Shown here: positions 1 to 64,000 of the stretch, piece after piece
Layout of the letters: the number at the start of each line of letters is the position of its first letter
Numbering within the stretch: position 1 is the first letter of the stretch
Virus record (IMG/VR): IMGVR_UViG_3300045747_000653
Span: 8,434 to 72,433 of that record
DNA: 64,000 bases
Source of the DNA: a virus
Direction: 5' to 3' (one strand)
Position numbers and translations under genes: made by a program
The notes under the pieces: model-generated
What the model was told of the DNA's origin: nothing
The model's database searches: none
What the model saw: the letters and a program-made list of their open reading frames with translations, nothing else

Positions 1-2184
1 CTGCGAGCCCTTCGCGTCGATCCAGTTCGCCCCGGTCCACTGGTGCGACCAGAAGGTGGAGCGGTGCGGCAGCGACCCGATCTGCGGGTTGCCGTTCGCG
101 TCCGGCGAGTGGCCCTTGCAGTTGGAGTCCGGGCAGGAGGTCACGGTGTCGGTGGAGAACCACACGTCGCCGACGCGCAGGGTGTAGCCGCCGGCGCCGT
201 TCACCGGGGCCGTCGCCTGGAAGAACGTCGCCGTCTTCTTCGAGGCGAGGCCGTTCGCGGCGTCGGCGGTGCTCTGCGCGGTCACAATGAGCCCCTTCGC
301 AGCCGAGGCGACGGCGTTCAGTAGCGCGGTCCGGGCGGCGTAGGCGTTCGCGAACACGTCGCGGAAGGCTTGGCCGGTGATCGTGATCGTGGCCGCGTTG
401 ACCCAGGTCGTCTCGTTGGTCGTGCCCCAGGTGAAGCCGAGGTTGCTCTGGAAGTAGCCGTAGAGCGACGTGACGGCGGCGTCGAGCGCCGAGTGGTCGA
501 TACCGTAGGTGTTGGCCTGCGCCTGGATGATCCAGTTGTTGCCGTAGAGATCCTTGAAGTCGAGAAGCGCCTGCTGCTTCTCCGCCCCCGGCGTGAGCTT
601 GCCGTCCGACGCGATGTCGGCGAGGGCCGCGTTGGCGTTCGCGGCCTGCGTCGCCGCAGCCGAGGCCGCGGCCTGCGCCGTCGCCGCGTTCGCGACCGCC
701 GTGTTGGCCGTGCCCTGCGCGCCGTCCGCGAGGCTCTTGGCCTTCGCGGCGATGGCGTTCAGGAGCGTCGTGCGGGCCGCGTAGGCGTTGCCGAACTTGA
801 GCCGGAAGGTCGGCCCGTCGATGTCCGTCGTCGTCGCCTGCCACGCGGCATCGTTCGTCCCGACGGTCAGGGAGAGCGTCCCGAGGTAGGTCGAGAGGGC
901 CGAGAGCGCCGTGTCGTAGGCGGTCCGCGAGACGACGAAGGTGTCCGCCTGGGAGTCGGTTCCGGCCTGGGCGTCAAGGAGATCGTGGGCGTCGGAGAGC
1001 ACGGCCCGCTTCTCGGCCGGCGTCAGCTTGCCGTCCGAGGAGATGTCCGCGAGCGCCGCGTTCGCCGTCGCTGCCGCGCTTGCCGCGCTCGACGCCGCCG
1101 CCGCCGCGCCGTCAGCTACGGTCTTGGCTGCGTCGGCCCGGCCCTTGATCGCCGTCGCGATGGCGTTGAGCAGCGCCGTGCGGGCGGAGTAGGCCGCCGT
1201 GAACTTCTCCCGGAAGACCGCCCCGTCGATGTTGTTCGTCGTCGTCTGCCACGCAAGCTCGTTCGAGCCGATCGCGAGGCCGAGGGTGCCGAAGTAGGCC
1301 AGGAGCGCGGTGATCGCCGCGTCGTAGGCCGTGGTCGAGACGGAGACGGTTCCAGCCTGGGCGTCGATGCCGGCCTGGGCGTCGTAGAGGTCGTGGATGT
1401 CGCGGAGGACGGCGCTCTTTTCGTCGGGCGTGAGCTTGTTGTCGTTCGCGATGTCGGACAGGCTCGCGAGCGCCGTCGTGGCGTTCGAGGCCGCGGCGGC
1501 TGCCGCGCTGGCCGCCCCGTCTGCCGTGCCCTGCGCCGCGTTGGCGAGAACCTTCGCTGCCGTCGAGATCGCGTTCTCGATCGTGTCCCGGGCCCCGTAG
1601 GCGCCCGCGAAGGCGGCCCGGAAGACCGCGCCGTCGATGTCGGTCGTCGTCGCGGACCACGCCGCGTCGTTGACGCCGAGGTTCGAGCCGAGGCCGGCCA
1701 TGTAGGTCTGGAGCGAGGAGATCGCGGCGTCGAAGGCGACGGTCGAGACGCCGAAGACGTTGGCCTCGGCGTCGATGGCCGCGTGCCCATCGACCAGTTC
1801 CTTGTAGTCGCGGAGCACCGCGCCCTTCTCGGCGGGCGTGAGCTTCGAGTCCGAGGCGATGTCGGCGAGTGCCGCGTTCGCGAGCGCCGCGTCGGCGGCG
1901 GCCTGCTGCGCCTGATAGTTCGCCAGGGCGACGGCCGACTGCGCCTCGGCGGCCGCGGTCGAGGCGGCGTTGATGGCGTCGGTCGCCGCGGCCGGCAGGG
2001 TGCCCTCTCCGCCCTGCGGAAGCGAGGGGGCGAGCGCGGTCGCGAAGGCGTAGGCGAAGGCCCGAAGCTGCGGGCCGGCGATGGCGTTGTCGGGCTGGGC
2101 GAGCAGGGACTCGTAGAGGGTCTTCGACAGGCCCGAGGTGCAGGCGGCGTTGCCTGGGTCGATGCCGAGGTTCAGAAGTCCCAT
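1..2184 (-). CDS. Tail fibre / host-range-type virion protein with four ~136-aa repeats (3'-truncated by window edge, at least 728 aa)
   Basis: Own translation from ATG 2184 (MGLLNLGIDPGN...) is open to position 1; motif ALADIASDxKLTPxEK recurs four times; directly downstream of the spike gene; missing from the ORF track because there is no stop in the window. Confidence 0.75.
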   Translation of the reverse strand, partial: MGLLNLGIDPGNAACTSGLSKTLYESLLAQPDNAIAGPQLRAFAYAFATALAPSLPQGGEGTLPAAATDAINAASTAAAEAQSAVALANYQAQQAAADAALANAALADIASDSKLTPAEKGAVLRDYKELVDGHAAIDAEANVFGVSTVAFDAAISSLQTYMAGLGSNLGVNDAAWSATTTDIDGAVFRAAFAGAYGARDTIENAISTAAKVLANAAQGTADGAASAAAAAASNATTALASLSDIANDNKLTPDEKSAVLRDIHDLYDAQAGIDAQAGTVSVSTTAYDAAITALLAYFGTLGLAIGSNELAWQTTTNNIDGAVFREKFTAAYSARTALLNAIATAIKGRADAAKTVADGAAAAASSAASAAATANAALADISSDGKLTPAEKRAVLSDAHDLLDAQAGTDSQADTFVVSRTAYDTALSALSTYLGTLSLTVGTNDAAWQATTTDIDGPTFRLKFGNAYAARTTLLNAIAAKAKSLADGAQGTANTAVANAATAQAAASAAATQAANANAALADIASDGKLTPGAEKQQALLDFKDLYGNNWIIQAQANTYGIDHSALDAAVTSLYGYFQSNLGFTWGTTNETTWVNAATITITGQAFRDVFANAYAARTALLNAVASAAKGLIVTAQSTADAANGLASKKTATFFQATAPVNGAGGYTLRVGDVWFSTDTVTSCPDSNCKGHSPDANGNPQIGSLPHRSTFWSHQWTGANWIDAKGSQ

Positions 2185-2187
2185 CGA

Positions 2188-2844
2188 TCACCCCAGGAGG
2201 TTCGGGTTCGGCGTGCCGCCCTGCGCGGTGATGGTCCCGGCGAAGCCGCCGGCGATCACGGCGTCGCCGATGCGGGCGATGGGCGCCGAGCCGCCGTTCA
2301 GCGTGACCTTGCCGGTGCCGTCGCCGATCGTGACCTGCTTGGCGGTCACGGTCACCGAGTCGGCCGTGACCTCGACGGTGTTCGCCTTCGTGTCGATGAC
2401 GATCGTGCTGCTCGGGGCGCCGGCGGGCCGGACGATGAGCCGGTGATCCTTCGCGAGCGAGAGGAGCAGCGTGTCCTGGGCCGGGGCGTCGTCGCCCTGG
2501 CCGGGAGGGCTTGCGTCCTCCTGCATGACGGCGAGGATGACGCCGATCGTCATGTCGGGCTCGACCTCGCCGCCGGGCCCCGGGACACCCTGGCTCGGGA
2601 AGGCGACGAGCACCTCGGCGTCCACGTTCGGGAAGCTGTAGAGGCCGGAGCCGGGGCCGGAGTAGAGCGAACCCATCCGGGCGGTGATCTGCTGCCCCGT
2701 CTCCTCGATGACGGCATCGACCCAGAGGGCGACGTTCATCGGGTCGATGTAGGTCTTTCGCACCCGCGCGTAGGACAGCCAGGGGCGGCCGGCCGGGCGG
2801 CCGAAGATGCCGCAGAGGGCCGAGATGTCGATGTTGGAGTCCAT
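2188..2844 (-). CDS. Baseplate central spike (gpV/gp45-like)
   Basis: OB-fold-like N-terminus (YSGPGSGLYSFPNVDAEVLVAF) then beta-helix-like VEVTADSVTVTAKQVTIG and ARIGDAV; follows the hub gene. Confidence 0.8.
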   Translation of the reverse strand: MDSNIDISALCGIFGRPAGRPWLSYARVRKTYIDPMNVALWVDAVIEETGQQITARMGSLYSGPGSGLYSFPNVDAEVLVAFPSQGVPGPGGEVEPDMTIGVILAVMQEDASPPGQGDDAPAQDTLLLSLAKDHRLIVRPAGAPSSTIVIDTKANTVEVTADSVTVTAKQVTIGDGTGKVTLNGGSAPIARIGDAVIAGGFAGTITAQGGTPNPNLLG

Positions 2845-2845
2845 G

Positions 2846-4585
2846 TCAGATCCCGGGCAGGCCGCTGGTGACGCCGGCGATGGCGCCGCCGAGGCCGGAG
2901 GCCGTCGAGAACGAGGAACCGGACGGGAGCAGGCTGTTGCCCGGCAGCGACGGCGCGGCGATCGGGAGCGAGGCGCCGCCGTCGAACCCGGGCTGCGCGG
3001 CTGCGGCCGCTGCCGGCTGAACCGCCGTCGGCTTCGCCTTCTTCAGCCCCTTGCCCGCGACCGGCGCCTGCTTCGGGACGAGCCCGCTGATGTCGATGTA
3101 GTTCACGCAGGTCCCGTGGAGCTTGTAGCCGTGCTCTGCGTCGAACTCGTGCGTCGCCCGGACGACCCGGAAGAGGCCGTAGGGCGCGATCTCGTCCCAG
3201 TGCTGCGCGAGCGCCTGGGCGACGTTCGGCAGGTAGCCGCGCGCCTTCAGCGCCTCGACCCGCTGCGGCACGCTCTTGCCGTCGAGGAGGCCGCGGAGGC
3301 TGTCCGTCTGGAAGTACACGGTGTCGCCGTTCCGCATCCGGGCGAGGTTCGCGACCGCCGCGCCGCCGGCGCCGGTGATCCCGGCGTGGCTCGCGACGCC
3401 CATCTCGCGCGTCTCGAACTCGATCTCCAACTCCGCCGTCGTCAACTCCTCGAAGATCCGGCGGGCGCACGCCTCCGCCTCCGCGTTCGAGGCGAGGCCG
3501 GGCACGAGGTACTGCTTCACGCTGACGGTCGATCCCGACGCGCTGTTGTCCGCCTGCCCGTTTGCCGCGGAGCCCTTCGAGTGGCTGCCGCCCGTGATCA
3601 TGTGTCCCTCGGGCGGGAAGTAGCCCATCACGGTCTTGCGCCCGCCGGGCCGGTACGAGACGACCCGGACGTTCGGGGCCCTGAAGCGGCCGTAGTTCTT
3701 CTTGATGGTCAGGCTCGACAGGTTCTCGCCCCAGATCAGGTGCGGCGCCGCGGCGACCGCCGACGAACTGTCGGTGATGTTCCGCGGCGTCGTGATGACC
3801 AACTCGGTCTTGTCGATGTAGGCGACGAGGCCCAGCGACTCGGCCATCTCCTGGATCACGTCCCAGTAGGTGTGGTGCGCCCCGACGGCCGCGCCCTTCG
3901 CGGCGCCGCCGTGGAACTTGCCGTTCATCGAGGCTGCGCCATTCGCCGACCCGATCTTGCCGTTCGCTCCCTTGACCGGCGTCTTCACGCCGAGCCCGAG
4001 GAGGAGTTCGCCCACGCCGTCCTCGATCTTCACCGAGACGGCGCCGGCCCCCGGCAGCCCGTGGCCGTGCGCCGGGTCGGAGCCGTGGATCATGTCGTCG
4101 AGAACGGTCGCGAGGTCGCCGGACCTCGGCGCGACGGCGCCTGGGTACTTCTTGTCGAGGAAGAGGGCGGTGAAGTCCCGGCCGTGGAACGTGATCATCT
4201 CCCCCTTGCTCTCGCTGAAGTGCCGGTCGGAGTGGTCGAGGAAGCCGACGAAGAGGCAGTCGTCGATGGCCGGCTGGTAGATCTTGTCCGGCGGCCGCTC
4301 CCCCATGAAGGCCGCGACCTCGATGGAGCGCACGGTCCGCGGGTCGAAGGGGAAGTCGCGACCGGAAAGCTCCAAGTCCTTGATCGTGTCGGCGGTTCGG
4401 ATGTCGTTCGACTCGATGACGAGCTTGCGGGGCTGGAGGCCGGTCAGCGTCACGGAGTCGTTGGGGCTGGGCGGCGACTCCGCCACCCACCGCTCCGGGC
4501 CGTCGAGCCCCAGCGTGTCCACGCCGCGGGTGCCGCGCTCCCACCGGACGATCAGGTCGACGACGGCGGCAGGGTAGAAGGGCAT
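2846..4585 (-). CDS. Baseplate hub protein (gpD/gp44-like)
   Basis: 579 aa between LysM gene and spike; ITFHGRDFTALFLD and WDVIQEMAESLGLVAYID are typical hub motifs. Confidence 0.75.
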   Translation of the reverse strand: MPFYPAAVVDLIVRWERGTRGVDTLGLDGPERWVAESPPSPNDSVTLTGLQPRKLVIESNDIRTADTIKDLELSGRDFPFDPRTVRSIEVAAFMGERPPDKIYQPAIDDCLFVGFLDHSDRHFSESKGEMITFHGRDFTALFLDKKYPGAVAPRSGDLATVLDDMIHGSDPAHGHGLPGAGAVSVKIEDGVGELLLGLGVKTPVKGANGKIGSANGAASMNGKFHGGAAKGAAVGAHHTYWDVIQEMAESLGLVAYIDKTELVITTPRNITDSSSAVAAAPHLIWGENLSSLTIKKNYGRFRAPNVRVVSYRPGGRKTVMGYFPPEGHMITGGSHSKGSAANGQADNSASGSTVSVKQYLVPGLASNAEAEACARRIFEELTTAELEIEFETREMGVASHAGITGAGGAAVANLARMRNGDTVYFQTDSLRGLLDGKSVPQRVEALKARGYLPNVAQALAQHWDEIAPYGLFRVVRATHEFDAEHGYKLHGTCVNYIDISGLVPKQAPVAGKGLKKAKPTAVQPAAAAAAQPGFDGGASLPIAAPSLPGNSLLPSGSSFSTASGLGGAIAGVTSGLPGI

Positions 4586-4592
4586 CGGCGCC

Positions 4593-5717
4593 TCACCGCT
4601 GCGGGATGATCAGGATCGTGCCGGGGAGCAGGATGTCGTCGCCCAGGTCGTTCGCGTCGGCGATGCGCTGCCAGCCGATCGGGGTGCCGTAGTAGATGCG
4701 GGCGATGTTCGGCAGCGTCTCGCCGTCCCGGGAGATGTGGATCGGGTTCGTCCACTCGACCGGGGATAGCTGCGCGATCAGGTTCGTGGACATCGCCACG
4801 GTGTCCCGTGCCGCCGTGCCGATCTCGTTGCGCCAACCCTCCGCCGCGAAGGTTGCGCGCACGTCGTGGACGATGGCCGAGGCGTCGGCGTCGATGCTCT
4901 GGAGCGTGTTGGACACGTCCGCCGCCCAGGAGCGAAGCTCGCCAACGACGCCGGTCGCGCGGGCGACGACGTGGACGGCCTCGTCGGCGACGTCCAGCGT
5001 GTCGCTGACGAGGTTCTCGACGGATGCGATGGCAGCCCGGCCGGCGTCGACGTAGGAGCCGGCGATGTCGACGAGCCCGGACACCGAGGAGAGCAGGCCG
5101 CGAGCGAAAGCGAGGCCGGGAATGGTGAACTTCGGCCGGCCGAGGGGAGCGTAGGGGTCGTACTCGTCTCCGACGATGCCCCAGAGGTCCACGATCTTGT
5201 TGCTCTGCTCCGTGACCACGAGGATGTTCGTGCGCGAGAACGCGACCGTCTTCGGAGGCTTGACGACCATCGCCGGCTGCTTGCCGGTCGGCAGGAACTC
5301 GACCTCGTACTCGATCAACTCGGCGAGGTGGACGACGAACTTCGCCTTCGTCACGAGGCCGTCGAGGGTGATCGGGCCCCACTGGAGCATGACCGGGAAG
5401 CCGTCAGAGGCGAGCTTCCGCATCGACTCCATCATCGAGAGCGCGGTCTTCTGGCCGAGGATGTAGCGGTCGTCGAGGCGGCCCTTGAGGCTGATCGGGT
5501 CGCGGCGGGAGCCCAGGATCTGGACGGAGGCGTTCTCGTTGCCGGGGTAGTAGGTCGTCGAGACGCGGCTCTCGGAGGCGAGCGGCAACTCCTTCGGCAT
5601 CGTCTGTTCGAGCGCCGAGAACTTCAGCCACTCCGTCCCGCCGTTGAGTTGCTCCAGCGAGAGTTGCCTGTCGGGCTGTTCATAGAGGCCGACCCGGCGG
5701 CCTTCGGCGAGGAACAT
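4593..5717 (-). CDS. Tail tube initiator / baseplate protein with C-terminal LysM domain
   Basis: C-terminal DGETLPNIARIYYGTPIGWQRIADANDL...LPGTILIIP is a LysM signature; directly after tape measure. Confidence 0.8.
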   Translation of the reverse strand: MFLAEGRRVGLYEQPDRQLSLEQLNGGTEWLKFSALEQTMPKELPLASESRVSTTYYPGNENASVQILGSRRDPISLKGRLDDRYILGQKTALSMMESMRKLASDGFPVMLQWGPITLDGLVTKAKFVVHLAELIEYEVEFLPTGKQPAMVVKPPKTVAFSRTNILVVTEQSNKIVDLWGIVGDEYDPYAPLGRPKFTIPGLAFARGLLSSVSGLVDIAGSYVDAGRAAIASVENLVSDTLDVADEAVHVVARATGVVGELRSWAADVSNTLQSIDADASAIVHDVRATFAAEGWRNEIGTAARDTVAMSTNLIAQLSPVEWTNPIHISRDGETLPNIARIYYGTPIGWQRIADANDLGDDILLPGTILIIPQR

Positions 5718-7366
5718 CAGAAGCCCCCGACCGGCAGCGCCCGCCGTCCCTGCGTCGGCGCCTTCACGAACTCGGCGAGCTTCTTCGCCGTGATCGAGGC
5801 GAGTCGGTCGGGGTCGCGCACGTCGCGCACGTCCATCGTGATCTTGACGTTGACCTCGGCGGCCTTGCTCTGGTGCATCCGGGCCTCGGCCGGGTTATCG
5901 AGCATCTTCTTGAGCTTGGCGCGCTCCGCGATGAGGCCCGGGTCCGAGGCGGTGTGGTACTTGCCCCAGTACTGGTCGGCGACCTTCTGCGAGCCGACCT
6001 CCTTCGCGACCTTGTAGAGCGTGTCGGCATACTGGCCGGCGCCGTTCTTCTTGAAGAAGTCGTCGGTCGCGACCTCGTAGCGGTCGATGCCGGCTCCGAG
6101 GTGGCCCTTGGCGCCGATGGCGTAGGCGCCCTCGGTGAACTTGGCGGCCTTCGCCTTCTGCTCGGCGGCGATGCGCCCGATCCTCGCGTCGTCGCCGGCC
6201 ATCTTCGCAAGCTCCTTGACGATGAGGCCGATCGCGACCACGGCAGCGGCAGCGGCCGCGGCGAGGGCGATCATCGGGGCTCCGGCGACGGCGAGGACTG
6301 CCGCGAACTCGCCGACCAGGGTGATGATGCCGGACAGGGCGGAGAAGCCGGCGTATGCCGCGCCGGCGGAGGCGATGACGGACATCACGCCTGTGATCGC
6401 CTCCCCGTTCTCGACGACCCACTTGAGCGAGTCGACCATCAGCGAGAAGCCGCCCTTCGCGATCGCGCCGGCGGTCAGGGCGATCGAATCGATGGTGCCC
6501 TTGTTGCGCTCCATCGACTCGTTCAGCTCGTTGACGGTGCTCTTCCAGAACTCGAATACCGACTCTCCGGCCGTGCGGCCGAGCAGCGCGAGATTCGACT
6601 CCAGCGTCGACGACGCCGCCTCCCAGGACGTTTCTCCGGCCTTGATCATGCCGGAGAATCCGCCGAGCAACCGCGTCAGCGCAGGGATCCGATCCTGCGT
6701 TTTGATCTTGTTGAACTGCTCGAAGGTCATCCCTGCTTCGCGGATAATCCGGCCAATCGCCGGCGCCAGATTGGGCGAGATGCCGCGCGTCAGAACCTCG
6801 GAGACTTGGCGCCCGATCTGCGCCACGCCCTCCTTGCCCTCCGTCGTCAGGATCACCGGGACGAGCTTGGTGGTCAGGTTCACGATCTCTTCGCTGGTCG
6901 CGTGGGCTGCGCGTCCGGGGGCCATTAGCTGCTTGGCGACGCTGAAGTAGTCCTCGTTGGTGCCGACCTGGACCTTGGCCGCCTTCATCAACTCTTCGAT
7001 GCGCTTCTCGGCGATGACCTGCGACGCGGCGAACGACGCGCCGCCGGTGCCGGAGATGGACCCGGCGATACTCAGCTTGAGTTGCTCGAACTTCGACGAC
7101 GCCTCGATGAGCGAGTGCGTCCACTCCTTCACTCGCTCGACAGCGAAGAAGCTGGCGGCCATCACGACCATGTTCTGGAACGCCGATCCCAGGCCCTTCG
7201 CGTGCTCAGCGGCGCCCTTCATCTCGTCGGCGGCCTTCTTGGCGGCGTGTCCCGCGGCCTCCGTCTGCTTCGCCGCTGCGTTGGCGCTGGCGACGATCTT
7301 CGCCATCTGGTCGGCGAAGAGGGCGGCGTTGGTGGCGAACTGGATGCTGACGGTGGTGGTAGCCAT
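5717..7366 (-). CDS. Tape measure protein
   Basis: 549 aa, Ala-rich and helical with hydrophobic mid-segments; position after the tail assembly chaperones. Confidence 0.85.
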   Translation of the reverse strand: MATTTVSIQFATNAALFADQMAKIVASANAAAKQTEAAGHAAKKAADEMKGAAEHAKGLGSAFQNMVVMAASFFAVERVKEWTHSLIEASSKFEQLKLSIAGSISGTGGASFAASQVIAEKRIEELMKAAKVQVGTNEDYFSVAKQLMAPGRAAHATSEEIVNLTTKLVPVILTTEGKEGVAQIGRQVSEVLTRGISPNLAPAIGRIIREAGMTFEQFNKIKTQDRIPALTRLLGGFSGMIKAGETSWEAASSTLESNLALLGRTAGESVFEFWKSTVNELNESMERNKGTIDSIALTAGAIAKGGFSLMVDSLKWVVENGEAITGVMSVIASAGAAYAGFSALSGIITLVGEFAAVLAVAGAPMIALAAAAAAAVVAIGLIVKELAKMAGDDARIGRIAAEQKAKAAKFTEGAYAIGAKGHLGAGIDRYEVATDDFFKKNGAGQYADTLYKVAKEVGSQKVADQYWGKYHTASDPGLIAERAKLKKMLDNPAEARMHQSKAAEVNVKITMDVRDVRDPDRLASITAKKLAEFVKAPTQGRRALPVGGF

Positions 7367-7369
7367 CGG

Positions 7370-7591
7370 TCACTCCTCTCCGCCGGCCTTCGCTGGCTCT
7401 GCGTTGATCTTGTTGTGGATGCGGACGACGGCCGCGCAGAGCATCACGCGCTCGCGGGTGCAGAGGCCGCGGATCTCGGACAGGGGCTGGTGGCCGAAGT
7501 ACGCAAGGAGGCCGGCCTCGCGCCAGAAGCGGGCCTCCCGCGACGAGACGACGTCGCTTAGATCTCCGTCACCAACTCCATCTTGAAAAAA
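7370..7591 (-). CDS. Tail assembly chaperone gpT-like extension reached by -1 frameshift
   Basis: Overlaps the chaperone 3' end in the -1 frame; slippery T TTT TTC at 7591-7585 is in frame with the upstream ORF. Confidence 0.75.
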   Translation of the reverse strand, partial: FFQDGVGDGDLSDVVSSREARFWREAGLLAYFGHQPLSEIRGLCTRERVMLCAAVVRIHNKINAEPAKAGGEE

Positions 7592-7896
7592 CTGTCGAGT
7601 TCCTCCTGCGAGGGGTCGCCGCACTTCCGCTGGTAGGCGGCCTGGAGGAACTTCACGTCGCGGGAGGGGAGGAGGTCATACAGCTTCTTGCCGACGACGG
7701 CCTCGTAGGTCACCGGCGCGTCGTCGATGGTCACGATCGAGAGGCGGACGAGTTCGAGGATGATCCGCATCCCCTTCGCCATCATCGACTGCTCCGCGTC
7801 GCCGACGAGCCGGAACGCCTGCAACTCCTCGTCGCCCGTCAGTTCCTTGAACCGAACGACCTTGCCGGACGCCGGCAGCTTCAGCTTGTGGATCAT
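7558..7896 (-). CDS. Tail assembly chaperone (gpG-like), 112 aa
   Basis: MIHKLKLPASGKVVRFKELTGDEE...; C-terminal part of track ORF 7558..11139; lies between tube and tape measure. Confidence 0.8.
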   Translation of the reverse strand: MIHKLKLPASGKVVRFKELTGDEELQAFRLVGDAEQSMMAKGMRIILELVRLSIVTIDDAPVTYEAVVGKKLYDLLPSRDVKFLQAAYQRKCGDPSQEELDSFFKMELVTEI

Positions 7897-7988
7897 GGGT
7901 GCTCCGCGGGCCCGCCAGAGCCCGGTTGGTTGTGGGGAGAGGTGGCGCCCGGAGCGGCGGTCGGGCCGCCCCGGCGCCGGGTGCGCTG

Positions 7989-8420
7989 CTACAGGGCGAC
8001 GCGCTTGTCGCAGCGGCCGGACATCTTGAACTTGATGAAGCCCTCGCGGCCCTGCGCGCTGTGGTCGAACTTGAGCGCGAGGTTCGTGTAGGCCCAGGAG
8101 CCGTTCGAGCCGTCCCGGTAGTAGATGACCTCGGTCGCGTTCACGACCGCCGGCGTCTGCCGGTCCTTGTCGCGGCGGATCACGGCGTCCTCCAGGTCGT
8201 GGAACTCGGAGTTCGACATCTCGCCGTCGATCTCGACCTCCCAGCCGTTGTGCTCGCGGCTGCTGATCTTCGTCGGCTCGCCAAGGAACGACGAGGCGGT
8301 GACCTCGGCGTCCTCCTTGGCGGAGAAGTTGGTGAAGGTGAAGACCTTGATCCCCTCGCCGTCGCGGGTGAGGCGAAGCTGGAGGTGTCGGCCACGGGCC
8401 GGCAGCTTGTTCGTTGCCAT
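7989..8420 (-). CDS. Tail tube protein
   Basis: 143 aa, beta-rich, immediately downstream of the sheath. Confidence 0.8.
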   Translation of the reverse strand: MATNKLPARGRHLQLRLTRDGEGIKVFTFTNFSAKEDAEVTASSFLGEPTKISSREHNGWEVEIDGEMSNSEFHDLEDAVIRRDKDRQTPAVVNATEVIYYRDGSNGSWAYTNLALKFDHSAQGREGFIKFKMSGRCDKRVAL

Positions 8421-8456
8421 TGGAGCCTCTTGTGGGGGCGTGGGTTAGCGGAGCGA

Positions 8457-9983
8457 CTACGCGACCGAGACGGAGTTGCCGACCTGCGAGCGCAGCACGA
8501 TCGAGTCGGCGCGCGGGTTCATCTTGATCTTCTGGATGATCACGAAGATGCCGGCGTTCAGGCCGTTCTGCGTGTTGCCGGAGATCGGGTCGATCTTGAA
8601 GCCAGCGATCCGGCCGCTCGCCTGCATATCGGCGTAGAAGCTCTGGATCTCGGCCACGATCTGGAGGTGGTCCGCGGCGATCGTGCCGTCCGGGTTCAGC
8701 GGCAGCGGCTTGTTCTGGAACGCCTTGAGCCGGCGGGCGACCGAGAGTTCGATGAACGAGGCGAAGTGCCGCCGCTCGATGTAGCCCTCGTCGGTCCCCT
8801 TGGTCAGGGCGACCGGCCAGTAGGTCGAGCAGGACGACTTGAACTTGTAGCCGCCGAGGTCCGGGTCGTAGCTGTCGATCGCGGCGATCCCGTTCGCCTT
8901 GAGCGTGATGTAGTTCGTCCGGGTCAGCGACGGGAAGGTGAGCCCCGAGATGCCGGCCAGCATGGGCACGGTGTCCGGGTCCGCCGCCGACAACTCGGGA
9001 AGCTGCTGCGAGCGCAGCGAGGCGAGCCACGTCTCCGGGCCCGTCGTGACGGTGGTCCCGTCGTCGAGCACCGTCTGCGGGTGGTTGAAGCAGTAGATGA
9101 GGTTCTGAAGGTCCGCGAGCGCGCTCGACGTGGTGACGGCCGCCGCCACGCTGTCGGTCGACTGCCCGGCGACGATGCAGATCTGGCCGGGGAAGTTCAC
9201 GGCGTGGGTAACCATCGCCGCGTTGATCGTCGCCCGGAAGGCGTCGGGCGGGTTCGAGAAGCAGACGATCATCACGTCGGCCTGATCGCTCGTCTCGATG
9301 GCGGTCAGCGCGGCGGTGTAGTCGCTCGCGGCGACGCTGCCGTTCGCGCCCGAGGCGAGGCCCGTCGAGGAGGCGTTCGAGATGGCCGAGGCGGCGAGCC
9401 ACACGAAGTTGACGTACTTGGACGCGCCCACGCCGGCGCCGCTCGCACCGCGCAGGCCGGCGTTCAGCGCCGCCTGCGATGCGGGGGTGGCCGGCACGTT
9501 GTCGAAGACCTCCACGTCGGGCTGCACGCCCGGGGATGCCGGCGTGTAGGTGACGGTGATCAGCTTGCCGGTGGTCGTGCCGGCCGCGACGGTGACGGCG
9601 ACGTTGTTGCCCCAGGCGCCCTTCGAGTTCGCGTCGATGCGGACGGCGGCCGAGAGCGTCAGGGAGGCTCGGACAGCCGAGGCCGGGATGACCCGCTTGA
9701 TGCGGAGCGAGGTCATCTTCTTGTTCACGAGGCCGAGGTAGCCGATGAACTCCTTGTTCGCGCCGCGCCCGCCGAACTGCGCAATGATGTCGGCGCCGGA
9801 GCCGCAGTTCCCGACGAGCGGGTTGTTGTTGATGTCCTCGGGCCCGCGCTCGAACTCGCCGATGACGAGCGCGATGCCGGAGTTGATCCCGTTGACGCGC
9901 CCGGGCGGGGTCGTCTCGTCGATGTAGATGCCGTCGAGGGCGGCGAAGTCGGAAGGGTTGTTCGTGAAGATCGGCTGCGCCAT
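8457..9983 (-). CDS. Contractile tail sheath protein
   Basis: 508 aa; N-terminal GIYIDETTPPG..IGEFERGP, NSKGAWGNNVAV and C-terminal ERRHF/ADSIVL match the sheath pattern. Confidence 0.9.
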   Translation of the reverse strand: MAQPIFTNNPSDFAALDGIYIDETTPPGRVNGINSGIALVIGEFERGPEDINNNPLVGNCGSGADIIAQFGGRGANKEFIGYLGLVNKKMTSLRIKRVIPASAVRASLTLSAAVRIDANSKGAWGNNVAVTVAAGTTTGKLITVTYTPASPGVQPDVEVFDNVPATPASQAALNAGLRGASGAGVGASKYVNFVWLAASAISNASSTGLASGANGSVAASDYTAALTAIETSDQADVMIVCFSNPPDAFRATINAAMVTHAVNFPGQICIVAGQSTDSVAAAVTTSSALADLQNLIYCFNHPQTVLDDGTTVTTGPETWLASLRSQQLPELSAADPDTVPMLAGISGLTFPSLTRTNYITLKANGIAAIDSYDPDLGGYKFKSSCSTYWPVALTKGTDEGYIERRHFASFIELSVARRLKAFQNKPLPLNPDGTIAADHLQIVAEIQSFYADMQASGRIAGFKIDPISGNTQNGLNAGIFVIIQKIKMNPRADSIVLRSQVGNSVSVA

Positions 9984-10055
9984 GACGAAGCTCCGCTGGC
10001 GCGAGCCCGGCAGGGCTCACGCGGAAGTGCCCTGCTGGGCGGGGGAGGGGAGGGG

Positions 10056-10733
10056 CTACGGCAGGTTCGAGAACGGTGCCGGAACGGCCTCGCCCGGAAC
10101 CGGGATGGTTTCGGTCGGGGCGGCCGGGTTGAGCGTGAGGGCCGCTGCCGCGAGCGTCGCGGAGTCGGGGTCGTCGTCCACGATGAAGCGGGCGTCGAGG
10201 ATGACGTAGGGCGCGGTCAGGTCGGCCGAGAGGAGCGCCGTCTCCGCCTCGATCGTGAAGACGAGGCGGTAGACGCCGCGCCGCACGTCGTCCTCGGTGT
10301 CGAGCCGCTCCTTCGAGACGAGAGTGAAGCTCACGGGCTCGCCGAAGTAGCTGTCGGTCTTGATCCAGAGCCCGCCGCGGGCCGGGTCGGAGTGCAGGGC
10401 CCGGTGCATCGCCGACTCGATGATGGCGCGCTGCCCCTTGGAGGCGATCCAGAAGTCGAGGCGGAGCTTCGAGGAGAAGCGGCCGTAGCAGAGGCAGATC
10501 TTGCCGGGGAGCAGCCCGGTCGCGCCTTCGACGGGAAAGGGTGCGTACTCCTCGGCGTCCCAGGAAACCTGCTCGATCTCGGCCTCGGGATAGGCGCGCC
10601 GGAGCGTCTGCTCGGACCACTGCGTGGCGACCTGGAGGAGCCCGAGCGAGTAGGGCGCGGCGTTGCCGGCCGTCATCAGCCATGCGCCGAGGGCCTCGAC
10701 GACGGCCTGCTCGGTGTTGTTGGTGTTCGCCAT
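10056..10733 (-). CDS. Tail terminator / neck protein
   Basis: Position before the sheath; 225 aa, beta-rich. Confidence 0.55.
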   Translation of the reverse strand: MANTNNTEQAVVEALGAWLMTAGNAAPYSLGLLQVATQWSEQTLRRAYPEAEIEQVSWDAEEYAPFPVEGATGLLPGKICLCYGRFSSKLRLDFWIASKGQRAIIESAMHRALHSDPARGGLWIKTDSYFGEPVSFTLVSKERLDTEDDVRRGVYRLVFTIEAETALLSADLTAPYVILDARFIVDDDPDSATLAAAALTLNPAAPTETIPVPGEAVPAPFSNLP

Positions 10734-10736
10734 CGG

Positions 10737-11342
10737 TCACATCCCAGCCAGCGCTCGGGCTAGCTCCTCTTCGACGATGCGTCGGAGCTCCGGCTCGGCG
10801 CCGCCGGCGATGTTCTGGGCTCGGGTGCCGCGGGCCTTGATCTTCCAGGCGATGAGCCACGCGATCTCGGTCGCGGCCTTTTCGAGAGCGCCGCGGGCCG
10901 TCGCCGGCTCGCCCTTGCCCGTCGACTCCCAGGTGCCGCCCTTCTTCGTGAGCTTGATGCCGCGCGCCTTGACGGTCTTCATCTCGTCCTTGAGCCGCGG
11001 GCCGATGACCCGCATCACCCAGAGGATCAGCGGGGCGACCGGCGGCATATGCGGCCGCGAGCCGAACTCGACGATCGCCGCGTGCGGCGCGTCGTTGTGG
11101 ACGAGGTAGCCGAGGGCGTTCTTCTCGGGTGCGCTCCATGCCTGCCGCATCTGCGAGGAGACGCCGAGCGGCGTGCGCTCGATGAGTAGCTTCCGGCCTC
11201 GCTGCGCTGCGTCGTAGAGGGCGCGGTCGACCTTCTTGGTGATGTCGCCGGCGATCCCCTCCATGAGCCGGCCGAGCCCGTCGATCTTGATCGTGACGCT
11301 CGCCACGGTCAGTTCTCCGTCTTGATGACGCCGACGGACCAC
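10737..11342 (-). CDS. HK97 gp10-like tail-completion protein
   Basis: TP..S.QMRQAW and VHNDAPHAAIVEFGSRPH motifs. Confidence 0.75.
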   Translation of the reverse strand: MVRRRHQDGELTVASVTIKIDGLGRLMEGIAGDITKKVDRALYDAAQRGRKLLIERTPLGVSSQMRQAWSAPEKNALGYLVHNDAPHAAIVEFGSRPHMPPVAPLILWVMRVIGPRLKDEMKTVKARGIKLTKKGGTWESTGKGEPATARGALEKAATEIAWLIAWKIKARGTRAQNIAGGAEPELRRIVEEELARALAGM

Positions 11343-11752
11343 TTCGTGAGGTGGCGGAAGGGGCCCTCGTCGAGCGTGTAGAGTTGCTCGTTGATCTGGC
11401 CGCCGTCTGCTCCGACGACGACGAAGTACGACCGCTGGTGCGGCCCGCAGTCGGGGACCAGCGTCTTGTAGTCGGTCATCGGGTTGATGCCCGAGATCCG
11501 AAGGCGCCCGGTCAGCACGAGGCCGCCGGACAGCGCCTTCTGGGCGAAGACGGAGCCGTCGCCGGCGACCTCCGAGATGCGGGGCCGCGGTAGTAGCTCG
11601 GTGTCCTCGTCGGTCTGGTTGCCCACGAACGGAGAGCCGCCGTCCCAGGACGAGACGCGCACGAAGACCCGGTAGGGCCTCGCGCCGAGGTCGGCCGCGA
11701 GTTGCCGGGTGTCGTTGATGAGCGGAAGGAGTCCTTCGACGAGGGTCGCCAT
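11309..11752 (-). CDS. Head closure / head-tail joining protein
   Basis: Position after the adaptor; 147 aa. Confidence 0.55.
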   Translation of the reverse strand: MATLVEGLLPLINDTRQLAADLGARPYRVFVRVSSWDGGSPFVGNQTDEDTELLPRPRISEVAGDGSVFAQKALSGGLVLTGRLRISGINPMTDYKTLVPDCGPHQRSYFVVVGADGGQINEQLYTLDEGPFRHLTKWSVGVIKTEN

Positions 11753-11756
11753 CGCC

Positions 11757-12125
11757 TCACCCCACGCGCAGCGCGCCGCCGCCGGAGACGCCCAGGTAGG
11801 GGTCGCCGACCTTCTCGACGCTGAGGACGGTCCCGATCGCGCCGGCGTACAGGCTGGCCTCGCGGCGGAGGTCTTGGAGTTCCTCGCGGCCGCGGAGCTT
11901 GATGCCTTCGAGCCCGTCGGCCTTCAGCCGCCCGCGGGCCTCGGAGAGTTGAGCCTCAATCAGGGTGATCTCGGCTAGCTGTGCCCGGACGAGCGTCTGG
12001 TCGGCCGGCGATGCCGCCGCGACCGTCGCCATCGTCGAGTCGAGCCATGTGTTCGCCCACGCCGGGGTGCTCGCGTAGCCGAGCACGAAGCGCAGCTTGG
12101 CGAGTTCGTCCGACGTGAACGCCAC
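11757..12125 (-). CDS. Head-tail adaptor protein
   Basis: 122 aa helical protein (AKLRFVLGY...) two genes after the capsid gene. Confidence 0.6.
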   Translation of the reverse strand: MAFTSDELAKLRFVLGYASTPAWANTWLDSTMATVAAASPADQTLVRAQLAEITLIEAQLSEARGRLKADGLEGIKLRGREELQDLRREASLYAGAIGTVLSVEKVGDPYLGVSGGGALRVG

Positions 12126-12129
12126 GGGA

Positions 12130-12390
12130 CTACGCCGCCTTCGTCTTCGGGGCCGCGCCCTTCACCAACTGCGGGGCGAGCATCGGCAGGGCGTATGCGA
12201 GGGAGGCCGGGATCGCCACCTCGTCGCCGATCTTGACCGTGAACTTCGCGCCGTCCAACTCGAAGGTGACCTGGGGCGGAGCGTCGAGTTGCTTGCCGGT
12301 CGGCTTGGCGATGTTCCAGTCGATCTCGGGGACCTTGGCGGGGAGGTGCCACACCTCGGTTTCGAGCCCTGCGCCCTGAACGAGTGCCAT
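12130..12390 (-). CDS. Small head-associated hypothetical protein
   Basis: 86 aa with RBS, between capsid and adaptor. Confidence 0.55.
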   Translation of the reverse strand: MALVQGAGLETEVWHLPAKVPEIDWNIAKPTGKQLDAPPQVTFELDGAKFTVKIGDEVAIPASLAYALPMLAPQLVKGAAPKTKAA

Positions 12391-12462
12391 CTGAGACTCC
12401 GTGCTGTTGGGGTTGGAGGCCGGGGCCCGCGAACGAGCCCCGGCCGGTGACTACGGAAGCGA

Positions 12463-13482
12463 CTACGAGAGGTCGGAGAGCAGGCCCATGAGGTTCGGGC
12501 GCTCGCAGATCAACTGGTAGTAGCCCTTGAGGAACGCCTTGATGCTGTCGCCGGTGCGGCCGAGCGCCACGACGGCGCAGGGGAGCGATGCCGGCTCGTC
12601 GATGCTGCCCTCGGCGACCTTCTCGGCGATGGCCGGGAAGCCGGGGACGAGCGCGTCGGGCAGGTAGCTCCAGTACAGGTGCTTGGAGTTGATGAAGTAC
12701 ATCGACCCCGCCGCCATGTCCTTGTCGCGGAGGACCGGGATGCCCTCGAACTCCAGCGCCTGATAGCCGGCGTCGAGCTTGATGAGCCCCTTGTCCACGC
12801 GGAGGTTGTCCACCCAGCGGCGCTGGGAGTCGAGCAGCGCGCCGTAGGCGTCGAACTGCGCCGGGCTCGCCAGGATCACGTCGGGCGGCTCGCCGTTGAT
12901 GTAGAGCTGGCGCCGGACCGCCCGCATCAGCGCGAGGGTGAGCGGGCGCGGAGTGCCGCCGTTGGCGTTGACCACGCCCTGCCACAGCGAGGTCGTGCCC
13001 TTGTTGATGCCGGCGTAGGTGCCGGTGGCCGCCACGGCGGAGGCGAAGGACGCGATCGGCTGGACGCCGCCCGCTCCCGCGTTCTGCGTGTGGAAGTCCT
13101 TGTTCAACTGCGAGACGAGGGCGTTCGCCGCGTTGTCGATGTCGCGCCCGAAGAGGTTGCGGAGGTCGTCGGGGTTCATCGTGGACGCCGCCGCCGCCAG
13201 GGCGATGCCGCTCTGCTTCACCGCGGCGGTGTACTGGCCCCAGGCCAGCGAGGCGGGCATCCTCACGTCGGCCGCGAAGGACGAGATGTCGGCGCCCTCC
13301 ACGGCGGCTCCGGCCGTCGACTCTGCGCCGCTCGTTTCCACGGCCCAGATGGTGTTCTGTCCGAAGCCCTTGCGGATGCTGAGCAGCCGCACGGCCATCG
13401 ACTTGCGGTTGACGGTGCGGGTGACCCGGGGCTGAAACTCCTGGGTCAGCGCCGCGCTGATCGCTGCGAGATCGTTTGCCAC
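12463..13482 (-). CDS. Major capsid protein (HK97 fold)
   Basis: 339 aa after scaffold; PDVILASPAQF and FEGIPVLRDKDM are typical capsid motifs. Confidence 0.9.
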   Translation of the reverse strand: MANDLAAISAALTQEFQPRVTRTVNRKSMAVRLLSIRKGFGQNTIWAVETSGAESTAGAAVEGADISSFAADVRMPASLAWGQYTAAVKQSGIALAAAASTMNPDDLRNLFGRDIDNAANALVSQLNKDFHTQNAGAGGVQPIASFASAVAATGTYAGINKGTTSLWQGVVNANGGTPRPLTLALMRAVRRQLYINGEPPDVILASPAQFDAYGALLDSQRRWVDNLRVDKGLIKLDAGYQALEFEGIPVLRDKDMAAGSMYFINSKHLYWSYLPDALVPGFPAIAEKVAEGSIDEPASLPCAVVALGRTGDSIKAFLKGYYQLICERPNLMGLLSDLS

Positions 13483-13559
13483 TGTCGTACTCCTTTGTGT
13501 GGCACCCGCCCCGCCTCGGCCGTGGGCTCATTGGGTGCTGTGGTTGTGCTGCGCGCGGT

Positions 13560-14243
13560 CTAGCCGCTCCTGCCGAAGAGGAAATCGTTGATGGCCTGCT
13601 GGTTGGCGTTGCCGGGCTTCTGCGCCGCGACGCCGGGGGTGCGGGTGCCCGCGCCCTGCGCGCCGGACGGGGGGAGAAAGAGCTTCCCCTCGTCGGTCTT
13701 GAGGAACGTGCCGATGCCGTCGGCCAGGGCGGACTCCATGTCGCCCGTGACGAAGGTCAGGCCGGAGTCGCCGCGCCGGATGAATCCCTCGGAGCGGAGG
13801 TGGTTGAGCGCGACACGGGCCCGCTGACCGGTGACGCCGCCCGACTCCAGGGTCCGCAGGACCAACTCGTTGTCGAGCTTGATCTGGTTCTCCTGCTCCA
13901 TGCGCTGCGCCTTCGCCTCGGCGTCGAGTTGCTTCTTGGTCAGCGCCTCGACCTGCTTGCGGAGGGCGACGACCTCGGGTGCCGCCTCGTTGCCGGCCTT
14001 GCCCGACTGCTGGTCCTTCTTCGCTGCCGCCTCGGCTGCCTCGGCCTCGCGGGCGGCCTTGAAGGCTTCGAGCGCGGCCGACTTGATGTCGTCGGCGCCC
14101 GGGATCTTGAGCCGCTTGAGGTGCGACCCGATCGCCGCGTTCAACTGCTCGGCGGTGACGAACTGCGGTGCGGGCGGGGGCGTGCCTTCGGCGCCGGACG
14201 CAGGGGAGCCCTGCCCCGGAGCGGGGGTGGTTGCTTCGGCCAT
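13560..14243 (-). CDS. Capsid scaffolding protein
   Basis: Charged coiled coil (EVVALRKQVEALTKKQ) with Gly/Pro-rich tail, directly before the capsid gene. Confidence 0.75.
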   Translation of the reverse strand: MAEATTPAPGQGSPASGAEGTPPPAPQFVTAEQLNAAIGSHLKRLKIPGADDIKSAALEAFKAAREAEAAEAAAKKDQQSGKAGNEAAPEVVALRKQVEALTKKQLDAEAKAQRMEQENQIKLDNELVLRTLESGGVTGQRARVALNHLRSEGFIRRGDSGLTFVTGDMESALADGIGTFLKTDEGKLFLPPSGAQGAGTRTPGVAAQKPGNANQQAINDFLFGRSG

Positions 14244-14329
14244 GTTGTGCCTCTGGGTTCAGCGCGCGCTGGATGCGCGGCCGTTCGCCGATACGCTCGA
14301 CGTGGGCGTTCGGGCTTGCGCCCGTGGTG

Positions 14330-14533
14330 CTACTTCTTGCGGTCCAGCAACTGCCTGATCAGGTCCGCCGACACAGAGAAGCCGGCGCCGCGCATCTCGA
14401 CGCGGGGCGCCACCTCGACCTGCGGCTCTGCCTTCTTGCCCCGGAACGCCGCGCCGCAGTGCTTGCAGCGGAGGGAGCCGGGGGTGATGGGTTTGGAGCA
14501 GGAGCCGCAGAGGTGGGGGAGGGCGGCGGGCAC
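14330..14533 (-). CDS. Small zinc-ribbon protein
   Basis: CGSC...CKHC in 67 aa. Confidence 0.55.
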   Translation of the reverse strand: MPAALPHLCGSCSKPITPGSLRCKHCGAAFRGKKAEPQVEVAPRVEMRGAGFSVSADLIRQLLDRKK

Positions 14534-14544
14534 GACGGAAGAGG

Positions 14545-14895
14545 TCAGGCCGCGGAGCGCTTCGGGTGGAACTCGGCCAGCTTCGTCTCCAGGTTCTCAG
14601 TGAGCATCACCGGAACGTCGAGTCGTGCGAGTCGTTCGAAGAGTCGCCGCGCCTCCGCCGTTGCGCTGTCGCTGTCGCCAGCAAGCGCCAGCTGGTATCG
14701 CTCGAAGTCTAGCCCTGGCTCGCTGGACAGCGTGTGGCGGTAGAGCCGCCACGTCGTGCCCGGCGAGGAGAGGGTCAGGTCTTCCTGGAACCGCGGATCG
14801 TTGGCCGATTCGACGGTCATCCCACCGAGAGACGCCAGCCTCTCTGCTGCCTCTCGAACTCGTTCGCTCATGCCGACGAAGAGGTGGGTGTCCAT
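14545..14895 (-). CDS. Putative immunity protein for the MuF toxin domain
   Basis: 116 aa starting 3 nt after the MuF-toxin stop; size and position typical of CdiI-type immunity genes. Confidence 0.6.
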   Translation of the reverse strand: MDTHLFVGMSERVREAAERLASLGGMTVESANDPRFQEDLTLSSPGTTWRLYRHTLSSEPGLDFERYQLALAGDSDSATAEARRLFERLARLDVPVMLTENLETKLAEFHPKRSAA

Positions 14896-14898
14896 CGC

Positions 14899-16260
14899 CT
14901 AGATCCTGGTAGGTTTCTTCCAAAACGTCAAGTCGAAGGACTTGCCCATGATCCTGATGGCGGAGAACTCGCCCCGGATGTTGTCCCACGCACGCGCGAC
15001 GCCGGTGATCGCGTCCTCGCGCGTCAGGTCACTGGTTGGCGCACCGATCACGAGCTGATCCGCTCCCTGATTCCTCCGGTGCTTGTCCTCGATCCTGTTC
15101 TTGACGGTCTGGTGATCTGCGTCGCGCTTCTCGATGCCGGTCAACTCGACCCGATTGAGATCGACGTTGCCGCGCGGCGGATTCACAGCTGCGTCGTGAC
15201 TTCGCCGGCCGCCCGGTTCCGGCCTCAGGAAGACCTCGTTGCCCTGGTTGGCGAGTTGCTTGGCTACTTTGATCGTCTCTGGAGGAGCGCTGGCGAGTCC
15301 GCCGCCATCGCGGACCGGTACGGCGTCGCCGGGCTCCATCTTCCAGAACGGCTGCGCAGCGCCGGGCGGAGGCCTCCCATCGTGGAACTCTGGCGTCGGC
15401 ACGGCCGCCTTATCCCACACGTCCTTCCACGCCACGCACGCGCACGCGCAGTTCGGATGAACCGGCGGCGTCATCACCGTCCCGCCGCCGGGCACCTTGA
15501 ACGGCTCGCCCGTGTCGACGGTCTGGTCGTGCATCTGCCGGCACACCGGACAGGTCCGGCGCTCCGAGAGCGCCGAAGACCAGCGCCGGCGGAGCTTCGG
15601 GTCCTGCGCCGCCGCCTGATCCAGGTGGGCGTTGAAGGTGACGTTGTAGCTCGAAACTAACTCGGTCCTGACGATCCGCTCCGCGAAGTACGCCGTCGGC
15701 GGGACCATCTCCCGGCCCATCTTCACGGTGCGGAGCGGCTGGAGGTAGTCCTTGAAGATCCTGTTCCGCGTCTCGAACAGCGACTCCTGCGCCTGGAGGC
15801 TGATCGCCATGCGTTGCTGCATCCCGCGGATCAACTCGTTGCCGTAGCGGTCGACGCTCGACTTGAACTGCGGGAGGAGCAGCGTCTCGCCCTCGCGCAT
15901 CGCCACGGCGACCGAGGTCGGCAGCGGGCGGACCGTGCCGCGCCACTGCTTCTGCCCCGCCGCGACCTGCTGGGCGAGGTGCGAGCCGGCCATCCGGTTC
16001 GCGATGCCGAGGCCGTCCACAAGCTGCCCGGTCATCCGGCCGTCCATCGTCTCGATGCCGGCCTCGATCTGGAGCAGCGCGTTCCGGTAGTGCTGCGCCG
16101 TGAATCGGTCGCCGCGCCCGGTGTCCTCCAGGATCTCCAGCCGCTGGAGCAGATCGGCGCGCGTCTCCCGGTAGAGCCGCAGCACCGCGGCGACGCGCTC
16201 GGCCGTGAGGCCCTGCATCTCCTCAGACTGCCGCGCGAGAAGCTCCTCGACGGTGAGCAC
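14899..16260 (-). CDS. MuF (gpF/SPP1 gp7) minor head protein with C-terminal toxin-like extension
   Basis: RIVRTEL...TCPVC...PPVHPNCAC MuF motif followed by ~130 aa resembling CdiA-CT tRNase-type PD-(D/E)xK domains. Confidence 0.8.
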   Translation of the reverse strand: MLTVEELLARQSEEMQGLTAERVAAVLRLYRETRADLLQRLEILEDTGRGDRFTAQHYRNALLQIEAGIETMDGRMTGQLVDGLGIANRMAGSHLAQQVAAGQKQWRGTVRPLPTSVAVAMREGETLLLPQFKSSVDRYGNELIRGMQQRMAISLQAQESLFETRNRIFKDYLQPLRTVKMGREMVPPTAYFAERIVRTELVSSYNVTFNAHLDQAAAQDPKLRRRWSSALSERRTCPVCRQMHDQTVDTGEPFKVPGGGTVMTPPVHPNCACACVAWKDVWDKAAVPTPEFHDGRPPPGAAQPFWKMEPGDAVPVRDGGGLASAPPETIKVAKQLANQGNEVFLRPEPGGRRSHDAAVNPPRGNVDLNRVELTGIEKRDADHQTVKNRIEDKHRRNQGADQLVIGAPTSDLTREDAITGVARAWDNIRGEFSAIRIMGKSFDLTFWKKPTRI

Positions 16261-16269
16261 GGGGACCGC

Positions 16270-17451
16270 CTACGAGAACAGGAGGGGGAGCTGCTCCCGT
16301 TGGTCGGGTGGGAGGAACGGCTCGACCGTGGAAGTGGACGCCACCGCGGCCCGCTGGCGAGCTACGAACTCGGCGTCCTCCCGGGCGCGGCGCGCCTTTG
16401 CGTCTTCCGCCGCCTGCGCGGCCGCCGCCTTCGCGTGCGCTGCCGCGGTCTTCTCCTCGGCCACCCTGCGGCGGAGGCGCTGGTACTCGTCGAAGGCGGC
16501 CGACACGGCTTGGTGCTCCGGGCTGCGGGGCTCCTTGAGCGCGAGGTTGGTCGAGTCAGCGACGAGCCAGACCGCATCGGGCCGACCGATCGACTTCGAT
16601 CGGAAGTGATCCATGTGGCCGCGGCCCGTTCGCCTGCCGTCCGGCGTGATGAGAACGGTCTGCCTGTCCACGGGACAGCAGCCGCCATAGAAGCGCGCCA
16701 CGACCGCATACGCCTCGTCCGTGGTCTTCTTCGTGGGGGGATCGGGCGGCTTCGCCTCGTCGTCGTGCTGGCGGAGTTGCTCCTTCAGCGCGTCCATCTC
16801 CGCCCGCAACTGCGCGGCGACGGCATCCACGTCGGACTTGTCGGCCTTCTGCTCCAGCACCCCGTCGAGGTATTCGGTCGTCGGCATCAGACGCAGCCTC
16901 GCGGCGATCACGTCCCGGAGATCGTCCGCCCTCTTTTGCCTGCCGAGGATCTGCTGATTGCTCTCGATCAGTTCGGCGAAGATGTCGCGCTGCTCGCGGG
17001 CTTCCTTTGCGGCCTCGGCCGTAACGAGCGCCACCGGAGAGCCGCGGAATCCTGCATCCAGGATCTTCGCGCCCATCCGCTGCAGGCGACCCATCGCCTC
17101 GCGCAGGCCGGGGTCGGAGATCGCGCTCGCGTCAAGCGTCTCCGCCCAGACGGCCACCAGCTCGGCAGGCAGGCACGCCATCCGGTAGCTCTTGCCGTCA
17201 GCACCAGTTGTGCGGCACTGCCGCACGACTGAATTACCCAAATCATCACGCGCCCATGCGGCCGTCTTGATCCTCTCAAGCTGCGCCGACACGCCCAGAC
17301 CAAACCGCTCACTGAGGCGCTTGATGACCACGCCGATCCAGCCATCGGGCTCTCGGACGGTCTGGAAGTCCGCTCCGTCGACCTGGACGGTGACGAGCGA
17401 AGCGCCGCCTGTCGCGCCCGCCAGGGCCGCGTTCGTGTTCTGGTTTGGCAT
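16270..17451 (-). CDS. P22 antirepressor N-terminal domain protein with HNH-like C-terminus
   Basis: N-terminus (VVIKRLSERFGL..SAQLERIK...GADGKSYRMACLP..V..W) fits P22_AR_N; C-terminus has GCCPV...MDHFRS. Confidence 0.65.
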   Translation of the reverse strand: MPNQNTNAALAGATGGASLVTVQVDGADFQTVREPDGWIGVVIKRLSERFGLGVSAQLERIKTAAWARDDLGNSVVRQCRTTGADGKSYRMACLPAELVAVWAETLDASAISDPGLREAMGRLQRMGAKILDAGFRGSPVALVTAEAAKEAREQRDIFAELIESNQQILGRQKRADDLRDVIAARLRLMPTTEYLDGVLEQKADKSDVDAVAAQLRAEMDALKEQLRQHDDEAKPPDPPTKKTTDEAYAVVARFYGGCCPVDRQTVLITPDGRRTGRGHMDHFRSKSIGRPDAVWLVADSTNLALKEPRSPEHQAVSAAFDEYQRLRRRVAEEKTAAAHAKAAAAQAAEDAKARRAREDAEFVARQRAAVASTSTVEPFLPPDQREQLPLLFS

Positions 17452-17469
17452 GGAGTTTTCCCGTCCGAA

Positions 17470-19062
17470 CTACGTCGCGACCCTGGCCCCGGCGTTGTCT
17501 CCGCCGCGCTTCGGCGGCCCGCCGGTCATCCCGCTCGCGCGCTGCCCGGCGTCGAAGCCGGAGGCGTCGGAGCCGCCGGATGCCCCGCCCGCGCCGATGT
17601 CCTGGGCGACGCCGCCGCCGGAGGCGTGGAGGCCGCCGGACACGACGAGCCCGGGCTGAGCCCCGGTGTCGATCGCCTCGGCGATCTCCTCCCGGATCTG
17701 GTTCAGATCCTGCTCCGGCATATCGGGCAGGAGCGCCGTGACGGCCTTCATGTACATCGCCTTGGCGAAGGTCTTGGACGGGACGTTCAGCCCCGCCGCC
17801 GTCTGCACCTCTTTGAGCACCTCGCCGGTCGAGTCGATCGAGAAGTTGTCGGCGGGCTTCACGGCCCAGGCGATCTTCTCCCCGCGCCCGGAGGAGACGA
17901 GCGACAAGATCTGCTCGCGGGCCCGCGCCTCGTACTGCGCTAACGCCGAGAGGATGACCTCGGTCGAGCTTCGGTCGTGGCGCTTGCTCTCGCCGCTGCT
18001 CTTTTGCGCCGAGCCGTCGTGCGCCTGCGCCATCTGGTGGACGACCCGGTAGAGTTCGTCCTTGAGTTCGGTGACCCGCTTCTGGAGCGCGTCGGCGAAG
18101 GTGCCCTTGGGTTCCAGGTAGAACACGTCGTCGGTCGGGTCGATGCGGATCCCGTAGCCGTTGCCGAACGTCTTGCCGTCGAGGTCGTCCGAGAGGGTCT
18201 TGAGGACGACCGTCGCGTGGGCGGCGACGTAGCACATCCAGGCGAACGAGCAGCGGGCGTTGAACATCTCGATCACCTGACTCGCGGTCTTCCCGAGCAG
18301 GTAGAGCCCGTCCGGCAGCGCCAGATCGACGAGCGGGACGGCGCCGAAGGAGTGCCGGCCCTCGCCGACAAGCTGCGCCTCGTCGTCGCCGCGGGGCTCC
18401 TGGCCCGGCTTCGTCTGCTGCCAGGACCACCGCTTCCATCCGGCGGCGGAGTAGGCGGTCCAGGTGATCACCTCCAGCCCGCGGGGCTGCTCGGGATCGA
18501 CCCGGGACGCCGAGACGGAGCGGACGATCGCCCAGCGGAGGCCGCCGTCGTCGTCCAGTTCCCAATCGACGACCGCTTCGGCCGGCAGCGGAACGAGGTA
18601 GGCGCGGCGGAGGCCGGCGTCGTCCTCGTCCCTCATGCTGGCGGGCTCGGACTCGCCGGGGCGCTCCGGCAACTCGACGAGCACCCAGCCGTGCGAGGTG
18701 ATCATCGCATCGCGGAGTCGGCCGGCCATGAACTGGTTGAGGTCCGAGCCCTGCACGTCGCAGTTCTCGGTGAAGTCCGACCAGAAGGCGTCGCGCTCCT
18801 CGGGCTCGCTCGTGACCTCGCACTCGGCGGTCTGGAAGCCGGCGACGAAGAAGTCGACGATGCCGGAGGCGTGGTTGACGTAGTGCGCGCGCTTCTTGCG
18901 GGCGTCGTACTGGCGCCCGGGCTCGCTCGCGCCCCTGTGGAGCAGCAGCGAGATCACCGGCTCGGACAGCATGGCCTTCCCGCCGGCGTAGAGCGCGCGG
19001 TGGATGAGCCACTCCTGCGCGTCGTAGCTCGGGTGGCGCTGGTCGAGGACGGAGATCTTCAT
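17470..19062 (-). CDS. Portal protein
   Basis: 530 aa upstream of MuF; RKKRAHYVNH, HSFGAVPLV, KSSGESKRHD are portal-like motifs. Confidence 0.85.
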   Translation of the reverse strand: MKISVLDQRHPSYDAQEWLIHRALYAGGKAMLSEPVISLLLHRGASEPGRQYDARKKRAHYVNHASGIVDFFVAGFQTAECEVTSEPEERDAFWSDFTENCDVQGSDLNQFMAGRLRDAMITSHGWVLVELPERPGESEPASMRDEDDAGLRRAYLVPLPAEAVVDWELDDDGGLRWAIVRSVSASRVDPEQPRGLEVITWTAYSAAGWKRWSWQQTKPGQEPRGDDEAQLVGEGRHSFGAVPLVDLALPDGLYLLGKTASQVIEMFNARCSFAWMCYVAAHATVVLKTLSDDLDGKTFGNGYGIRIDPTDDVFYLEPKGTFADALQKRVTELKDELYRVVHQMAQAHDGSAQKSSGESKRHDRSSTEVILSALAQYEARAREQILSLVSSGRGEKIAWAVKPADNFSIDSTGEVLKEVQTAAGLNVPSKTFAKAMYMKAVTALLPDMPEQDLNQIREEIAEAIDTGAQPGLVVSGGLHASGGGVAQDIGAGGASGGSDASGFDAGQRASGMTGGPPKRGGDNAGARVAT

Positions 19063-19069
19063 GGCAGTC

Positions 19070-19573
19070 CTACATCGCGCCGAGCGTGATCTTCGTGCTG
19101 CTCGCCGCCTTCGCGATGTGCGCGTTGTAGGCGGTCTTCAGGGCGTTCCCGAGGGCGATGGAGGTCGCGAGGTCGATCGCGTTCGCCGTGGCGACGGTGC
19201 CCGCGTCGTTGTTGATGTGGACGCCGGCCTGCGCGCAGTGGGCGTTGTAGGCGGTCTTGATGGCGGTGAGGAGCGTGTTCGCGGTCGCCTGATCGACGGC
19301 GGTCGCGGCGGCGACGACGTTGGTGGCGTCGGCGGCGATGTGCGCGTCGGCGAGCGCGATGTGGGCGTTGTACTCGGCCTTCAGCGCGTTCGCCATCACG
19401 AGGACGGTCGGGAGGTCCGCCGCGGTCGGCGAGGCGTCGGTCGTCGCGTTGTTGTCGAGGTGGACCAGCGACGCCCGGTTCTTGAGGTCGTTCCGGTGGG
19501 CGTTGTGCTGGGCGACGAGCGCCTGGATCACGGGGTCGAAGCTGTCGATGTTGCGAACGAGAGAGTCGGACAT
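19070..19573 (-). CDS. Ala-rich repeat protein, possible head decoration/fibre
   Basis: Three copies of A(L/I)KxxYNAH in 167 aa. Confidence 0.55.
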   Translation of the reverse strand: MSDSLVRNIDSFDPVIQALVAQHNAHRNDLKNRASLVHLDNNATTDASPTAADLPTVLVMANALKAEYNAHIALADAHIAADATNVVAAATAVDQATANTLLTAIKTAYNAHCAQAGVHINNDAGTVATANAIDLATSIALGNALKTAYNAHIAKAASSTKITLGAM

Positions 19574-19592
19574 TGTGGGCTCCTGCGGTGGG

Positions 19593-20084
19593 CTACTTCT
19601 TGCCCGGGGACGAGTCGAGCTTCTGGTTGGCGGCCAGTGCCGGCAGCCGGGGGATCGAGGGGCTGGAGTCGCCGCGGAGGTACTCGACGACGGCGATGAT
19701 GTGGTCGTTCTGGCTGCGCTGGTACTGCTGCTCGGTCTGGATCGCGGCGAAGATGCCGCGCTCCTCGTGGATGTGGTCGCGGAGGGCGGAGGCCTGCTGA
19801 GCGCCGGCCTGCTGGATCGCCTCGGCGACAGCGTTACGGGTCCGGCCGGCCGCTTCTTTCGAGTGGAGGTCGATGGCCTCTCGCGCCTCTGCCGCCGCGG
19901 TCCGCTTCACCCAGCCCTGCACCGTCAAGTACGAGACGATGACGGAGCCGGCGGCGGTTCCGATCGCGACGAGGCCGCCCAGCACCCATGCGATCTGGGA
20001 CGGGGTCGATGACATCCCCTGCGCGATCATGGCCGCGCCAGAGGTTGCCAGCGAGGCGGCGAAGATCTTTGTCGGGGCGATCAT
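19593..20084 (-). CDS. Membrane protein with coiled-coil tail (holin-like possibility)
   Basis: Hydrophobic IAWVLGGLVAIGTAAGSVIVSYL followed by a charged helix. Confidence 0.5.
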   Translation of the reverse strand: MIAPTKIFAASLATSGAAMIAQGMSSTPSQIAWVLGGLVAIGTAAGSVIVSYLTVQGWVKRTAAAEAREAIDLHSKEAAGRTRNAVAEAIQQAGAQQASALRDHIHEERGIFAAIQTEQQYQRSQNDHIIAVVEYLRGDSSPSIPRLPALAANQKLDSSPGKK

Positions 20085-20103
20085 CTGCTGCTCCGGTTCG
20101 GGA

Positions 20104-21528
20104 TCACCCGAGGATTGAGATCGAGTTCTTCAGGGCGCCAGGCCCGGGCGTTGCGAGCACGTCGAATCCGGCTGCTGCGGCGTCGATGAGGTCATCGTGT
20201 GCGTCGTGGTTGCCGGTGAACTCGGCGAGCTCGCCGACCAACACCTCGGCCCACGCGGCGCCTCGAGGGACGAGCACGCGCCCCGCGTTCCACGCCGCAG
20301 CGAGTGGCTGGGCCCTCACGAACTTGTCGCCGCGCGGGGCGAGGACCTGGAGGGCTACGCCGGGACCCTCTAGGTCGGCCTGCCGCATGAAGTCGGCCGA
20401 GCCCTTCTCGGTGCCGGCGGCGTACCAGCGCATCGTCGCGCCCGGATACCTCCGTGCCAGGGTCCGCAGGTCCTTCTTGAAGGCCGGTGCGGCGACCTGC
20501 TTACGGATGACGTCTACGACGTAGAACTTGCCGGCCTTCGCATCCTCGAGCGGACGGCCGAGCGCGTCGATCGCCGGCGGCGGGCGCCCAAGCACGATCG
20601 CGACCGAGTAGTCGGCTTGGCTCTTCGCCGTGTAGGCGAGGTCGACGCCGATCGAGTACCGGAGGCCGGACTTCGGGACGTCCTCGCAGAGCGTTGCGTC
20701 GGTGAAGACCGATCCGCCGCGGGGACGGGGCTCGCCCTGGTAGAGGGATGCGAAGATGTACTCGCCGACGTCTCGTCGCACGTCGGCGAGAAACTCCGCC
20801 GACCTACCGGAGGGCCAGAGCGCAGTGCCGTCGTCAGAGATGGCCGGCAGGTTGATGCGCCGCCAGTTGCGGCCGGCGAGTCGGCCAGACAGGTCGTCGC
20901 TATGCCACCGGGTCTGGACCACGATCACCGAGGCGCCAGGGTGAACGCGGGTCAGGGCGACCGTCTTGAACCACTCGTCCGTCCGCTCCCGCATGACGGA
21001 GCTGTTGGCATCGACGGAGTTCTTGACGGGGTCGTCTACGAGCAGAACGCCGTCGATCGGCTTGCCGGTGAGGGGACCCCCGATGCCAGCAGCGACCACG
21101 CCGCCGCCTTGGGGCGTCTGCCACCTTGTCCGGTTGCCGGTCCACTTGAGCCCGGCCCGGTCGGCGATCCGCTGGAGCTCCTCGTTCTGTTGCTCTGCGA
21201 AGGTCGCCTCATAGGTGGCGTAGCCGTGCCTCTTGGCTGGGTTCCGCCGTAGCATCCAGATCAGGGCGTGCATGCACGCCTGCGACTTGCCGTGCTGCGG
21301 CGGAGCCGAGACGGTGGCGCGAACCGGCTCCGTCTCTGCCGCCTGCAGAAGGTCGATCAAGGGCTTCAAGTGCCGGGGCGCTTGCAGCCGGGGCGACACG
21401 CGCGGGATGAAGTCGAGGAGCGACTCCGTGAGCCGCCTCAACTCAAGCAGCGCCTCCGGCCGTACCCTCGCGAGGGCCCGCGCCCGCTTGTGCGGCGGCA
21501 GCGCCGCCAGACGTGAGCGCAGGTCCAT
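20104..21528 (-). CDS. terL: Terminase large subunit
   Basis: Walker A APPQHGKS, Walker B LLVDDPVK, nuclease GVDLA...HDDLIDA. Confidence 0.95.
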   Translation of the reverse strand: MDLRSRLAALPPHKRARALARVRPEALLELRRLTESLLDFIPRVSPRLQAPRHLKPLIDLLQAAETEPVRATVSAPPQHGKSQACMHALIWMLRRNPAKRHGYATYEATFAEQQNEELQRIADRAGLKWTGNRTRWQTPQGGGVVAAGIGGPLTGKPIDGVLLVDDPVKNSVDANSSVMRERTDEWFKTVALTRVHPGASVIVVQTRWHSDDLSGRLAGRNWRRINLPAISDDGTALWPSGRSAEFLADVRRDVGEYIFASLYQGEPRPRGGSVFTDATLCEDVPKSGLRYSIGVDLAYTAKSQADYSVAIVLGRPPPAIDALGRPLEDAKAGKFYVVDVIRKQVAAPAFKKDLRTLARRYPGATMRWYAAGTEKGSADFMRQADLEGPGVALQVLAPRGDKFVRAQPLAAAWNAGRVLVPRGAAWAEVLVGELAEFTGNHDAHDDLIDAAAAGFDVLATPGPGALKNSISILG

Positions 21529-21531
21529 CGG

Positions 21532-22011
21532 TCAGTCCTTTGCGCCCTCCTCGGCCTCGATCGAGCGGAGCAACTCGGCCTGTAGAGCGCCCTGGTCGGC
21601 CGCTTGATCGCCGCCGGCTCCAGCCATCTCGAGCCGCCGCGTGTACAGCTCGCGCTGCTCGATGCGCTCCTTGCGATGCTCGGCGATGGCGCGGAGCTGC
21701 AGCTCGGGTTCGTCGGCGAGCTTCTCGAGCAGCTTGGAGAGTCGCTGCTCCATCTCCACCGACCGGGCCTCGAGGCCGGCCATGGCGTCGAGGTCGGGGG
21801 CGATCGTCCCAGCGAGCTTCTCGCGGGCTACGGCATCGGCGATCGGGCGGCGCTCCGCAGTGATCCGGGTCAGCAAGCGGAGGACTGCGGCGGGACTCGC
21901 CTTGATGCCGCGCTCGCTGGTGAGCCACGCCGCGATTTGGCGGGTGCTCAGGCCCTCGCCGGCCTTTGCCATCACCTCCGGCTCAACGTCTGGCGGGATG
22001 GCTTTGCGCAT
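21532..22011 (-). CDS. Terminase small subunit
   Basis: N-terminal HTH (GLSTRQIAAWL) plus coiled coil, directly before terL. Confidence 0.7.
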   Translation of the reverse strand: MRKAIPPDVEPEVMAKAGEGLSTRQIAAWLTSERGIKASPAAVLRLLTRITAERRPIADAVAREKLAGTIAPDLDAMAGLEARSVEMEQRLSKLLEKLADEPELQLRAIAEHRKERIEQRELYTRRLEMAGAGGDQAADQGALQAELLRSIEAEEGAKD

Positions 22012-22248
22012 GGTCGCTTCGGTCCTGCGTCAGTTCGCGTCGGTGTGCTTCGGTTCTACGCAGCCCTTGCGAGCCGAGCGGCTGCGGGCGGGAAGAGTTC
22101 GAGGATCTCGTCGCGCAGGTTGCGACGTCGAGGAGGAGAGTCGGCCACCTCGGGGGTGGACGCCGGCCGGGGCAACGCGGGGCGGCGGAGCACGCCAGCG
22201 CCGACCAGGCGGAGCACCCTGACGACTGGGGGATCTGCGCGAAGGCCC

Positions 22249-22309
22249 ATATATATAGGCGGCAAAATGGGGCGGGAAGGGCCGCGAAGGAACGGAAGGG
22301 CCGCGAAGG
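22249..22309 (-). promoter_or_regulatory. Candidate late promoter or pac region: 16-bp direct repeat pair next to ATATATATA
   Basis: GGAAGGGCCGCGAAGG at 22275-22290 and 22294-22309; AT run just before 22260; upstream of the terminase genes. Confidence 0.4.
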
Positions 22310-22348
22310 GGCGAAAATGCTACCTACACACACAAGACCATTGTCTCG

Positions 22349-22606
22349 CTAGTCCTTGGCGAACTGCTCGAGCGATACCTCCGGGCCCCATCGTGCTCGG
22401 AGCGCAGCCACGACCTCCGGCCAGTGCTGTTCGAGCTCCCACAGCCACAAGGTCTCGGTCGCCTGCCCTGGACGCCTGATCCCCTGCCGCACCAACATAC
22501 GCCGCAGCATCTTGCGGCTCACCCTCACGGGGGCGCCTGGCGGTACGCCATGGTTCAGCAGCCGCAGCAGTCCGCGCACCGACATCATCCTCGGCAGCTC
22601 ACCCAC
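22349..22606 (-). CDS. Small basic putative DNA-binding protein
   Basis: 85 aa, Arg-rich, coupled to the upstream ORF. Confidence 0.5.
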   Translation of the reverse strand: MGELPRMMSVRGLLRLLNHGVPPGAPVRVSRKMLRRMLVRQGIRRPGQATETLWLWELEQHWPEVVAALRARWGPEVSLEQFAKD

Positions 22607-23276
22607 GTCGCACCCCCACTCGCGCCGCGCGCCAGGCCCGAGAGGCGGCAGCCACGATCGCCCCGGCCTCCCGTGAGATCTCCGCCACGGCCCGCGCGTC
22701 GGCCTGCTTGCGCTTCCGGCTGCTCACCCGCGCCGATAGGCGCACGAGCCACGCCGCGGCCGGATCCTCGGCGAGACGCGCCACGCTCGCCATGCGGTCC
22801 ATTCCTCGAGCCACGATCCCGGACAGCCGCGCTCCGTGCTCACCCGGCTCGTCGAACGCCACGAGCGCCCGCACAGGAGGCTCCACGTAGACCGCCTGGA
22901 GCACCTGGACAGCGCCGGGCGTCCGTCGATGGGCCTCTCGGACGATGCGCTCAACGAAGGCGAGCTGCCGGACCACGGCGAGGTGCCGGTCGTCGATCTC
23001 GTAGCCTGACCCCTCGTGCGACGGCGCTCCCACGAAGATCGGCCCGCAACGGAGCCCCACATCCTCCGTCCAGCCCCCGGTCGTGCTCGTCTTGATCCAG
23101 GCCGCCTCCCCTCGCCCGATCGGCTCGAACATACTCCCCGCTACGATCCCAGCATGGGGGCTCCGGACCCCGACCAACCCGCGCGCCTCCGAGAAGAGCA
23201 GGCGGATCGAGTCGATCTCGGAGCCGGAGAGGCGGTCATCCGATAGCGCTTCGAAAGCTGTTCTGGCTTGCGACAT
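22599..23276 (-). CDS. Hypothetical protein, possible late-gene activator/antiterminator
   Basis: Occupies the Q-like position between replication and packaging genes; function inferred from position only. Confidence 0.45.
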   Translation of the reverse strand: MSQARTAFEALSDDRLSGSEIDSIRLLFSEARGLVGVRSPHAGIVAGSMFEPIGRGEAAWIKTSTTGGWTEDVGLRCGPIFVGAPSHEGSGYEIDDRHLAVVRQLAFVERIVREAHRRTPGAVQVLQAVYVEPPVRALVAFDEPGEHGARLSGIVARGMDRMASVARLAEDPAAAWLVRLSARVSSRKRKQADARAVAEISREAGAIVAAASRAWRAARVGVRRG

Positions 23277-23305
23277 TGGTCTTATCTTTCTTGGGTGTTA
23301 TCCAT

Positions 23306-23437
23306 GCTGACTCTGCGGACTTTGCTGATTCTCGTGCAACCCTTCCTGGGAGAATTGGCGTTTTGCCATAATTTTTGACGAGTCCGATTCTTCCCAGCCT
23401 CGGGGTAGACAGAGTCAGCAGACTCTGCAGAGTCTGC
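23306..23437. repeat. Two inverted arrays of three 9-bp repeats around an AT-rich core (candidate replication origin)
   Basis: GCTGACTCT/GCGGACTTT/GCTGATTCT at 23306-23332; AGAGTCAGC/AGACTCTGC/AGAGTCTGC at 23411-23437; perfect 20-bp palindrome 23418-23437. Confidence 0.55.
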
Positions 23438-23444
23438 GGGTGTT

Positions 23445-26048
23445 TCACTTACTTGATGTACTCCTAACGGCCCACACCGCGAACCCCATTCTGTTGGTTC
23501 TCATGCTCAGGAACTCGCCACCCAAAACACGATCTCTGAAGTGTTTAAGCCTATTTCCAACGACTCTGATCGTCGGAGTCTTGCCGCCGCAGAGGTTCTC
23601 AAGTGCGTCTTTGAGGACGCTCAGTTCGTGCGGAGCTCCCTCGACGCGCCGAAGGGCGTCGCGGACCGTCAGACCATCGCCAAAGACGTCGAGCTGCTTC
23701 CAGCCGGCGATCAGCTGGTCAAGAAGTTCGGACTCCGTGTCGGCCGCGCTGGCCAACTCCTCTCGGGTTAACCCTGGGTCGGGCTGACCGGCCCAGACGA
23801 TCGCGTGACGGATGAGGCGTGACCAGCCGCTAAATGAGCCCCAGTCCTTGAGATTCTGGTCAGGACGACCGGCGGCGCAGTACGCGCGCAAGGCGGTGAG
23901 CGCGGCGCGCACGAGGCGGGGACGGTTCTCGCGTGCCCAGGCGAGCACGTCGGGGTGCCGGAAGCCGCTCCGCTCCTCCGGCCGCTCGAGCTCGGTCGCC
24001 AGGCGGACATGGAGGGTGCGCCGGGTGGTGTCGCCGTCGAGCTGGACGTTGTTGCCGGTGGCGAGCCAGATCGTGGAGATCGGGATCTTGGGAACCTCGT
24101 TGGTGCCCAGCATTCGGTCCTGCACGACCTCGGAGGTGAGGACGTTGTTCAGGATTTGGTTCCCGAGCTTCCCCTCAACGTTGTCGATCAGCACGAGAGG
24201 ATCACCGGCGAGAGCGATGGACATGACGCGCTTGGCCATCTCGGGCTCGTCGTTCGTGTTGCTCATCCGCGCCATCGGGCGACCACAGAAGATCGTCGAG
24301 ACGATGTCGGCGAGGAGCGACTTGCCGGCGCCGCGGCTGTTGGCGTCGATGAGCGTCAGAACGGCAGGGCCGGCGAAGGCGTGGCGAGCGAAGGGGGTCA
24401 GCATCACGGCGAGCCAGGCAGACCGATGCTCGGGCTTCTCGAATGGGAAGTCGCAGACGACCTCGAGCAGCTCCTCCACGGCTGCTTTCGCGGCGTCGAT
24501 GGTGGGATGCTCGGGCACGGCCGGGAAGTCGGCGTTGGGCTCGTAGATCAACTCGGTCGCCGCGTCGTATCCGGCCCGATCGAGCACGCTGCCATCCGGG
24601 CGGAGGACGGGAGATTCGACGACGCCGGCGATCGGCCGAACCGAGAGCCACGTGCCGCGTGCGTGGATGGCGCTCGGAGCCCACTCCGGCGGGTGCGCCG
24701 GCATCCAGGCGTGCTCGCCTTTCGACCACTTCTTCCAGACCGCCACCGCAGTCAGGCGCTCGCGCAGCACCGGGATGGCCAGAGCCTTGATCCGCGGCGT
24801 GGCAGGCGGCCGATTGAGCCCAGTCGGATCTGACTTGTCCGGAGAGCGGATGACCTGCACGAGGAGGTTCGCTCGCTGATAGACGTTCTGGTCCCTCGCG
24901 AGCGCCTCGACCGCCTGGTCATTCACCAAGTGTTCCTTGGTCGTGATCTTGATCTCGGGGAGGTCGTCGGTTGGCTGGCCGGGCTCGCCCGGGTTCAGTT
25001 GGAGGATCTCGGCGCCGGGCCCCTCGTCGTCGTCATCTGCTCCAGGCTCGCGCGGCAGCTCGGCGGGCCCCGACAGGACTGCCGCGGCGAAGGCCTCCGG
25101 CCCCACTTCTAGCCGCCAGTCGGCGGGGTCCTTGTGCGGCGCCGGGGTGGTGAGCCGCAACACGATGGCGCCCGCCGCGCGGAGCTTGCCGGCGAGCCGG
25201 GAGAAGGCGGTCTGGGACTGGCTACCCTTTTTGCCCGGCGCCGGAGCGGGATCATTCTGCGGGCAGAGGACGACCTCGCGACCCTTCGCGTTGCCGAGGA
25301 AGGCCGCCAGCCGCTTGAGTTGGTCGCAACCTGGCGCGCCGACGACTGCCACGCCGGCGAGCTGCAGCGCCAGGGTGTCGGCGATGCCCTCGGCCAAGTA
25401 GACGCGCGGGTCGGTACGGGCTCGCCCGACGTCGCCCATCGCGACACCGTCGCGCGGGTATGTGACGCCGGCCAGGCTCCGCTTCGCGTCCTTGCCCGGC
25501 ACTCCGGCGACCACGGAGCGCAACTGCAGGGAGACGATCGCTCCTTGGGTATCGAAGAGCGGCAGCGCGAGCCTGTATCCATCCCGGGCCCGATGGCAGA
25601 GCCACTTGGAGGACGAGGCGCCGGTGTTGAACCGCACCGGCGCCCCCGCGAGCCCGCGAGACACAAGGTAGGCCTCTCCGGCGACATCGCGGGTCGACAG
25701 CTCGCGCCAGAGTGCTGCGGCATCGGGGGCGTCGCGTGGCGGTCCGGGCGGGCGCAGCGGGACAACGTTCGCGTTGCAGATCTGCTCGAGCTCCCGCAGC
25801 GCACCAGGGACGTCGAGCCGCCGCACGTGCATGATCAGGTCGACGACAGAGCCGCCAGCACAGCAGCGGTGGCAGTTCCAGACCGCTCCACCGTCGTTGT
25901 CGGACACCGACGCCGAGTCGCCTGCCTCCGAGCAGCGGGCCGGGCAGGCGAACCGTCGCGCCCGGGAGGAGGCGAGCCCTTCGGACTTGGCGAACTCGAT
26001 CAGCCGCTCGGCGGACCAGTTGCGCTTTAGATCGCTCATCGGGCGCAC
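23445..26048 (-). CDS. Primase-helicase (Zn finger + TOPRIM + P-loop ATPase)
   Basis: CPARC...WNCHRC zinc finger, YLAEGIADTLAL TOPRIM, RGAGKS Walker A, LIDNVEG Walker B. Confidence 0.9.
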   Translation of the reverse strand: MRPMSDLKRNWSAERLIEFAKSEGLASSRARRFACPARCSEAGDSASVSDNDGGAVWNCHRCCAGGSVVDLIMHVRRLDVPGALRELEQICNANVVPLRPPGPPRDAPDAAALWRELSTRDVAGEAYLVSRGLAGAPVRFNTGASSSKWLCHRARDGYRLALPLFDTQGAIVSLQLRSVVAGVPGKDAKRSLAGVTYPRDGVAMGDVGRARTDPRVYLAEGIADTLALQLAGVAVVGAPGCDQLKRLAAFLGNAKGREVVLCPQNDPAPAPGKKGSQSQTAFSRLAGKLRAAGAIVLRLTTPAPHKDPADWRLEVGPEAFAAAVLSGPAELPREPGADDDDEGPGAEILQLNPGEPGQPTDDLPEIKITTKEHLVNDQAVEALARDQNVYQRANLLVQVIRSPDKSDPTGLNRPPATPRIKALAIPVLRERLTAVAVWKKWSKGEHAWMPAHPPEWAPSAIHARGTWLSVRPIAGVVESPVLRPDGSVLDRAGYDAATELIYEPNADFPAVPEHPTIDAAKAAVEELLEVVCDFPFEKPEHRSAWLAVMLTPFARHAFAGPAVLTLIDANSRGAGKSLLADIVSTIFCGRPMARMSNTNDEPEMAKRVMSIALAGDPLVLIDNVEGKLGNQILNNVLTSEVVQDRMLGTNEVPKIPISTIWLATGNNVQLDGDTTRRTLHVRLATELERPEERSGFRHPDVLAWARENRPRLVRAALTALRAYCAAGRPDQNLKDWGSFSGWSRLIRHAIVWAGQPDPGLTREELASAADTESELLDQLIAGWKQLDVFGDGLTVRDALRRVEGAPHELSVLKDALENLCGGKTPTIRVVGNRLKHFRDRVLGGEFLSMRTNRMGFAVWAVRSTSSK

Positions 26049-26488
26049 CTGGCCTCCTCTGCGCCGGGCGGCACCTTGGCCCGCTCGAGCAGCCGCACGG
26101 CATCGGCCACGCTGCGCGCGACGCCAGCGACCCCACCCATCCGGTTGATCATGGCGAGGAACGACCGCTGTTCCTTGCTCGGCTGCCCGCTGCCGGTCTT
26201 CGCCTCGATCTCGAGTCGGCGGCCGAACGGCAGGACGATGCCGCTGATGTCCGCCGAGCCTTTGAGGCCGAATCTCAGGACGCGCGCCGGGTTGTGGAGC
26301 GGCCGCGCGGCTCCGACGCTGTTGCGCCAGATCCTGGCGTCGGGGAGCGCGCCGAGGGCAAGCAGGATGTCGTGCACGAGCTCGCTGTGGGCGTCTGAGT
26401 TGGAGCCTGAGCGGGAGTCGTTGCCGACGACGCCAAAGTCGCCGCTCACGCTCGATGTAGCGCCGCTCAAGCCAGAATTGCCGGTCAC
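26036..26488 (-). CDS. VRR-NUC nuclease
   Basis: GSADISGI...LEIEAKTGSGQPSKEQRSFL; GTG start overlaps the helicase stop. Confidence 0.85.
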   Translation of the reverse strand: MTGNSGLSGATSSVSGDFGVVGNDSRSGSNSDAHSELVHDILLALGALPDARIWRNSVGAARPLHNPARVLRFGLKGSADISGIVLPFGRRLEIEAKTGSGQPSKEQRSFLAMINRMGGVAGVARSVADAVRLLERAKVPPGAEEARCAR

Positions 26489-27867
26489 GCGAGCCTCATG
26501 GCCGGCCAGGTGCCGAACTTCGCGTGGTAGCGGTGCGCCGCCCAGGACGGCTTGTAGCCCTTCTCCTTGGCGATCTTGAGCTGCACCTCCAGGTAGCTGT
26601 TCTTGGCCGAGTCCGGCAGTTCGAGCTGGCCGCGCATCTCCTCGAGCGGGATCGCGCGGACCTGCGAGGTGATCTCCTGCGGCAGCTCGCGCGGCATGAC
26701 CGGCTCGGGGTCCCTGTGGGGACAACTCGGGCACGCGGTGCCCGAGTAGAGAGCGAAGCAGTCCGGGCAGGTCCGCAGCGTGCCCAGCTTGGGAGGCATG
26801 GGCCGGTCGCCGTTCAGCGAGTAGTCGCGGTCGAGGTCGGGCGCGCCGTGCGTCAGGATGCAGCCCGAGTGGTCGTGGATGCGGGCTAGGTACTTCCCCG
26901 ACGCCGGGCGAAGGACCCGGCCGACCATCTGCAGGTAGAGCCCCACCGACAGGGTTGGCCGGGCGAGGACGCAGACCTCCACGCTCGGACAGTCCCACCC
27001 CTCCGTGAGCACGTTGCAGTTGGAGACGACCGTCGTCTCTCCGCTCGCGAGCCGCGCGAGGATCGACGCGCGGTCGGCCTGGTGCATCTCGCCATCGACG
27101 TGCTCGGCGGCGACGCCGGCCGCGCGGAACCGCTCGACCAGGTGCTGCGAGTGGGCGATCGAGACCGCGAAGACGACGGTACGCTTGCCCTGCGCGTGCG
27201 CCACCCACTGCTCGACGATGTTGCCGGCGAGCTTGGAGCCGTCCATAATCAGAGCGAGCGCCTGCTCGTTGTAGTCGGCGCCGGTCTTGCGGACCTGGGC
27301 CAGCTCCGGCGTGTCGTAGGCGAACCCGGTGTAGCCGACGAGGTGGCCCTGCTCGATCAGCTCGCGCGGGCGCGCGGCGACGACCACCTCCTGGAAGAGC
27401 TCGCCGAGGCCCCGGCCATCGCCCCGCCATGGAGTTGCAGAAAGTCCGATCACCGGTACCTGCGGGTATTCCCCGAGGATTCGCTCGTAAGTATTGGCGC
27501 GGGCGTGGTGCGCCTCATCGACGATGACGAGCGTCGCGCGGGGCTTCTCACGCCTAACGAGAGTCTGCACCGAGGCGACCTGCACGGGCAGTCCGGGCAT
27601 GGCTCTCGGGTGCCCAGCGGCGATGACTCCATGGTCGATGCCGATCGAGTCGAGGCGCGCGCTGCACTGGTCAATGAGCTCGCGACGGTGGGCCAGGAAC
27701 AGGACCGCGCCGCCCTTCGCGCGCGCTCCCTCGATCATCCATCCGGCCACAGAGGTTTTTCCGGAGCCGGTTGGCGCGACGAGGAGCTGCCGCTTCACGC
27801 CGCAGCGGATGCCTGCGCGCAGCCGGTCGAGCGCCTCCGTCTGATAGGCCCGCGGTGTCTGGCTCAT
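26485..27867 (-). CDS. SF2 DEAD/DEAH-box helicase
   Basis: APTGSGKT, DEAHH, SATP, TEGWDCP and QMVGRVLR motifs. Confidence 0.92.
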   Translation of the reverse strand: MSQTPRAYQTEALDRLRAGIRCGVKRQLLVAPTGSGKTSVAGWMIEGARAKGGAVLFLAHRRELIDQCSARLDSIGIDHGVIAAGHPRAMPGLPVQVASVQTLVRREKPRATLVIVDEAHHARANTYERILGEYPQVPVIGLSATPWRGDGRGLGELFQEVVVAARPRELIEQGHLVGYTGFAYDTPELAQVRKTGADYNEQALALIMDGSKLAGNIVEQWVAHAQGKRTVVFAVSIAHSQHLVERFRAAGVAAEHVDGEMHQADRASILARLASGETTVVSNCNVLTEGWDCPSVEVCVLARPTLSVGLYLQMVGRVLRPASGKYLARIHDHSGCILTHGAPDLDRDYSLNGDRPMPPKLGTLRTCPDCFALYSGTACPSCPHRDPEPVMPRELPQEITSQVRAIPLEEMRGQLELPDSAKNSYLEVQLKIAKEKGYKPSWAAHRYHAKFGTWPAMRLA

Positions 27868-28580
27868 CGAGCCGCTCCTTCCTGCATGGGCCAGCCCCGC
27901 GAGACGGTGGCCTTCTCGTCCTTGCGGCGCAGGAAGAGCTCGAGCGACTCGGTCTGTTCGCCGCGCCAGCCGGCCTGCATCCGGTGCAGTTCGTCGGGCG
28001 AGAGCCGGCCGATCTGCTCGTTGCGCTCGCAGAGCACCCAGGCGATCCGGGCGGCGGCGAGCGCGTCGAAGGCGGCGTCGTGGGCTCCGTCGAGCTTGAC
28101 GCCGTGGTGCTCACAGGCGGCGCCGAGGTTCCGCCGGCCCTTCCGGTAGGGATCGATCTTCCGGTCGATGACGAGCGGGTCGACGACGGGACCGATCGGC
28201 AGGAAGAGCGCGCCGTGGCGCTCTGCCTCGCAGCGAAGGATCGTCAGGTCGAATGGCGCGTTGAAGGCGACGATCGGGGCGCCTGTCGCCCAGACGTCGG
28301 CGATGCGGCGGATGATCTCCGGGATCACCTCGGCTGGTTTGCGGCCCTCCGCGCGGGCGCGGGCCGTCGTGATCCCGTGCACCGCGCTCGCGGCCGCTGG
28401 GATCTCGACGCCGGGGTCGAGGAGCCACGTGTGGCGCACCGTGGGCTCGCCCCCGGAAACGAGGACGACCGCCGCCGAGACGATGCGGTCGGAGCGGACA
28501 TCGACGCCGGTTGTCTCCGTATCAAAGGAGGCATAGCGGCGACGCCACCAGCGGGGCTCGTTGGCGATGCGGGGGCTCAT
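27864..28580 (-). CDS. DEDDh 3'-5' exonuclease (DNA polymerase III epsilon-like)
   Basis: FDTETTG, VAFNAPFD, HDAAFDA. Confidence 0.92.
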   Translation of the reverse strand: MSPRIANEPRWWRRRYASFDTETTGVDVRSDRIVSAAVVLVSGGEPTVRHTWLLDPGVEIPAAASAVHGITTARARAEGRKPAEVIPEIIRRIADVWATGAPIVAFNAPFDLTILRCEAERHGALFLPIGPVVDPLVIDRKIDPYRKGRRNLGAACEHHGVKLDGAHDAAFDALAAARIAWVLCERNEQIGRLSPDELHRMQAGWRGEQTESLELFLRRKDEKATVSRGWPMQEGAAR

Positions 28581-28786
28581 CGGGGCAAGCTCCGGACTTC
28601 CGCGAACTCGGGCACGCCGCGGATGGGAATGATGAGCACGCGACCGCCGAACACCTGGTCGACGACCACAAGCGCTCCGGTCTCATCGGGGCGCGATGGC
28701 TCGCGCTGCCTGCCGACGAATGTGGCCGTGTAGACGCCGTCCTTGGCGCGCCGGATGGCGGGGAAGGGGAAGCCGGTGTCGCTCAT
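28577..28786 (-). CDS. Hypothetical protein (69 aa)
   Basis: ATG 28786 overlaps the upstream stop; coupled gene chain. Confidence 0.5.
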   Translation of the reverse strand: MSDTGFPFPAIRRAKDGVYTATFVGRQREPSRPDETGALVVVDQVFGGRVLIIPIRGVPEFAEVRSLPR

Positions 28787-29109
28787 GCAGCACCCCGCGC
28801 TCGCCGCGCCCGCATCCGTGCCGCATCCGCCGCGAGATCCCGACTGCGCCGCTGGTCCCGCTCTCGTTGGCACTGCACGCAGTAGGTCCGCCCACTGGGC
28901 ATCCGTCTGCGGGTGTGCCCCGGCTGGCACTTGGCGGGCTGCCGTGCGGCGTAGCCGCGCACTCCGAACCAGGGGTCCGAGGGGCGCGAGTCGCGAGCGA
29001 GGTAGTCGGCGACGAACCAGGCCCGGACCGCCCCGTGCTCGATCAGGTCTACAGCGAGAGGGTCCTCGAAGAGCCGCAGGAGGCGGGCACCGAGCGAGAT
29101 CATTTCCAC
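28783..29109 (-). CDS. Hypothetical protein with Cys/His zinc-binding motif
   Basis: CQPGH...YCVQC. Confidence 0.55.
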   Translation of the reverse strand: MEMISLGARLLRLFEDPLAVDLIEHGAVRAWFVADYLARDSRPSDPWFGVRGYAARQPAKCQPGHTRRRMPSGRTYCVQCQRERDQRRSRDLAADAARMRARRARGAA

Positions 29110-29681
29110 CTCAGAGGAGGGAGGAGTTGCCCGAGGCCGGCGAACCCGCGGCGCCAGACGAAGAGGGCGTAATCCGCCGAGTCGCTGCCGCCGCCAATGA
29201 AGCTCGGCCGCTGCGCGATCGGCTGGAGCGCCCAGAGCGGGTGCTCTTCGTAGAGAGCGACCCGCGAGGCCGAGGAGAGGAACGACGACCGGAGCAGGAG
29301 CGCGACGTGACCGCCAGGCCGGGTCAGGGCGAGCGAGTGCCGGACGACGCGCTCCGCGATGGCGAAGTCGGGATTCCCGATCACCGCGTCGAACTCGCCG
29401 GTCACGTCGAACAAGTCGACCGCTCGCACCTCTCCAGGCCCGGTGCAGGCCGGGAGGAGGTCGACGCCGAGGAGCGAGGCACCGGGCCAGGTCACCTGAG
29501 CCGCGCTGAGGAAGGCTCCTCCTCCGCAGCCCGGCTCGAGGATCCGCCGAGGCCGCAGACCGAGGAGGTTGAGGGTGCAGCAGATGCCGGTTGCGAGCGG
29601 AGCTGGGGTGTAGAAGGCACCGCGCTCGCGCCGCCCCACTTCGCCGTCGAGCGGCTGGGTGAACAGGGGCTCGGTCAGCAC
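29100..29681 (-). CDS. Amino-type (N6A/N4C) DNA methyltransferase with atypical NPDF catalytic motif
   Basis: FYTP, ILEPGCGGGAF (SAM binding), VIGNPDF. Confidence 0.75.
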   Translation of the reverse strand: MLTEPLFTQPLDGEVGRRERGAFYTPAPLATGICCTLNLLGLRPRRILEPGCGGGAFLSAAQVTWPGASLLGVDLLPACTGPGEVRAVDLFDVTGEFDAVIGNPDFAIAERVVRHSLALTRPGGHVALLLRSSFLSSASRVALYEEHPLWALQPIAQRPSFIGGGSDSADYALFVWRRGFAGLGQLLPPLRWK

Positions 29682-29881
29682 GCGAGCCTCGAGATCTGCT
29701 CGGCGAAGGCGCGCAGCGCGGCCGCGACGTCCGGCGGCGCCGCGCGAGCCTGGCGTTCGGCGATGTCGGCGACCTCGCCCAGGAGCGCGCGCCGGGTCGC
29801 GGACTCGGAGGGCGGGGCGCGCCGGCACTCGGAGTGCGGGCCGGAGAAGTAGTCGGCGCCGCAGAGCGGGCAGGTGATCAC
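29675..29881 (-). CDS. Small zinc-finger hypothetical protein
   Basis: CPLC...HSEC; coupled to neighbours. Confidence 0.5.
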   Translation of the reverse strand: MITCPLCGADYFSGPHSECRRAPPSESATRRALLGEVADIAERQARAAPPDVAAALRAFAEQISRLAC

Positions 29882-30021
29882 GGCCAGAGCTCCCGGACGT
29901 CGCCGACGACCCGCTCGCCGCGCGCTCGCCGCTCGAGCCAGCCGCGGGCGGCCCAGCCCACCGAGAGGCCGAGCGCGAGCACGGGCAGGAACTGGGCGAA
30001 CTCGATGAGGGAGGGGCTCAC
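29878..30021 (-). CDS. Small membrane peptide (47 aa)
   Basis: Own translation VSPSLIEFAQFLPVLALGLSVGWAARGWL...; stop overlaps the next start. Confidence 0.4.
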   Translation of the reverse strand: MSPSLIEFAQFLPVLALGLSVGWAARGWLERRARGERVVGDVRELWP

Positions 30022-30239
30022 GCGCGGCCTCCCAGCCGGCGCCGGAGTCCTGCGAGCAGGCGGCTCACGCCCGCCCCCAGCGTTTCGGATCCCAGCAGTG
30101 CGGACAGGAGACGTCGAAGACGCGGAGCACGTACCAGTGGAAGAGGTGCAAGATCATGGCTGGTCCTCGTCGATGAGGGCGGCGGCGACGGCGAGCGCCG
30201 CGACGACGATTGCGAGGAGGGCGAAGGAGTCGAGGGATG

Positions 30240-30629
30240 TCACGCAGCCTCCCGGACGGCGAGGCCGACGGTCGCGACGAGCTTGAAGGCGGACCAGGGG
30301 ATCGCGACCTTGCCGCCGCGGCGCTTGCGCTTCAGGCGGAGGACATCGGCGAGAAGGACCCGCCACAGTTCGCGGGTATCGGAGCAGAGCACGTCGATCG
30401 ACTTCGTGGTCCCCTGGCTCTGGGTGAGGAACTCGAGCGAGCGATCCAGGTCGGCGCCGGACATCACGACTTCCTCGACGTCGAACTCGGCCATGCTGCG
30501 ACGTGAGCCGACCGTCCTGTCGCGGATGACCAGGGTCGTCTGGAACTTGATGCCCCCGGTGTCGTCGCCGCGCGAGCGTTTCCAGTCTGCGACCGCATCC
30601 TCGACGAGGAGCTTCAGATCCCAGGTCAT
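30240..30629 (-). CDS. Hypothetical protein (129 aa)
   Basis: ATG 30629 overlaps the upstream stop. Confidence 0.55.
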   Translation of the reverse strand: MTWDLKLLVEDAVADWKRSRGDDTGGIKFQTTLVIRDRTVGSRRSMAEFDVEEVVMSGADLDRSLEFLTQSQGTTKSIDVLCSDTRELWRVLLADVLRLKRKRRGGKVAIPWSAFKLVATVGLAVREAA

Positions 30630-31201
30630 GCCGCCTCCCGGACCGCTTCTGTGGCGACTCGTAGTTCGACGCCTGCAGCGGCGAGTTCGTCCCAGCTCAC
30701 CCAGAGGAGCCGGTTGCCGTCGTAAACCCTGCGGAGGTGAGCCTGGAGCCAAGCGTCATCTCGGCGCCGAGCCTCGACGAACTCGAACAGCTCGCGGGTG
30801 CGGACCACGCCGGCTGCCAGCAGGCGCGACTTGTCGCTGCTCAGGTAGGAGTGGATCGTCAGCGCGGGGTAGAGGAAGCCATCCCGGATCGCCGCCCAGC
30901 GCTTCTCCCACTCGGTCGTGGCGCCGGTCATCCGGCTGTAGCGGATGGTGAAGGTGCGCCAGCACTTCCCATCGGTCCACTGGACGCGGCTCGCGATCCC
31001 ACGCATGCAGCGGTCAGATCGGAGCAACTGCCAGGCGTCGATACCAGCGAGCACGTCGAGGTCGCGAGCGATGCCCGCGTCGGCAGTCGACTCGACGGCC
31101 TGCATCTCTCCGCCGCGAACGAGAGGCGCGATCGCGGGCCAGACGATGGACTCAAAAAGCCGAGCGCTCTCGCTCAGGTCGGTGGCCACCTCATGCCGCA
31201 T
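30626..31201 (-). CDS. Methyltransferase-linked hypothetical protein, possible restriction-endonuclease fold
   Basis: DVLAGIDAW...RGIASRVQ...TFTIRYSR..G..TEWEKR; start overlaps the ParB-MTase stop. Confidence 0.55.
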   Translation of the reverse strand: MRHEVATDLSESARLFESIVWPAIAPLVRGGEMQAVESTADAGIARDLDVLAGIDAWQLLRSDRCMRGIASRVQWTDGKCWRTFTIRYSRMTGATTEWEKRWAAIRDGFLYPALTIHSYLSSDKSRLLAAGVVRTRELFEFVEARRRDDAWLQAHLRRVYDGNRLLWVSWDELAAAGVELRVATEAVREAA

Positions 31202-32573
31202 GGAGGCACCCCCGTCCGGCCGATGCCTCGAAGGCGTCGCCGCCGATGTCGGAGCCGATGGCCCGGCGGCCAAGGCGAGCCGCCGCGAGGAGAAACGTCC
31301 CAGTCCCGGCGAAGGGGTCGATCACGAGGTCGCCGGCCTTGCTCGCGTGGCGCACGAACCGTTCGGCGAGGGCGTCGGGCTTCTGCCAGGCGTGGTAGCG
31401 GTCTCCCTGCCGACCGTCTGGAGCGTTGATGTCCTGTACCGAGAACTGCTCGACCATCAGCGGGGAGTCGAGGGCTGGGGCCTTGGGTCCGCGCAGGTAG
31501 AGGATCGCCTGCCAGTTGAGCTTGTAGTCGAGCGTCGGGCTCGGCCCGATCGTGTTGCGGTAGGTCCAGACCAACACCTGGGCCAACGTGAATCCACCCG
31601 GCGGGCTCGCGAGTGCCGACAGGTAGGCGTGCAACTCGCGCGGATAGGCGCCGATGCAGATGAACGCGCGGCCGGTGGCCTTCAGCCGAGAGATAGCCAG
31701 CGGCGCCCACTCCACAGCGAACGTGGCGATGTCCTCCACGTCGGTGGAGTAGGGCGGGTCGGTGAGCAGCAGGTCTGCGCCGGCACCGGGCAGAGCCTTC
31801 AAGAAAGAGATCGCGTCCTGCTGCCGGATGGTGGCCCGCTCCGGAGCCTGGGCGGCCTGGGCGGCGACCTTGGCCTGGGTCTCGGCTGTCTTGATCTGGG
31901 CGAGGGCCTTGTTGCCGGTGAGGCGCTGGGGCTCTCCGGCCTTCGCCTCCGACTTCATCCTCTCGACCAGGTCGGGCGCCTTGCGCTCCAGCTCCATCGC
32001 CCGCTCTACCGTCGCACGCGAGGTCCCGGCGGCGGCGGCGAGGCGGGTGGCGGCCTTGCGGGCGGCCTCGGCGGCGTGGTCGCGGGCGGGAGAAGCTGGC
32101 GCAGGACGAGGAGACGGTGCCGCCTCACGTGAGGCGGGACTGTTCTTCGCGGCGGCGGCTGCCGGAGCCTTCTTCGCCGCGTTCTGGTTGCCCTTCGCCT
32201 TCTCCCCCCTCGCCCGATTCGCCTCCTCCTTCGCCTTAGCCTGCGCTGCGACATAGGCGTCCGAGCCCTCGATCAGCTTCTTCGACACGAGCACCCGGAG
32301 GATCGCGTCCTCCATCTGGCGGCGCTTGAGGTTCAGAGAGAGGACGAAGAGGTACGGATCTGAGCCGTCGTGCTGCTCGAATCGCGGCGCGACGCCAGCG
32401 GCGAGGCACGCGAGGAGACGGTTGCGCCCATCGAGGATCCGACCCTCAAAGAGTACGATGGCCACCCGCAGGCCGTTCGCCTTGATGTCCTCCGTGAGGC
32501 CGGCCAGCTCGGTCGCCGTGAGCATCGGCACCTCGTCCGCCGCCGGGTGCGTCTCGTAGTTGCCGATCTTCAT
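31191..32573 (-). CDS. ParB/Srx N-terminal domain fused to a beta-class DNA methyltransferase
   Basis: HPAADEVP...ILDGRNRL (ParB-like); LLLTDPPY then VIDPFAGTGT. Confidence 0.88.
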   Translation of the reverse strand: MKIGNYETHPAADEVPMLTATELAGLTEDIKANGLRVAIVLFEGRILDGRNRLLACLAAGVAPRFEQHDGSDPYLFVLSLNLKRRQMEDAILRVLVSKKLIEGSDAYVAAQAKAKEEANRARGEKAKGNQNAAKKAPAAAAAKNSPASREAAPSPRPAPASPARDHAAEAARKAATRLAAAAGTSRATVERAMELERKAPDLVERMKSEAKAGEPQRLTGNKALAQIKTAETQAKVAAQAAQAPERATIRQQDAISFLKALPGAGADLLLTDPPYSTDVEDIATFAVEWAPLAISRLKATGRAFICIGAYPRELHAYLSALASPPGGFTLAQVLVWTYRNTIGPSPTLDYKLNWQAILYLRGPKAPALDSPLMVEQFSVQDINAPDGRQGDRYHAWQKPDALAERFVRHASKAGDLVIDPFAGTGTFLLAAARLGRRAIGSDIGGDAFEASAGRGCLHAA

Positions 32574-32986
32574 GTCGCCTGCCTCCCCAGCACCACCCGC
32601 AGCGTCTCCTCGCCGGACTGCCCGTGGCGCGCCCTCACGGCCTCGACGAGCCGCGAGAACCGCTCGCCGGATGTCTCGCTCGCGAGTCGCTTGGGAGGCG
32701 TGAACTCAGCCAGCCGGCAGAAGGTCTGGACCATCCGCTCGGAGGGCTGCATCCGCGCGAGCGCGAGCGCCATGGCGAGCGTCGGCTCCCGGCCGTTGTT
32801 GCCAGAGAGCCGGTTCGCGAGCGTGGTCCGGTCCATCGTGTGGAGCCGGTAGAGCAGCTCCTTGTGGCCGACTTCGTCAGCCGCCCGCCTCACGGCGTCG
32901 TAGAGCTCGCCGACATCGGCGGTCCACAGAGCGTGCTCATTTGGTTGCTCGCCGTTTCGTGCCTGGTCCATGCACCCTCCGGTCAT
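32570..32986 (-). CDS. CII-like regulatory protein
   Basis: Position after cro; helix-turn-helix-like KELLYRLHTMDRTTLANRLS. Confidence 0.5.
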   Translation of the reverse strand: MTGGCMDQARNGEQPNEHALWTADVGELYDAVRRAADEVGHKELLYRLHTMDRTTLANRLSGNNGREPTLAMALALARMQPSERMVQTFCRLAEFTPPKRLASETSGERFSRLVEAVRARHGQSGEETLRVVLGRQAT

Positions 32987-32996
32987 GGAGCAGCAG

Positions 32997-33233
32997 CTAC
33001 GCGGCGCGGCGGGAACGGCGGGGGCGGGGAGGCTTGCTCAGCAACTCCTCGAGAGTCATCTCGACGCCGAGCCGCTTCAGGGCGGAGAGGATCGCGGCGG
33101 CGGTCTTGCTGCCCGGATAGCGTCCGCCCGTCCGGTACCCGTGGATCTGTGTGCGAGCACAGCTACAGAGCGCCGCGAACTCCGCGTCGGAGAGCCGAAG
33201 GCGGGCCCGCAGGACTTCGTGGAGGGTCGACAT
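32997..33233 (-). CDS. Cro-like HTH regulator
   Basis: LSDAEFAALCSCARTQIHGYRTGGRYPG XRE-type HTH, divergent from cI. Confidence 0.8.
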   Translation of the reverse strand: MSTLHEVLRARLRLSDAEFAALCSCARTQIHGYRTGGRYPGSKTAAAILSALKRLGVEMTLEELLSKPPRPRRSRRAA

Positions 33234-33239
33234 GAAAGC

Positions 33240-33268
33240 GTTGTACCGAAAACGGCACAGCCGGTCAA
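33240..33268 (-). promoter_or_regulatory. PR-like promoter TTGACC-N17-TACAAC with overlapping 18-bp operator (33242-33259)
   Basis: Read directly; near-palindrome TGTACCGAAAACGGCACA; matches the promoter at 37975-38003 at 23/29 positions. Confidence 0.75.
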
Positions 33269-33299
33269 GTTCGTTGTTCCGTTCCGACTATTCAGCGCT

Positions 33300-33317
33300 T
33301 GTTCACGGAAAGGTACA
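33300..33317. promoter_or_regulatory. Possible additional operator next to the cI start
   Basis: TGTTCACGGAAAGGTACA shares the TGT...GGTACA ends of the 18-bp operator. Confidence 0.4.
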
Positions 33318-33326
33318 GTGAGAACC

Positions 33327-33875
33327 GTGCCGAAGAAAACGGACAAGCCGAAGACGTGGGCTCGTGTCGTTCGCGAGTTGACCGGACTCACGCAGGAGCG
33401 GTTTGCCGAGAAGGTGGGAGCCGGCAGACCACAGGTGGGGAAGTGGGAGACCCAAGGGGCTAGCCCGTCCTTCAAGCACTCACAGCAGATCCGGCGGGTC
33501 TTCCCCTCAGAGGCGGCACAGGCAGACAAGCTGTGGCCAACGCCATCTGCCGCCTCTGGCGTCACCATCACGTACGCAGCCACGCCCACCGCCGAGCAGT
33601 CCCCCGCCGCCAACTCCGCCGTCAGTCTGACTGCCTCCGCGCAACCGTCCGCGAGCACGGAGATGTCGGCCCAGGCTGGTAGATCGGTCCCAGATGACGC
33701 GGGAGGGTTGATGGACGAGTCGGAGCGACACCTGTTGGCGATCTGGCGGAGCCTGCCGGGCCCCCAGCAGGAGAAGATGATGCGCGCGAGCCTGGGCTTC
33801 TTGACCGAGGCGCGCTCCGTGGACCCTCACGAGCCGGGCGTGGCACAACCGCCGCTCCACGCCCGGATGAAGTGA
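33327..33875 (+). CDS. CI-like repressor (XRE HTH)
   Basis: LTQERFAEKVGAGRPQVGKWETQGASP HTH; divergent from cro; no evident S24 peptidase domain. Confidence 0.8.
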   Translation: MPKKTDKPKTWARVVRELTGLTQERFAEKVGAGRPQVGKWETQGASPSFKHSQQIRRVFPSEAAQADKLWPTPSAASGVTITYAATPTAEQSPAANSAVSLTASAQPSASTEMSAQAGRSVPDDAGGLMDESERHLLAIWRSLPGPQQEKMMRASLGFLTEARSVDPHEPGVAQPPLHARMK

Positions 33876-34006
33876 CGCGGCACGAGTTCGTCGACCCCGA
33901 CCAACCGATCATGCTGAGCAGGGACGGCGTGGCGGAGGCGAAGCGGCTCGAGCAGCTCAAGCTCCCGCTGGCCGACGTGATCCCGATCAAGAAGCCGGTG
34001 GGGTAG
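33872..34006 (+). CDS. Small ORF coupled to cI (44 aa)
   Basis: GTG overlaps the cI stop; VTRHEFVDPDQPIML... Confidence 0.3.
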   Translation: MTRHEFVDPDQPIMLSRDGVAEAKRLEQLKLPLADVIPIKKPVG

Positions 34007-34173
34007 GCGCAGAAGCAGGTGCAGGGCTTGATGCTGAGGTAGGAACCACTGAAGTCGAGAGGGAGCGCAGAACCAAGGAAGATCCGCAGGGCTTCGGACG
34101 TTCAGTTGACGTGACATCAGACAAGTGGAAAGTGTTCGCTTCGGTCGCTACTCTCTTGGAGGGGCTACGGGGG

Positions 34174-34548
34174 ATGCTTCGAGCCATGAAGGCGGACCGA
34201 GATGGCCTACCAAGGGTGGCGCGAAAGGGGAACGCTCTCGGCGTTCGTGTCCCTGTTGACGTACACCTCGAGGGCGAGGATGTCCTTCCCGGCGAAGGGA
34301 TGTCTGTGACCGTCGGACGGATTGAGGACCTGCCACCACACCAACTGCCGGTAAGCCGAGGCGGCGACAACGATTGGGGGGTCGTCTTCGAGCACACCGC
34401 TCGCCTCCCGCAGGATCTCGTGATGGAGCACAGGCCTCTTCCGGCCTCTGCTACTCACTATCAGGTTGAGCCGGCAACCAGGATGCCGCTCGCCGCGTAT
34501 GAAGAGGCGCTCGGCAGCACCCGACCTAACTGGAGGAAGATCGCATGA
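34174..34548 (+). CDS. Putative ADP-ribosyltransferase toxin (Tse2-like ART pattern)
   Basis: RBS GGAGGGG before ATG 34174; R(AMK)...LGVR...GMSV...HYQVEP..MPLAAY..L.ST..W pattern recognised by eye. Confidence 0.6.
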   Translation: MLRAMKADRDGLPRVARKGNALGVRVPVDVHLEGEDVLPGEGMSVTVGRIEDLPPHQLPVSRGGDNDWGVVFEHTARLPQDLVMEHRPLPASATHYQVEPATRMPLAAYEEALGSTRPNWRKIA

Positions 34549-34895
34549 GCGTCGCAGCATACATGAAGCTCAGGTCGGAGATGGCTCAGGTCCGATCTCG
34601 CGAGGACGATGGCGACGACGAAGCTCGTCTCGTTGGCGAGATGGATGATGTCTGGTGGAATTTAACCTCCAAGGAGCAAGCTACCGTTCGAGCGGCAATC
34701 CTTGCCGAACGCAGAGCCCAGATGGTAGTTCCGAGCGTCCAAGTCGACTTGATGTTCGTCGTGTTTGGTAAGGTGATGGCCATCAAGCCCTCCTCCACAG
34801 TACCCGTCCCCGTGCGTGAGGTTTCCGACTTGCTCGCGTTTGGCACCGTCGCGTCGGTTCATGGACGATCGCTATTGGCCACGGCATCGGCATGA
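34545..34895 (+). CDS. Putative antitoxin: acidic helical N-terminus plus hydrophobic C-terminal extension
   Basis: ATGA overlap with the toxin gene; EMDDVWWNLTSKEQ helix followed by VQVDLMFVVFGKVMAI. Confidence 0.55.
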   Translation: MSVAAYMKLRSEMAQVRSREDDGDDEARLVGEMDDVWWNLTSKEQATVRAAILAERRAQMVVPSVQVDLMFVVFGKVMAIKPSSTVPVPVREVSDLLAFGTVASVHGRSLLATASA

Positions 34896-35344
34896 GGTCG
34901 CCCAACGCTGCATCGATCAGCGCCCTGATTTGCGAGGACGTCAGAGTCGAGGCCAGTCGACGAATCAGCCTTATGGGCATCTATGGCCCGCACATCGACA
35001 TCGAGGTGCAGCCGCCGATTATGCTGCTTCAATTGTGCGCCGTGCTCCTTATCGCAAATCCAGCTGAGATCCTTTCGTCGGTTGCGATGACGGTCGTTCA
35101 GCCGTCCGGCGAACTGCTCGGTCCTCCTCTGACGCAACTACTCGAGAAGCCGCTTGATGAGGCCTCGTTCTCGCACCAGTTGATGGTCAAGCTGGGTCCC
35201 TTCCCGATCCCAGCTGTCGGTGAGTTCAAATTCAGATTTATCTTTAATGGAGATGAAGAACTCGGCGTCGAGATTCCGATGACCGTTCGCTATAAGCCAG
35301 CGGAGCCGAAGAGTCTGGCTGCGCTGGCCCCCATTTCGGCGTAG
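34892..35344 (+). CDS. DUF6941-like beta-sandwich protein
   Basis: ALICEDVRVEASRRISLMGIY...GEFKFRFIFNG; ATGA overlap with the previous gene. Confidence 0.6.
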   Translation: MRSPNAASISALICEDVRVEASRRISLMGIYGPHIDIEVQPPIMLLQLCAVLLIANPAEILSSVAMTVVQPSGELLGPPLTQLLEKPLDEASFSHQLMVKLGPFPIPAVGEFKFRFIFNGDEELGVEIPMTVRYKPAEPKSLAALAPISA

Positions 35345-35491
35345 GCTCCGCCGCCTTCTCTCTCTTAGGCAACCCAACCTCTGCAAGCACACGCGAGCCT
35401 GAGCTTCAAGCGCCTCCCATCGAACTCTCGCTGGAGGCTTCGCCTCCGCACCACAGGGTCCCGTGCTGGAACGCCCAGCTACGTAACCACC

Positions 35492-36436
35492 TCACTCGAG
35501 CAGCTCGGGTCTCGCCTCGGTGTTCGGCTGAACTGAAAAGTGCTCGTCGGTCTCGTTGTCGGCTGCCTCTATGGCGAGGACTGCCTTCTGGACGAGACCA
35601 GCGACACGATCGTCCTCCGAACAGGCATCCGATACCAAACGCGGCCACCAGTGCTCCAGGGAGATCACGGCCAACTCCAGGCAGGCAGCGACAGCTCGAA
35701 CCTCTGCCGCCTGGCAGCCTAGCGCGCCGCCTCCCTTGCGACCAAGGTACCGGTTCCCGCGCTTCTGTTCGAGCCGCGCCCAACCTGCGATGGCCGAATA
35801 GACTTCGAGCTCCTCGTTGCTCACTGCGCCGCCCAGGGAGCGGCGTTCGCGAGCCAGCGCTGCGCGTTCTACGTTGGAGGCCTGGGCCCAATCTCGCCAA
35901 GCGCAGACGAACGAAGACATCGCGACTCGTCGCTGACGCATAGCAAGTTTGGCATCCTCTTTTCGGTCAGCCTCGGGTCGCTCAGACTCAAGCCTGACAA
36001 AGAACGGATAGGCAAAGGAACGTACGGTGGCCGCCACAACCTCCTTCGTCGTGAGAAAGAGACCAGGGTCGGTCACGACAACTTCGCCAAGTGACTCAAC
36101 AGAACCGACCTTGCGAAACCACACCCTGTAGAGCTTTTGTGGCGGGCCCCTGATGGACTGCCTGGCGAATGTCCCTCGAGGTGGGTCCTGTTCTTCAGGC
36201 TCCACCGCCACGCCGGCAGGCTCAACCGTAAACACGCCTTTTGCTGCCGTCTTGGCCACAAGAGTGTCGACGCAAGCCGGATCGCACTCGGCGGGGGCGT
36301 TGACGACGGGTGGAGCCAGATAGCGAGGACCAGGCCGAGCCAAACCTTGTACGATGGCAGACTCGACCTTGATGCCAAGCCCAACGACAGGTACCGGGGC
36401 GACGGTTGCCGCGACTAAGAGAAGAGTTCCAAGCAC
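35492..36436 (-). CDS. Exported hypothetical protein
   Basis: N-terminal hydrophobic signal-like MLGTLLLVAATVA; composition looks less GC-rich than the core genes. Confidence 0.55.
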   Translation of the reverse strand: MLGTLLLVAATVAPVPVVGLGIKVESAIVQGLARPGPRYLAPPVVNAPAECDPACVDTLVAKTAAKGVFTVEPAGVAVEPEEQDPPRGTFARQSIRGPPQKLYRVWFRKVGSVESLGEVVVTDPGLFLTTKEVVAATVRSFAYPFFVRLESERPEADRKEDAKLAMRQRRVAMSSFVCAWRDWAQASNVERAALARERRSLGGAVSNEELEVYSAIAGWARLEQKRGNRYLGRKGGGALGCQAAEVRAVAACLELAVISLEHWWPRLVSDACSEDDRVAGLVQKAVLAIEAADNETDEHFSVQPNTEARPELLE

Positions 36437-36501
36437 GGTCGAATCCTCCTGGCGCAGTTGCCAAAGATCACGAACTGCCAGAGCTTGCTCTGCATGGTGG
36501 C

Positions 36502-36849
36502 CTACGGTCTGTTGCCGACGCGACCGGCGAACTGGTCCATCTGGGCCACCATCACGGCGGTGAAGGGGATGAGCCCGAGAGCGATGGCTGCAGCGATGGC
36601 ACGCAAGATCCTGCCACCGGCGGGCTTCCCGCTCATCTCCGAGAAGTCACGCAGCGCGTCGGTCGCGCCCCGGTAGATCATGTAGACAGCGATCAAGTAC
36701 GCAACCCACTGGATCATTCCGATCATTTTCCACCCCTGTCCCCGGAGGCCGCTCAAGTGCGCCGCGGTCGCAATCATTTCTGGTGCTTGGAAGAGCTCAA
36801 CGAACATCTCCATCGTGAACGACAGGAGAGATCGAGCAACGACACCCAA
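36502..36849 (-). CDS. Small two-TM membrane protein (true start probably downstream of 36849)
   Basis: Two hydrophobic segments: MIGMIQWVAYLIAVYMIY and IAAAIALGLIPFTAVMVA. Confidence 0.45.
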   Translation of the reverse strand: MGVVARSLLSFTMEMFVELFQAPEMIATAAHLSGLRGQGWKMIGMIQWVAYLIAVYMIYRGATDALRDFSEMSGKPAGGRILRAIAAAIALGLIPFTAVMVAQMDQFAGRVGNRP

Positions 36850-37891
36850 ACTCCGATGTGCACTTATGGTAGGGCAATTCTGGGGCGCTGCCGACAGAGA
36901 ACCTGCGCCCCATCAGTCGCCGGCACGACTCGCAGGCCCGCTCTCCGTCAACCATGACCTCGACATAGCGGTAGTCTCGGCGAATCCAGCCGAGCCGCTG
37001 AACGTGCCTCCCGAATTGGGAGAACATCCTCACCGCCACATCGTTGTCGAATCCTGTGCTGTTCTTGAATCCAGGCGGAAGCCACGACGAGGCATCTGGC
37101 GTTCCCGAAAGAAGCTGCATCCCTCCTGCGACTCGCAGCTCCTCTGTCTCGGCCGGCGTCGCTGACCCGAGGATCTTCGGCGCGCCGGCGAAAATCGCCT
37201 CGAGCGCCGGCCGCACCCCGGCCGGGTCGTCGCTGGCCGACCAGTCGATCCCCATCCCTCGCTGGAAGATCTGCCCCGCCTCGAACGCCACCCAGGTCCG
37301 AGTAGCCTCTTCGAGGCGCCGATGCCGTAGGTGGTCCAGGGTCTCGGCCTCTGCGCGCGACCTCCGCTGCGCCTCGACGTCAAGGAAAGCCGTCGCGAGA
37401 GCCCGACCTTCGACGGACAGAACCACGACCTGGCCGTCGGCCGCGATGCGGCGCATCTCGTCGGGTGCAGCCTCCATCAATCTCTGAACGAGCACAGGCT
37501 TCGTGCCCGAGACCTTGAGGCCGCGGTTTTTCGCCATTGCCTTGAGCGCAGCCTGGGAGTGAAGGATCAGGAGCGCATCCTCCGTGGATGCGAGAGCAAG
37601 GAGGCCATCGGCGAGGAGGGCGCCGATCGCCGACGGCATCGTCTCGCCCAGAAGATCGGTCCAGTACGGCGCATTCGGCTCGGCGGCCGGCCTCGGCTTG
37701 CGGAACTTCGAGAGCAGCAAGAGGTGATGTCTCGACGATCGACGATCGGCGATGGGTGTCGCCAGCCTCACAGGTGGCAGTGGATCGACGCCCCGTGCCC
37801 GCTCCAACGCCGGCTCCGGCGCGGCTGAAGGCGGCGGCGACGCTGCTCGCCTGGGCTGCAGCCACGAGACGAGCTTGTCGACGATCCCCAT
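36797..37891 (-). CDS. SAP-domain protein with C-terminal Cys cluster
   Basis: AALKAMAKNRGLKVSGTKPVLVQRL SAP motif; CESC...PELPYHKC...GCRC. Confidence 0.75.
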   Translation of the reverse strand: MGIVDKLVSWLQPRRAASPPPSAAPEPALERARGVDPLPPVRLATPIADRRSSRHHLLLLSKFRKPRPAAEPNAPYWTDLLGETMPSAIGALLADGLLALASTEDALLILHSQAALKAMAKNRGLKVSGTKPVLVQRLMEAAPDEMRRIAADGQVVVLSVEGRALATAFLDVEAQRRSRAEAETLDHLRHRRLEEATRTWVAFEAGQIFQRGMGIDWSASDDPAGVRPALEAIFAGAPKILGSATPAETEELRVAGGMQLLSGTPDASSWLPPGFKNSTGFDNDVAVRMFSQFGRHVQRLGWIRRDYRYVEVMVDGERACESCRRLMGRRFSVGSAPELPYHKCTSEFGCRCSISPVVHDGDVR

Positions 37892-37950
37892 TCCGCCTCC
37901 CCTATGGCCACCCTCGCCGACCCCGCGAAAAAGATCAAACGGAATAGCGA

Positions 37951-38003
37951 CGTACCGAAATCAGCACAATCGACTTGACGGATTGTCTCGTATTCGGTAC
38001 AAC
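37951..38003 (+). promoter_or_regulatory. PL-like promoter TTGACG-N17-TACAAC with two 18-bp operators (37951-37968, 37984-38001)
   Basis: Each site matches the 33242-33259 operator at 15/18 positions; lies upstream of the early operon. Confidence 0.75.
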
Positions 38004-38043
38004 CTCCTTCGCCTCGCCATTCCACCGAGGCACGGAGGGTCCG

Positions 38044-38238
38044 ATGACCAAGACGACGATGCGGGACCTGGACGGCGCGCTGCTCGGGCGCCTCTTGGCC
38101 CAGGCGATCAGCGGCAATGCCTACATCCCGACGCTCTCTCATCCCGCGCAGCAGGCTCTCGCGAACGCCTACGACGCGGCCTGCGCCGAACTCGGCCTCT
38201 CCCATCGCGCCTGGCGCGGTTCGCGGAGGGCGGCGTGA
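38044..38238 (+). CDS. First early gene, hypothetical (64 aa)
   Basis: RBS GGAGGG before ATG 38044. Confidence 0.55.
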   Translation: MTKTTMRDLDGALLGRLLAQAISGNAYIPTLSHPAQQALANAYDAACAELGLSHRAWRGSRRAA

Positions 38239-38459
38239 GCCCCGCGGCGACGCGGACCTGGCTGCGGTTCCAGGCCAGGAGCGAAATGGACGCGGCGAAG
38301 CACGCGGAGACGACGGAGCTGCGCGCGGAGCACCGCGCGATGGCGCGCGACTTCGCGCGGGCTGCCCGGCGGCTCGAGGTCCTGGACGGCGGCCGGTGGA
38401 CGGCAGCGCCGGCCGGGCCGTACGCGGGCAACGAGACGCAGCTCACGGTGGTGCCGTGA
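38235..38459 (+). CDS. Hypothetical protein
   Basis: GTGA coupling. Confidence 0.5.
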   Translation: MSPAATRTWLRFQARSEMDAAKHAETTELRAEHRAMARDFARAARRLEVLDGGRWTAAPAGPYAGNETQLTVVP

Positions 38460-38611
38460 TGGACGCCAAGACCCGGTCGTGGCTCGAGGAGCGCCGCGAA
38501 CTGGAGGCGATGCTCGACCACGAGAGGCTGTCCAGCGCGAAGCGTCTCTCCCGGCTCATCGCCGCGCTCATCGAGTGCGACAAGCGGCACGCGGCGGGGG
38601 CGCGGTCATGA
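38459..38611 (+). CDS. Hypothetical protein
   Basis: TGATG coupling. Confidence 0.45.
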   Translation: MDAKTRSWLEERRELEAMLDHERLSSAKRLSRLIAALIECDKRHAAGARS

Positions 38612-38940
38612 GCGGCATCTTCGGAGGCAGCGCGGAGGATCGCTTCTTCGAGAAGCAGCTCGACCGGCACACCGACGGACCCGAGGTCGACGAGGACACG
38701 GTCGCCGACTTCGCCGCGGCGCGGGTTGATGCGGCACTGGCCGACGGCGCCCCGTTGGCCCGGGTCGGGACGGAGCAGCGCCGGGAGCAGCTCCTCGCTC
38801 TCGCTGAGGAGGTGTCCGCCATCTGGACCGCCTACGAGGCGGGCGACCTCGACGCCGAGGCGATGGAGGAGGCCAAGGCGAGCGCCGACGAGGCTGCCGC
38901 CTGCGACGCCGAGGACCTCGCTGACGGGGTGGCCCCATGA
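38608..38940 (+). CDS. Acidic hypothetical protein
   Basis: ATGA coupling; Asp/Glu-rich. Confidence 0.5.
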   Translation: MSGIFGGSAEDRFFEKQLDRHTDGPEVDEDTVADFAAARVDAALADGAPLARVGTEQRREQLLALAEEVSAIWTAYEAGDLDAEAMEEAKASADEAAACDAEDLADGVAP

Positions 38941-40310
38941 AGATCATCAAGCTCGAGGCGGAGTCCTTCAAGCGCCTGCGCGCCGTCAGCATCACCCCCG
39001 ACGGCGCCGTCGTGCGCATCCAGGGGCAGAACGGCGCCGGGAAGACCTCGGTGCTCGACGCGATCGCCGCGGCCATCGGCGGGGAGAAGCTCTGCCCCGC
39101 GCAGCCCATCCGGAGCGGCGCCGACAAGGCTCGCGCCACGGTCGAGCTCGACAACGGCCTGGTCGTCGAGCGCCGCTGGACCGCGAGCGGCTCGACCCTG
39201 ACGGTGAAGACCCGCGAGGGGGCGGCGCTGCGCAGCCCGCAGAAGGTGCTCGACGCCCTCGTCGGCCGGCTGAGCTTCGACCCGCTGGCCTTCATGCGGC
39301 TCGCGCCACGCGAGCAGGCGGAGACGCTGCGCCGCATGGCCGGCGTCGATGTCGCGCCACTCGACCTGCGCCGCAAGGCCGCCTATGACGCCCGCACGGC
39401 GGCGAACCGGCAGGTCGAGCAACTCCGGGCCCGCCTGGTCGCGACGCCGCCCCTCGAGGCTCCGGACGCCCCGGTGAGCACCGCCGAGCTGCTCGCGGAG
39501 CAGCAGCGCCGATCCGACGTGCACGCCGCGAACGAGCGGCGCCGGCTCGAGTTGGGCCGGGTGCGGGACCTCTTCGTGCGGGCTGCGGCCGACGTGGCGA
39601 GCCACGTGGCCCGCATCGCAGATCTCGAGGCGGCCCTGACGAAGGCGCGCGCCGACCACGCCGCCGCCGTCCGGCAGCAGGAGGAGTTGCGCACGAAGGG
39701 CGAGGCGCTAAAGGCCGAGGTCGCCGCCCTCAAGGACCCGGACCTCGCCGAGGTGCTGGGGCAGCTCAAGTCGGTCGAGGCCACCAACGACCGCGTGCGG
39801 GCGAAGAAGGCGCGGGCTCAGCTCTCGGTCGAGTTGAGCGCGGCCGACGCGGAGGCCCGCAGGCTCGACGAGGAGATCGGCTCCATCGACGCGGCGAAGG
39901 TGGCCGCGCTCGCTGCGGCAAAGCTTCCGATCGCTGGTCTCGGCTTCACCGACGCGGGCGTGACGATGAACGCTCTGCCGCTCGAGCAGGCGTCCGGCGC
40001 CGAGCAGCTCCGGGTCTCGCTAGCGATGGGCCTCGCGCTCAACCCGGAGCTGAAGGTGATGCTCATCCGGGACGGATCGCTCCTCGACGCGAAGTCGCTC
40101 GCGATGGTCGGCGAGATGGCGACGGCTGCCGGGGCGCAGGTCTGGATTGAGATGGTCTCCGGCGGCGGAGAGAGCGGCATCCTGATCGAGGACGGGGAGG
40201 TGGCAGGCGCAGCGAAGGCGACCGCGCCCGCGGCGTCGCCCGCTGCCCCCACCGTCCCCGCGGCGCCGACCCCCGCGGTCTCCATCCACACCATCCAGGC
40301 GCCATTCTGA
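38937..40310 (+). CDS. SMC/Rad50-like AAA ATPase with coiled coil
   Basis: IQGQNGAGKTSVLDAI Walker A, ASGAEQL signature, MLIRDGSLLD Walker B variant. Confidence 0.88.
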   Translation: MKIIKLEAESFKRLRAVSITPDGAVVRIQGQNGAGKTSVLDAIAAAIGGEKLCPAQPIRSGADKARATVELDNGLVVERRWTASGSTLTVKTREGAALRSPQKVLDALVGRLSFDPLAFMRLAPREQAETLRRMAGVDVAPLDLRRKAAYDARTAANRQVEQLRARLVATPPLEAPDAPVSTAELLAEQQRRSDVHAANERRRLELGRVRDLFVRAAADVASHVARIADLEAALTKARADHAAAVRQQEELRTKGEALKAEVAALKDPDLAEVLGQLKSVEATNDRVRAKKARAQLSVELSAADAEARRLDEEIGSIDAAKVAALAAAKLPIAGLGFTDAGVTMNALPLEQASGAEQLRVSLAMGLALNPELKVMLIRDGSLLDAKSLAMVGEMATAAGAQVWIEMVSGGGESGILIEDGEVAGAAKATAPAASPAAPTVPAAPTPAVSIHTIQAPF

Positions 40311-40672
40311 TGCGCGACCCCTACGGGATGTCCGCCGCGATGCGGCGCCAGTGGACGTCGAGCGTGCGGCGCAAGAAGCAGCCGGCCAGCCCCGGCCCGT
40401 CCGACCCGATGCCGGCGCCGGTGGCGAAGTCGAGCCCGCGGCCGCGCCTCGTGCTTGTGCCCCAGGTCTCGAAGCTGCCCGGCTCCGAAGCCCGGACCGC
40501 GGCGCGGATCGCCGCCGTTCCCACGGTCGAGACGCACCTTGAGCGAGCGAACCGGCTCGAGGCCTGCGTCGCCCTCCTCGAGCGCTCTCTCGACGCCCGG
40601 CAGGACCGGGTGGAGCAGCTCGAATCCTTCATCACCGACCTCCAACTCCCCTTGCCAGGAGCACCACGATGA
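40310..40672 (+). CDS. Hypothetical protein
   Basis: Coupled ORF with C-terminal coiled coil. Confidence 0.5.
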   Translation: MRDPYGMSAAMRRQWTSSVRRKKQPASPGPSDPMPAPVAKSSPRPRLVLVPQVSKLPGSEARTAARIAAVPTVETHLERANRLEACVALLERSLDARQDRVEQLESFITDLQLPLPGAPR

Positions 40673-41343
40673 CCCGCTCGGAAAGCATCAAGGAACTCGC
40701 CGCTGCCCTCGCTGCCGCCCAGGCCCAGATCGAGGGCGCGAGCAAGGACAAGATCAACCCCGCCTTCAAGTCCCGCTACGCCGACCTCGCTTCGGTCTGG
40801 GAGGCCTGCCGGATCCCGCTCAGCAAGAACGGCCTCGCGGTCGTGCAGTTGCCGAGCGCGGACGGGCAGAAGGTGGTCGTGACCACGCTGCTCGCCCACC
40901 GGAGCGGTGAGTGGATCTCGGACGAGCTGACGATCACGGCGACGGGCTCGACGCCGCAGGCGATCGGGTCGGCGATCACCTACGCGCGCCGCTACGCGCT
41001 CTCTGCGATGGTGGGGGTGGCGCCGGACGACGACTCGGACGGGAGATCGCAGCAGTACGTGCGGACCGAGCCGCCGCCGGAGCCGACGTACATGCGCCAG
41101 GCGCCGCCCCCGCCTTCGCAGCCCGCGCCCGCGCAGTCCGCACCGACCGCTCCTCCCTCGGCGCCGGCTGGCGACGGCGAGGCGATGGCGATCGCGCGCC
41201 TGCTGCGCGACGCGAAGACGCCGGCCGAGCTCGACGTCCACCTCCCGAGGATCAAGGCGCTGCCGGAGGCCGAGCGCGACGACCTGCGCCCGCTCTACCT
41301 CGCCCGCATGAAGGAGATGTCGGAGGCGCCCCGTGCGGCCTGA
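40669..41343 (+). CDS. erf: ERF-family single-strand annealing protein
   Basis: NPAFKSRYADLASV and GSAITYARRYAL signatures. Confidence 0.92.
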   Translation: MTRSESIKELAAALAAAQAQIEGASKDKINPAFKSRYADLASVWEACRIPLSKNGLAVVQLPSADGQKVVVTTLLAHRSGEWISDELTITATGSTPQAIGSAITYARRYALSAMVGVAPDDDSDGRSQQYVRTEPPPEPTYMRQAPPPPSQPAPAQSAPTAPPSAPAGDGEAMAIARLLRDAKTPAELDVHLPRIKALPEAERDDLRPLYLARMKEMSEAPRAA

Positions 41344-42643
41344 GACGACGCCAGTGCAGCCTGACCCGACGCCGACGGCCAGCGCGCGCCACGTGCAGCC
41401 TGACCCGACTCCGAACGCAGCCGTGCAGCCTGAGACCCCGCTCCGCGACCTCGTGTCGATGTCCAAGCTCCAGCGGGTGGCCATCTGCGCGCCGTCGGCC
41501 GTGTTGCCGCAGGACGGCTCCGAGAACTCCGCCCGCGAGCGCGGCAACGCCGTCCACGACTTCCTCCACCGGGTCGGCAGCGGGGCGGACCGCGACACGG
41601 CGCTGGAGCAGGTGCCCGAGGAGCACCACGACGCCTGCGCGGCCATCGACCTTGCGAGGCTCCCGATCCTCACCGGCCTCGCGGCCGAAGTCGCGTTCGC
41701 CTACGACGTCGAGACGGGTCACTCCCGCGAGCTCGGCCGAGGCCTCGAGCGGAACTACTCCGGCGTGAGGGCGACCGAGCTGCCCGGCACGGCCGATCTG
41801 GTCGGCCTGATCCCAGACGGCCAGGGGCTGTTCCTCGGGGACTGGAAGACGGGCAGGGTGGCCGTCTCCAGCGCGCTCAAGAGCTGGCAGTTGCGCGCGC
41901 TCGCCCTCGCGGCCTGCCGCGCCTACGGGCGCAGCTACGCGATCGTCGCGCTCATCACGCTGCACGGCGACGTCGTGAAGTACGACCAGGCGCGCCTCGA
42001 CCTCTTCGACCTCGCTTCCAGTGCCGCGGAACTACGGGCCATCGTCGAGAGGGTGCGCAAGGCGAAGGCGCGGGCTGCTGCTGGCGAGCGGCCAGAGGTC
42101 GTCTCCGGGGCCCACTGCCGCTACTGCCCGGCGTTCGCCCACTGCCCGGCGCAGGTCGCGCTCGTGCGGCAGCTCGCGATCGAGCCGGTGAGCATCGAGC
42201 GCGAGGTGATGACCCTGCTCACCCCCGAGACCGCGACGCGCGCCTGGGGGCGGCTCAAGCAGGTGGAGGCCATCGTCAAGCGGGTGCGCGAGACGCTCTA
42301 CGGCTGGGCCGAGGAGCACCCGATCGACTGCGGGAACGGGATGGTGTTCGGACCGGTCGAGGCGAAGAAGCGGGAGCTCAGCGGCCAGATCGCCCGCAAG
42401 GTCCTGCTCGAGCGGCACGGCGCCGAGGTGGCTGACGCGGCGTGCACGTTCGAGACGTCGCAGGCCGCGATCGAGCGGGCGCTCAAGCCCGTCGCTCCGA
42501 ATGGCGGCCTCGCGAAGCTCAAGCGCGAGACCATCGCCGAGATCGAGATGGCCGGCGGCTTGACGGTGAAGCGCGTCACCCGGATGGAGGAGCACCTCCC
42601 CACCCCAGCGGCCGGCGATGCCGGCGAGGAGAAGGCAGCGTGA
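41333..42643 (+). CDS. PD-(D/E)xK exonuclease (DUF2800/Cas4-like)
   Basis: RGNAVH, GTADLV, DWKTG, QLRALAL and [12 protein letters not shown]. Confidence 0.85.
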
Positions 42644-43170
42644 GCGGCGTGAACAAGGTCATTTTGGTGGGGAATCTTGGCAAGGACCCAGAGGTCCGCG
42701 CCGTGCCGGGCGGCCAGTCGGTCTGCAACTTCAGCATCGCGACCAACGAGAGCTGGATCGACAAGTCCGGCCAGAAGCAGGACCGCACGGAGTGGCACCG
42801 GATCGTGGTCTGGGGCAAGGCGGCGGAGGCGTGCGGAGAGCACCTCGCTAAGGGCCGGCAGGTCTACATCGAGGGCCGGCTGACGACCCGCGAGTGGACG
42901 AACAAGGAAGGCCAGAAGCAGTACACGACCGAGATCGTCGCGAACCCGGTCGGCGGGGTGGTGTTCCTGTCGGGCGGCGAGCGGCCCCCGCGTGAGGAGC
43001 AGTTCACGGGGCCATCGGGCAGGGAGCGGGCTCCTCGTGAGGAGCAGTTCACGGGGCAGCCGCAGCGGCCCGCCTCCGCTCCGCATCAGCCCCGTCCCGA
43101 AGTGAACAACGCCGACATCCCGTTCGCCTGGATCGGCCTGGCCCTGACCGCAGCCTCGCTGCTGGCTTAA
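42640..43170 (+). CDS. ssb: Single-stranded DNA-binding protein with a hydrophobic extension after DIPF
   Basis: [17 protein letters not shown]...[10 protein letters not shown]. Confidence 0.95.
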
Positions 43171-43296
43171 CGCCGCATGAACTTCGCAGCGCTCCGGCCC
43201 GTCACCCTCCAGGGCCGGTAGCGACGGAACGGCCCGCCACCGGCGATGGCGCCGAGCCCCGGCGGGAGTACCGGGGCACCTCAAGGATTCCAAACC

Positions 43297-43695
43297 ATGG
43301 AGCAGCGAATGAGCGAACTGAAGATGGAGGGGCCGCGGCCGTTCGCGGACTTCCTCCGGGCGATCGAAGGCGGCGAGCTGATCGAGGACCTGGCCGACCA
43401 GCTGCGCGAGCTGCAGGCCGCGCTCTCGGAGCGCTCGGCGACCCACGACAAGGCGAAGGGCAAGCTCGTCCTCACCATCAACTTCACCCACGAGAAGGGC
43501 CTCGTGATGGTGAGCGCCGACGTCGCGACCAAGCAGCCCAAGGTCGTCCGCGGCTCGACGGCGATGTGGCTCTCGCCCGGCAACAACCTGGTCGGCAGCG
43601 ACCCGCGACAGCTCGAGCTCAAGCCGCGCGCCGTCCCGGCCACCTCCGACGCTCCGCGCGAGCTCAAGTCGGCGGCCGCGGCGCGGGAGGCGTGA
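43297..43695 (+). CDS. DUF2303-associated small protein (YfdP-like)
   Basis: FADFLRAIEGG...KGKLVLTINF...GNNLVGSDPRQ pattern, upstream of DUF2303. Confidence 0.65.
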   Translation: MEQRMSELKMEGPRPFADFLRAIEGGELIEDLADQLRELQAALSERSATHDKAKGKLVLTINFTHEKGLVMVSADVATKQPKVVRGSTAMWLSPGNNLVGSDPRQLELKPRAVPATSDAPRELKSAAAAREA

Positions 43696-44003
43696 TGCAC
43701 GACGCGACTCCGCCCGCCGGGCCGACTCCGCCCGCCGAGCCGACTGCGCCTGCCGAGCCGACTGCGCCTGCCGGGCCGACTGCGCCTGCCGGGCCGACGC
43801 CGCCCGCCGAGCCGACTGCGCCCGCTCACGCGCCGGCGCGCTCCGGCGGCCACCTGACTGACGAGCAGCGCGCCCGGCAGGCGCTCCGGCCGGTGGGCCG
43901 CGTGATCGTGGCGGCTCCTCCCCAGAACCGACACGACCGGCGCCGGATCGCCGCAGCGATGCGCCGGAAGAAGAAGACCAACCCGCAGACCAAGGAGGCA
44001 TGA
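43695..44003 (+). CDS. Pro/Thr/Ala repeat protein with basic C-terminus
   Basis: TGATG coupling; PT(A/P)PA(E/G) repeats. Confidence 0.5.
   Translation: MHDATPPAGPTPPAEPTAPAEPTAPAGPTAPAGPTPPAEPTAPAHAPARSGGHLTDEQRARQALRPVGRVIVAAPPQNRHDRRRIAAAMRRKKKTNPQTKEA
43704..43829 (+). repeat. 18-bp coding tandem repeat, about 7 copies
   Basis: CCGACTGCGCCTGCCG(A/G)G units read directly. Confidence 0.9.
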
Positions 44004-44923
44004 CGATGGAGAACGACGAGACGGAGGAGAGCAGCATCACGGGGACGGGCGGCGCCGTCGAGGCGATCGCCCGGTTGGCCACGGCCGGCTCGGTGAGCGT
44101 GGTCGCGCTGACGGACGAGATCTCGGTGCTCGCGGCCGCCGTCGGAGGAGGCAAGACCCAGGTCCGGACGATTAAGCCGTTCCTCGACGAGTACCGGACG
44201 GCGCCGGAGCGCAGAAAGGGCGTCGCGACGCTCGACGACATCGATTCGCTCATCGCCTGGACGAACCGGCACAAGGACGACGGGTCGGCCGTCTTCGCCC
44301 GCCGCCGCCCGGCGCCGTCGATGACCGTCGTCGTCGACTACCACCAGAAGACGCACGAGCCGCGCTTCTGCGAGCATCGAGCCATCTACGAATTCCCCGT
44401 CGCGCCGGAGTGGCGGGCGTGGATGGAGCGCAACGGCAAGTCGATGTCGCAGGAGGACTTCGCCCGGTGGATCGAGGATCACATCCTCGACCTGCTCGAC
44501 CCGGTGAACGCAGGCGACTCCGTCAAGGCGTTCGCGCAGAAGCTCGGCGTCGAGCTCGCGACTCCGAGCCGGCTGATGGAGCTGTCCCGCGGGCTCTCGG
44601 TCACGTCGGGCCAGAAGATGACCCGGGCCGTGAACCTCTCCTCAGGCGAAGCCGAGTTCCAGTTCGTCGAGGAGCACAAGGACGCTGCCGGCGCGCCGCT
44701 GCGCATCCCGGGCGCCTTCGTGATCGCGGTCCCCGTCTTCGACAAGGGCGACCGGTTCCAACTCGGCGTCCGCCTCCGCTACCGCGTCAGCCAGGGGACC
44801 GTCGCCTGGTTCTTCGAGGTCTACCGGGCCGCCGAGACCGCAGACCTCGCCTTCGAGGAGGCCGTTGCCGAGGTCGAGGGTGACACCGGCCTGCCGGTCT
44901 TCCTCGGGAAGCCGGAGCAGTAG
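44000..44923 (+). CDS. DUF2303 family protein (YfdQ-like)
   Basis: TLDDIDSL..W.NRH, VVDYH...HRA, MSQEDFARWIED, VPVF..G, RLRYR. Confidence 0.8.
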   Translation: MTMENDETEESSITGTGGAVEAIARLATAGSVSVVALTDEISVLAAAVGGGKTQVRTIKPFLDEYRTAPERRKGVATLDDIDSLIAWTNRHKDDGSAVFARRRPAPSMTVVVDYHQKTHEPRFCEHRAIYEFPVAPEWRAWMERNGKSMSQEDFARWIEDHILDLLDPVNAGDSVKAFAQKLGVELATPSRLMELSRGLSVTSGQKMTRAVNLSSGEAEFQFVEEHKDAAGAPLRIPGAFVIAVPVFDKGDRFQLGVRLRYRVSQGTVAWFFEVYRAAETADLAFEEAVAEVEGDTGLPVFLGKPEQ

Positions 44924-45018
44924 CCGATGCCGAGTGGTCGGCGACGGCAGTGCGCCGAGGCAGACCGACACCGTGGCCCCGGGCGGACGGGGCACCACCC
45001 ACCCACAAGGAGAGAGCA

Positions 45019-45207
45019 ATGCCGCGAGGACGCCAGAGCACGATCACGAACAAGACCGACAAGGACCCGAAGGCCGCGCTGAAGGCCGCCAACGGCAACA
45101 TCGGCGCCGCCGCCGAAGACCTGGGCTGCGCGCGCGCCACGCTGACCAAGCGCCTGCGGGCGATGGGCATCGGGCCGAAGAAGACCGCCGAGCAGAGCGC
45201 GGCGTAG
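45019..45207 (+). CDS. Stand-alone Fis-type HTH protein
   Basis: ALKAANGNIGAAAEDLGCARATLTKRLRAMGI matches the HTH_8 pattern; strong RBS. Confidence 0.8.
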   Translation: MPRGRQSTITNKTDKDPKAALKAANGNIGAAAEDLGCARATLTKRLRAMGIGPKKTAEQSAA

Positions 45208-45321
45208 CGAATCGGCGCCGGATTGGCCGGCGTCCGAGGGCGGGCCCCTCCCGCCGCAGCACCGAGAGCCTGGGCTCGGAACCCACCCAGGCACCTTGCA
45301 GAGCCGACGACCGAGGAGAGC

Positions 45322-45603
45322 ATGACCACCTTCCAGATGCACAAGTGCCCGGAGCAGGGCTGCGGCTACGGTTGGCGCACCGAGGGCCCCGATGGCTCGG
45401 CCGTCCACCTCTCACCGTGCCCGCGCTGCCACCCGTCGGTAGAGATGACGAAGGCGGCCACTGACCTCGCCGAGTCGCTGGTCTACATGCTCGTCGCGAT
45501 CGAGCGGCGCATGGCGGCCGGCAAGATCGCCCACGACATCGAGCTGCAGATGCTGCTCCGGCGCGGCCACGATGCGCTGACCCGCGCGGGGGTGCGGCCG
45601 TGA
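45322..45603 (+). CDS. Hypothetical zinc-binding protein
   Basis: CPEQGC...CPRC; RBS GAGGAG. Confidence 0.55.
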   Translation: MTTFQMHKCPEQGCGYGWRTEGPDGSAVHLSPCPRCHPSVEMTKAATDLAESLVYMLVAIERRMAAGKIAHDIELQMLLRRGHDALTRAGVRP

Positions 45604-46037
45604 GGCGCCTCGCGCCAAGACTGGATCTGCTCTCGATGTCTCCGCTGGACCTCTGTCTTTCGGTTCGTGCCTCCAACTGCATCCAGAACGCGGGAGTGCG
45701 AACCATCGGGGAACTCACCAAGACAACGCCGGAGCAACTCATCAAGACGAAGAATTTCGGCCTCAAATCGCTTGCCGAGATCGAGGCGAAACTGGCCTGC
45801 CTCGGCCTCTCGCTGCTGCGCACCTGCAGCCTGCATACGTGCCGCATGAACATCGCCAAAGAGAAAAAGAAGTCCGACTCCGCCGAGCGCGTGGCCGCAT
45901 CGCTGAGAGATGCACTGAGTAAATACGGGAGACACCTTCCGTCTTGCGCGACGACCGCCGCTCACGACGACTGGAAGTGTTCTTGCGGGTTCCGCTACGC
46001 CATCGACGGTTGGCGCAGCGCGGGGGTGCGGCCGTGA
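45600..46037 (+). CDS. RNA polymerase alpha-subunit C-terminal domain homologue
   Basis: LSVRASNCIQNAGVRTIGELTKTTPEQLIKTKNFGLKSLAEIEAKLACLGLSL. Confidence 0.85.
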   Translation: MRRLAPRLDLLSMSPLDLCLSVRASNCIQNAGVRTIGELTKTTPEQLIKTKNFGLKSLAEIEAKLACLGLSLLRTCSLHTCRMNIAKEKKKSDSAERVAASLRDALSKYGRHLPSCATTAAHDDWKCSCGFRYAIDGWRSAGVRP

Positions 46038-47383
46038 CGACCGCCGACCTCGCGGCCCTCAAGGTAGCGGCCGCGCACGCCGCGCAGACCGTCGTGGTGC
46101 TCGAGCGCGAGCTCGCCGAGGCCCGGGAGCGGCACGCGGCGGCACGCAGGCTGCTCGAGGACGGCGTGGTCCGGTGGTTGGCGGCGCCGGTCGACGTGTC
46201 GTCGGGCTATTGCCCCGCGACCCTGGACGGCGAGCGGTGCGTCTTCGCTGCCGGTCACGCCGGCGACCACATGGCGGGCGGACGGCAGTGGGTCATCGAG
46301 CTATTGCAGGGCCCCGGATTGAGTGGCGATTGCGCGCAGAACACGCGATCGAACCGTCCGGAATCTCCGGAGAGTTCGGAGATTGCGTCCATTCCGTCCA
46401 TTCCGGGACTCAATCCTGACTCAATCGCGGCCACGACGACCGCCGCGCCGACGCCTACCGACGAGCGCGCCCCGCGGTGGGTATCCGACTCGAATCCGCC
46501 ATCCATCTACCACCTGGTCGACTCCGGGAGGGTCGCGGCGTGCGGAGAGGTGCTCGGGGCGAGGCATTACCGGCTCAAGGAGCCGCCCAGCGATGCCCGC
46601 TGCCTCGATTGCGCGGCACGGGTCGTGACCACGACGACCGCCGCTCCGTCGCCGGCCGAGATGCTCGAGCAACTCATCGCCGACGAGGACGAGGTCGGCG
46701 ACGAGGAGATGAAGACGTGCTCCCGGTGCGGCATCCGGCAGACGAAGCGGCACGTGCCGGCTTACTTCGGCGACCCGAACCACAAGACCAAGCACGTCTA
46801 CCTGCGGCCGTTCGCCGGGATGCCTCTCTGCTGGAACTGCAGCACCGAGATGGCGCCCGCCGTCACCCGTCCTCCCGACTGGCTCTACTGCCCTCCGCAC
46901 GCGAAGCCGGGAGACGCGGAGCCGCTCGCCCACGCCTTCCCGGACGGCGAGAGTGCGCTCTGCGGCGCCGGGCGGCCGACGACGACGTGGGCCTGGGCTG
47001 AGGGCCGGTGCGAACGCTGCACGCTATGCCTCGCGAACGAGCGGGGCTCCGACGTCACTCGCTCGCTGGAGTCCGACGCGATCATCCTATGTGGCGCCGG
47101 CGGGTGCTTCCGCCGCGTCGCCGCTGTCGGCGACCGCTGCGAGGACCACCCCGCCAAGGCGCGACCGCCGAAGCTCTGCGAGGTCACGGGCTGCTGCCTC
47201 CCCGGCGCGAGCGCGCCGAACTCGACCGGAGCCTGGTGCCCGGAGCACTCCAAGCTGCCGGGCGAGGAGCGGCGGGCGATTCGGGCGAAGTCAAAGGAAC
47301 TGAAGCGGGAGGCCCGGCTCGAGAAGGCGCGGGCGAAGAAGGCGGCGGAGACGCCGAAGGAAGGCGAGGTCGCGCCGTGGTGA
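46034..47383 (+). CDS. Multi-zinc-finger mosaic protein
   Basis: At least six Cys/His clusters in ~449 aa. Confidence 0.6.
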   Translation: MTTADLAALKVAAAHAAQTVVVLERELAEARERHAAARRLLEDGVVRWLAAPVDVSSGYCPATLDGERCVFAAGHAGDHMAGGRQWVIELLQGPGLSGDCAQNTRSNRPESPESSEIASIPSIPGLNPDSIAATTTAAPTPTDERAPRWVSDSNPPSIYHLVDSGRVAACGEVLGARHYRLKEPPSDARCLDCAARVVTTTTAAPSPAEMLEQLIADEDEVGDEEMKTCSRCGIRQTKRHVPAYFGDPNHKTKHVYLRPFAGMPLCWNCSTEMAPAVTRPPDWLYCPPHAKPGDAEPLAHAFPDGESALCGAGRPTTTWAWAEGRCERCTLCLANERGSDVTRSLESDAIILCGAGGCFRRVAAVGDRCEDHPAKARPPKLCEVTGCCLPGASAPNSTGAWCPEHSKLPGEERRAIRAKSKELKREARLEKARAKKAAETPKEGEVAPW

Positions 47384-48912
47384 GGCCTCCCGAGCTGCGC
47401 ATCCACTCCGACGAGCTCGTGGTCGACTCATTCGCGGGCGGCGGCGGGGCCTCCACCGGCATCGAGTGGGCGCTGGGCCGCTCGCCCGACATCGCGATCA
47501 ACCACGACCCGGAAGCCCTCGCGATGCACCGGGCCAACCACCCGGCGACCCGCCACTACTGCGAGGACGTCTGGGACGTCGATCCGGTCGAGGCGTGTGG
47601 CGGTCGCCGGGTGGGCCTCGCGTGGTTCTCGCCAGACTGCACGTTCCATAGCAAGGCCCGAGGCGGGAAGCCCTTCCGCGACCGGAACAAGGCACGGCGC
47701 CGGCGCGGCCTGGCGTGGCTCGTCGTGAAGTGGGCAAAGGCCGTGAAGCCGCGGGTCATCTGCCTGGAGAACGTCGAGGAGTTCGAACAGTGGGGCCCGC
47801 TGACGGAGGAGGGGACGCCGGACCTCGAGCGGCGCGGCTTCACCTTCCGGCGCTGGCTGGCGAGCCTTCGCGGCTGTGGCTACCAGGTCGAGTGGCGCCA
47901 GCTTCGCGCGTGCGACTACGGAGCGCCGACCTCGCGCAAGCGGCTCTTCGTGGTCGCGCGCTGCGACGGCCTCCCGATCGTCTGGCCGAAGCCGACTCAT
48001 GGGCGCGGGCTCGTCCCGTACCGGACGGCCGCCGACTGCATCGACTGGTCGATCCCGTGCCCGAGCATCTTCGACCGCACGCGGCCGCTCGCGGAGAACA
48101 CGCTCAAGAGGATCGCGCGCGGGATTCGCCGGTATGTGTTCGAGGCGGCGAGCCCGTTCATCGTGCCGGTGACCCACACCGGCGACTCGAGGGTGGCGCC
48201 GATCGATGCGCCGATGAGGACGATCACCACCGCGAAGGGTGGCGAGCTGGCGCTCTGCGCCCCGACCCTCATCCAGACCGGCTACGGCGAGCGCCAAGGG
48301 CAGGCGCCGAGGTCACTCGACCTCCAGAAGCCCCTCGGCACCGTGGTCGGCGGCGGAGCCAAGCACGCGCTCGTCGCCGCCTTCCTCGCCCGCCACTACG
48401 GCGGCCACGAGAACGACGGCGCGCCCGTGCAGATGTCGCTTCCGACAATAACGACGAAGGACCACCACGCGATCGTGACCTCGCATCTGCTCAAGCTCCG
48501 CGGCGGACTCAAGGACCACCACACCACGGCGCAGGCGCTCGACGCCCCGGCTCCGACCATCACAGCCAGCGGCACGCACCTGGCCGAGGTCCGCGCCTTC
48601 CTGATCGCGTACTACGGCACCGACCAGGACGCGCAGCTCTCGCTCCCGATGGCGACGCTGACGACCCACGACAGGTTCGCCCTCGTGGTCGTCCAGGGGG
48701 TCGAGTACGTCATCGCCGACATCGGGATGAGGATGCTGAGCCCGCGCGAGTTGTTCACCGCGCAGGGGTTCGACGCCGACTACCAAATCGAGATCGAGGG
48801 GCTCACGAAGACCGCTCAGGTCCGGATGTGCGGCAACAGCGTCTGCCCGCCGGTCGCTTCGGCCCTCGCTGGCGCGCAGTTCGCGGCTCAAGCGGCAGAG
48901 GAGGCGGCATGA
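47380..48912 (+). CDS. C5 cytosine DNA methyltransferase
   Basis: DSFAGGGG (I), SPDC (IV), ENVEEF (VI), RKRLF (VIII), GNSV (X). Confidence 0.93.
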   Translation: MRPPELRIHSDELVVDSFAGGGGASTGIEWALGRSPDIAINHDPEALAMHRANHPATRHYCEDVWDVDPVEACGGRRVGLAWFSPDCTFHSKARGGKPFRDRNKARRRRGLAWLVVKWAKAVKPRVICLENVEEFEQWGPLTEEGTPDLERRGFTFRRWLASLRGCGYQVEWRQLRACDYGAPTSRKRLFVVARCDGLPIVWPKPTHGRGLVPYRTAADCIDWSIPCPSIFDRTRPLAENTLKRIARGIRRYVFEAASPFIVPVTHTGDSRVAPIDAPMRTITTAKGGELALCAPTLIQTGYGERQGQAPRSLDLQKPLGTVVGGGAKHALVAAFLARHYGGHENDGAPVQMSLPTITTKDHHAIVTSHLLKLRGGLKDHHTTAQALDAPAPTITASGTHLAEVRAFLIAYYGTDQDAQLSLPMATLTTHDRFALVVVQGVEYVIADIGMRMLSPRELFTAQGFDADYQIEIEGLTKTAQVRMCGNSVCPPVASALAGAQFAAQAAEEAA

Positions 48913-49136
48913 CGACATTCCCCTGCCCAGCCTGCCGAGTGGTCGAGCTGAGCGGCTTCCCGCATGAGAAGTACTGCGCCCGCGGCCGCCTCGTCGATGC
49001 TGCGCCCGAACTGCTCGCAGTGCTCAAGCGCTGCATTGATGAGCTTCGATCGGCGATGCGGCAGAACCTCATCGTCGACGGCCGGCTGGTGAAGCACGCC
49101 CACGCGCTCGTCGAGAAGATCGAGGGCAATCGATGA
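48909..49136 (+). CDS. Hypothetical protein
   Basis: ATGA coupling; CPAC and AAPELL motifs. Confidence 0.5.
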   Translation: MTTFPCPACRVVELSGFPHEKYCARGRLVDAAPELLAVLKRCIDELRSAMRQNLIVDGRLVKHAHALVEKIEGNR

Positions 49137-50356
49137 CCCGCCAGGCCTCCCTCTTCGGCGCCGGACGCCGCATCCAGATGGACGAGTCGATCGCCCTCAC
49201 GATCCGCTCGCTCCAGACCTACGGCCCGTCGCACCGGCACTGGGCGATCGCGTGGTCGGGCGGGAAGGACTCGACCACACTCGTGACGCTGATCGTCTGG
49301 CTCATCGAGTCCGGGCGCATCCCGCGGCCGGAGACGCTGACGGTCCTCTACGCCGACACGCGGATGGAACTGCTCCCGCTCGCGTTCGCTGCATCGGACA
49401 TCCGGGGAGAGCTGGCTGAGCGCGGCATCGAGACGCGCACCGTGACGGCGCCGCTCGACAAGCGCTTCCTCGTTTACATCCTGGGCAGGGGCGTGCCGCC
49501 GCCGAACAACAACACGCTCCGGTGGTGCACCCGCCAGATCAAGATCGACCCGATGACGGCGGAGCTGCGCCGTCTGCACGAGCACCGCGGCGAGAAGGTG
49601 CTGATGCTCACCGGCGTGCGGCAGGGCGAGAGCGCGATCCGCGACGGGCGCATCGCGATGTCCTGCGGCAAGGACGGCGGCGAGTGCGGCCAGGGCTGGT
49701 ATCAGGAGACGCTGCCCGAGGCGCTCTGCGACACGCTCGCGCCACTGCTCCACTGGCGGGTCTGCCACATCTGGGAGTGGCTCAAGCACTGGGCGCCGAT
49801 GGCGGAGTATGGCGACTGGTCCACCAGGATGATCGCCGACGCCTACGGTGGCGATGAGGCCGAGGAGATCAACGCGCGCACCGGCTGCGTCGGGTGCCCG
49901 CTCGCGCAGCAGGACAAGGCTCTGGACTCGGTGGTCGCGATGCCGGCGTGGGCGCACCTCGCGCCGCTCAAGCTCTTGCGGCCGCTCTACCGCGAGCTGC
50001 GCGAGCCGAAGGTGCGTCTCAGGAAGGCGGGCCTCGAGCCGCTGAAAGGCGGCGGATTCGCCAAAAACCCGCAGCGCATGGGGCCGCTCACGCTCGAGGC
50101 CAGGCGCGCTGCTCTCGCCCGCGTGCTCGCCATCCAGGCCGAGGTGAACGCTGGCGCCGCGCGGGCCGGTCGCCCTGGCATCGACCTGCTCAACGCCGAG
50201 GAGGTCTCCCGCATCGAGGAGCTGCTCGCGGCCGGTCAGTGGCCCGATGGATGGAGCGGCGACGAGCCGCACGCCGACGAGCTGCTCGAGAAGGTCTTCG
50301 CGGACGGCTCGACGCAGCCGCTCCTGGAAATGTTCGGCGAGCCGGAGGCCACATGA
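49133..50356 (+). CDS. PAPS-reductase family PP-loop protein (DndC-like)
   Basis: WSGGKDS, ADTRME, RWCTRQIKIDP, GVRQGES, RTGCVGCP. Confidence 0.85.
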   Translation: MTRQASLFGAGRRIQMDESIALTIRSLQTYGPSHRHWAIAWSGGKDSTTLVTLIVWLIESGRIPRPETLTVLYADTRMELLPLAFAASDIRGELAERGIETRTVTAPLDKRFLVYILGRGVPPPNNNTLRWCTRQIKIDPMTAELRRLHEHRGEKVLMLTGVRQGESAIRDGRIAMSCGKDGGECGQGWYQETLPEALCDTLAPLLHWRVCHIWEWLKHWAPMAEYGDWSTRMIADAYGGDEAEEINARTGCVGCPLAQQDKALDSVVAMPAWAHLAPLKLLRPLYRELREPKVRLRKAGLEPLKGGGFAKNPQRMGPLTLEARRAALARVLAIQAEVNAGAARAGRPGIDLLNAEEVSRIEELLAAGQWPDGWSGDEPHADELLEKVFADGSTQPLLEMFGEPEAT

Positions 50357-50697
50357 CCCCCCTCGTCGTCTACATCGCGGGACCGCTGGGCAGCCGCCCC
50401 GCGTGGCCCGCCAACATCCAACGCGCGATCGACGCCGCCCAACTCGTGATCAACGCAGGCCACGCGCCGGTCGTGCCGCATTTGCTGACCCACCTGGATC
50501 TGGACATCGAGCGCACCTACGAGACCTGGATGCGGCTCGACCTCGCCACGCTCGCGAAGTGCGACGCCGTCCTCCGCATCCCCGGCGACTCCCCGGGAGC
50601 CGATCGCGAGGTCGCCGAGGCGCAGCGGCTCGGGATCCCGGTGGTGCACAGCGTCGCGGACCTCACCTGCGCCAAGCGCGCGACGGAGGCGGCGTGA
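50353..50697 (+). CDS. DUF4406/nucleoside-deoxyribosyltransferase-like protein
   Basis: VYIAGP...PVVPH...CDAVLRIPGDSPGADREVAEA. Confidence 0.75.
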   Translation: MTPLVVYIAGPLGSRPAWPANIQRAIDAAQLVINAGHAPVVPHLLTHLDLDIERTYETWMRLDLATLAKCDAVLRIPGDSPGADREVAEAQRLGIPVVHSVADLTCAKRATEAA

Positions 50698-50954
50698 CGA
50701 CCCGACTCTACGCGCTGCCGCTGAGGGCCCACGAGAGGCTCGGGATCGACGTCGGCTCCATCTGCTGGGGCTCGTGCGGGAGGGGCAGTGTCGGCTCGAT
50801 CAACCTGGACCGCGACGAGGCGATTCCGTGCTCGGAGCCCGCCTCCGGGTGTCCGCAGCACGACCAGGACTCGGAGCGGCCCTACGGGACCGTGCAGGAC
50901 GGCATGGGTCGGGAGTGCGTGGTGTTCCTGCGGCGGCTGCGGAGGACGGCGTGA
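50694..50954 (+). CDS. Cys-containing hypothetical protein
   Basis: GTGA coupling. Confidence 0.45.
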   Translation: MTTRLYALPLRAHERLGIDVGSICWGSCGRGSVGSINLDRDEAIPCSEPASGCPQHDQDSERPYGTVQDGMGRECVVFLRRLRRTA

Positions 50955-51673
50955 CCTCCCAATGCCCCCGCTGCCAGCGCTACGGAGGCGAGTGCGACGA
51001 CTTCCGCGCCTGCGACGACCGCCAGGAGTTGAACGGGATGGCGAAGGAGTTGAACGAGGCTCGCGCCGAGATCGAGCGGCAGAAGTCAGCGCACGCGACG
51101 TTCAGGTCCATCGCGGAGGCCAACTTCAACATGGCCATCGAGCAGCGCGGCGAGCTGCGGGCGGAGGTCGAGCGGCAGCGCGCACGCGCCGAAGAGGCGG
51201 AGAAGGAGCGCGACGAGGCCGACAGGGCCGTGGCTGACGCTATCGCCGCGCTACAGGACAAGGCCGTGGACTCGATCTGCTCGTGGTGCGGCGCCCTGTC
51301 GACGAAGGACCAGGCCCGAGCACACCTCGCGGTCTGTCCCACGCACCCCCTGCGCGCTGCGGAGGCCCGCGCCGATGCCGCCGAGGCCGAGTTGTCCGGC
51401 TACCTGCGCCACTCCGGACTGACGCGGGCCGACACCCAGGCGCAGGACCTGCTCGCGCTGCTGGACCTGCAACGGGAGCAACTCGACGTCGCATGGGCTG
51501 ACCGACGCGAAGCAGAGAAGGAGAGCCTGGAGATGCAGGAGAAGTGCGACCGGCTGATGGTGGCTCTGCAGGCGCTGCTGCCCTACCTGGATGCGCACCC
51601 AGTCCCGGTGATCGGTGAAGCGCTGAAACAGCAGGCCCGCGCCGCCCTCGCAGAGGTGTACCCCCGTGGCTGA
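50951..51673 (+). CDS. Coiled-coil protein with zinc motifs
   Basis: CPRC, CSWC...HLAVCPTH, heptad-rich. Confidence 0.55.
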   Translation: MTSQCPRCQRYGGECDDFRACDDRQELNGMAKELNEARAEIERQKSAHATFRSIAEANFNMAIEQRGELRAEVERQRARAEEAEKERDEADRAVADAIAALQDKAVDSICSWCGALSTKDQARAHLAVCPTHPLRAAEARADAAEAELSGYLRHSGLTRADTQAQDLLALLDLQREQLDVAWADRREAEKESLEMQEKCDRLMVALQALLPYLDAHPVPVIGEALKQQARAALAEVYPRG

Positions 51674-51944
51674 CCCGCGCTCCCTCATCTCGGCGACCTG
51701 CGACGAGATCAAGTCCCTCCTCCTGGAGAAGAACGCCAAGTACGGCAACTCGGCGCTGGAGCCGGCCCGGATCTTCTCGCGGGCAGACCCGGTGGAGCAG
51801 ATCCGGGTGCGGATCGACGACAAGCTCTCGCGCATCCGCACGACCGGCGAGGCCGCCAGCGACGAGGACACCGCCCGCGACCTCTGCGGCTACCTCGTTC
51901 TCCTGCTCGTGGCGAAGAAGCTCGCGCAAGGGGGCGGACGATGA
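51666..51944 (+). CDS. DUF1599 / nucleotide-modification-associated domain 1 protein
   Basis: LLEKNAKYGNS...RIDDKLSRI...DTARDLCGY. Confidence 0.8.
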   Translation: MADPRSLISATCDEIKSLLLEKNAKYGNSALEPARIFSRADPVEQIRVRIDDKLSRIRTTGEAASDEDTARDLCGYLVLLLVAKKLAQGGGR

Positions 51945-52411
51945 GCGGCGGAAGCTGGAACTCCGAGCACGACGAACGATGCCGCGGCGAGTGCCGCCAC
52001 CCCAGTCACAACTTCGGCTGGCACCAGAAGCGGACCAATAAGAAGCGAGGCGCCTGCGTGGATTGGGTCTGCGACGGACTTGGTCCCGCGCATGGGAGTA
52101 TCGCGATGATCGTGCGGACAAAGAGGCCCTGGCATCTGTCGTGGGCGCCGGGCATCAATCCGAAGCGCAACATGCGACGCTTGCTGCTCTCCGTCGAGCC
52201 AGGGGTGGCGCTCGGTTGGGTGACAGTGCCGGACTGGAATCCAGAGGACGACGACACTGTCCGCCTCATCTGCGCCGCGCCAGAGATGTACGAGGCGCTG
52301 CGTGGCGCGCTGGATGCCATCTCGACCATTGGCAGCATCCCCGGCGGCCCAAGCGACACGGCGCGGAGAATCATAGAGGGCGCGCTGGCGAAAGCGAATG
52401 GCAAGCCATGA
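51941..52411 (+). CDS. Hypothetical protein
   Basis: ATGA coupling; LICAAPEMYEAL motif. Confidence 0.5.
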   Translation: MSGGSWNSEHDERCRGECRHPSHNFGWHQKRTNKKRGACVDWVCDGLGPAHGSIAMIVRTKRPWHLSWAPGINPKRNMRRLLLSVEPGVALGWVTVPDWNPEDDDTVRLICAAPEMYEALRGALDAISTIGSIPGGPSDTARRIIEGALAKANGKP

Positions 52412-52599
52412 TCTGCGCCGTCTGCCACCAGCCACACCCGCAGGACCGCCCGCTCGACGCCGAGGAGCGGGTCGCCTGCTTCCGCGCCGGCTACCACCGG
52501 CTGGAGCAGGAGATCGAGCGGCTCCGGGCGAAGCGGTCATCGGCCGAGGAGATCGCCGAGCAGTGGGCGGCGCACTACCAGCGCGGGAGTGACAGGTGA
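52408..52599 (+). CDS. Hypothetical protein
   Basis: ATGA coupling; CAVCH. Confidence 0.45.
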   Translation: MICAVCHQPHPQDRPLDAEERVACFRAGYHRLEQEIERLRAKRSSAEEIAEQWAAHYQRGSDR

Positions 52600-52943
52600 G
52601 CGCCCTTCAGGACGAGATCAAGGCCGCCGTCGCCGCCGCTCTCCGCGAGGAGCTCCCGCGCCTGCTCCGCGAGGTCACCCCTGCGAACGACCCCACCTCG
52701 CCCGACTCCTGGCTCTCGGTGGCGCAGGCCGCGAAGCTCGGGGCCTTCGAGCCTGGCACGATCGCCGACCACATCGAGCGGGGGAACCTCCCCGCGGCCA
52801 AGCCGAAGGGCTCCCGGGAGTGGCGGATTCGGCTGGCCGACTTCCGGGCCTTCATGGGCTGGCAGAAGCAGCCCGACGCCGTGGACATCGACCGTAGCGT
52901 GAGGCACATCCTCGGACGCGCGCCCGGAGGGGGAGGGCGGTGA
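52596..52943 (+). CDS. xis: Excisionase-like HTH protein
   Basis: WLSVAQAAKL...TIADHIERGNLPA...WRI winged HTH directly before int. Confidence 0.75.
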   Translation: MSALQDEIKAAVAAALREELPRLLREVTPANDPTSPDSWLSVAQAAKLGAFEPGTIADHIERGNLPAAKPKGSREWRIRLADFRAFMGWQKQPDAVDIDRSVRHILGRAPGGGGR

Positions 52944-54142
52944 CCGAGGAGGTCCTGGTGCCGAAGGACTGGAGCGCCCGCGTCCAGCAGAGGGGCGGGA
53001 AGCTGTACGTCGAGTTCAAGGAGAACGGCCGCTGGGTCCAGCGGGTGACGCCCTGCAAGGTCGGCGAGGAGAAGGCCGCCGAGTCCATCGCCAGGAAGAT
53101 CGAACGGGAGCTGAAGGAGCGAGAGGCCTTCGCCGACGAGACCGGGATCGTGACGGTCCGATCGTTCGGCGAGAAGTGGCTCGAGCGGCGCAAGCGGCTC
53201 CCGAGCTGGCAGGACGACGAGAGCCACCTGAAGCACCACATCTACCCGCGCTTCGGCGGAAGCCTGCTCGTCGAGGTGAAGCCGAAGATGGTCCGGAAGA
53301 TGATGGACGAGCTCGAGCTCGCCGGCCTGGCGCCCCGGACCCGGCGCAACATCTACTCGACCGGCCGGTCGCTCTTCCGCGCGGCCCAGTTCGAGGAACT
53401 CATCGTCGCGTCGCCGTTCATCCTCTCCCGCGAGGACATGCCGAAGCCGCGGGATGTCGATCCCCGGTGGCGCAAGACGGCGATCTTCCTCCCGACCGAG
53501 GTCGAGCAGCTCATCAGCGATGCGAGCGTCCCGCAGGACCGGCGTGTCATCTACGCGCTTCTGTTCCTCGGCTGCGCGCGGTTCGGCGAGATGGCCGCGC
53601 TCCGGTGGCGTCATATCGAGGCGCGGGTGCCGCTCGCCTGCCTCGAGATCAGCGCGAGCTACAACGTCCGCTCCAAGAAGGAGAAGGGCGTGAAGGCTGG
53701 CCCGGGACGGGAGGTGCCCGTCCACCCCACGCTCGCGAAGGTGCTAGCGGCATGGAAGCTCACCGGCTGGAAGGAGATGTTCGGCCAGGACCCGAAGCCG
53801 GACGACCTGATCGCGCCGAGCCGCAAGGGCAAGAACCGCTCGGTGAACCACGGCCTCAAGAAGTTCCACGAGGACCTCGAGCGGCTGGAGCTGCGCGTGC
53901 GGCGCCAGCACGACTCCCGGAGGACGTTCGCGACGCTGGCCGAGAATGCCTGCCGGGACCGCGAGGCGGTGAAGTGGATCGTGCATGGGCGGGCCGGCGA
54001 CGTGCTCTCGCAGTACACCGATGCCGAGTGGGACCGGCTCTGCGCCGCCGTCCTGTCGGTCAAGATCGAGCTGCGGGAGGGCAGGGTGCTAGCTCTGGGC
54101 CCGACCCCGAATCTCCTGCAATCTCCTGCAAGCGTTTCCTGA
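52940..54142 (+). CDS. int: Tyrosine integrase
   Basis: GCARFGE (R), HDSRRTFAT (HxxR), VHG...QY (H/Y). Confidence 0.93.
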   Translation: MTEEVLVPKDWSARVQQRGGKLYVEFKENGRWVQRVTPCKVGEEKAAESIARKIERELKEREAFADETGIVTVRSFGEKWLERRKRLPSWQDDESHLKHHIYPRFGGSLLVEVKPKMVRKMMDELELAGLAPRTRRNIYSTGRSLFRAAQFEELIVASPFILSREDMPKPRDVDPRWRKTAIFLPTEVEQLISDASVPQDRRVIYALLFLGCARFGEMAALRWRHIEARVPLACLEISASYNVRSKKEKGVKAGPGREVPVHPTLAKVLAAWKLTGWKEMFGQDPKPDDLIAPSRKGKNRSVNHGLKKFHEDLERLELRVRRQHDSRRTFATLAENACRDREAVKWIVHGRAGDVLSQYTDAEWDRLCAAVLSVKIELREGRVLALGPTPNLLQSPASVS

Positions 54143-54145
54143 CAA

Positions 54146-54184
54146 CAAAAAGGCCCGTAAGCATCTCTGCTTACGGGCCCAAAA
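54146..54184 (-). terminator. Rho-independent terminator downstream of the tRNA 3' fragment
   Basis: Perfect 12-bp stem GGCCCGTAAGCA/TGCTTACGGGCC (54152-54179) followed by a U-tract on the minus strand. Confidence 0.8.
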
Positions 54185-54185
54185 C

Positions 54186-54211
54186 TGGCGGGGTGTACGG
54201 GACTCGAACCC
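54186..54211 (-). other. att core: 3' end of a tRNA (probably tRNA-Asp), not a complete tRNA
   Basis: GGGTTCGAGTCCCGTACACCCCGCCA is T-arm, acceptor 3' strand, G73 and CCA; no matching 5' half upstream. Confidence 0.75.
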
Positions 54212-54370
54212 CCGAGCCCCGGGTTGCGTCATTGGCTGTCTTTCGGCGTTATCTCAAGATCGCGGCATGTTGCGACGTTGTAGTCCGGGCCTGACGGGTT
54301 TCTGACGCTGGTTCTTGCAGGAGATGCAGGAGATGGCGATCGCGAGCCGCCCGAGGGCGCGCTCGAGCTC

Positions 54371-56707
54371 TCACGCCGCCGTCGCGTGCGCCGTCGAGAC
54401 GAGCGTCCCGAACGCCTGCACGCTCTCCGTCCCGTCCGGCTCCACGAGCACCACGTCGTAGGCGAGGCTTCCCGACGCCGCGATGTCGCCGGCGCGAACG
54501 TAGATCCCGACGACGCCGGCCGCCTGATCCTGCACGAGGATGTCCTGCGACGGCCCGTACTTCTGGAGCAGCATCGCGCCGTCGAGCTTGCGCCGGACCC
54601 CGAAGCGCAGGGTCGCGCCGGCGAGGTTGATCGGCGTCCGGCCGTTGCGACGCCGGCAGGCGACCACGATCGCGAAGGATGCGCCGGCGGCGACCGAGAG
54701 GTTGCGCGAGGCCGTCATGCTCCTCGCGCCCGTCGAGACGACGACCCCGCCGTCGCGCCTCGGGGCGGCCCGGTCCGCGAGGGCGAGCGCCACCGCGCCC
54801 GTCGTGTTTTGGACGTGGACGAGTTCGAGGAAGGCGCCGAGGTCGATCGACAGGGCGCACGAGGCCGCGAGAGCATTCTGCGCGCCGACCGTGCCGGCCA
54901 GCGAGAGCGAGATGGCGTCGCCGGCGAGGAGCCCGTAGAGCGCCCGCGGGGTGCCTGCATCGCCGAGCGAGAACCCGGAAGCGGCCGCGATGGGCCGGTC
55001 GGGGACCGCCGCGTCGCCGAGGTGGAGCGCCGAGGCTCCCGTGAGCGGGACCGCTTCGAGCGGCGCTGCGCCCAGGTCGAGACGAAGCGGGGCCGGGCCC
55101 GCGAGGGCGCTGGCGGACTTCGGCGGCGCCGCAAGGGCCAGCGAGATCGAGACAGGGCAGCCGGAGGTCGCCCCTGCGCCGGGAGCGCCGGCGGCGGACA
55201 GGGAGAGCGACGACGCGCCGGTGAGTTGGAGGAACGTCCCGGAGGCCGGAGCGGCTCCGAGCGCCAAGGAGAGCGCGTCCGAGCCGGAGATGGACTCCGC
55301 GGCCGCCGGCTGCGCCGAGCCGGCGATGGAGATGGCGCCCGCGCCGGACAGCGCGCCCGAGGAGGTGAGCGACGGGACCGAGGCGTGGACGAGTTGGAGC
55401 CCGGACGCGCCCACGAGCGCGTCGGCGGCGGCCGGCGTGGATGCGTGGGCAAGCCGCTCGCTGATCGCCGAGGCGAGGGAGGCGGCCTCTGCCGGGGCGG
55501 ACGAGCCGGCGAGCGAGATGGGTCCGGCGACGGCGACCGCCTCGGCTGCGGCCGGAGTCGCTGTGCCCGCGAGCGCGAGCGCGTCGGCCGCGGAGAGTTG
55601 ACCGGCGGCGGCGACGGAGCCGGACGCGGCGAGGGAGATCCCCTCGGCGCCGGACAGGGCGCCCGCGGCCGTGGGCGTCGCCGTCTCGGCGAGGCTGATC
55701 GCGGAGGCGCCGGAGAGCGACCCGGAGGCGCCCGTGCTGATGCCGCCCGAGAGCGCGGAGGAGATCGAGGACGCGCCGGTGAGCGCGTCGGCGGAGGTCG
55801 GAGCGGCCGCGTCGGCGAGAGCGAGCCCGACGGCGGCCGAGGGGCCGATCCTGGGCGCGGCGGCGAGTGCGACCTGGAGTGCGTCGGCGGCGGTCGGTGC
55901 AGCCGCCGCGACCGGCACGGCGGCGTCGGCGAGCGAGGCCGTGACGGCGCCCTGCTCGGCGAGCGCCTGGGCTGGAACGCCGGCGTCGGCGAGCGCGATC
56001 GTGGTCGCGGAGGCGACGGCTCCGGCCGCGAGGGGCGGCGCTGCCGCTGCTAGGGCGATGGCCTCTGCGCCGGTGAGCGCGAGAGCCTGGGAGGGCGTCG
56101 CCGCTCCGGCCAGCGCCTCGGCGGCCGCGCCGGAGATGGAGTCTGCGCTCGTTGGAGTCGCAGCCCCGGCCAGCGCGACCGCCGAGTTACCAGCAAGGGC
56201 CCCGCTCGCTCCCGTGCTGATGGCGGAGGCGTGGGCGAAGGAGATCGAGTCGGCGCCCGCGAGGGCAAGACCGGCCACGGGCGTGCCAGCGTCGGCGATG
56301 GCGATGGCGACCGCGCCGGTCTTGGCCTGCCCGAAGGAGATCGCCGATGCGTCGGCGAGAGCGACCGCCGAGGCCGCGGTGAGTGCATCGGCGCCCGCCG
56401 GCGTCGCCGCGAGGGCGCAGGAGATGGCCGCCGCAGACGCGAGGGCGCCGGATGCCTTCACGGTGGAGGCGTGGGCGAGCGACACCGCGTCGGCGCCGAC
56501 GAGCGCGAGAGCCTCCGTCGGCGCACCGGCGTCCGCCGCCGAGATCGCGTCCGCGCCGGTGAGTGCGTACTTGACCGACGGGGCGGCCGACAGCGCGAGG
56601 CTGACGCTGCCGGCTCCGGTGTCGGAGACGGGCCCGCCGCCACCCGCCGACGCGAGGTCGAGGATGACGGCCGTGATGATGCCGCTGCGGCGGGGCAGGA
56701 AGGCCAT
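54371..56707 (-). CDS. Ala/Gly/Ser repeat protein with C-terminal BppU-like adaptor domain
   Basis: ~20-aa repeats LxGxxAIxLAxxAxP; C-terminus paralogous to 60516..60878. Confidence 0.7.
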   Translation of the reverse strand: MAFLPRRSGIITAVILDLASAGGGGPVSDTGAGSVSLALSAAPSVKYALTGADAISAADAGAPTEALALVGADAVSLAHASTVKASGALASAAAISCALAATPAGADALTAASAVALADASAISFGQAKTGAVAIAIADAGTPVAGLALAGADSISFAHASAISTGASGALAGNSAVALAGAATPTSADSISGAAAEALAGAATPSQALALTGAEAIALAAAAPPLAAGAVASATTIALADAGVPAQALAEQGAVTASLADAAVPVAAAAPTAADALQVALAAAPRIGPSAAVGLALADAAAPTSADALTGASSISSALSGGISTGASGSLSGASAISLAETATPTAAGALSGAEGISLAASGSVAAAGQLSAADALALAGTATPAAAEAVAVAGPISLAGSSAPAEAASLASAISERLAHASTPAAADALVGASGLQLVHASVPSLTSSGALSGAGAISIAGSAQPAAAESISGSDALSLALGAAPASGTFLQLTGASSLSLSAAGAPGAGATSGCPVSISLALAAPPKSASALAGPAPLRLDLGAAPLEAVPLTGASALHLGDAAVPDRPIAAASGFSLGDAGTPRALYGLLAGDAISLSLAGTVGAQNALAASCALSIDLGAFLELVHVQNTTGAVALALADRAAPRRDGGVVVSTGARSMTASRNLSVAAGASFAIVVACRRRNGRTPINLAGATLRFGVRRKLDGAMLLQKYGPSQDILVQDQAAGVVGIYVRAGDIAASGSLAYDVVLVEPDGTESVQAFGTLVSTAHATAA

Positions 56708-56794
56708 CGGCTACCTCGGGACGGGAGTGGATCTACTGCGGCAGGCAGCCGGGGACGCAGGCGTAGATCGCCCAGAACCGAAGCCAGGGGAGCA

Positions 56795-57580
56795 TCACGG
56801 GCCTCCGACGCGGAACCCGAAGCGGCGGGTTGGCGCAAGGCGGGGGGCTGTTGCGCCGGACGGAGCGGCCAGGATCTCCAGGGCGACAGCGCCGAGGTCT
56901 GCGTTGGTCGTCACGGTCGCAGATCCGAACGTCACGGCACCGGGACCGCTGGTCAGGTAGCCCGCTGCCGCGTTCTCGTTGTCGGATGCCCACCCGATCT
57001 GCCGGATGTACGTCGTGTTTGCCAGCGCAGGCCAGGACGCGCCCGACAGCGACGACGCGACCCAGGCTCCCAGGATCAGCGATCCGGCGGCGTCGGCGGT
57101 GATCGTGATCGACGCGGCTACTGCCGGCGCAGCGTTCTGCGAGATCGACGCAGGGGACGAGCCGAACGGGTTCGCGATGTTGTGCCCGGTGAGAGCTGCG
57201 ACGTGAAACATGATGATCCCAGAGTCGGGCGCAGTCATGGTCAGCGTGATCGCCTGTGCGGTCAGTTGCGTTGGGGCCGACGCTGTCCAGATCTCGGCGA
57301 AGTTCCATACGCCGCCGCTACTGGCGCTGACTCGCTTCGTCCAAGCGAGCCCGCCGCCAGCAACAGACGAAATGTGGACGCCACCTGTGAACGGCGCATT
57401 CCCGCAGATCGCGACGATGAGCCGATCCGGCCCGCTCGTCGTGAGCGTGATGGTCGATGTCGTCACGTTGACGGTGCCGTTGCCGGCCACGCTGCCGTCG
57501 AGCCAAGAGCCGTCGAGAACCGGATCGGCTCTCGCCTCGTTTGCGATCAAGAGCAGGAGGAGCGGAAGAACGCGGCGCAT
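56795..57580 (-). CDS. Beta-rich protein with Sec signal peptide
   Basis: MRRVLPLLLLLIANEARA/D; RBS GGAGG. Confidence 0.7.
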   Translation of the reverse strand: MRRVLPLLLLLIANEARADPVLDGSWLDGSVAGNGTVNVTTSTITLTTSGPDRLIVAICGNAPFTGGVHISSVAGGGLAWTKRVSASSGGVWNFAEIWTASAPTQLTAQAITLTMTAPDSGIIMFHVAALTGHNIANPFGSSPASISQNAAPAVAASITITADAAGSLILGAWVASSLSGASWPALANTTYIRQIGWASDNENAAAGYLTSGPGAVTFGSATVTTNADLGAVALEILAAPSGATAPRLAPTRRFGFRVGGP

Positions 57581-57591
57581 TGTCGTGCCTC

Positions 57592-58866
57592 CTAGTTGTC
57601 GCTCTCGCAGTACATCATGATGAAGCTGATACCGAAGTTGGCCGCGGACCCGTTCGCAGCGTAGATGCGCGGAGCCAGGAACGACGTGTTGCTAGGCAGA
57701 CCGCCGACCGCGCTGAACGTGGTGGTACAGGATGCGATGTCCACATCCAGCCGCTTCAACTCCAGGCTCGCAGTCGTACTCGACGGGGCCGAGTAGATGG
57801 ACAGCGCGAACGTGGACGTGGGCGAGTTTTTCGCGAAGTTGGCGCCACAGTCCACGCACGTCGCGCTTCCGGTCGCGTCATTCCCACAGAGGGCGGCGGT
57901 GGTGGAGGCGCTTGACCAGCCCGCGAAGAGCGAAGAAGTCGCATTGACGACGGCCTGCGTCCCGGAGGGAGCGCCGATGTTTGTGGACAGCCCGATAAAT
58001 GCCTGCGACGTGGACAGCGGCACATGGTTGATCCAGCGAAACTGGCAAAAGAAGCCGCCCAGGCCCGCTGCGTTGCCTCGCCAGAAAGTCGCAGGGGACG
58101 AGACGTAGATGCCGGCTGCCGTGCCGTTGGTCGCGCCCGTGCTGTACGGGGCGCGCTTCGTAGACGATGCCATTGTGCCGCCGGAGAAAACGGCAGCGGC
58201 AGCCGTGCCTACGGCCGTGGTAGCCCATCCGGCGTCCGACTTGCCTGCGGACGCGCCCGTGAAGATGGTGTAGCCGACGCCGTTCGACCAGATGGCGGGC
58301 TGTGCGAACTGGTCAACCCCCGAGGGTGCCATCCACGCGAGCAGCGCCCGATTGGCTCGCGTCCTGGCGAACAACGTGGCCCCGTTGGTGGGCGGCGCTG
58401 GAATGGGAGACGAGGGCAGCGTCAGGTAGCCAGCCCCGTCGCTGGCTGCGTAGACGAGGCCGCCCAGCGAACCGCCGCCAGCATTGAACTGCACGCTCGA
58501 CGCGGACCCTCCAGGGGTGATGCCCGCGCTCGCGACGGTGCAGTCGGTCCTGGTGGATCCCGCGTTGTCGGCGCACGAGATGCCCGCCCCGGTGAAGTTG
58601 AGGTTGGTTCTAGCCGTCAGCGAAACGGCCTCGTCCTGAATCGTGTGCCCGCCGCCGCCGCCGCCCGAAGACGAAGACGGGCTGGAGATCGTGAGGATGC
58701 CGCCCGTCAGCGAGCAGGTCGAGCTACCGGAGCAGTTAAGAACCGTCGCCGCGCCGAGCGGCGTGCCTGCGTTCTGGGCCTGGAGCGGCATCTGCGAGAT
58801 GCCCGCGCCGACCAAGACCACGGAGACGAGGGCGGCGAGCCCGCCCATGAGGAATGATCGGCGCAT
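57592..58866 (-). CDS. Fibre-like protein with Tat-like signal peptide
   Basis: ATG 58866 with RBS GGGAG; MRRSFLMGGLAALVSVVLV; IQDEAVSLTARTNLNFTGAG fibre-type motif. Confidence 0.7.
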   Translation of the reverse strand: MRRSFLMGGLAALVSVVLVGAGISQMPLQAQNAGTPLGAATVLNCSGSSTCSLTGGILTISSPSSSSGGGGGGHTIQDEAVSLTARTNLNFTGAGISCADNAGSTRTDCTVASAGITPGGSASSVQFNAGGGSLGGLVYAASDGAGYLTLPSSPIPAPPTNGATLFARTRANRALLAWMAPSGVDQFAQPAIWSNGVGYTIFTGASAGKSDAGWATTAVGTAAAAVFSGGTMASSTKRAPYSTGATNGTAAGIYVSSPATFWRGNAAGLGGFFCQFRWINHVPLSTSQAFIGLSTNIGAPSGTQAVVNATSSLFAGWSSASTTAALCGNDATGSATCVDCGANFAKNSPTSTFALSIYSAPSSTTASLELKRLDVDIASCTTTFSAVGGLPSNTSFLAPRIYAANGSAANFGISFIMMYCESDN

Positions 58867-59141
58867 CAGTAGGCTCCCAGGTAGCGAATGGTGAACGTCG
58901 GGTCGGCCGGCGCCCCGCTGCTGGCCTCGAACGCGAGCGACATGGCGTCCTCGCGGAGGACGACCAGCGGAGGCGCGAGGCGCGCGGTGCCGGCGCACTG
59001 GAAGGCGACCGTCTCGCCTCCGATCATGACCTTCAGGGAACCGTCTGCGTCACCGCAGTCGATCGCGATGATGAGGCGGTCGGCTGACGGCAGGTTGTCG
59101 AACGGCTGCGCTGCGCCTGGAATCCACTGTGCGATGCTCAT
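58866..59141 (-). CDS. Small beta-rich hypothetical protein
   Basis: TGATG coupling; 91 aa. Confidence 0.55.
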   Translation of the reverse strand: MSIAQWIPGAAQPFDNLPSADRLIIAIDCGDADGSLKVMIGGETVAFQCAGTARLAPPLVVLREDAMSLAFEASSGAPADPTFTIRYLGAY

Positions 59142-59144
59142 GGG

Positions 59145-60212
59145 TCACCAATCGGAAACGCAGATCGTGATGGAGGCGCCGGTTTCGGAAATGAAGGCGA
59201 CGGCTCCCTTGTAGGTGCCGTCGAGGCTCAGAGACTGACCGGGTTCGAGCGGCATCTGGGTCGCGGTCGCCGTGCCGCTGAACGAGTAGCGAGCGCGGAC
59301 CGTGTTGGTCGAGAGCGATGTCGCCAGCGCGCCGATCCGGGCCGTGCGAGCCGCCAGCAGGGCGTTGGAGGTCGTCACGGCGGAGCAGGTTCCGGCCGTC
59401 GTTGCCGCGCTAGCCGTCGCTGGCGTGATCAGCAGGCCCGTCGAGGATGCGCCGCGCATCCGATCCCAGGTTGTCCCGTTGAACACCATGTTGTGCGCCT
59501 CGGTTTCCGCGGCCCCCGCGGTCACGACGGCCTCGGTGTCGATGTTGGTCCCGCCGCTGCTCGCGCGCTCCCAGGCGGTGCCGTTCCAGCCCAGTTGATA
59601 CGCTCCGGCCTTCATCGCGTCGGTTGGGTTTGCCAGCGCATCGCCGAGGGTTGTTGCGCCGCCCGTCGTCCCGGTGACGGCGAGAGGCTGCCCGCCGGAG
59701 ATCCCCTGGACCGTGACGACGCCGGCGGCAGGAGTACCGGCGGAGCCAGAGCCCTGAATCGCGTTGCCGATGGTGGGCGCGATCGTGGCGATCACCGTCG
59801 CGGCCGCGCTGCCGCTCGTGACGGCTGATGCCCGGACCCGGCAGTAGCGCGCTCCTCCGGCCAGCGCGACCGAGAGCGCCTTCGCGGCGCCGCTCGCAGT
59901 CGTGGTCGAGGAGAGCCCGTTGCCGAGCGAATCGACGAGCGCGGACCCGACCCACCCCACCCCGTCGTAGGAGTAGTCGGCCTTGACCGTGCCGACAAGC
60001 GTCGTCGAGGTCGGGATGTTGAAGCCGCAGCCGCCGGCGCCGGCAATCGCGACCTGCACGGTCGAGTTCGCGGGGCAGGCGTTGATCGAGGCGTCGGCGC
60101 AGGCCGCCGACAGCGTGCCGGAGGCGATCACGTCAGGCGTGAGCGTCGTGAAGGTGGCGGCGCCGGCCGACGCTGACAGGAGCAGGACGGCGAGAGCGAT
60201 GGGGGCGCGCAT
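59145..60212 (-). CDS. Beta-rich protein with Sec signal peptide
   Basis: MRAPIALAVLLLSASAGA/A; RBS GAGGAG; internal NGTxWxRxx repeat. Confidence 0.7.
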   Translation of the reverse strand: MRAPIALAVLLLSASAGAATFTTLTPDVIASGTLSAACADASINACPANSTVQVAIAGAGGCGFNIPTSTTLVGTVKADYSYDGVGWVGSALVDSLGNGLSSTTTASGAAKALSVALAGGARYCRVRASAVTSGSAAATVIATIAPTIGNAIQGSGSAGTPAAGVVTVQGISGGQPLAVTGTTGGATTLGDALANPTDAMKAGAYQLGWNGTAWERASSGGTNIDTEAVVTAGAAETEAHNMVFNGTTWDRMRGASSTGLLITPATASAATTAGTCSAVTTSNALLAARTARIGALATSLSTNTVRARYSFSGTATATQMPLEPGQSLSLDGTYKGAVAFISETGASITICVSDW

Positions 60213-60512
60213 TTAGGACTCCTCCTCGACGAAGAGCACGGTGTTGACGTTGGAGACGGCGTAGATGGCGATGGCGGGCCCGCGGGCGCGCTCCTCCATG
60301 ATCCCGGCCTGCATCGGCCAGCCGTTCGCGGCCGTGACGCCGGAGGTTGGCCCGAGGAAGACCTGGGCGGAGGTGTCGAGCGAGAGGCCGCGCCAGATGA
60401 GGGCGCTCGCGAGCCTCGCCCCGGCGGACCCGGCCCCGACGAGGGCTGGAGTTCCGGCTGTGAGCGCGATCTGTGCCGTCGCGGTGGCGGTGTTCGCGTA
60501 GGGGGTCGTCAC
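60213..60512 (-). CDS. Small jelly-roll-like virion protein
   Basis: VFLGPTSGVTAANGWPMQAG...AIYAVS pattern; paralogue-like of the C-terminus of 59145..60212. Confidence 0.55.
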   Translation of the reverse strand: MTTPYANTATATAQIALTAGTPALVGAGSAGARLASALIWRGLSLDTSAQVFLGPTSGVTAANGWPMQAGIMEERARGPAIAIYAVSNVNTVLFVEEES

Positions 60513-60515
60513 GGG

Positions 60516-60878
60516 CTACCTCGACGGGTGGTCGGTGAAGAGGAACTGGCCGAGGCCCTGGACCGACTCGGTGCCGTTCGCCTCGACGACCACAACGTCG
60601 TAGGCGAAGGCGCCGGCAGAGGTCGTGTCGGCGGGACGGAGGACGAACGTCACGAGGCCGTTGACGGCGTCGCTGAACGTCACGTCGGGGTTCGCTGCGC
60701 CGCCCTGCACGGCGACCTTCTGGACGACGAAGGCGACATCGGCGACCCGCTTCTTGATGCCGAACTTGACGGTCCCGCCGGTCAGGTCGATCGGGGTCGT
60801 GCCGTCCGAGCGGTTGCAACTCACGTTGATCGTCACCGTCTCCCCCGCGAACGCGGAGAAGTTTTGCTGGGTCGCCAT
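60516..60878 (-). CDS. Stand-alone BppU-like adaptor domain protein
   Basis: TPIDLTGGTVKFGIKK...AVNGLVTFVL.PADT...YDVVVV. Confidence 0.65.
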   Translation of the reverse strand: MATQQNFSAFAGETVTINVSCNRSDGTTPIDLTGGTVKFGIKKRVADVAFVVQKVAVQGGAANPDVTFSDAVNGLVTFVLRPADTTSAGAFAYDVVVVEANGTESVQGLGQFLFTDHPSR

Positions 60879-60887
60879 CCGGGCCTC

Positions 60888-62108
60888 CTACTGCTGGTTG
60901 GTTTCTGGGTCTGCCGCGCCCTGGAGCGCGAAGACCGAAGAGGCGGCCCCGGCGAGCGCGATCACGGGCCCTGCGCGGCCGACGAGAGCGGCGGGGCTTG
61001 ATCCTGCGTGGCCCGCGAAGGAAAGGGTCTTTTGCTGCACGCCAACGAGCGAAAGATTCGGCGCCGTTTTTCCGTTCAGCGGCAGCGGCCGGTCGATGTC
61101 GGCCGCCGCGAGGCCAGCGAGCGAGAGCGCGGCCAAGCCGCCAGGGCCGCAGAAGACCGCCGGTGCGCCGCCGAGCGAGAGCCCGAGGCCGGCCGTCGCG
61201 GAGCGCCCAGTGTCCGGCGTCCCCGCGAGGTCGAGGCGCAGGGTCGCCGCGCCGAAGACCGCCGCCGCGGGACCGCCGCCCAGGTCGATGCGGAGCGGTG
61301 CCGCCGCCCCCGCCGCCGCTCCCGCCGCCGCGACGCCGCTGCCGGCGAGCCCGAGTTGTGCTGCTCCCGACGCCGGGAGCGCGACAGCGGTCGCGGCTTG
61401 CGCGCCGACCTGTAGCCCCAGCCCGCCGGCCGGCTGCGTGGCGCTGGCGGGCGCCGCGGCAGCGACAAGGAGCGCCCCGGCCGTGCCAGCAACCGGGATG
61501 GACGCCGCCGGAACAGCCGAACCGGCGAGCTGGAGCATTTCTCCTGCCGCCGGTGTCGCGAGCGCGACCGGCGATCCTGCGAGGGCGAGCGAGACGCCGA
61601 CCGGGGCGCCGGGGGATGCCGAGGCGAACGGTTCGGAGATCCCGAATAGTTGGATCGCCGCACCAGCGAGCGGCGACGCCTGGGCCGACGCCTGGGCGCT
61701 GGCCCCGATCGGCAGGCCGTCCGCGCCGAGCAGCGCCTCCTTGGCTGCCGGCGCAGCGCCGAGCGAGAGCGCGATCGGCGAGGTGGCGCCGAAGAGTTGA
61801 GCGATGGCGGCCGCGCCCGAGAGCCGGAGCCCGGAGGCGCCCGAGAGAGGTGCGCTCGGGACCGCGGCGCAGGCGAGGGCGATGACGCCCGCTGCCGAGA
61901 TCGGCCGGTCGGCGACGGCACCGCCGGCGAGCGCGACAGCCGACGCGCCGGACAGCGCGCAGCGGCTGGTGATCGTCGCCCCGGCCGCGAGCCCGACCTG
62001 CGCCGGGCAGGTGATGGGCCTCGACGGGATCGCCGCGCCCGAGAGCGAGAGCGTGACCGAGCCAGCCAGCGCGAGCACCGGGCTGCGGAGGAGAAGGAGG
62101 ACCGTCAT
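60888..62108 (-). CDS. Ala/Gly/Leu repeat protein, paralogue 2
   Basis: Same repeat register as 54371..56707. Confidence 0.65.
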   Translation of the reverse strand: MTVLLLLRSPVLALAGSVTLSLSGAAIPSRPITCPAQVGLAAGATITSRCALSGASAVALAGGAVADRPISAAGVIALACAAVPSAPLSGASGLRLSGAAAIAQLFGATSPIALSLGAAPAAKEALLGADGLPIGASAQASAQASPLAGAAIQLFGISEPFASASPGAPVGVSLALAGSPVALATPAAGEMLQLAGSAVPAASIPVAGTAGALLVAAAAPASATQPAGGLGLQVGAQAATAVALPASGAAQLGLAGSGVAAAGAAAGAAAPLRIDLGGGPAAAVFGAATLRLDLAGTPDTGRSATAGLGLSLGGAPAVFCGPGGLAALSLAGLAAADIDRPLPLNGKTAPNLSLVGVQQKTLSFAGHAGSSPAALVGRAGPVIALAGAASSVFALQGAADPETNQQ

Positions 62109-62120
62109 GTCGGCCTCCCG

Positions 62121-64000
62121 CTAGAGCAGCGCGCCGTCGAAGAGCACGTCGGGGTCGGCCTGTCCGACGAGGGTCAGCACGGCAAGCTGCCGGCCGATGA
62201 GGTCGAACGGGCCGGAGCGCCGGCCGGCGACGGAGATCGCCGCGAGTTGCCGCCCGATGAGATCCACCGTGGTGTCGGCGGAGCCGAGCCCCCACCCGGG
62301 AGCAGCGGCCGCACCGAGCGAGAGCCCGAGGGAGCCGGCGAGCGCCCGGGCCGCGCCGGGAGACGCCGCCGCCTGGAGGCTGATCGCCGACGATCCCGCG
62401 AGCGCGCCGGAGGCAGCCGGGACTCCCGCCGCGCCGATCGAGATCCCGTCCGACCCGGACAGCGCGATCCCGGTCGAGAGGGCGATCCCCCCGGAGCCGG
62501 CCAGGGCGAGCGCGACGGAGCCAGCGAGGGCGTCCGCCTCCGCGATGGCGCCGGATTCTCCGAGCGACAGCGGCAGATTGCCCACGAGGGAGATGGCAGA
62601 GCCGCCGGAGCCCGCCGCGTCGGCGAGGGCGATCCCCGAGGAGCCCGAGAGGCCGATCGCCGTCGTGCCGGCGGCCGCGTCGGCGAGCGAGATCCCGTCC
62701 GCTCCTGCGAGCGCGGCCGGCTGGGAGAGGGCGCCGGCGAGGGCGACCGAGACGGCGGAGGCTGCCGCCGGGGTGAACTGCTCGGCCGGTGCGCCCGCCG
62801 CCGCGAGGGAGATCCCCGCGGCCGCGAGCGTCGGAGCGGTCAGCGATGCCGCCGCCGAGAGCGCAGCCGTCAACTGAGAATTGCCTGCGAGTCCAGCGAC
62901 CTGCGCCGTGACCGCCGCGTCGAGCAGGTTGCTCGTCAACTGCCCGGCGAGCGGGGAGACGAGCGACGGGATCGCCGACAGGCCGAGGGCGAGTTGGTCG
63001 CTCGCGCCTGCCTCGCCGGCCTCCCGGATCTGGGCCGCGTAGGCGAGCCCGATCGCGTCCGAGCCCTGCGCCTGGAGGAGCACCGAGCCCGCCGCCGAGA
63101 GCGCGAGTCCGACCGAGGAGGCCCCGAGGAGCCCGCTCCGGGGCGAGGCCGCGAGAGCGAGTTGCAGCGCGCAGGCGGCGGAGGGCCCGCGCAGGAGAGT
63201 CGCTCCGTCCGCCAGCGAGATCGCGGAGGCGAGGGCGGGGCTCGTGACGGCGGCGATGGCCGCGGAGCCGGTGAGCGAGATCGCGGAGGTGCCGGAGAAG
63301 ACGTTGGCCGAGTCGGCGAGGCCGATCGCCAGCGAGCCGGTCAGCGCGGCCTGTGTGGATGGCGCCGAGAACTGGAGCGCGATCGAGAACGCGACATCCC
63401 CGAGCGGCCCGAGGAGCGCCGTCACGATCGCCGCGTCGGCGAGCGACAGCGGGCAGGGGAGGGCCGGGGAGAACTGCGCTGCGAGGACGATCGCGTCGCC
63501 GATGGACGCGGCGGAGTCGCCCGCGAGCGCCTGGGCCTCCGCGACGGAGCCGGCGAGGCCGAGGCCGATCGCCACGTCGCCCGCGAACAGGACGGGAGCG
63601 TTCGCGATCTGCGAGGACACCGCCGCGCCGAGCGCGAGGGAGAGCGGGCCGGTCCCGGCGAGCGGGCCGGAGGGCGCGGCTGACGCGGCCAGCGAGAGCG
63701 AGGCCGCCCCGGCGAACGACCCGAACGGCGAGCCCTGGTCGTTGACCTGGATGAGGCACGCGCCCGAGAGCGGCCCGGACGGCACGCCCGCCGCGGAGAG
63801 GGCGATGCTCCCGGCGCCGGTGAGCGAGCCGAGCGGGGTGGTCTGGGCCGTGAGGCCGATGGCGACCGGGATGTCGCCGACGAGGGAGAGCCGGATGTCG
63901 CCGAGCGGGTTGCTGGCGGACGGGACCGCCGCACAGTCCAGGGCGATCGAGGCGACCGCCGCCGGCGGGGTCGTCGGGGTCGCCGCGTCCGCGAGCCCAA
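62121..64000 (-). CDS. Ala/Gly/Ser repeat protein, paralogue 3 (5'-truncated by window edge)
   Basis: Frame of track ORF 62121..63785 stays open to 63998 (GLADAATPTTPPAAVASIALD...). Confidence 0.7.
   Translation of the reverse strand, partial: GLADAATPTTPPAAVASIALDCAAVPSASNPLGDIRLSLVGDIPVAIGLTAQTTPLGSLTGAGSIALSAAGVPSGPLSGACLIQVNDQGSPFGSFAGAASLSLAASAAPSGPLAGTGPLSLALGAAVSSQIANAPVLFAGDVAIGLGLAGSVAEAQALAGDSAASIGDAIVLAAQFSPALPCPLSLADAAIVTALLGPLGDVAFSIALQFSAPSTQAALTGSLAIGLADSANVFSGTSAISLTGSAAIAAVTSPALASAISLADGATLLRGPSAACALQLALAASPRSGLLGASSVGLALSAAGSVLLQAQGSDAIGLAYAAQIREAGEAGASDQLALGLSAIPSLVSPLAGQLTSNLLDAAVTAQVAGLAGNSQLTAALSAAASLTAPTLAAAGISLAAAGAPAEQFTPAAASAVSVALAGALSQPAALAGADGISLADAAAGTTAIGLSGSSGIALADAAGSGGSAISLVGNLPLSLGESGAIAEADALAGSVALALAGSGGIALSTGIALSGSDGISIGAAGVPAASGALAGSSAISLQAAASPGAARALAGSLGLSLGAAAAPGWGLGSADTTVDLIGRQLAAISVAGRRSGPFDLIGRQLAVLTLVGQADPDVLFDGALL

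Follow-up and report, generated by a model that had tools for sequence, protein, structure and literature searches.

A 1.2-kb cassette of three translationally coupled genes, carried by a temperate phage of wetland metagenome origin, appears to be one of the variants of a modular toxin-antitoxin-partner family that is widespread and undescribed. The cassette was analyzed within a 64,000-nucleotide stretch of the phage DNA (hereafter, the window). In the reading that we favor, to which a probability of about 0.5 is assigned, the triad is an accessory cassette made up of a toxin, an antitoxin and a partner, in which the product of gene 3 guards the tail of the gene 2 product and its loss would free the toxin.

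The three genes are located on the plus strand at positions 34174–34548 (gene 1), 34545–34895 (gene 2) and 34892–35344 (gene 3). A first, sequence-only reading of this DNA had described three co-directional genes joined by ATGA overlaps, and these overlaps were read at 34545–34548 and 34892–34895. A Shine-Dalgarno-like GGAGGGG (34158–34164, plus strand) precedes gene 1, with its GGAGG placed 11 nt 5′ of the ATG at 34174, and a strong Shine-Dalgarno sequence, GGAGGAAG (34532–34539, plus strand), lies inside the end of gene 1, 5 nt upstream of gene 2. The homology of the relatives of gene 1 begins at residue 22 of a 145-aa ORF opening with GTG, which corresponds to the ATG at 34174; the GTG at 34111 appears to be the less likely start, and the later ATG at 34186 is ruled out by the near-invariant Arg3. 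A consensus scan of the gap between the upstream repressor gene and gene 1 found neither promoter nor terminator. At the other end, a weak terminator-like hairpin (35337–35353, plus strand) that overlaps the stop codon of gene 3 was detected in the consensus scan, and it counts as weak evidence, since the number of terminator-like sites in the region was not above that of shuffled sequence.

The genes upstream are those of a phage immunity region. A cI-like HTH repressor gene (33318–33875, plus strand, with a GTG start at 33318 or 33327) was recognized by its HTH_3 match (E = 7.5e-6) and by weak RstR and repressor matches; the S24 peptidase domain is absent from its product. This gene is divergent from a cII-like gene and from a cro-like HTH gene (32997–33233, minus strand; HTH_31 and HTH_3 matches, phrog_8), and these domain and PHROG matches bear out the post-cI slot that had been proposed for the triad. 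The triad is indeed downstream of the repressor gene and co-directional with it, but it does not follow it immediately, as had been supposed: a 44-aa ORF (33872–34006, plus strand), which shares a GTGA overlap with the repressor gene and has a GC3 of 0.98 and core-like codon usage, and then a 167-nt gap separate the two. Operator-like repeats were found at 33237–33277 and 37946–38003.

The triad, together with three minus-strand genes, makes up a low-GC accessory island (34007–37900) within the immunity region, delimited by the composition profile and the codon-position GC. The DNA had been described as less GC-rich than the core, and the values agree with this: 57–63% GC in the triad against approximately 70% in the phage core, and a GC3 of approximately 0.67 against approximately 0.9. 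GC2 is low in the frames given above, and this combined GC, GC3 and GC2 profile marks the ORFs as coding sequence of foreign composition. The cassette found in a myxobacterial chromosome is likewise compositionally foreign. The nearest match of the portal protein of the phage, at 30% identity, comes from an uncultured virus.

Gene 1 encodes a 124-aa protein, predicted from homology, an AF2 model and conserved residues to be a Tse2-like ADP-ribosyltransferase-fold toxin. The AF2 model reached a pLDDT of 96, and its top match was Tse2 (5ako), both in VIA-align (Z 9.4, rmsd 2.5 Å over 103 residues, 21% identity) and in Foldseek (probability 0.96). Tse2 was the sole strong PDB match; the next 40 or so VIA-align matches were mostly of the ADP-ribosyltransferase fold (KptA, TreTu, TreX, diphtheria toxin, LT, DarT, ParT, and MbcT). 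The neighbors of the model in the AlphaFold DB were annotated Tse2-domain proteins and the C-termini of RHS toxins. At the sequence level, gene 1 scored 25.0 bits against Pfam PF18648 (ADPRTs_Tse2), for which the cut-off is 26.6, with an E-value of 3e-5 and over profile positions 84–126 only; the same profile matched 38 of the 59 aligned relatives, the best of them at E = 8e-11. A profile search of the PDB with the gene 1 family gave chance matches only, and Tse2 emerged by structure alone.

In R-S-E ADP-ribosyltransferases, an arginine lies on strand 1, a serine follows strand 2 and the catalytic glutamate is on a later strand. The R...GMS...HxxxEP pattern noticed in gene 1 proved to be real and conserved throughout the family: R3 was found in 126 of 127 sequences, S44 in 149 of 151, H95 in 148 of 150 and E99 in 127 of 150. 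In the model, R3, G-M-S44 and H95-x-x-x-E99 fall on or beside the predicted strands 2–5, 43–46 and 95–100. Glu99 is missing in 15% of the family, and a glycine replaces it in P0002, the closest relative (55% identity), so that either this residue may be dispensable or some of the family copies may be inactive. We infer from fold and family that the gene 1 product is toxic.

Gene 2, the predicted antitoxin gene, encodes two dissimilar parts. The N-terminal domain (residues 1–56; 34545–34712, plus strand) is acidic, with 12 acidic residues against 8 basic ones and a GRAVY of −0.59, and predicted to be helical; it would be the part that neutralizes the toxin. The C-terminal tail (residues 57–116; 34713–34895, plus strand) is hydrophobic, with a GRAVY of +0.79 and 42% V/I/L/F/M, and poorly conserved, and it is proposed to dock onto gene 3 or to act as an addiction element toward it. 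The N-domain carries the conserved motif E..L.EMD..WW.LT..EQ, in which W37 is invariant and E26 and D34 are present in at least 90% of the sequences. No match to this domain was found in Pfam, PDB, NCBIfam, PADLOC or PHROG, and when the family profile was compared with the PDB sequence set only chance matches were obtained, the Tsi2 chain not being found. Most type II antitoxins carry a DNA-binding domain, and none was recognizable in gene 2. A membrane anchor in the tail was also considered and rejected, because the hydrophobic stretches are too short and are broken by Lys or Pro.

The 150-aa product of gene 3 was predicted from a PF22091 match and an AF2 model to be a DUF6941-like beta sandwich of the Ig/macroglobulin type. 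The Pfam match scored 25.9 bits with a cut-off of 27 (E = 1.4e-5) and covered residues 11–132 and positions 3–124 of the 125 in the profile. The public gene call is truncated (123 aa); the length of 150 aa follows from the homologue in locus L002, which is conserved from the first codon, and from the extent of the DUF6941 profile match. In the ESM Atlas, 96 of the 100 nearest clusters were DUF6941, and comparison with a DUF6941 cluster gave a TM of 0.70. AF2 produced an all-beta model of moderate confidence (pLDDT 74), whose best PDB matches are generic (Ig/MG/filamin/RhoGDI-like, Z up to 7.8). A SecB identity was rejected given the lack of a SecB Pfam match, the Ig-like model and the absence of SecB among the PDB matches. 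The products of the three genes had been anticipated in the sequence-only reading as a Tse2-like ADP-ribosyltransferase fold, a protein with an acidic N-terminus and a hydrophobic tail, and a DUF6941-type Ig-like sandwich that is not SecB, and the three descriptions held in the models and profiles above.

Word-index searches with genes 1 and 3 returned only the window's own protein, and the gene 1 family, of at least 360 clusters (exhaustive search, representative relatives), came from an exhaustive search. Scanning viral contigs with genes 1 and 3, and GenBank phages and PLSDB plasmids with gene 1, did not reveal relatives. The loci surveyed were obtained from metagenomes, from 19 of 401 Myxococcota genomes and from one Acidobacteriota genome; one relative led to four Myxococcota genomes, which served as the center for the phylum-wide searches, and the metagenome scan contributed one further locus only. 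In 24 of the 25 distinct intact loci, the toxin gene was directly followed by a gene with the gene-2 N-domain, which began at or close to the toxin stop codon, in most cases overlapping it by 4 nt; these loci continued with either a coupled third gene or a fused domain.

Several unrelated kinds of partner were found at this third position. The commonest (class A, 16 loci) is a “MYxTAH” protein of 130–270 aa, whose family profile gave chance matches only against the PDB; the gene 2 products of this class end in a [PST]-R-[RKQEL] motif, and for 13 of the 16 this motif reads P-R-x-(x)-A-A. The DUF6941-like partner (class B) was found in the window, L002 and L023, a tally in which L004 is not included, and is accompanied by gene 2 products of 108–137 aa with long tails; the third gene of L023, an independent member of the class, matches DUF6941 with an E-value of 1.9e-4. 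The class C partner is a helical protein of approximately 190 aa, whose representatives in two phyla share 52% identity, and goes with tails of the type EGPRCWP...Y.GFVS. Moreover, the gene-2 N-domain is fused to TPR in L034 and to SNF2 in L035. The recurrence expected of the triad was therefore found, as a toxin, a tailed small protein and a third gene in many unrelated genomes, but the DUF6941-like third gene is in the minority. The label of a new module was an understatement: the cassette, which no curated defense model matches, is one member of a larger undescribed family.

Within this small sample of loci, the sequence and length of the gene 2 tail vary with the class of the third gene, for class C across phyla. 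As each partner class has its own tail, this co-variation argues for an interaction between tail and partner that would be analogous to chaperone addiction. In the toxin tree, the window and L002 form a pair with 94% support, and the class B loci do not group together but occur at two points within class A, with a weakly supported backbone. Partners have been exchanged, as seen in this tree with its weak backbone, and the cassette has been acquired, as seen in its foreign composition.

The same survey bears on a simpler reading, in which genes 1 and 2 are a plain toxin-antitoxin or toxin-immunity pair, gene 3 is a separate gene of the operon, and the tail oligomerizes or associates with the membrane. 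Conservation across the family is confined to the toxin and the gene-2 N-domain, the third genes come from unrelated families, and the gene downstream in L030 is unrelated. DUF6941 genes, for their part, usually stand alone: in the Myxococcota sample, just 1 of 28 DUF6941 loci had a toxin or antitoxin gene alongside, so DUF6941 was rejected as a dedicated third component, and the fold in itself carries no defense signal. Against a plain pair, however, the third gene is translationally coupled in nearly all of the loci, with offsets of −10 to +9 nt, the tail motifs track the class of the third gene, and in the two fusion loci a large domain takes the place of a separate third gene. This simpler reading is considered unlikely.

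In the favored reading of a cassette with a guarded antitoxin, gene 1 would act as a small Tse2-like ADP-ribosyltransferase-fold enzyme with its Arg-Ser-(His)-Glu site intact, which the acidic N-domain of gene 2 would neutralize by direct binding. Because of its hydrophobic and exchangeable tail, the antitoxin would need gene 3 to stay soluble or to escape proteolysis, and the beta sandwich of gene 3 would hold or shield that tail, as chaperone or sensor. If gene 3 were removed or occupied, or its synthesis stopped, gene 2 would be destabilized and the toxin freed; the most likely trigger would be a protein of an incoming phage, and the freed toxin would arrest the infected lysogen. Across the family, the same toxin and antitoxin head would be joined with at least three unrelated partners, or fused to TPR or SNF2.

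This logic would be that of the toxin-antitoxin-chaperone (TAC) systems such as CmdTAC, with which the triad shares three coupled genes in the identical order of toxin, antitoxin and partner, as well as an ADP-ribosyltransferase fold in gene 1 and in CmdT. The pair CmdTA is reported to be toxic when its third component is missing. In CmdTAC, CmdA begins with two helices and ends in a long unstructured stretch, and CmdC shields CmdA from ClpP (PMC11618068); gene 2, with a short N-terminal part predicted to be helical and a long C-terminal extension, resembles CmdA in this respect. TAC chaperones can sense phage and the TAC parts are modular (bioRxiv 10.1101/2024.02.24.581848), and the triad is likewise built of modular parts, with a third protein that may be a stabilizer or a sensor. 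In contrast, gene 3 is predicted to be an Ig-like beta sandwich whereas the third protein of TAC systems is a SecB-like tetramer, and gene 2 could be placed in no known family, with a tail whose addiction to gene 3 is a proposal made here. PADLOC, whose library presumably includes the PD-T4 systems, had no model matching gene 1, nor any matching the other triad proteins or their relatives at E-values up to 1. Membership of TAC or CmdTAC (PD-T4-9) was rejected in view of the absence of SecB and of a CmdT homologue; none of the three triad proteins is related to a component of CmdTAC or of another TAC system. In DarTG, ParST and MbcTA/Xre-RES, too, a neutralizer is encoded next to a small cytoplasmic toxin whose fold is broadly the same, and toxins of such ADP-ribosyltransferase toxin-antitoxin systems were among the weaker structural matches of gene 1 (Z 2.7–3.8), but these are two-gene systems of other subfamilies, with macrodomain or Xre-type antitoxins.

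The repressor operon is the classic place for exclusion genes expressed in the lysogen, as in lambda rexAB. Like rexAB, the triad lies inside the immunity region, downstream of the repressor gene and in its direction, and it would be expected to be expressed in the lysogen and to protect it by aborting infection; it differs from rexAB in its unrelated sequences and folds, in the enzyme toxin proposed here as opposed to an ion channel, and in the ORF and gap that separate it from the repressor gene. This position weighs against the view that the mechanism is as proposed but serves to maintain the prophage or island by post-segregational killing, and not anti-phage defense. The variable partner or sensor modules and the SNF2 and TPR fusions also fit the sensing of an invader better, and one relative sits in a clear defense island, between an AAA_15/AAA_21 ATPase gene, an MmeI-type restriction-modification gene and an SNF2 gene. 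A role in maintenance would nevertheless suit the chromosomal copies, which are small low-GC islands standing alone in ordinary gene surroundings, as is typical of addiction modules, and the lack of a match to known defense models. A general link to defense islands was not supported, with that one clear island locus and ordinary genes in the two chromosomal neighborhoods examined. Altogether, maintenance as the role of the cassette seems quite improbable.

Tse2 of Pseudomonas aeruginosa (PDB 5AKO), the founding member of the fold, is a type VI effector whose immunity protein, Tsi2, is small, acidic and helical (PMC6099711). The likeness to the triad lies in structure, where gene 1 matches Tse2 best, in the shared Pfam family at the family level and in the small acidic helical neutralizer that gene 2 would provide, and some gene 1 relatives are RHS/YD-repeat polymorphic toxins (431–877 aa) that end in a gene 1-like domain. 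The triad differs in its third gene, in a gene 2 not detectably related to Tsi2 (family profile against PDB) and in the Arg-Ser-Glu pattern, clearly conserved in the gene 1 family. An interbacterial effector-immunity cassette, from which gene 1 would be exported, for instance by a type VI system, with gene 2 as immunity protein and gene 3 as export adaptor, is very improbable, given that no type VI, PAAR, VgrG or RHS genes surround the surveyed stand-alone triads, that the small genes behind the RHS-linked toxins are different ones, not matched by the gene-2 profile, that Tsi2 was not recovered among solved structures, and that the element carrying the triad is a temperate phage.

No paper on the cassette or on Tse2-like toxin-antitoxin triads was found in the literature, nor one that mentions DUF6941. 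As a tentative generalization, which we hold with clear reserve, chaperone addiction may extend beyond the SecB-type TAC systems and be a general design, of which this large family would be an example; in it, a constant Tse2-like toxin and its hairpin antitoxin would be fitted, through an exchangeable tail, to at least three unrelated guardians or sensors or to TPR and SNF2 fusions, the DUF6941 version of this phage providing abortive-infection immunity to the lysogen. If true, a new three-component architecture would join the known types of toxin-antitoxin systems, stand-alone Tse2-like toxins would be given their first biological setting, and DUF6941 and two unnamed protein families would obtain a first functional lead. 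An antitoxin tail that can be swapped among unrelated partners would also bear on how defense systems gain new triggers, and the layout of a constant head with variable partners supplies natural chimeras with which to study trigger specificity.

The three plus-strand ORFs of the cassette, gene 1 (34174-34548, 124 aa), gene 2 (34545-34895, 116 aa) and gene 3 (34892-35344, 150 aa), overlap one another by ATGA, at the very positions given in the sequence-only reading. The viral record is 77.6 kb long, about 90% complete and 70% GC; the window covers most of it, and a sequence-run lookup detected identical sequence in wetland and pond metagenome runs. A GGAGG is located 11 nt upstream of gene 1, and a strong ribosome-binding site precedes gene 2. 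The public call of gene 3 is short by 27 codons; the 150-aa form was adopted because a homologue is conserved from the first codon and the DUF6941 profile agrees with it. The lower GC content already suspected for this DNA was also found: the triad and the next three minus-strand genes have a GC of 56-66% and a GC3 of 0.65-0.79, against a GC3 of about 0.9 in the phage core, and their low GC2 in these frames indicates that they are coding.

A cI-like HTH repressor gene (about 33318-33875, +) lies divergent from the cro-like (32997-33233, -) and cII-like (32570-32986, -) genes. The region is flanked on both sides by operator-like repeats (33237-33277 and 37946-38003). These are related, partly inverted sequences of roughly 40 nt with the core GTACCGAAAnCnGCACA, and they look like shared operators around the repressor operon, the triad and the three genes converging on it. 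This arrangement, together with the bracketing repeats, places the triad within the immunity region, where it is transcribed in the same direction as the repressor gene. The triad is thus downstream of cI as had been claimed, but not immediately adjacent, since a 44-aa ORF (33872-34006, +) and a gap of 167 nt intervene. This ORF overlaps the repressor stop codon (GTGA); no family match was found for it, but its core-like codon usage (GC3 0.98), in contrast to that of the triad, suggests that it is probably a genuine small gene belonging to the repressor operon. A consensus scan of the gap between repressor and triad returned no promoter or terminator. In lambda, rexAB occupies the same slot after the repressor gene.

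Three low-GC genes converge on the triad from the other side. The gene at 36797-37891 (-), which is read away from the operator-like site near 37.95 kb, encodes a protein of 364 aa. This protein has a SAP DNA-binding motif (E 2e-7) and a Cys/His-rich C-terminus weakly similar to a Mu F/head-maturation motif (E 0.03). The other two, at 35492-36436 (-, 314 aa) and 36502-36849 (-, 115 aa), matched no family in Pfam, PADLOC or PHROGs; they may represent further accessory or exclusion genes.

The Tse2-like ADP-ribosyltransferase fold that had been read into gene 1 was borne out by modelling. The AlphaFold2 model built with the family alignment reached a pLDDT of 96, and Tse2 (5AKO) was both its sole meaningful PDB match in Foldseek and its top match in VIA-align (Z 9.4, rmsd 2.5 Å over 103 residues). 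The lower VIA-align matches were mostly proteins of the ADP-ribosyltransferase fold (KptA/Tpt1, TreTu, TreX, diphtheria toxin, heat-labile enterotoxin, DarT, ParT, MbcT and exotoxin A), and the AlphaFold DB neighbours were Tse2-domain proteins and RHS C-termini. A word-index search found no relatives, and an exhaustive search yielded 360 representative ones, 23 of them at E <= 1e-10, with homology beginning at the ATG at 34174. The majority are stand-alone proteins of 120-140 aa, and some make up the C-terminal 120 residues of larger proteins (431-877 aa) with RHS/YD-shell repeats, a position that identifies the family as a toxin domain. The Pfam model ADPRTs_Tse2 was matched by 38 of 59 relatives, the window protein being slightly below the cut-off. 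Across 151 family sequences, R3 (126/127), G42 (151/151), S44 (149/151), H95 (148/150) and E99 (127/150) are conserved and all are present in gene 1, a pattern that reads in the alignment as one of the Arg-Ser-Glu type. The nearest relative (P0002, L002:189-554, 55% identity) has HWEVGP where gene 1 has HYQVEP, with Gly at the presumed catalytic Glu position; genes 2 and 3 of that locus are intact.

Gene 2 belongs to no family in Pfam, PDB sequences, NCBIfam, PADLOC or PHROGs, and its 47 detectable relatives are all annotated as "hypothetical". Residues 1-56, the head, are acidic and predicted to be helical, and share the motif E..L.EMD..WW.LT..EQ with an invariant W37; residues 57-116 form a hydrophobic tail in which every stretch is too short for a membrane span. 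Gene 3, in turn, covers almost the entire Pfam DUF6941 profile (25.9 bits, cut-off 27) and falls among DUF6941 clusters in the ESM Atlas, with DUF6941 and macroglobulin-type domains as its neighbours by structure. Modelled in AlphaFold2 with DUF6941 sequences, it is all-beta (pLDDT 74) and shows a generic similarity to Ig/MG/filamin/RhoGDI-like sandwiches, with Z up to 7.8. SecB was absent among the structure matches, in agreement with the proposed DUF6941-like, non-SecB sandwich. DUF6941 genes are mostly stand-alone, and a toxin gene of the gene 1 family adjoins only one of 28 Myxococcota DUF6941 loci.

To assess recurrence of the triad, loci with gene 1 relatives were gathered from metagenome contigs, from 19 of 401 Myxococcota genomes and from contigs with gene 2 relatives, one of these sources being an Acidobacteriota genome. 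Of 25 distinct intact loci, 24 have a gene with the shared gene 2 motif that begins at or close to the toxin stop codon, usually with an overlap of 4 nt, and is followed by a third coupled gene or fused domain. In class A (16 loci) the third gene belongs to a "MYxTAH" family, for which no known relatives were found. Class B, with a DUF6941-like third gene, comprises the window, L002 (55/38/59% identical to the window in genes 1/2/3) and the myxobacterial L023 (DUF6941 match at E 1.9e-4), with L004 as a possible fourth member. The third genes of class C encode helical proteins of a single family (about 190 aa), whose myxobacterial and acidobacterial members are 52% identical. Moreover, directly after a Tse2-like toxin gene, the head is fused to a 326-aa TPR-like protein in L034 (Myxococcota genome G133) and to a SNF2-family helicase of >496 aa in L035 (Myxococcota genome G179). 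Class B loci occupy two places among class A loci in the toxin tree, the backbone of which is weakly supported.

Every partner class has its own type of gene 2 tail: a short one in class A, ending in [PST]-R-[RKQEL] (as P-R-x-(x)-A-A in 13 of 16 loci), a long hydrophobic one in class B, and one with EGPRCWP...Y.GFVS in class C. The A-A with which many class A antitoxins end is reminiscent of C-terminal protease tags, a speculative likeness. In two class C loci (L074:3560-4005 and L075:841-1286) the toxin gene is frameshifted, split over two reading frames, with genes 2 and 3 kept, as if the toxin had decayed and its neutralisers had been retained.

A clear defence island surrounds only one relative, in a Polyangiaceae genome, with AAA_15/21 ATPase, MmeI-type restriction-modification and SNF2 genes flanking it. 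There, a same-strand gene for a 626-aa AAA_15/AAA_21 ATPase (L005:3094-4974; also L006-L008 and L011) ends 26 nt before the toxin gene and could either belong to the operon as its fourth gene or be a separate defence gene nearby; the restriction-modification and SNF2 genes adjoin the triad. Other relatives are near mobile-element or toxin-antitoxin genes, or form small low-GC islands among ordinary genes. A class B triad in a myxobacterial chromosome of 76% GC (L078:7564-8873, -) has a GC3 of 0.66-0.78 against 0.95-0.99 in its neighbours, so it looks recently acquired there too. The small genes downstream of RHS-linked toxins with this fold are other than gene 2.

The constant toxin-plus-head pair, the coupled third gene and the tail type matching the partner type are most readily accounted for by a system of three parts, in which the head would neutralise the toxin and the partner would hold the antitoxin tail. 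The whole scheme, including lysogen expression and anti-phage activity, is given a probability of about 0.5; its toxin-antitoxin core is quite likely, and the odds for the partner's role and for a defence role are each close to even. Toxin-antitoxin-chaperone (TAC) systems share this logic and the gene order. The CmdTAC antitoxin, which has two helices at its N-terminus and a long unstructured C-terminus, is shielded from ClpP by the chaperone (PMC11618068); in HigBAC, the chaperone doubles as a phage protein sensor and the parts are recombinable (bioRxiv 10.1101/2024.02.24.581848). However, SecB is absent from the triad and none of its three proteins is matched by a PADLOC model, so the cassette is analogous to TAC and CmdTAC rather than a member. 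No curated PADLOC or NCBIfam model matches the triad, and the literature search found no paper on such triads, Tse2-like toxin-antitoxin systems or DUF6941. The triad was classed as a putative tripartite toxin-antitoxin system with a non-SecB partner, a previously undescribed variant, and the wider modular family is a more interesting result than the window triad alone.

Follow-up and report, generated by a model that had tools for sequence, protein, structure and literature searches.

[quoted passage not shown] The question is raised by a gene in a 64,000-nucleotide stretch of viral DNA (the window, to which all coordinates refer), for which the initial annotation had proposed a detached alpha-CTD with three conceivable uses: titration of host activators or NusA, competition at UP elements, or assistance to antitermination in the early operon. 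We focus here on which surfaces of the domain have survived, what the domain is joined to and how the gene came to lie where it does. Our tentative answer, which we put a little short of an even chance, is that the product is a DNA-binding modulator that would block alpha-CTD sites at host or phage promoters; competition at sites of the UP-element type appears the most likely of the three earlier ideas.

The gene and its start

The gene and the parts of its product are laid out as follows.

45600..46037, + strand: open reading frame of the alpha-CTD/Cys-His gene, 145 aa, with a GTG start overlapping the upstream stop codon
45636, + strand: ATG, an alternative start of the same gene, which would give 133 aa
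45624..45818, + strand: alpha-CTD domain, residues 9-73, with the 265 determinant intact and the 261 and 287 determinants eroded
45819..45851, + strand: linker, residues 74-84, with extra C76, H79 and C81
45852..46034, + strand: recurrent phage module (the tail), Mx4 p28-like; long helix 85-109, putative zinc knuckle H112/C116/C127/C129 and a short helix

GTG at 45600 is the more likely start, since it overlaps the upstream stop codon, lies 6 nt downstream of a G-rich ribosome-binding site (RBS) and retains L11, a residue with 100% conservation across the RpoA set. A second assembly record carries 100% identical DNA over 6,402 bp, which argues against an assembly artefact, with the proviso that it possibly comes from the same sample.

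Phage genome, early operon and probable host

The window belongs to a virus record of 77,656 bp (GC 70%), which we take as a complete circular genome because its ends repeat over about 147 bp. Genes for terminase, major capsid, helicase, a Toprim protein, excisionase and tyrosine integrase are carried, and the phage is temperate and complete at 77.5 kb. The alpha-CTD gene does lie in the early operon, as had been proposed, among recombination and integration genes (ERF, exonuclease, SSB, excisionase and integrase). This operon, on the + strand and translationally coupled, encodes an ATPase, ERF, a PD-(D/E)XK nuclease, SSB, DUF2303, a Fis-like HTH protein, a methyltransferase, excisionase and integrase, in a layout that resembles the lambda PL early operon. 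Three features help to place the gene within it.

37975..38003, + strand: putative early-operon promoter, TTGACG-N17-TACAAC, 7.6 kb upstream of the alpha-CTD gene
45019..45207, + strand: Fis-family HTH_8 protein, 62 aa, stand-alone (E 2.5e-6), two genes upstream of the alpha-CTD gene
54186-54211: attP core, 26 nt, tRNA-end-like, just past the integrase

The consensus promoter scan found no promoter under its rule, by which TTGACG-N17-TACAAC was not scored. UP elements upstream of two phage promoters were considered and set aside, their 50-55% A/T (top 1-4% of the genome) being too weak to call. Elsewhere in the window, about 4 kb of lower-GC accessory genes (33900-37900) separate the repressor region from the early promoter, and an 18-bp tandem repeat of about 7 copies (43698-43832) encodes, within an ORF of 102 aa, a linker rich in Pro, Ala and Thr.

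The uncultured host is probably a myxobacterium, because the best phage match of the integrase is that of Myxococcus phage Mx8 (36.7%, E 3e-55), the attP core is found exactly in 17/301 Myxococcota genomes (the search covering Myxococcota only) and the closest cultured relative of the tail is in Myxococcus phage Mx4.

An alpha-CTD without the rest of RpoA

First of all, the domain is what it had been taken for. Residues 11-66 match Pfam RNA_pol_A_CTD (PF03118), and no other Pfam family, over model positions 11-66 of 67 with 64.8 bits (E 5.9e-18), above the gathering cut-off of 23.8, and residues 5-73 align with 43 RpoA alpha-CTD sequences of solved structure (best E 1.3e-12); the motifs quoted earlier (LSVRxxNC, TIGEL and KNFGxKSLxEI) are all present. 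Just eight residues precede the domain in the 145-aa product, so there is no alpha-NTD, and neither alpha-NTD family, RNA_pol_L or RNA_pol_A_bac, has a Pfam match in it, which bears out the detached state that had been claimed. We rejected the identification of the gene as a functional RpoA: the alpha-NTD is missing, the 261 and 287 determinants are mostly lost and the gene is outside the ribosomal-protein alpha operon. Because both the alpha-NTD and the RpoA linker are missing, the product would be unable to assemble into RNA polymerase.

As regards origin, the best identity of the phage domain to any RpoA is 54%, a KTKNFG signature is common to it and to the RpoA of Myxococcota, Acidobacteriota and Desulfobacterota, and a tree built with RpoA leaves the phage domain on a long, unplaced branch, from which no donor can be named. 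The modest identity and the long branch, with the DNA face kept, thus point to an old capture and not to a fresh fragment of host rpoA. The extra PF03118 proteins of Myxococcota are not an evident donor, scoring at most 37 bits to the query versus 45-53 bits for RpoA; in 25 genomes these matches lie in longer frames, of 295-1,656 aa. Many Myxococcota genomes also encode large proteins whose open frames, about 1,340-1,660 aa long, contain diverged alpha-CTD-like domains; three further Myxococcota proteins of 520-830 aa (L295-L297) end in an alpha-CTD, and the two scanned (L296 and L297) also have a weak RNA_pol_Rpb1_1 match.

Which surfaces survive

Second, the three determinants of the alpha-CTD, defined as in PMC10853779, have fared very differently. 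Our comparison drew on a narrow set of 82 distinct RpoA domains, genomic and metagenomic in origin, of Acidobacteriota, Myxococcota and Desulfobacterota. The 265 determinant is kept in full (7/7): R265, N268, N294, G296, K298, S299 and E302 of Escherichia coli correspond to R23, N26, N52, G54, K56, S57 and E60, among them the four DNA-contact residues (R265, N268, G296 and K298) that had been thought retained. The 261 determinant (257-259 and 261), which contacts sigma region 4, on the other hand keeps one of its four residues, and the 287 determinant (285-289 and 315), which contacts class I activators, two of its six; the substitutions, in E. coli numbering, are E286P, V287E, E288Q, G315L, V257P, D258L and E261C. 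Taken as 7/7 versus 3/10 for the other two determinants together, the difference gives a one-sided Fisher p of 0.006, and the contrast is milder against all near-invariant RpoA positions (7/7 versus 17/29, p 0.04). Twelve other viral free alpha-CTDs have the same bias (retention 86% in the 265 determinant versus 45%; R265 in 12/12, E286 in 2/12, E261 in 3/11), part of which is owed to a search pattern that included positions 268, 294 and 296, though not R265. Part of the bias may also be structural, several 265 residues lying in the helix-hairpin-helix core.

This pattern speaks for DNA binding. It tells against the earlier idea that class I activators are titrated, which the counts just given weaken. 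Sequestration of CRP-like activators through the 287 patch, or bridging to sigma, is something that the native alpha-CTD does (PMC1874639), but we consider it extremely improbable for the phage product, in which the 287 and 261 residues are replaced at positions that the other viral copies lose as well.

Conservation of the 265 face is nevertheless not proof that DNA is the ligand, because the face also binds proteins, and some activators use the 265 determinant (PMC10853779). The product could, with its intact 265 face, be a protein decoy that sequesters NusA, regulators of the SoxS/MarA/Spx type or R265-modifying enzymes and so alters pausing, termination or stress responses. An isolated alpha-CTD does bind NusA-AR2, with a KD of about 8 uM, as well as NusA-NTD (PMC7171158, PMC5842316), and phages are known to target the domain, phiKMV Rac being a phage protein that attacks the host alpha-CTD (PMC7552054). 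We hold such a decoy to be quite unlikely. Descriptions of the AR2 target concern gammaproteobacteria, E. coli among them (PMC7171158), and in five Myxococcota genomes no AR repeat passed the cut-off, which is a weak test; a free competitor of micromolar affinity must beat tethered native domains; and no intrinsic terminator is predicted on the + strand between the putative promoter and the alpha-CTD gene. Nothing was found in support of the antitermination role.

The Cys/His tail module

Third, the domain is joined, through a linker (residues 74-84) for which no homologue was found, to a tail that had been described as an unrelated Cys/His sequence. That tail is indeed there and has no relation to RpoA, but it belongs to a phage module that recurs in 25 viral contigs, in Mx4 p28 and in 7/401 Myxococcota genomes. 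A weak match to Myxococcus phage Mx4 p28 (UAW08027.1) prompted us to search IMG/VR at the DNA level with a pattern derived from the query, and this gathered 26 ORF matches in those contigs. The module consists of a helix ending in ALxKYG, then H-x3-C-x5..17-C[TS]CG and a short helix. Its conservation extends beyond the search pattern, to L (21/25), A (16/25) and L (21/25) before YG, and an HMM built without the query gives 46 bits (E 1e-13) to the query tail and 39 bits to Mx4 p28. No Pfam family was found for the module, nor any match at E 0.01 in PHROGs v4, a library limited to its source phages.

Four His/Cys ligands suggest that H112, C116, C127 and C129 form a putative zinc knuckle. AF2 models the tail as a helix-loop-helix with a pLDDT of 71 (about 60 in the loop), while the single-sequence model of the whole 145-aa protein was unusable (pLDDT 41); a fold search with the tail model gave no meaningful match (best Z 3.6), a result that shows nothing about novelty. 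The module is also found C-terminal to long coiled coils in other proteins, and one viral contig has two copies in adjacent genes. From these occurrences it behaves as a plug-in module, alone or joined to varied N-terminal regions. A widespread and unannotated phage module is thereby exposed by this gene, and it merits a family model of its own.

A probable inserted cassette

The immediate surroundings of the gene bear on how it arrived.

45322..45603, + strand: upstream gene, 93 aa, Cys-rich N-terminus and helical tail, native GC3 of 0.94
45584..45603, + strand: left copy of an exact 20-bp direct repeat, at the upstream gene's end, with the RBS and the GTGA stop/start overlap
46018..46037, + strand: right copy of the repeat, 434 bp after the first, with the end of the alpha-CTD gene and the RBS and start of the next gene
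46034..47383, + strand: downstream gene, 449 aa, translationally coupled

The alpha-CTD gene has a GC of 0.61 and a GC3 of 0.77, where the GC3 of the operon is about 0.93 (binomial P 1e-7). Both halves of the gene are equally low in GC3 (0.77 and 0.78). Because of this low GC3 and the exact bracketing by the direct repeat, the gene looks like an inserted cassette. Owing to the repeat, the upstream gene and the alpha-CTD gene end in the same five residues; among 351 operon gene-end pairs no other suffix is shared over such a length, the runner-up being 10 nt. In silico excision of the 434 bp between the repeats leaves a clean coupled junction from the upstream to the downstream gene, and the simplest history would be recombination at shared RBS/stop microhomology. 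Tail-family proteins encoded in myxobacterial genomes typically have a GGVRP-type ending. As for an empty site, no relatives of the upstream gene were found, and IMG/VR held no copy of the 20-bp repeat. The neighbouring Fis-like HTH_8 gene did not arrive with the cassette, since its GC3 is native (0.95).

Several early genes (48909-49136 and 51941-52411 on the + strand, also 45322-45603 and 50951-51673) end in a similar helical module. Two of them share an AAPE[LM] motif and have a GC3 of 0.81 and 0.79, suggesting that further plug-in genes have been imported.

The same features would suit a passenger of almost neutral effect, in which recombination at microhomology had brought in a chance fusion: the architecture is a singleton, the codon usage is foreign and the cassette looks excisable. 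Such a history is improbable in our judgement, however, for a gene whose frame is intact, whose RBS and coupling are preserved and in which every key residue of both modules has been kept after long divergence.

Free alpha-CTDs in other phages and proteins

No full-length homologue was found in a 5.8-billion word search, among 1.84 billion representatives or in IMG/VR; among the representatives, every match except the protein itself covers the alpha-CTD only, none reaching beyond residue 108. By these searches the fusion of alpha-CTD and Cys/His module is a singleton, and new. The detached domain, on the other hand, is not confined to this phage. A restrictive pattern search of IMG/VR recovered alpha-CTDs in 13 contigs, in ORFs of 67-332 aa, and of seven such proteins scanned none has an alpha-NTD family and three have HTH_17. 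These three (about 285-330 aa) combine an N-terminal HTH_17 with an alpha-CTD, in one case with sigma70 region 4 between, and another (L043) has an N-terminal alpha-CTD followed by a helical, coiled-coil tail, the same order as in the query, and lies among replication-type genes. The cultured Bacillus phage vB_BmeM-Goe8 encodes c00050 (QDP42789.1, annotated 'RNA polymerase subunit alpha'), 210 aa, which ends in an alpha-CTD and whose gene sits among small genes at the genome end. In ESM Atlas, alpha-CTD proteins of 128 aa form a cluster with 87 members (score 0.76), which we treat as a lead only. INPHARED gave 22 matches, including two from Goe8 and four annotated RpoA in bacterial records; one match was rejected as a full RpoA on a bacterial-type contig. 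In the literature searched, in which few subscription journals were covered, we found no functional study of free phage alpha-CTDs. Among the representatives are also proteins in which as many as 12 alpha-CTD-like stretches occur, such as P0007 (900 aa) and P0006 (806 aa).

These comparisons lend some weight to a different role, in which the alpha-CTD is general DNA-binding cargo that anchors the tail for recombination, excision, replication or DNA organisation and hardly affects host transcription. The conservation pattern would fit equally, the gene is surrounded by genes for recombination and integration and one for a Fis-like HTH protein, the alpha-CTD/coiled-coil gene of L043 lies among replication-type genes, and the alpha-CTD is repeated in many unrelated proteins, in which as many as 12 stretches match. 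We regard this role as unlikely, if worth keeping in mind, since simpler DNA-binding domains are plentiful in phages, the RpoA-specific residues are fully kept and the Goe8 copy is among small terminal genes, not in a replication module.

Site blocking is supported by the several viral alpha-CTD copies that are fused to HTH DNA-binding domains, by the place of the Goe8 copy at the end of that phage's genome and by the position of the present gene in a coupled early operon. It is conceivable, if somewhat doubtful, that phages have repeatedly captured the alpha-CTD, kept its DNA face and joined it to interchangeable modules, forming a class of UP-element blockers of which this gene would be one member, carried in a mobile cassette.

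A proposed mode of action

How might such a blocker work? We propose that an accessory early gene arrived as one cassette from another phage and that its product would be made early through translational coupling. Through R23, N26, G54, K56 and S57 it would bind A/T-rich DNA in the minor groove. DNA binding by an alpha-CTD without its tether is weak, and the tail would aid it through self-association or a partner. The product would then occupy host alpha-CTD sites, namely UP elements and sites beside activators, and would occupy rather than activate them because it would be unable to recruit polymerase or activators; it may thus work like a dominant-negative alpha-CTD. As an outcome, some of the strong host promoters would become less productive, or phage promoters would be tuned, and the rarity of A/T-rich tracts in DNA of roughly 70% GC could make the blocking fairly selective. 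Sequence cannot separate the blocker from the DNA anchor or the decoy, because all three need the same intact face. The gene is small, its conservation pattern is split and a single substitution (R23A) would serve as a control, all of which makes the proposal readily testable.

Comparison with known systems

The closest system is RpoA itself (PF03118; PDB 1z3e_B, 1coo_A, 1lb2_B, 2jzb_A), which the phage domain resembles over its whole length and in all seven 265-determinant residues. [quoted passage not shown] Goe8 c00050 and the IMG/VR free alpha-CTDs are likewise phage-encoded, without an NTD and with R265 kept, but they have other partners (HTH_17, sigma70 region 4, unknown domains) or none; they are 30-47% identical to the query, none has the Cys/His module and no shared origin is demonstrable. 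The domain itself is textbook, and free phage alpha-CTDs recur in 13 IMG/VR contigs and in Goe8; this fusion is what is new. Mx4 p28 and its Myxococcota relatives share with the tail the helix and the YGxH-x3-C...CxC(G) knuckle (39% identity over 41 aa), and a similar RBS-coded C-terminus of the GGVRP/GGLKP type is found in 8/9 myxobacterial relatives besides Mx4. They are, however, stand-alone hypothetical proteins of ~70 aa, without an alpha-CTD and with no Pfam or PHROG family found for them.

Finally, T4 Alt and ModA are, like phiKMV Rac, phage proteins that attack the host alpha-CTD, and they plausibly share with the present product the goal of less alpha-CTD-dependent host transcription. 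They are enzymes that cleave or modify alpha, whereas here we have a copy of the domain without a catalytic module. If the proposal is true, an alpha-CTD copy reduced to its DNA face would be a different route to the end that those enzymes reach by cutting or modifying.
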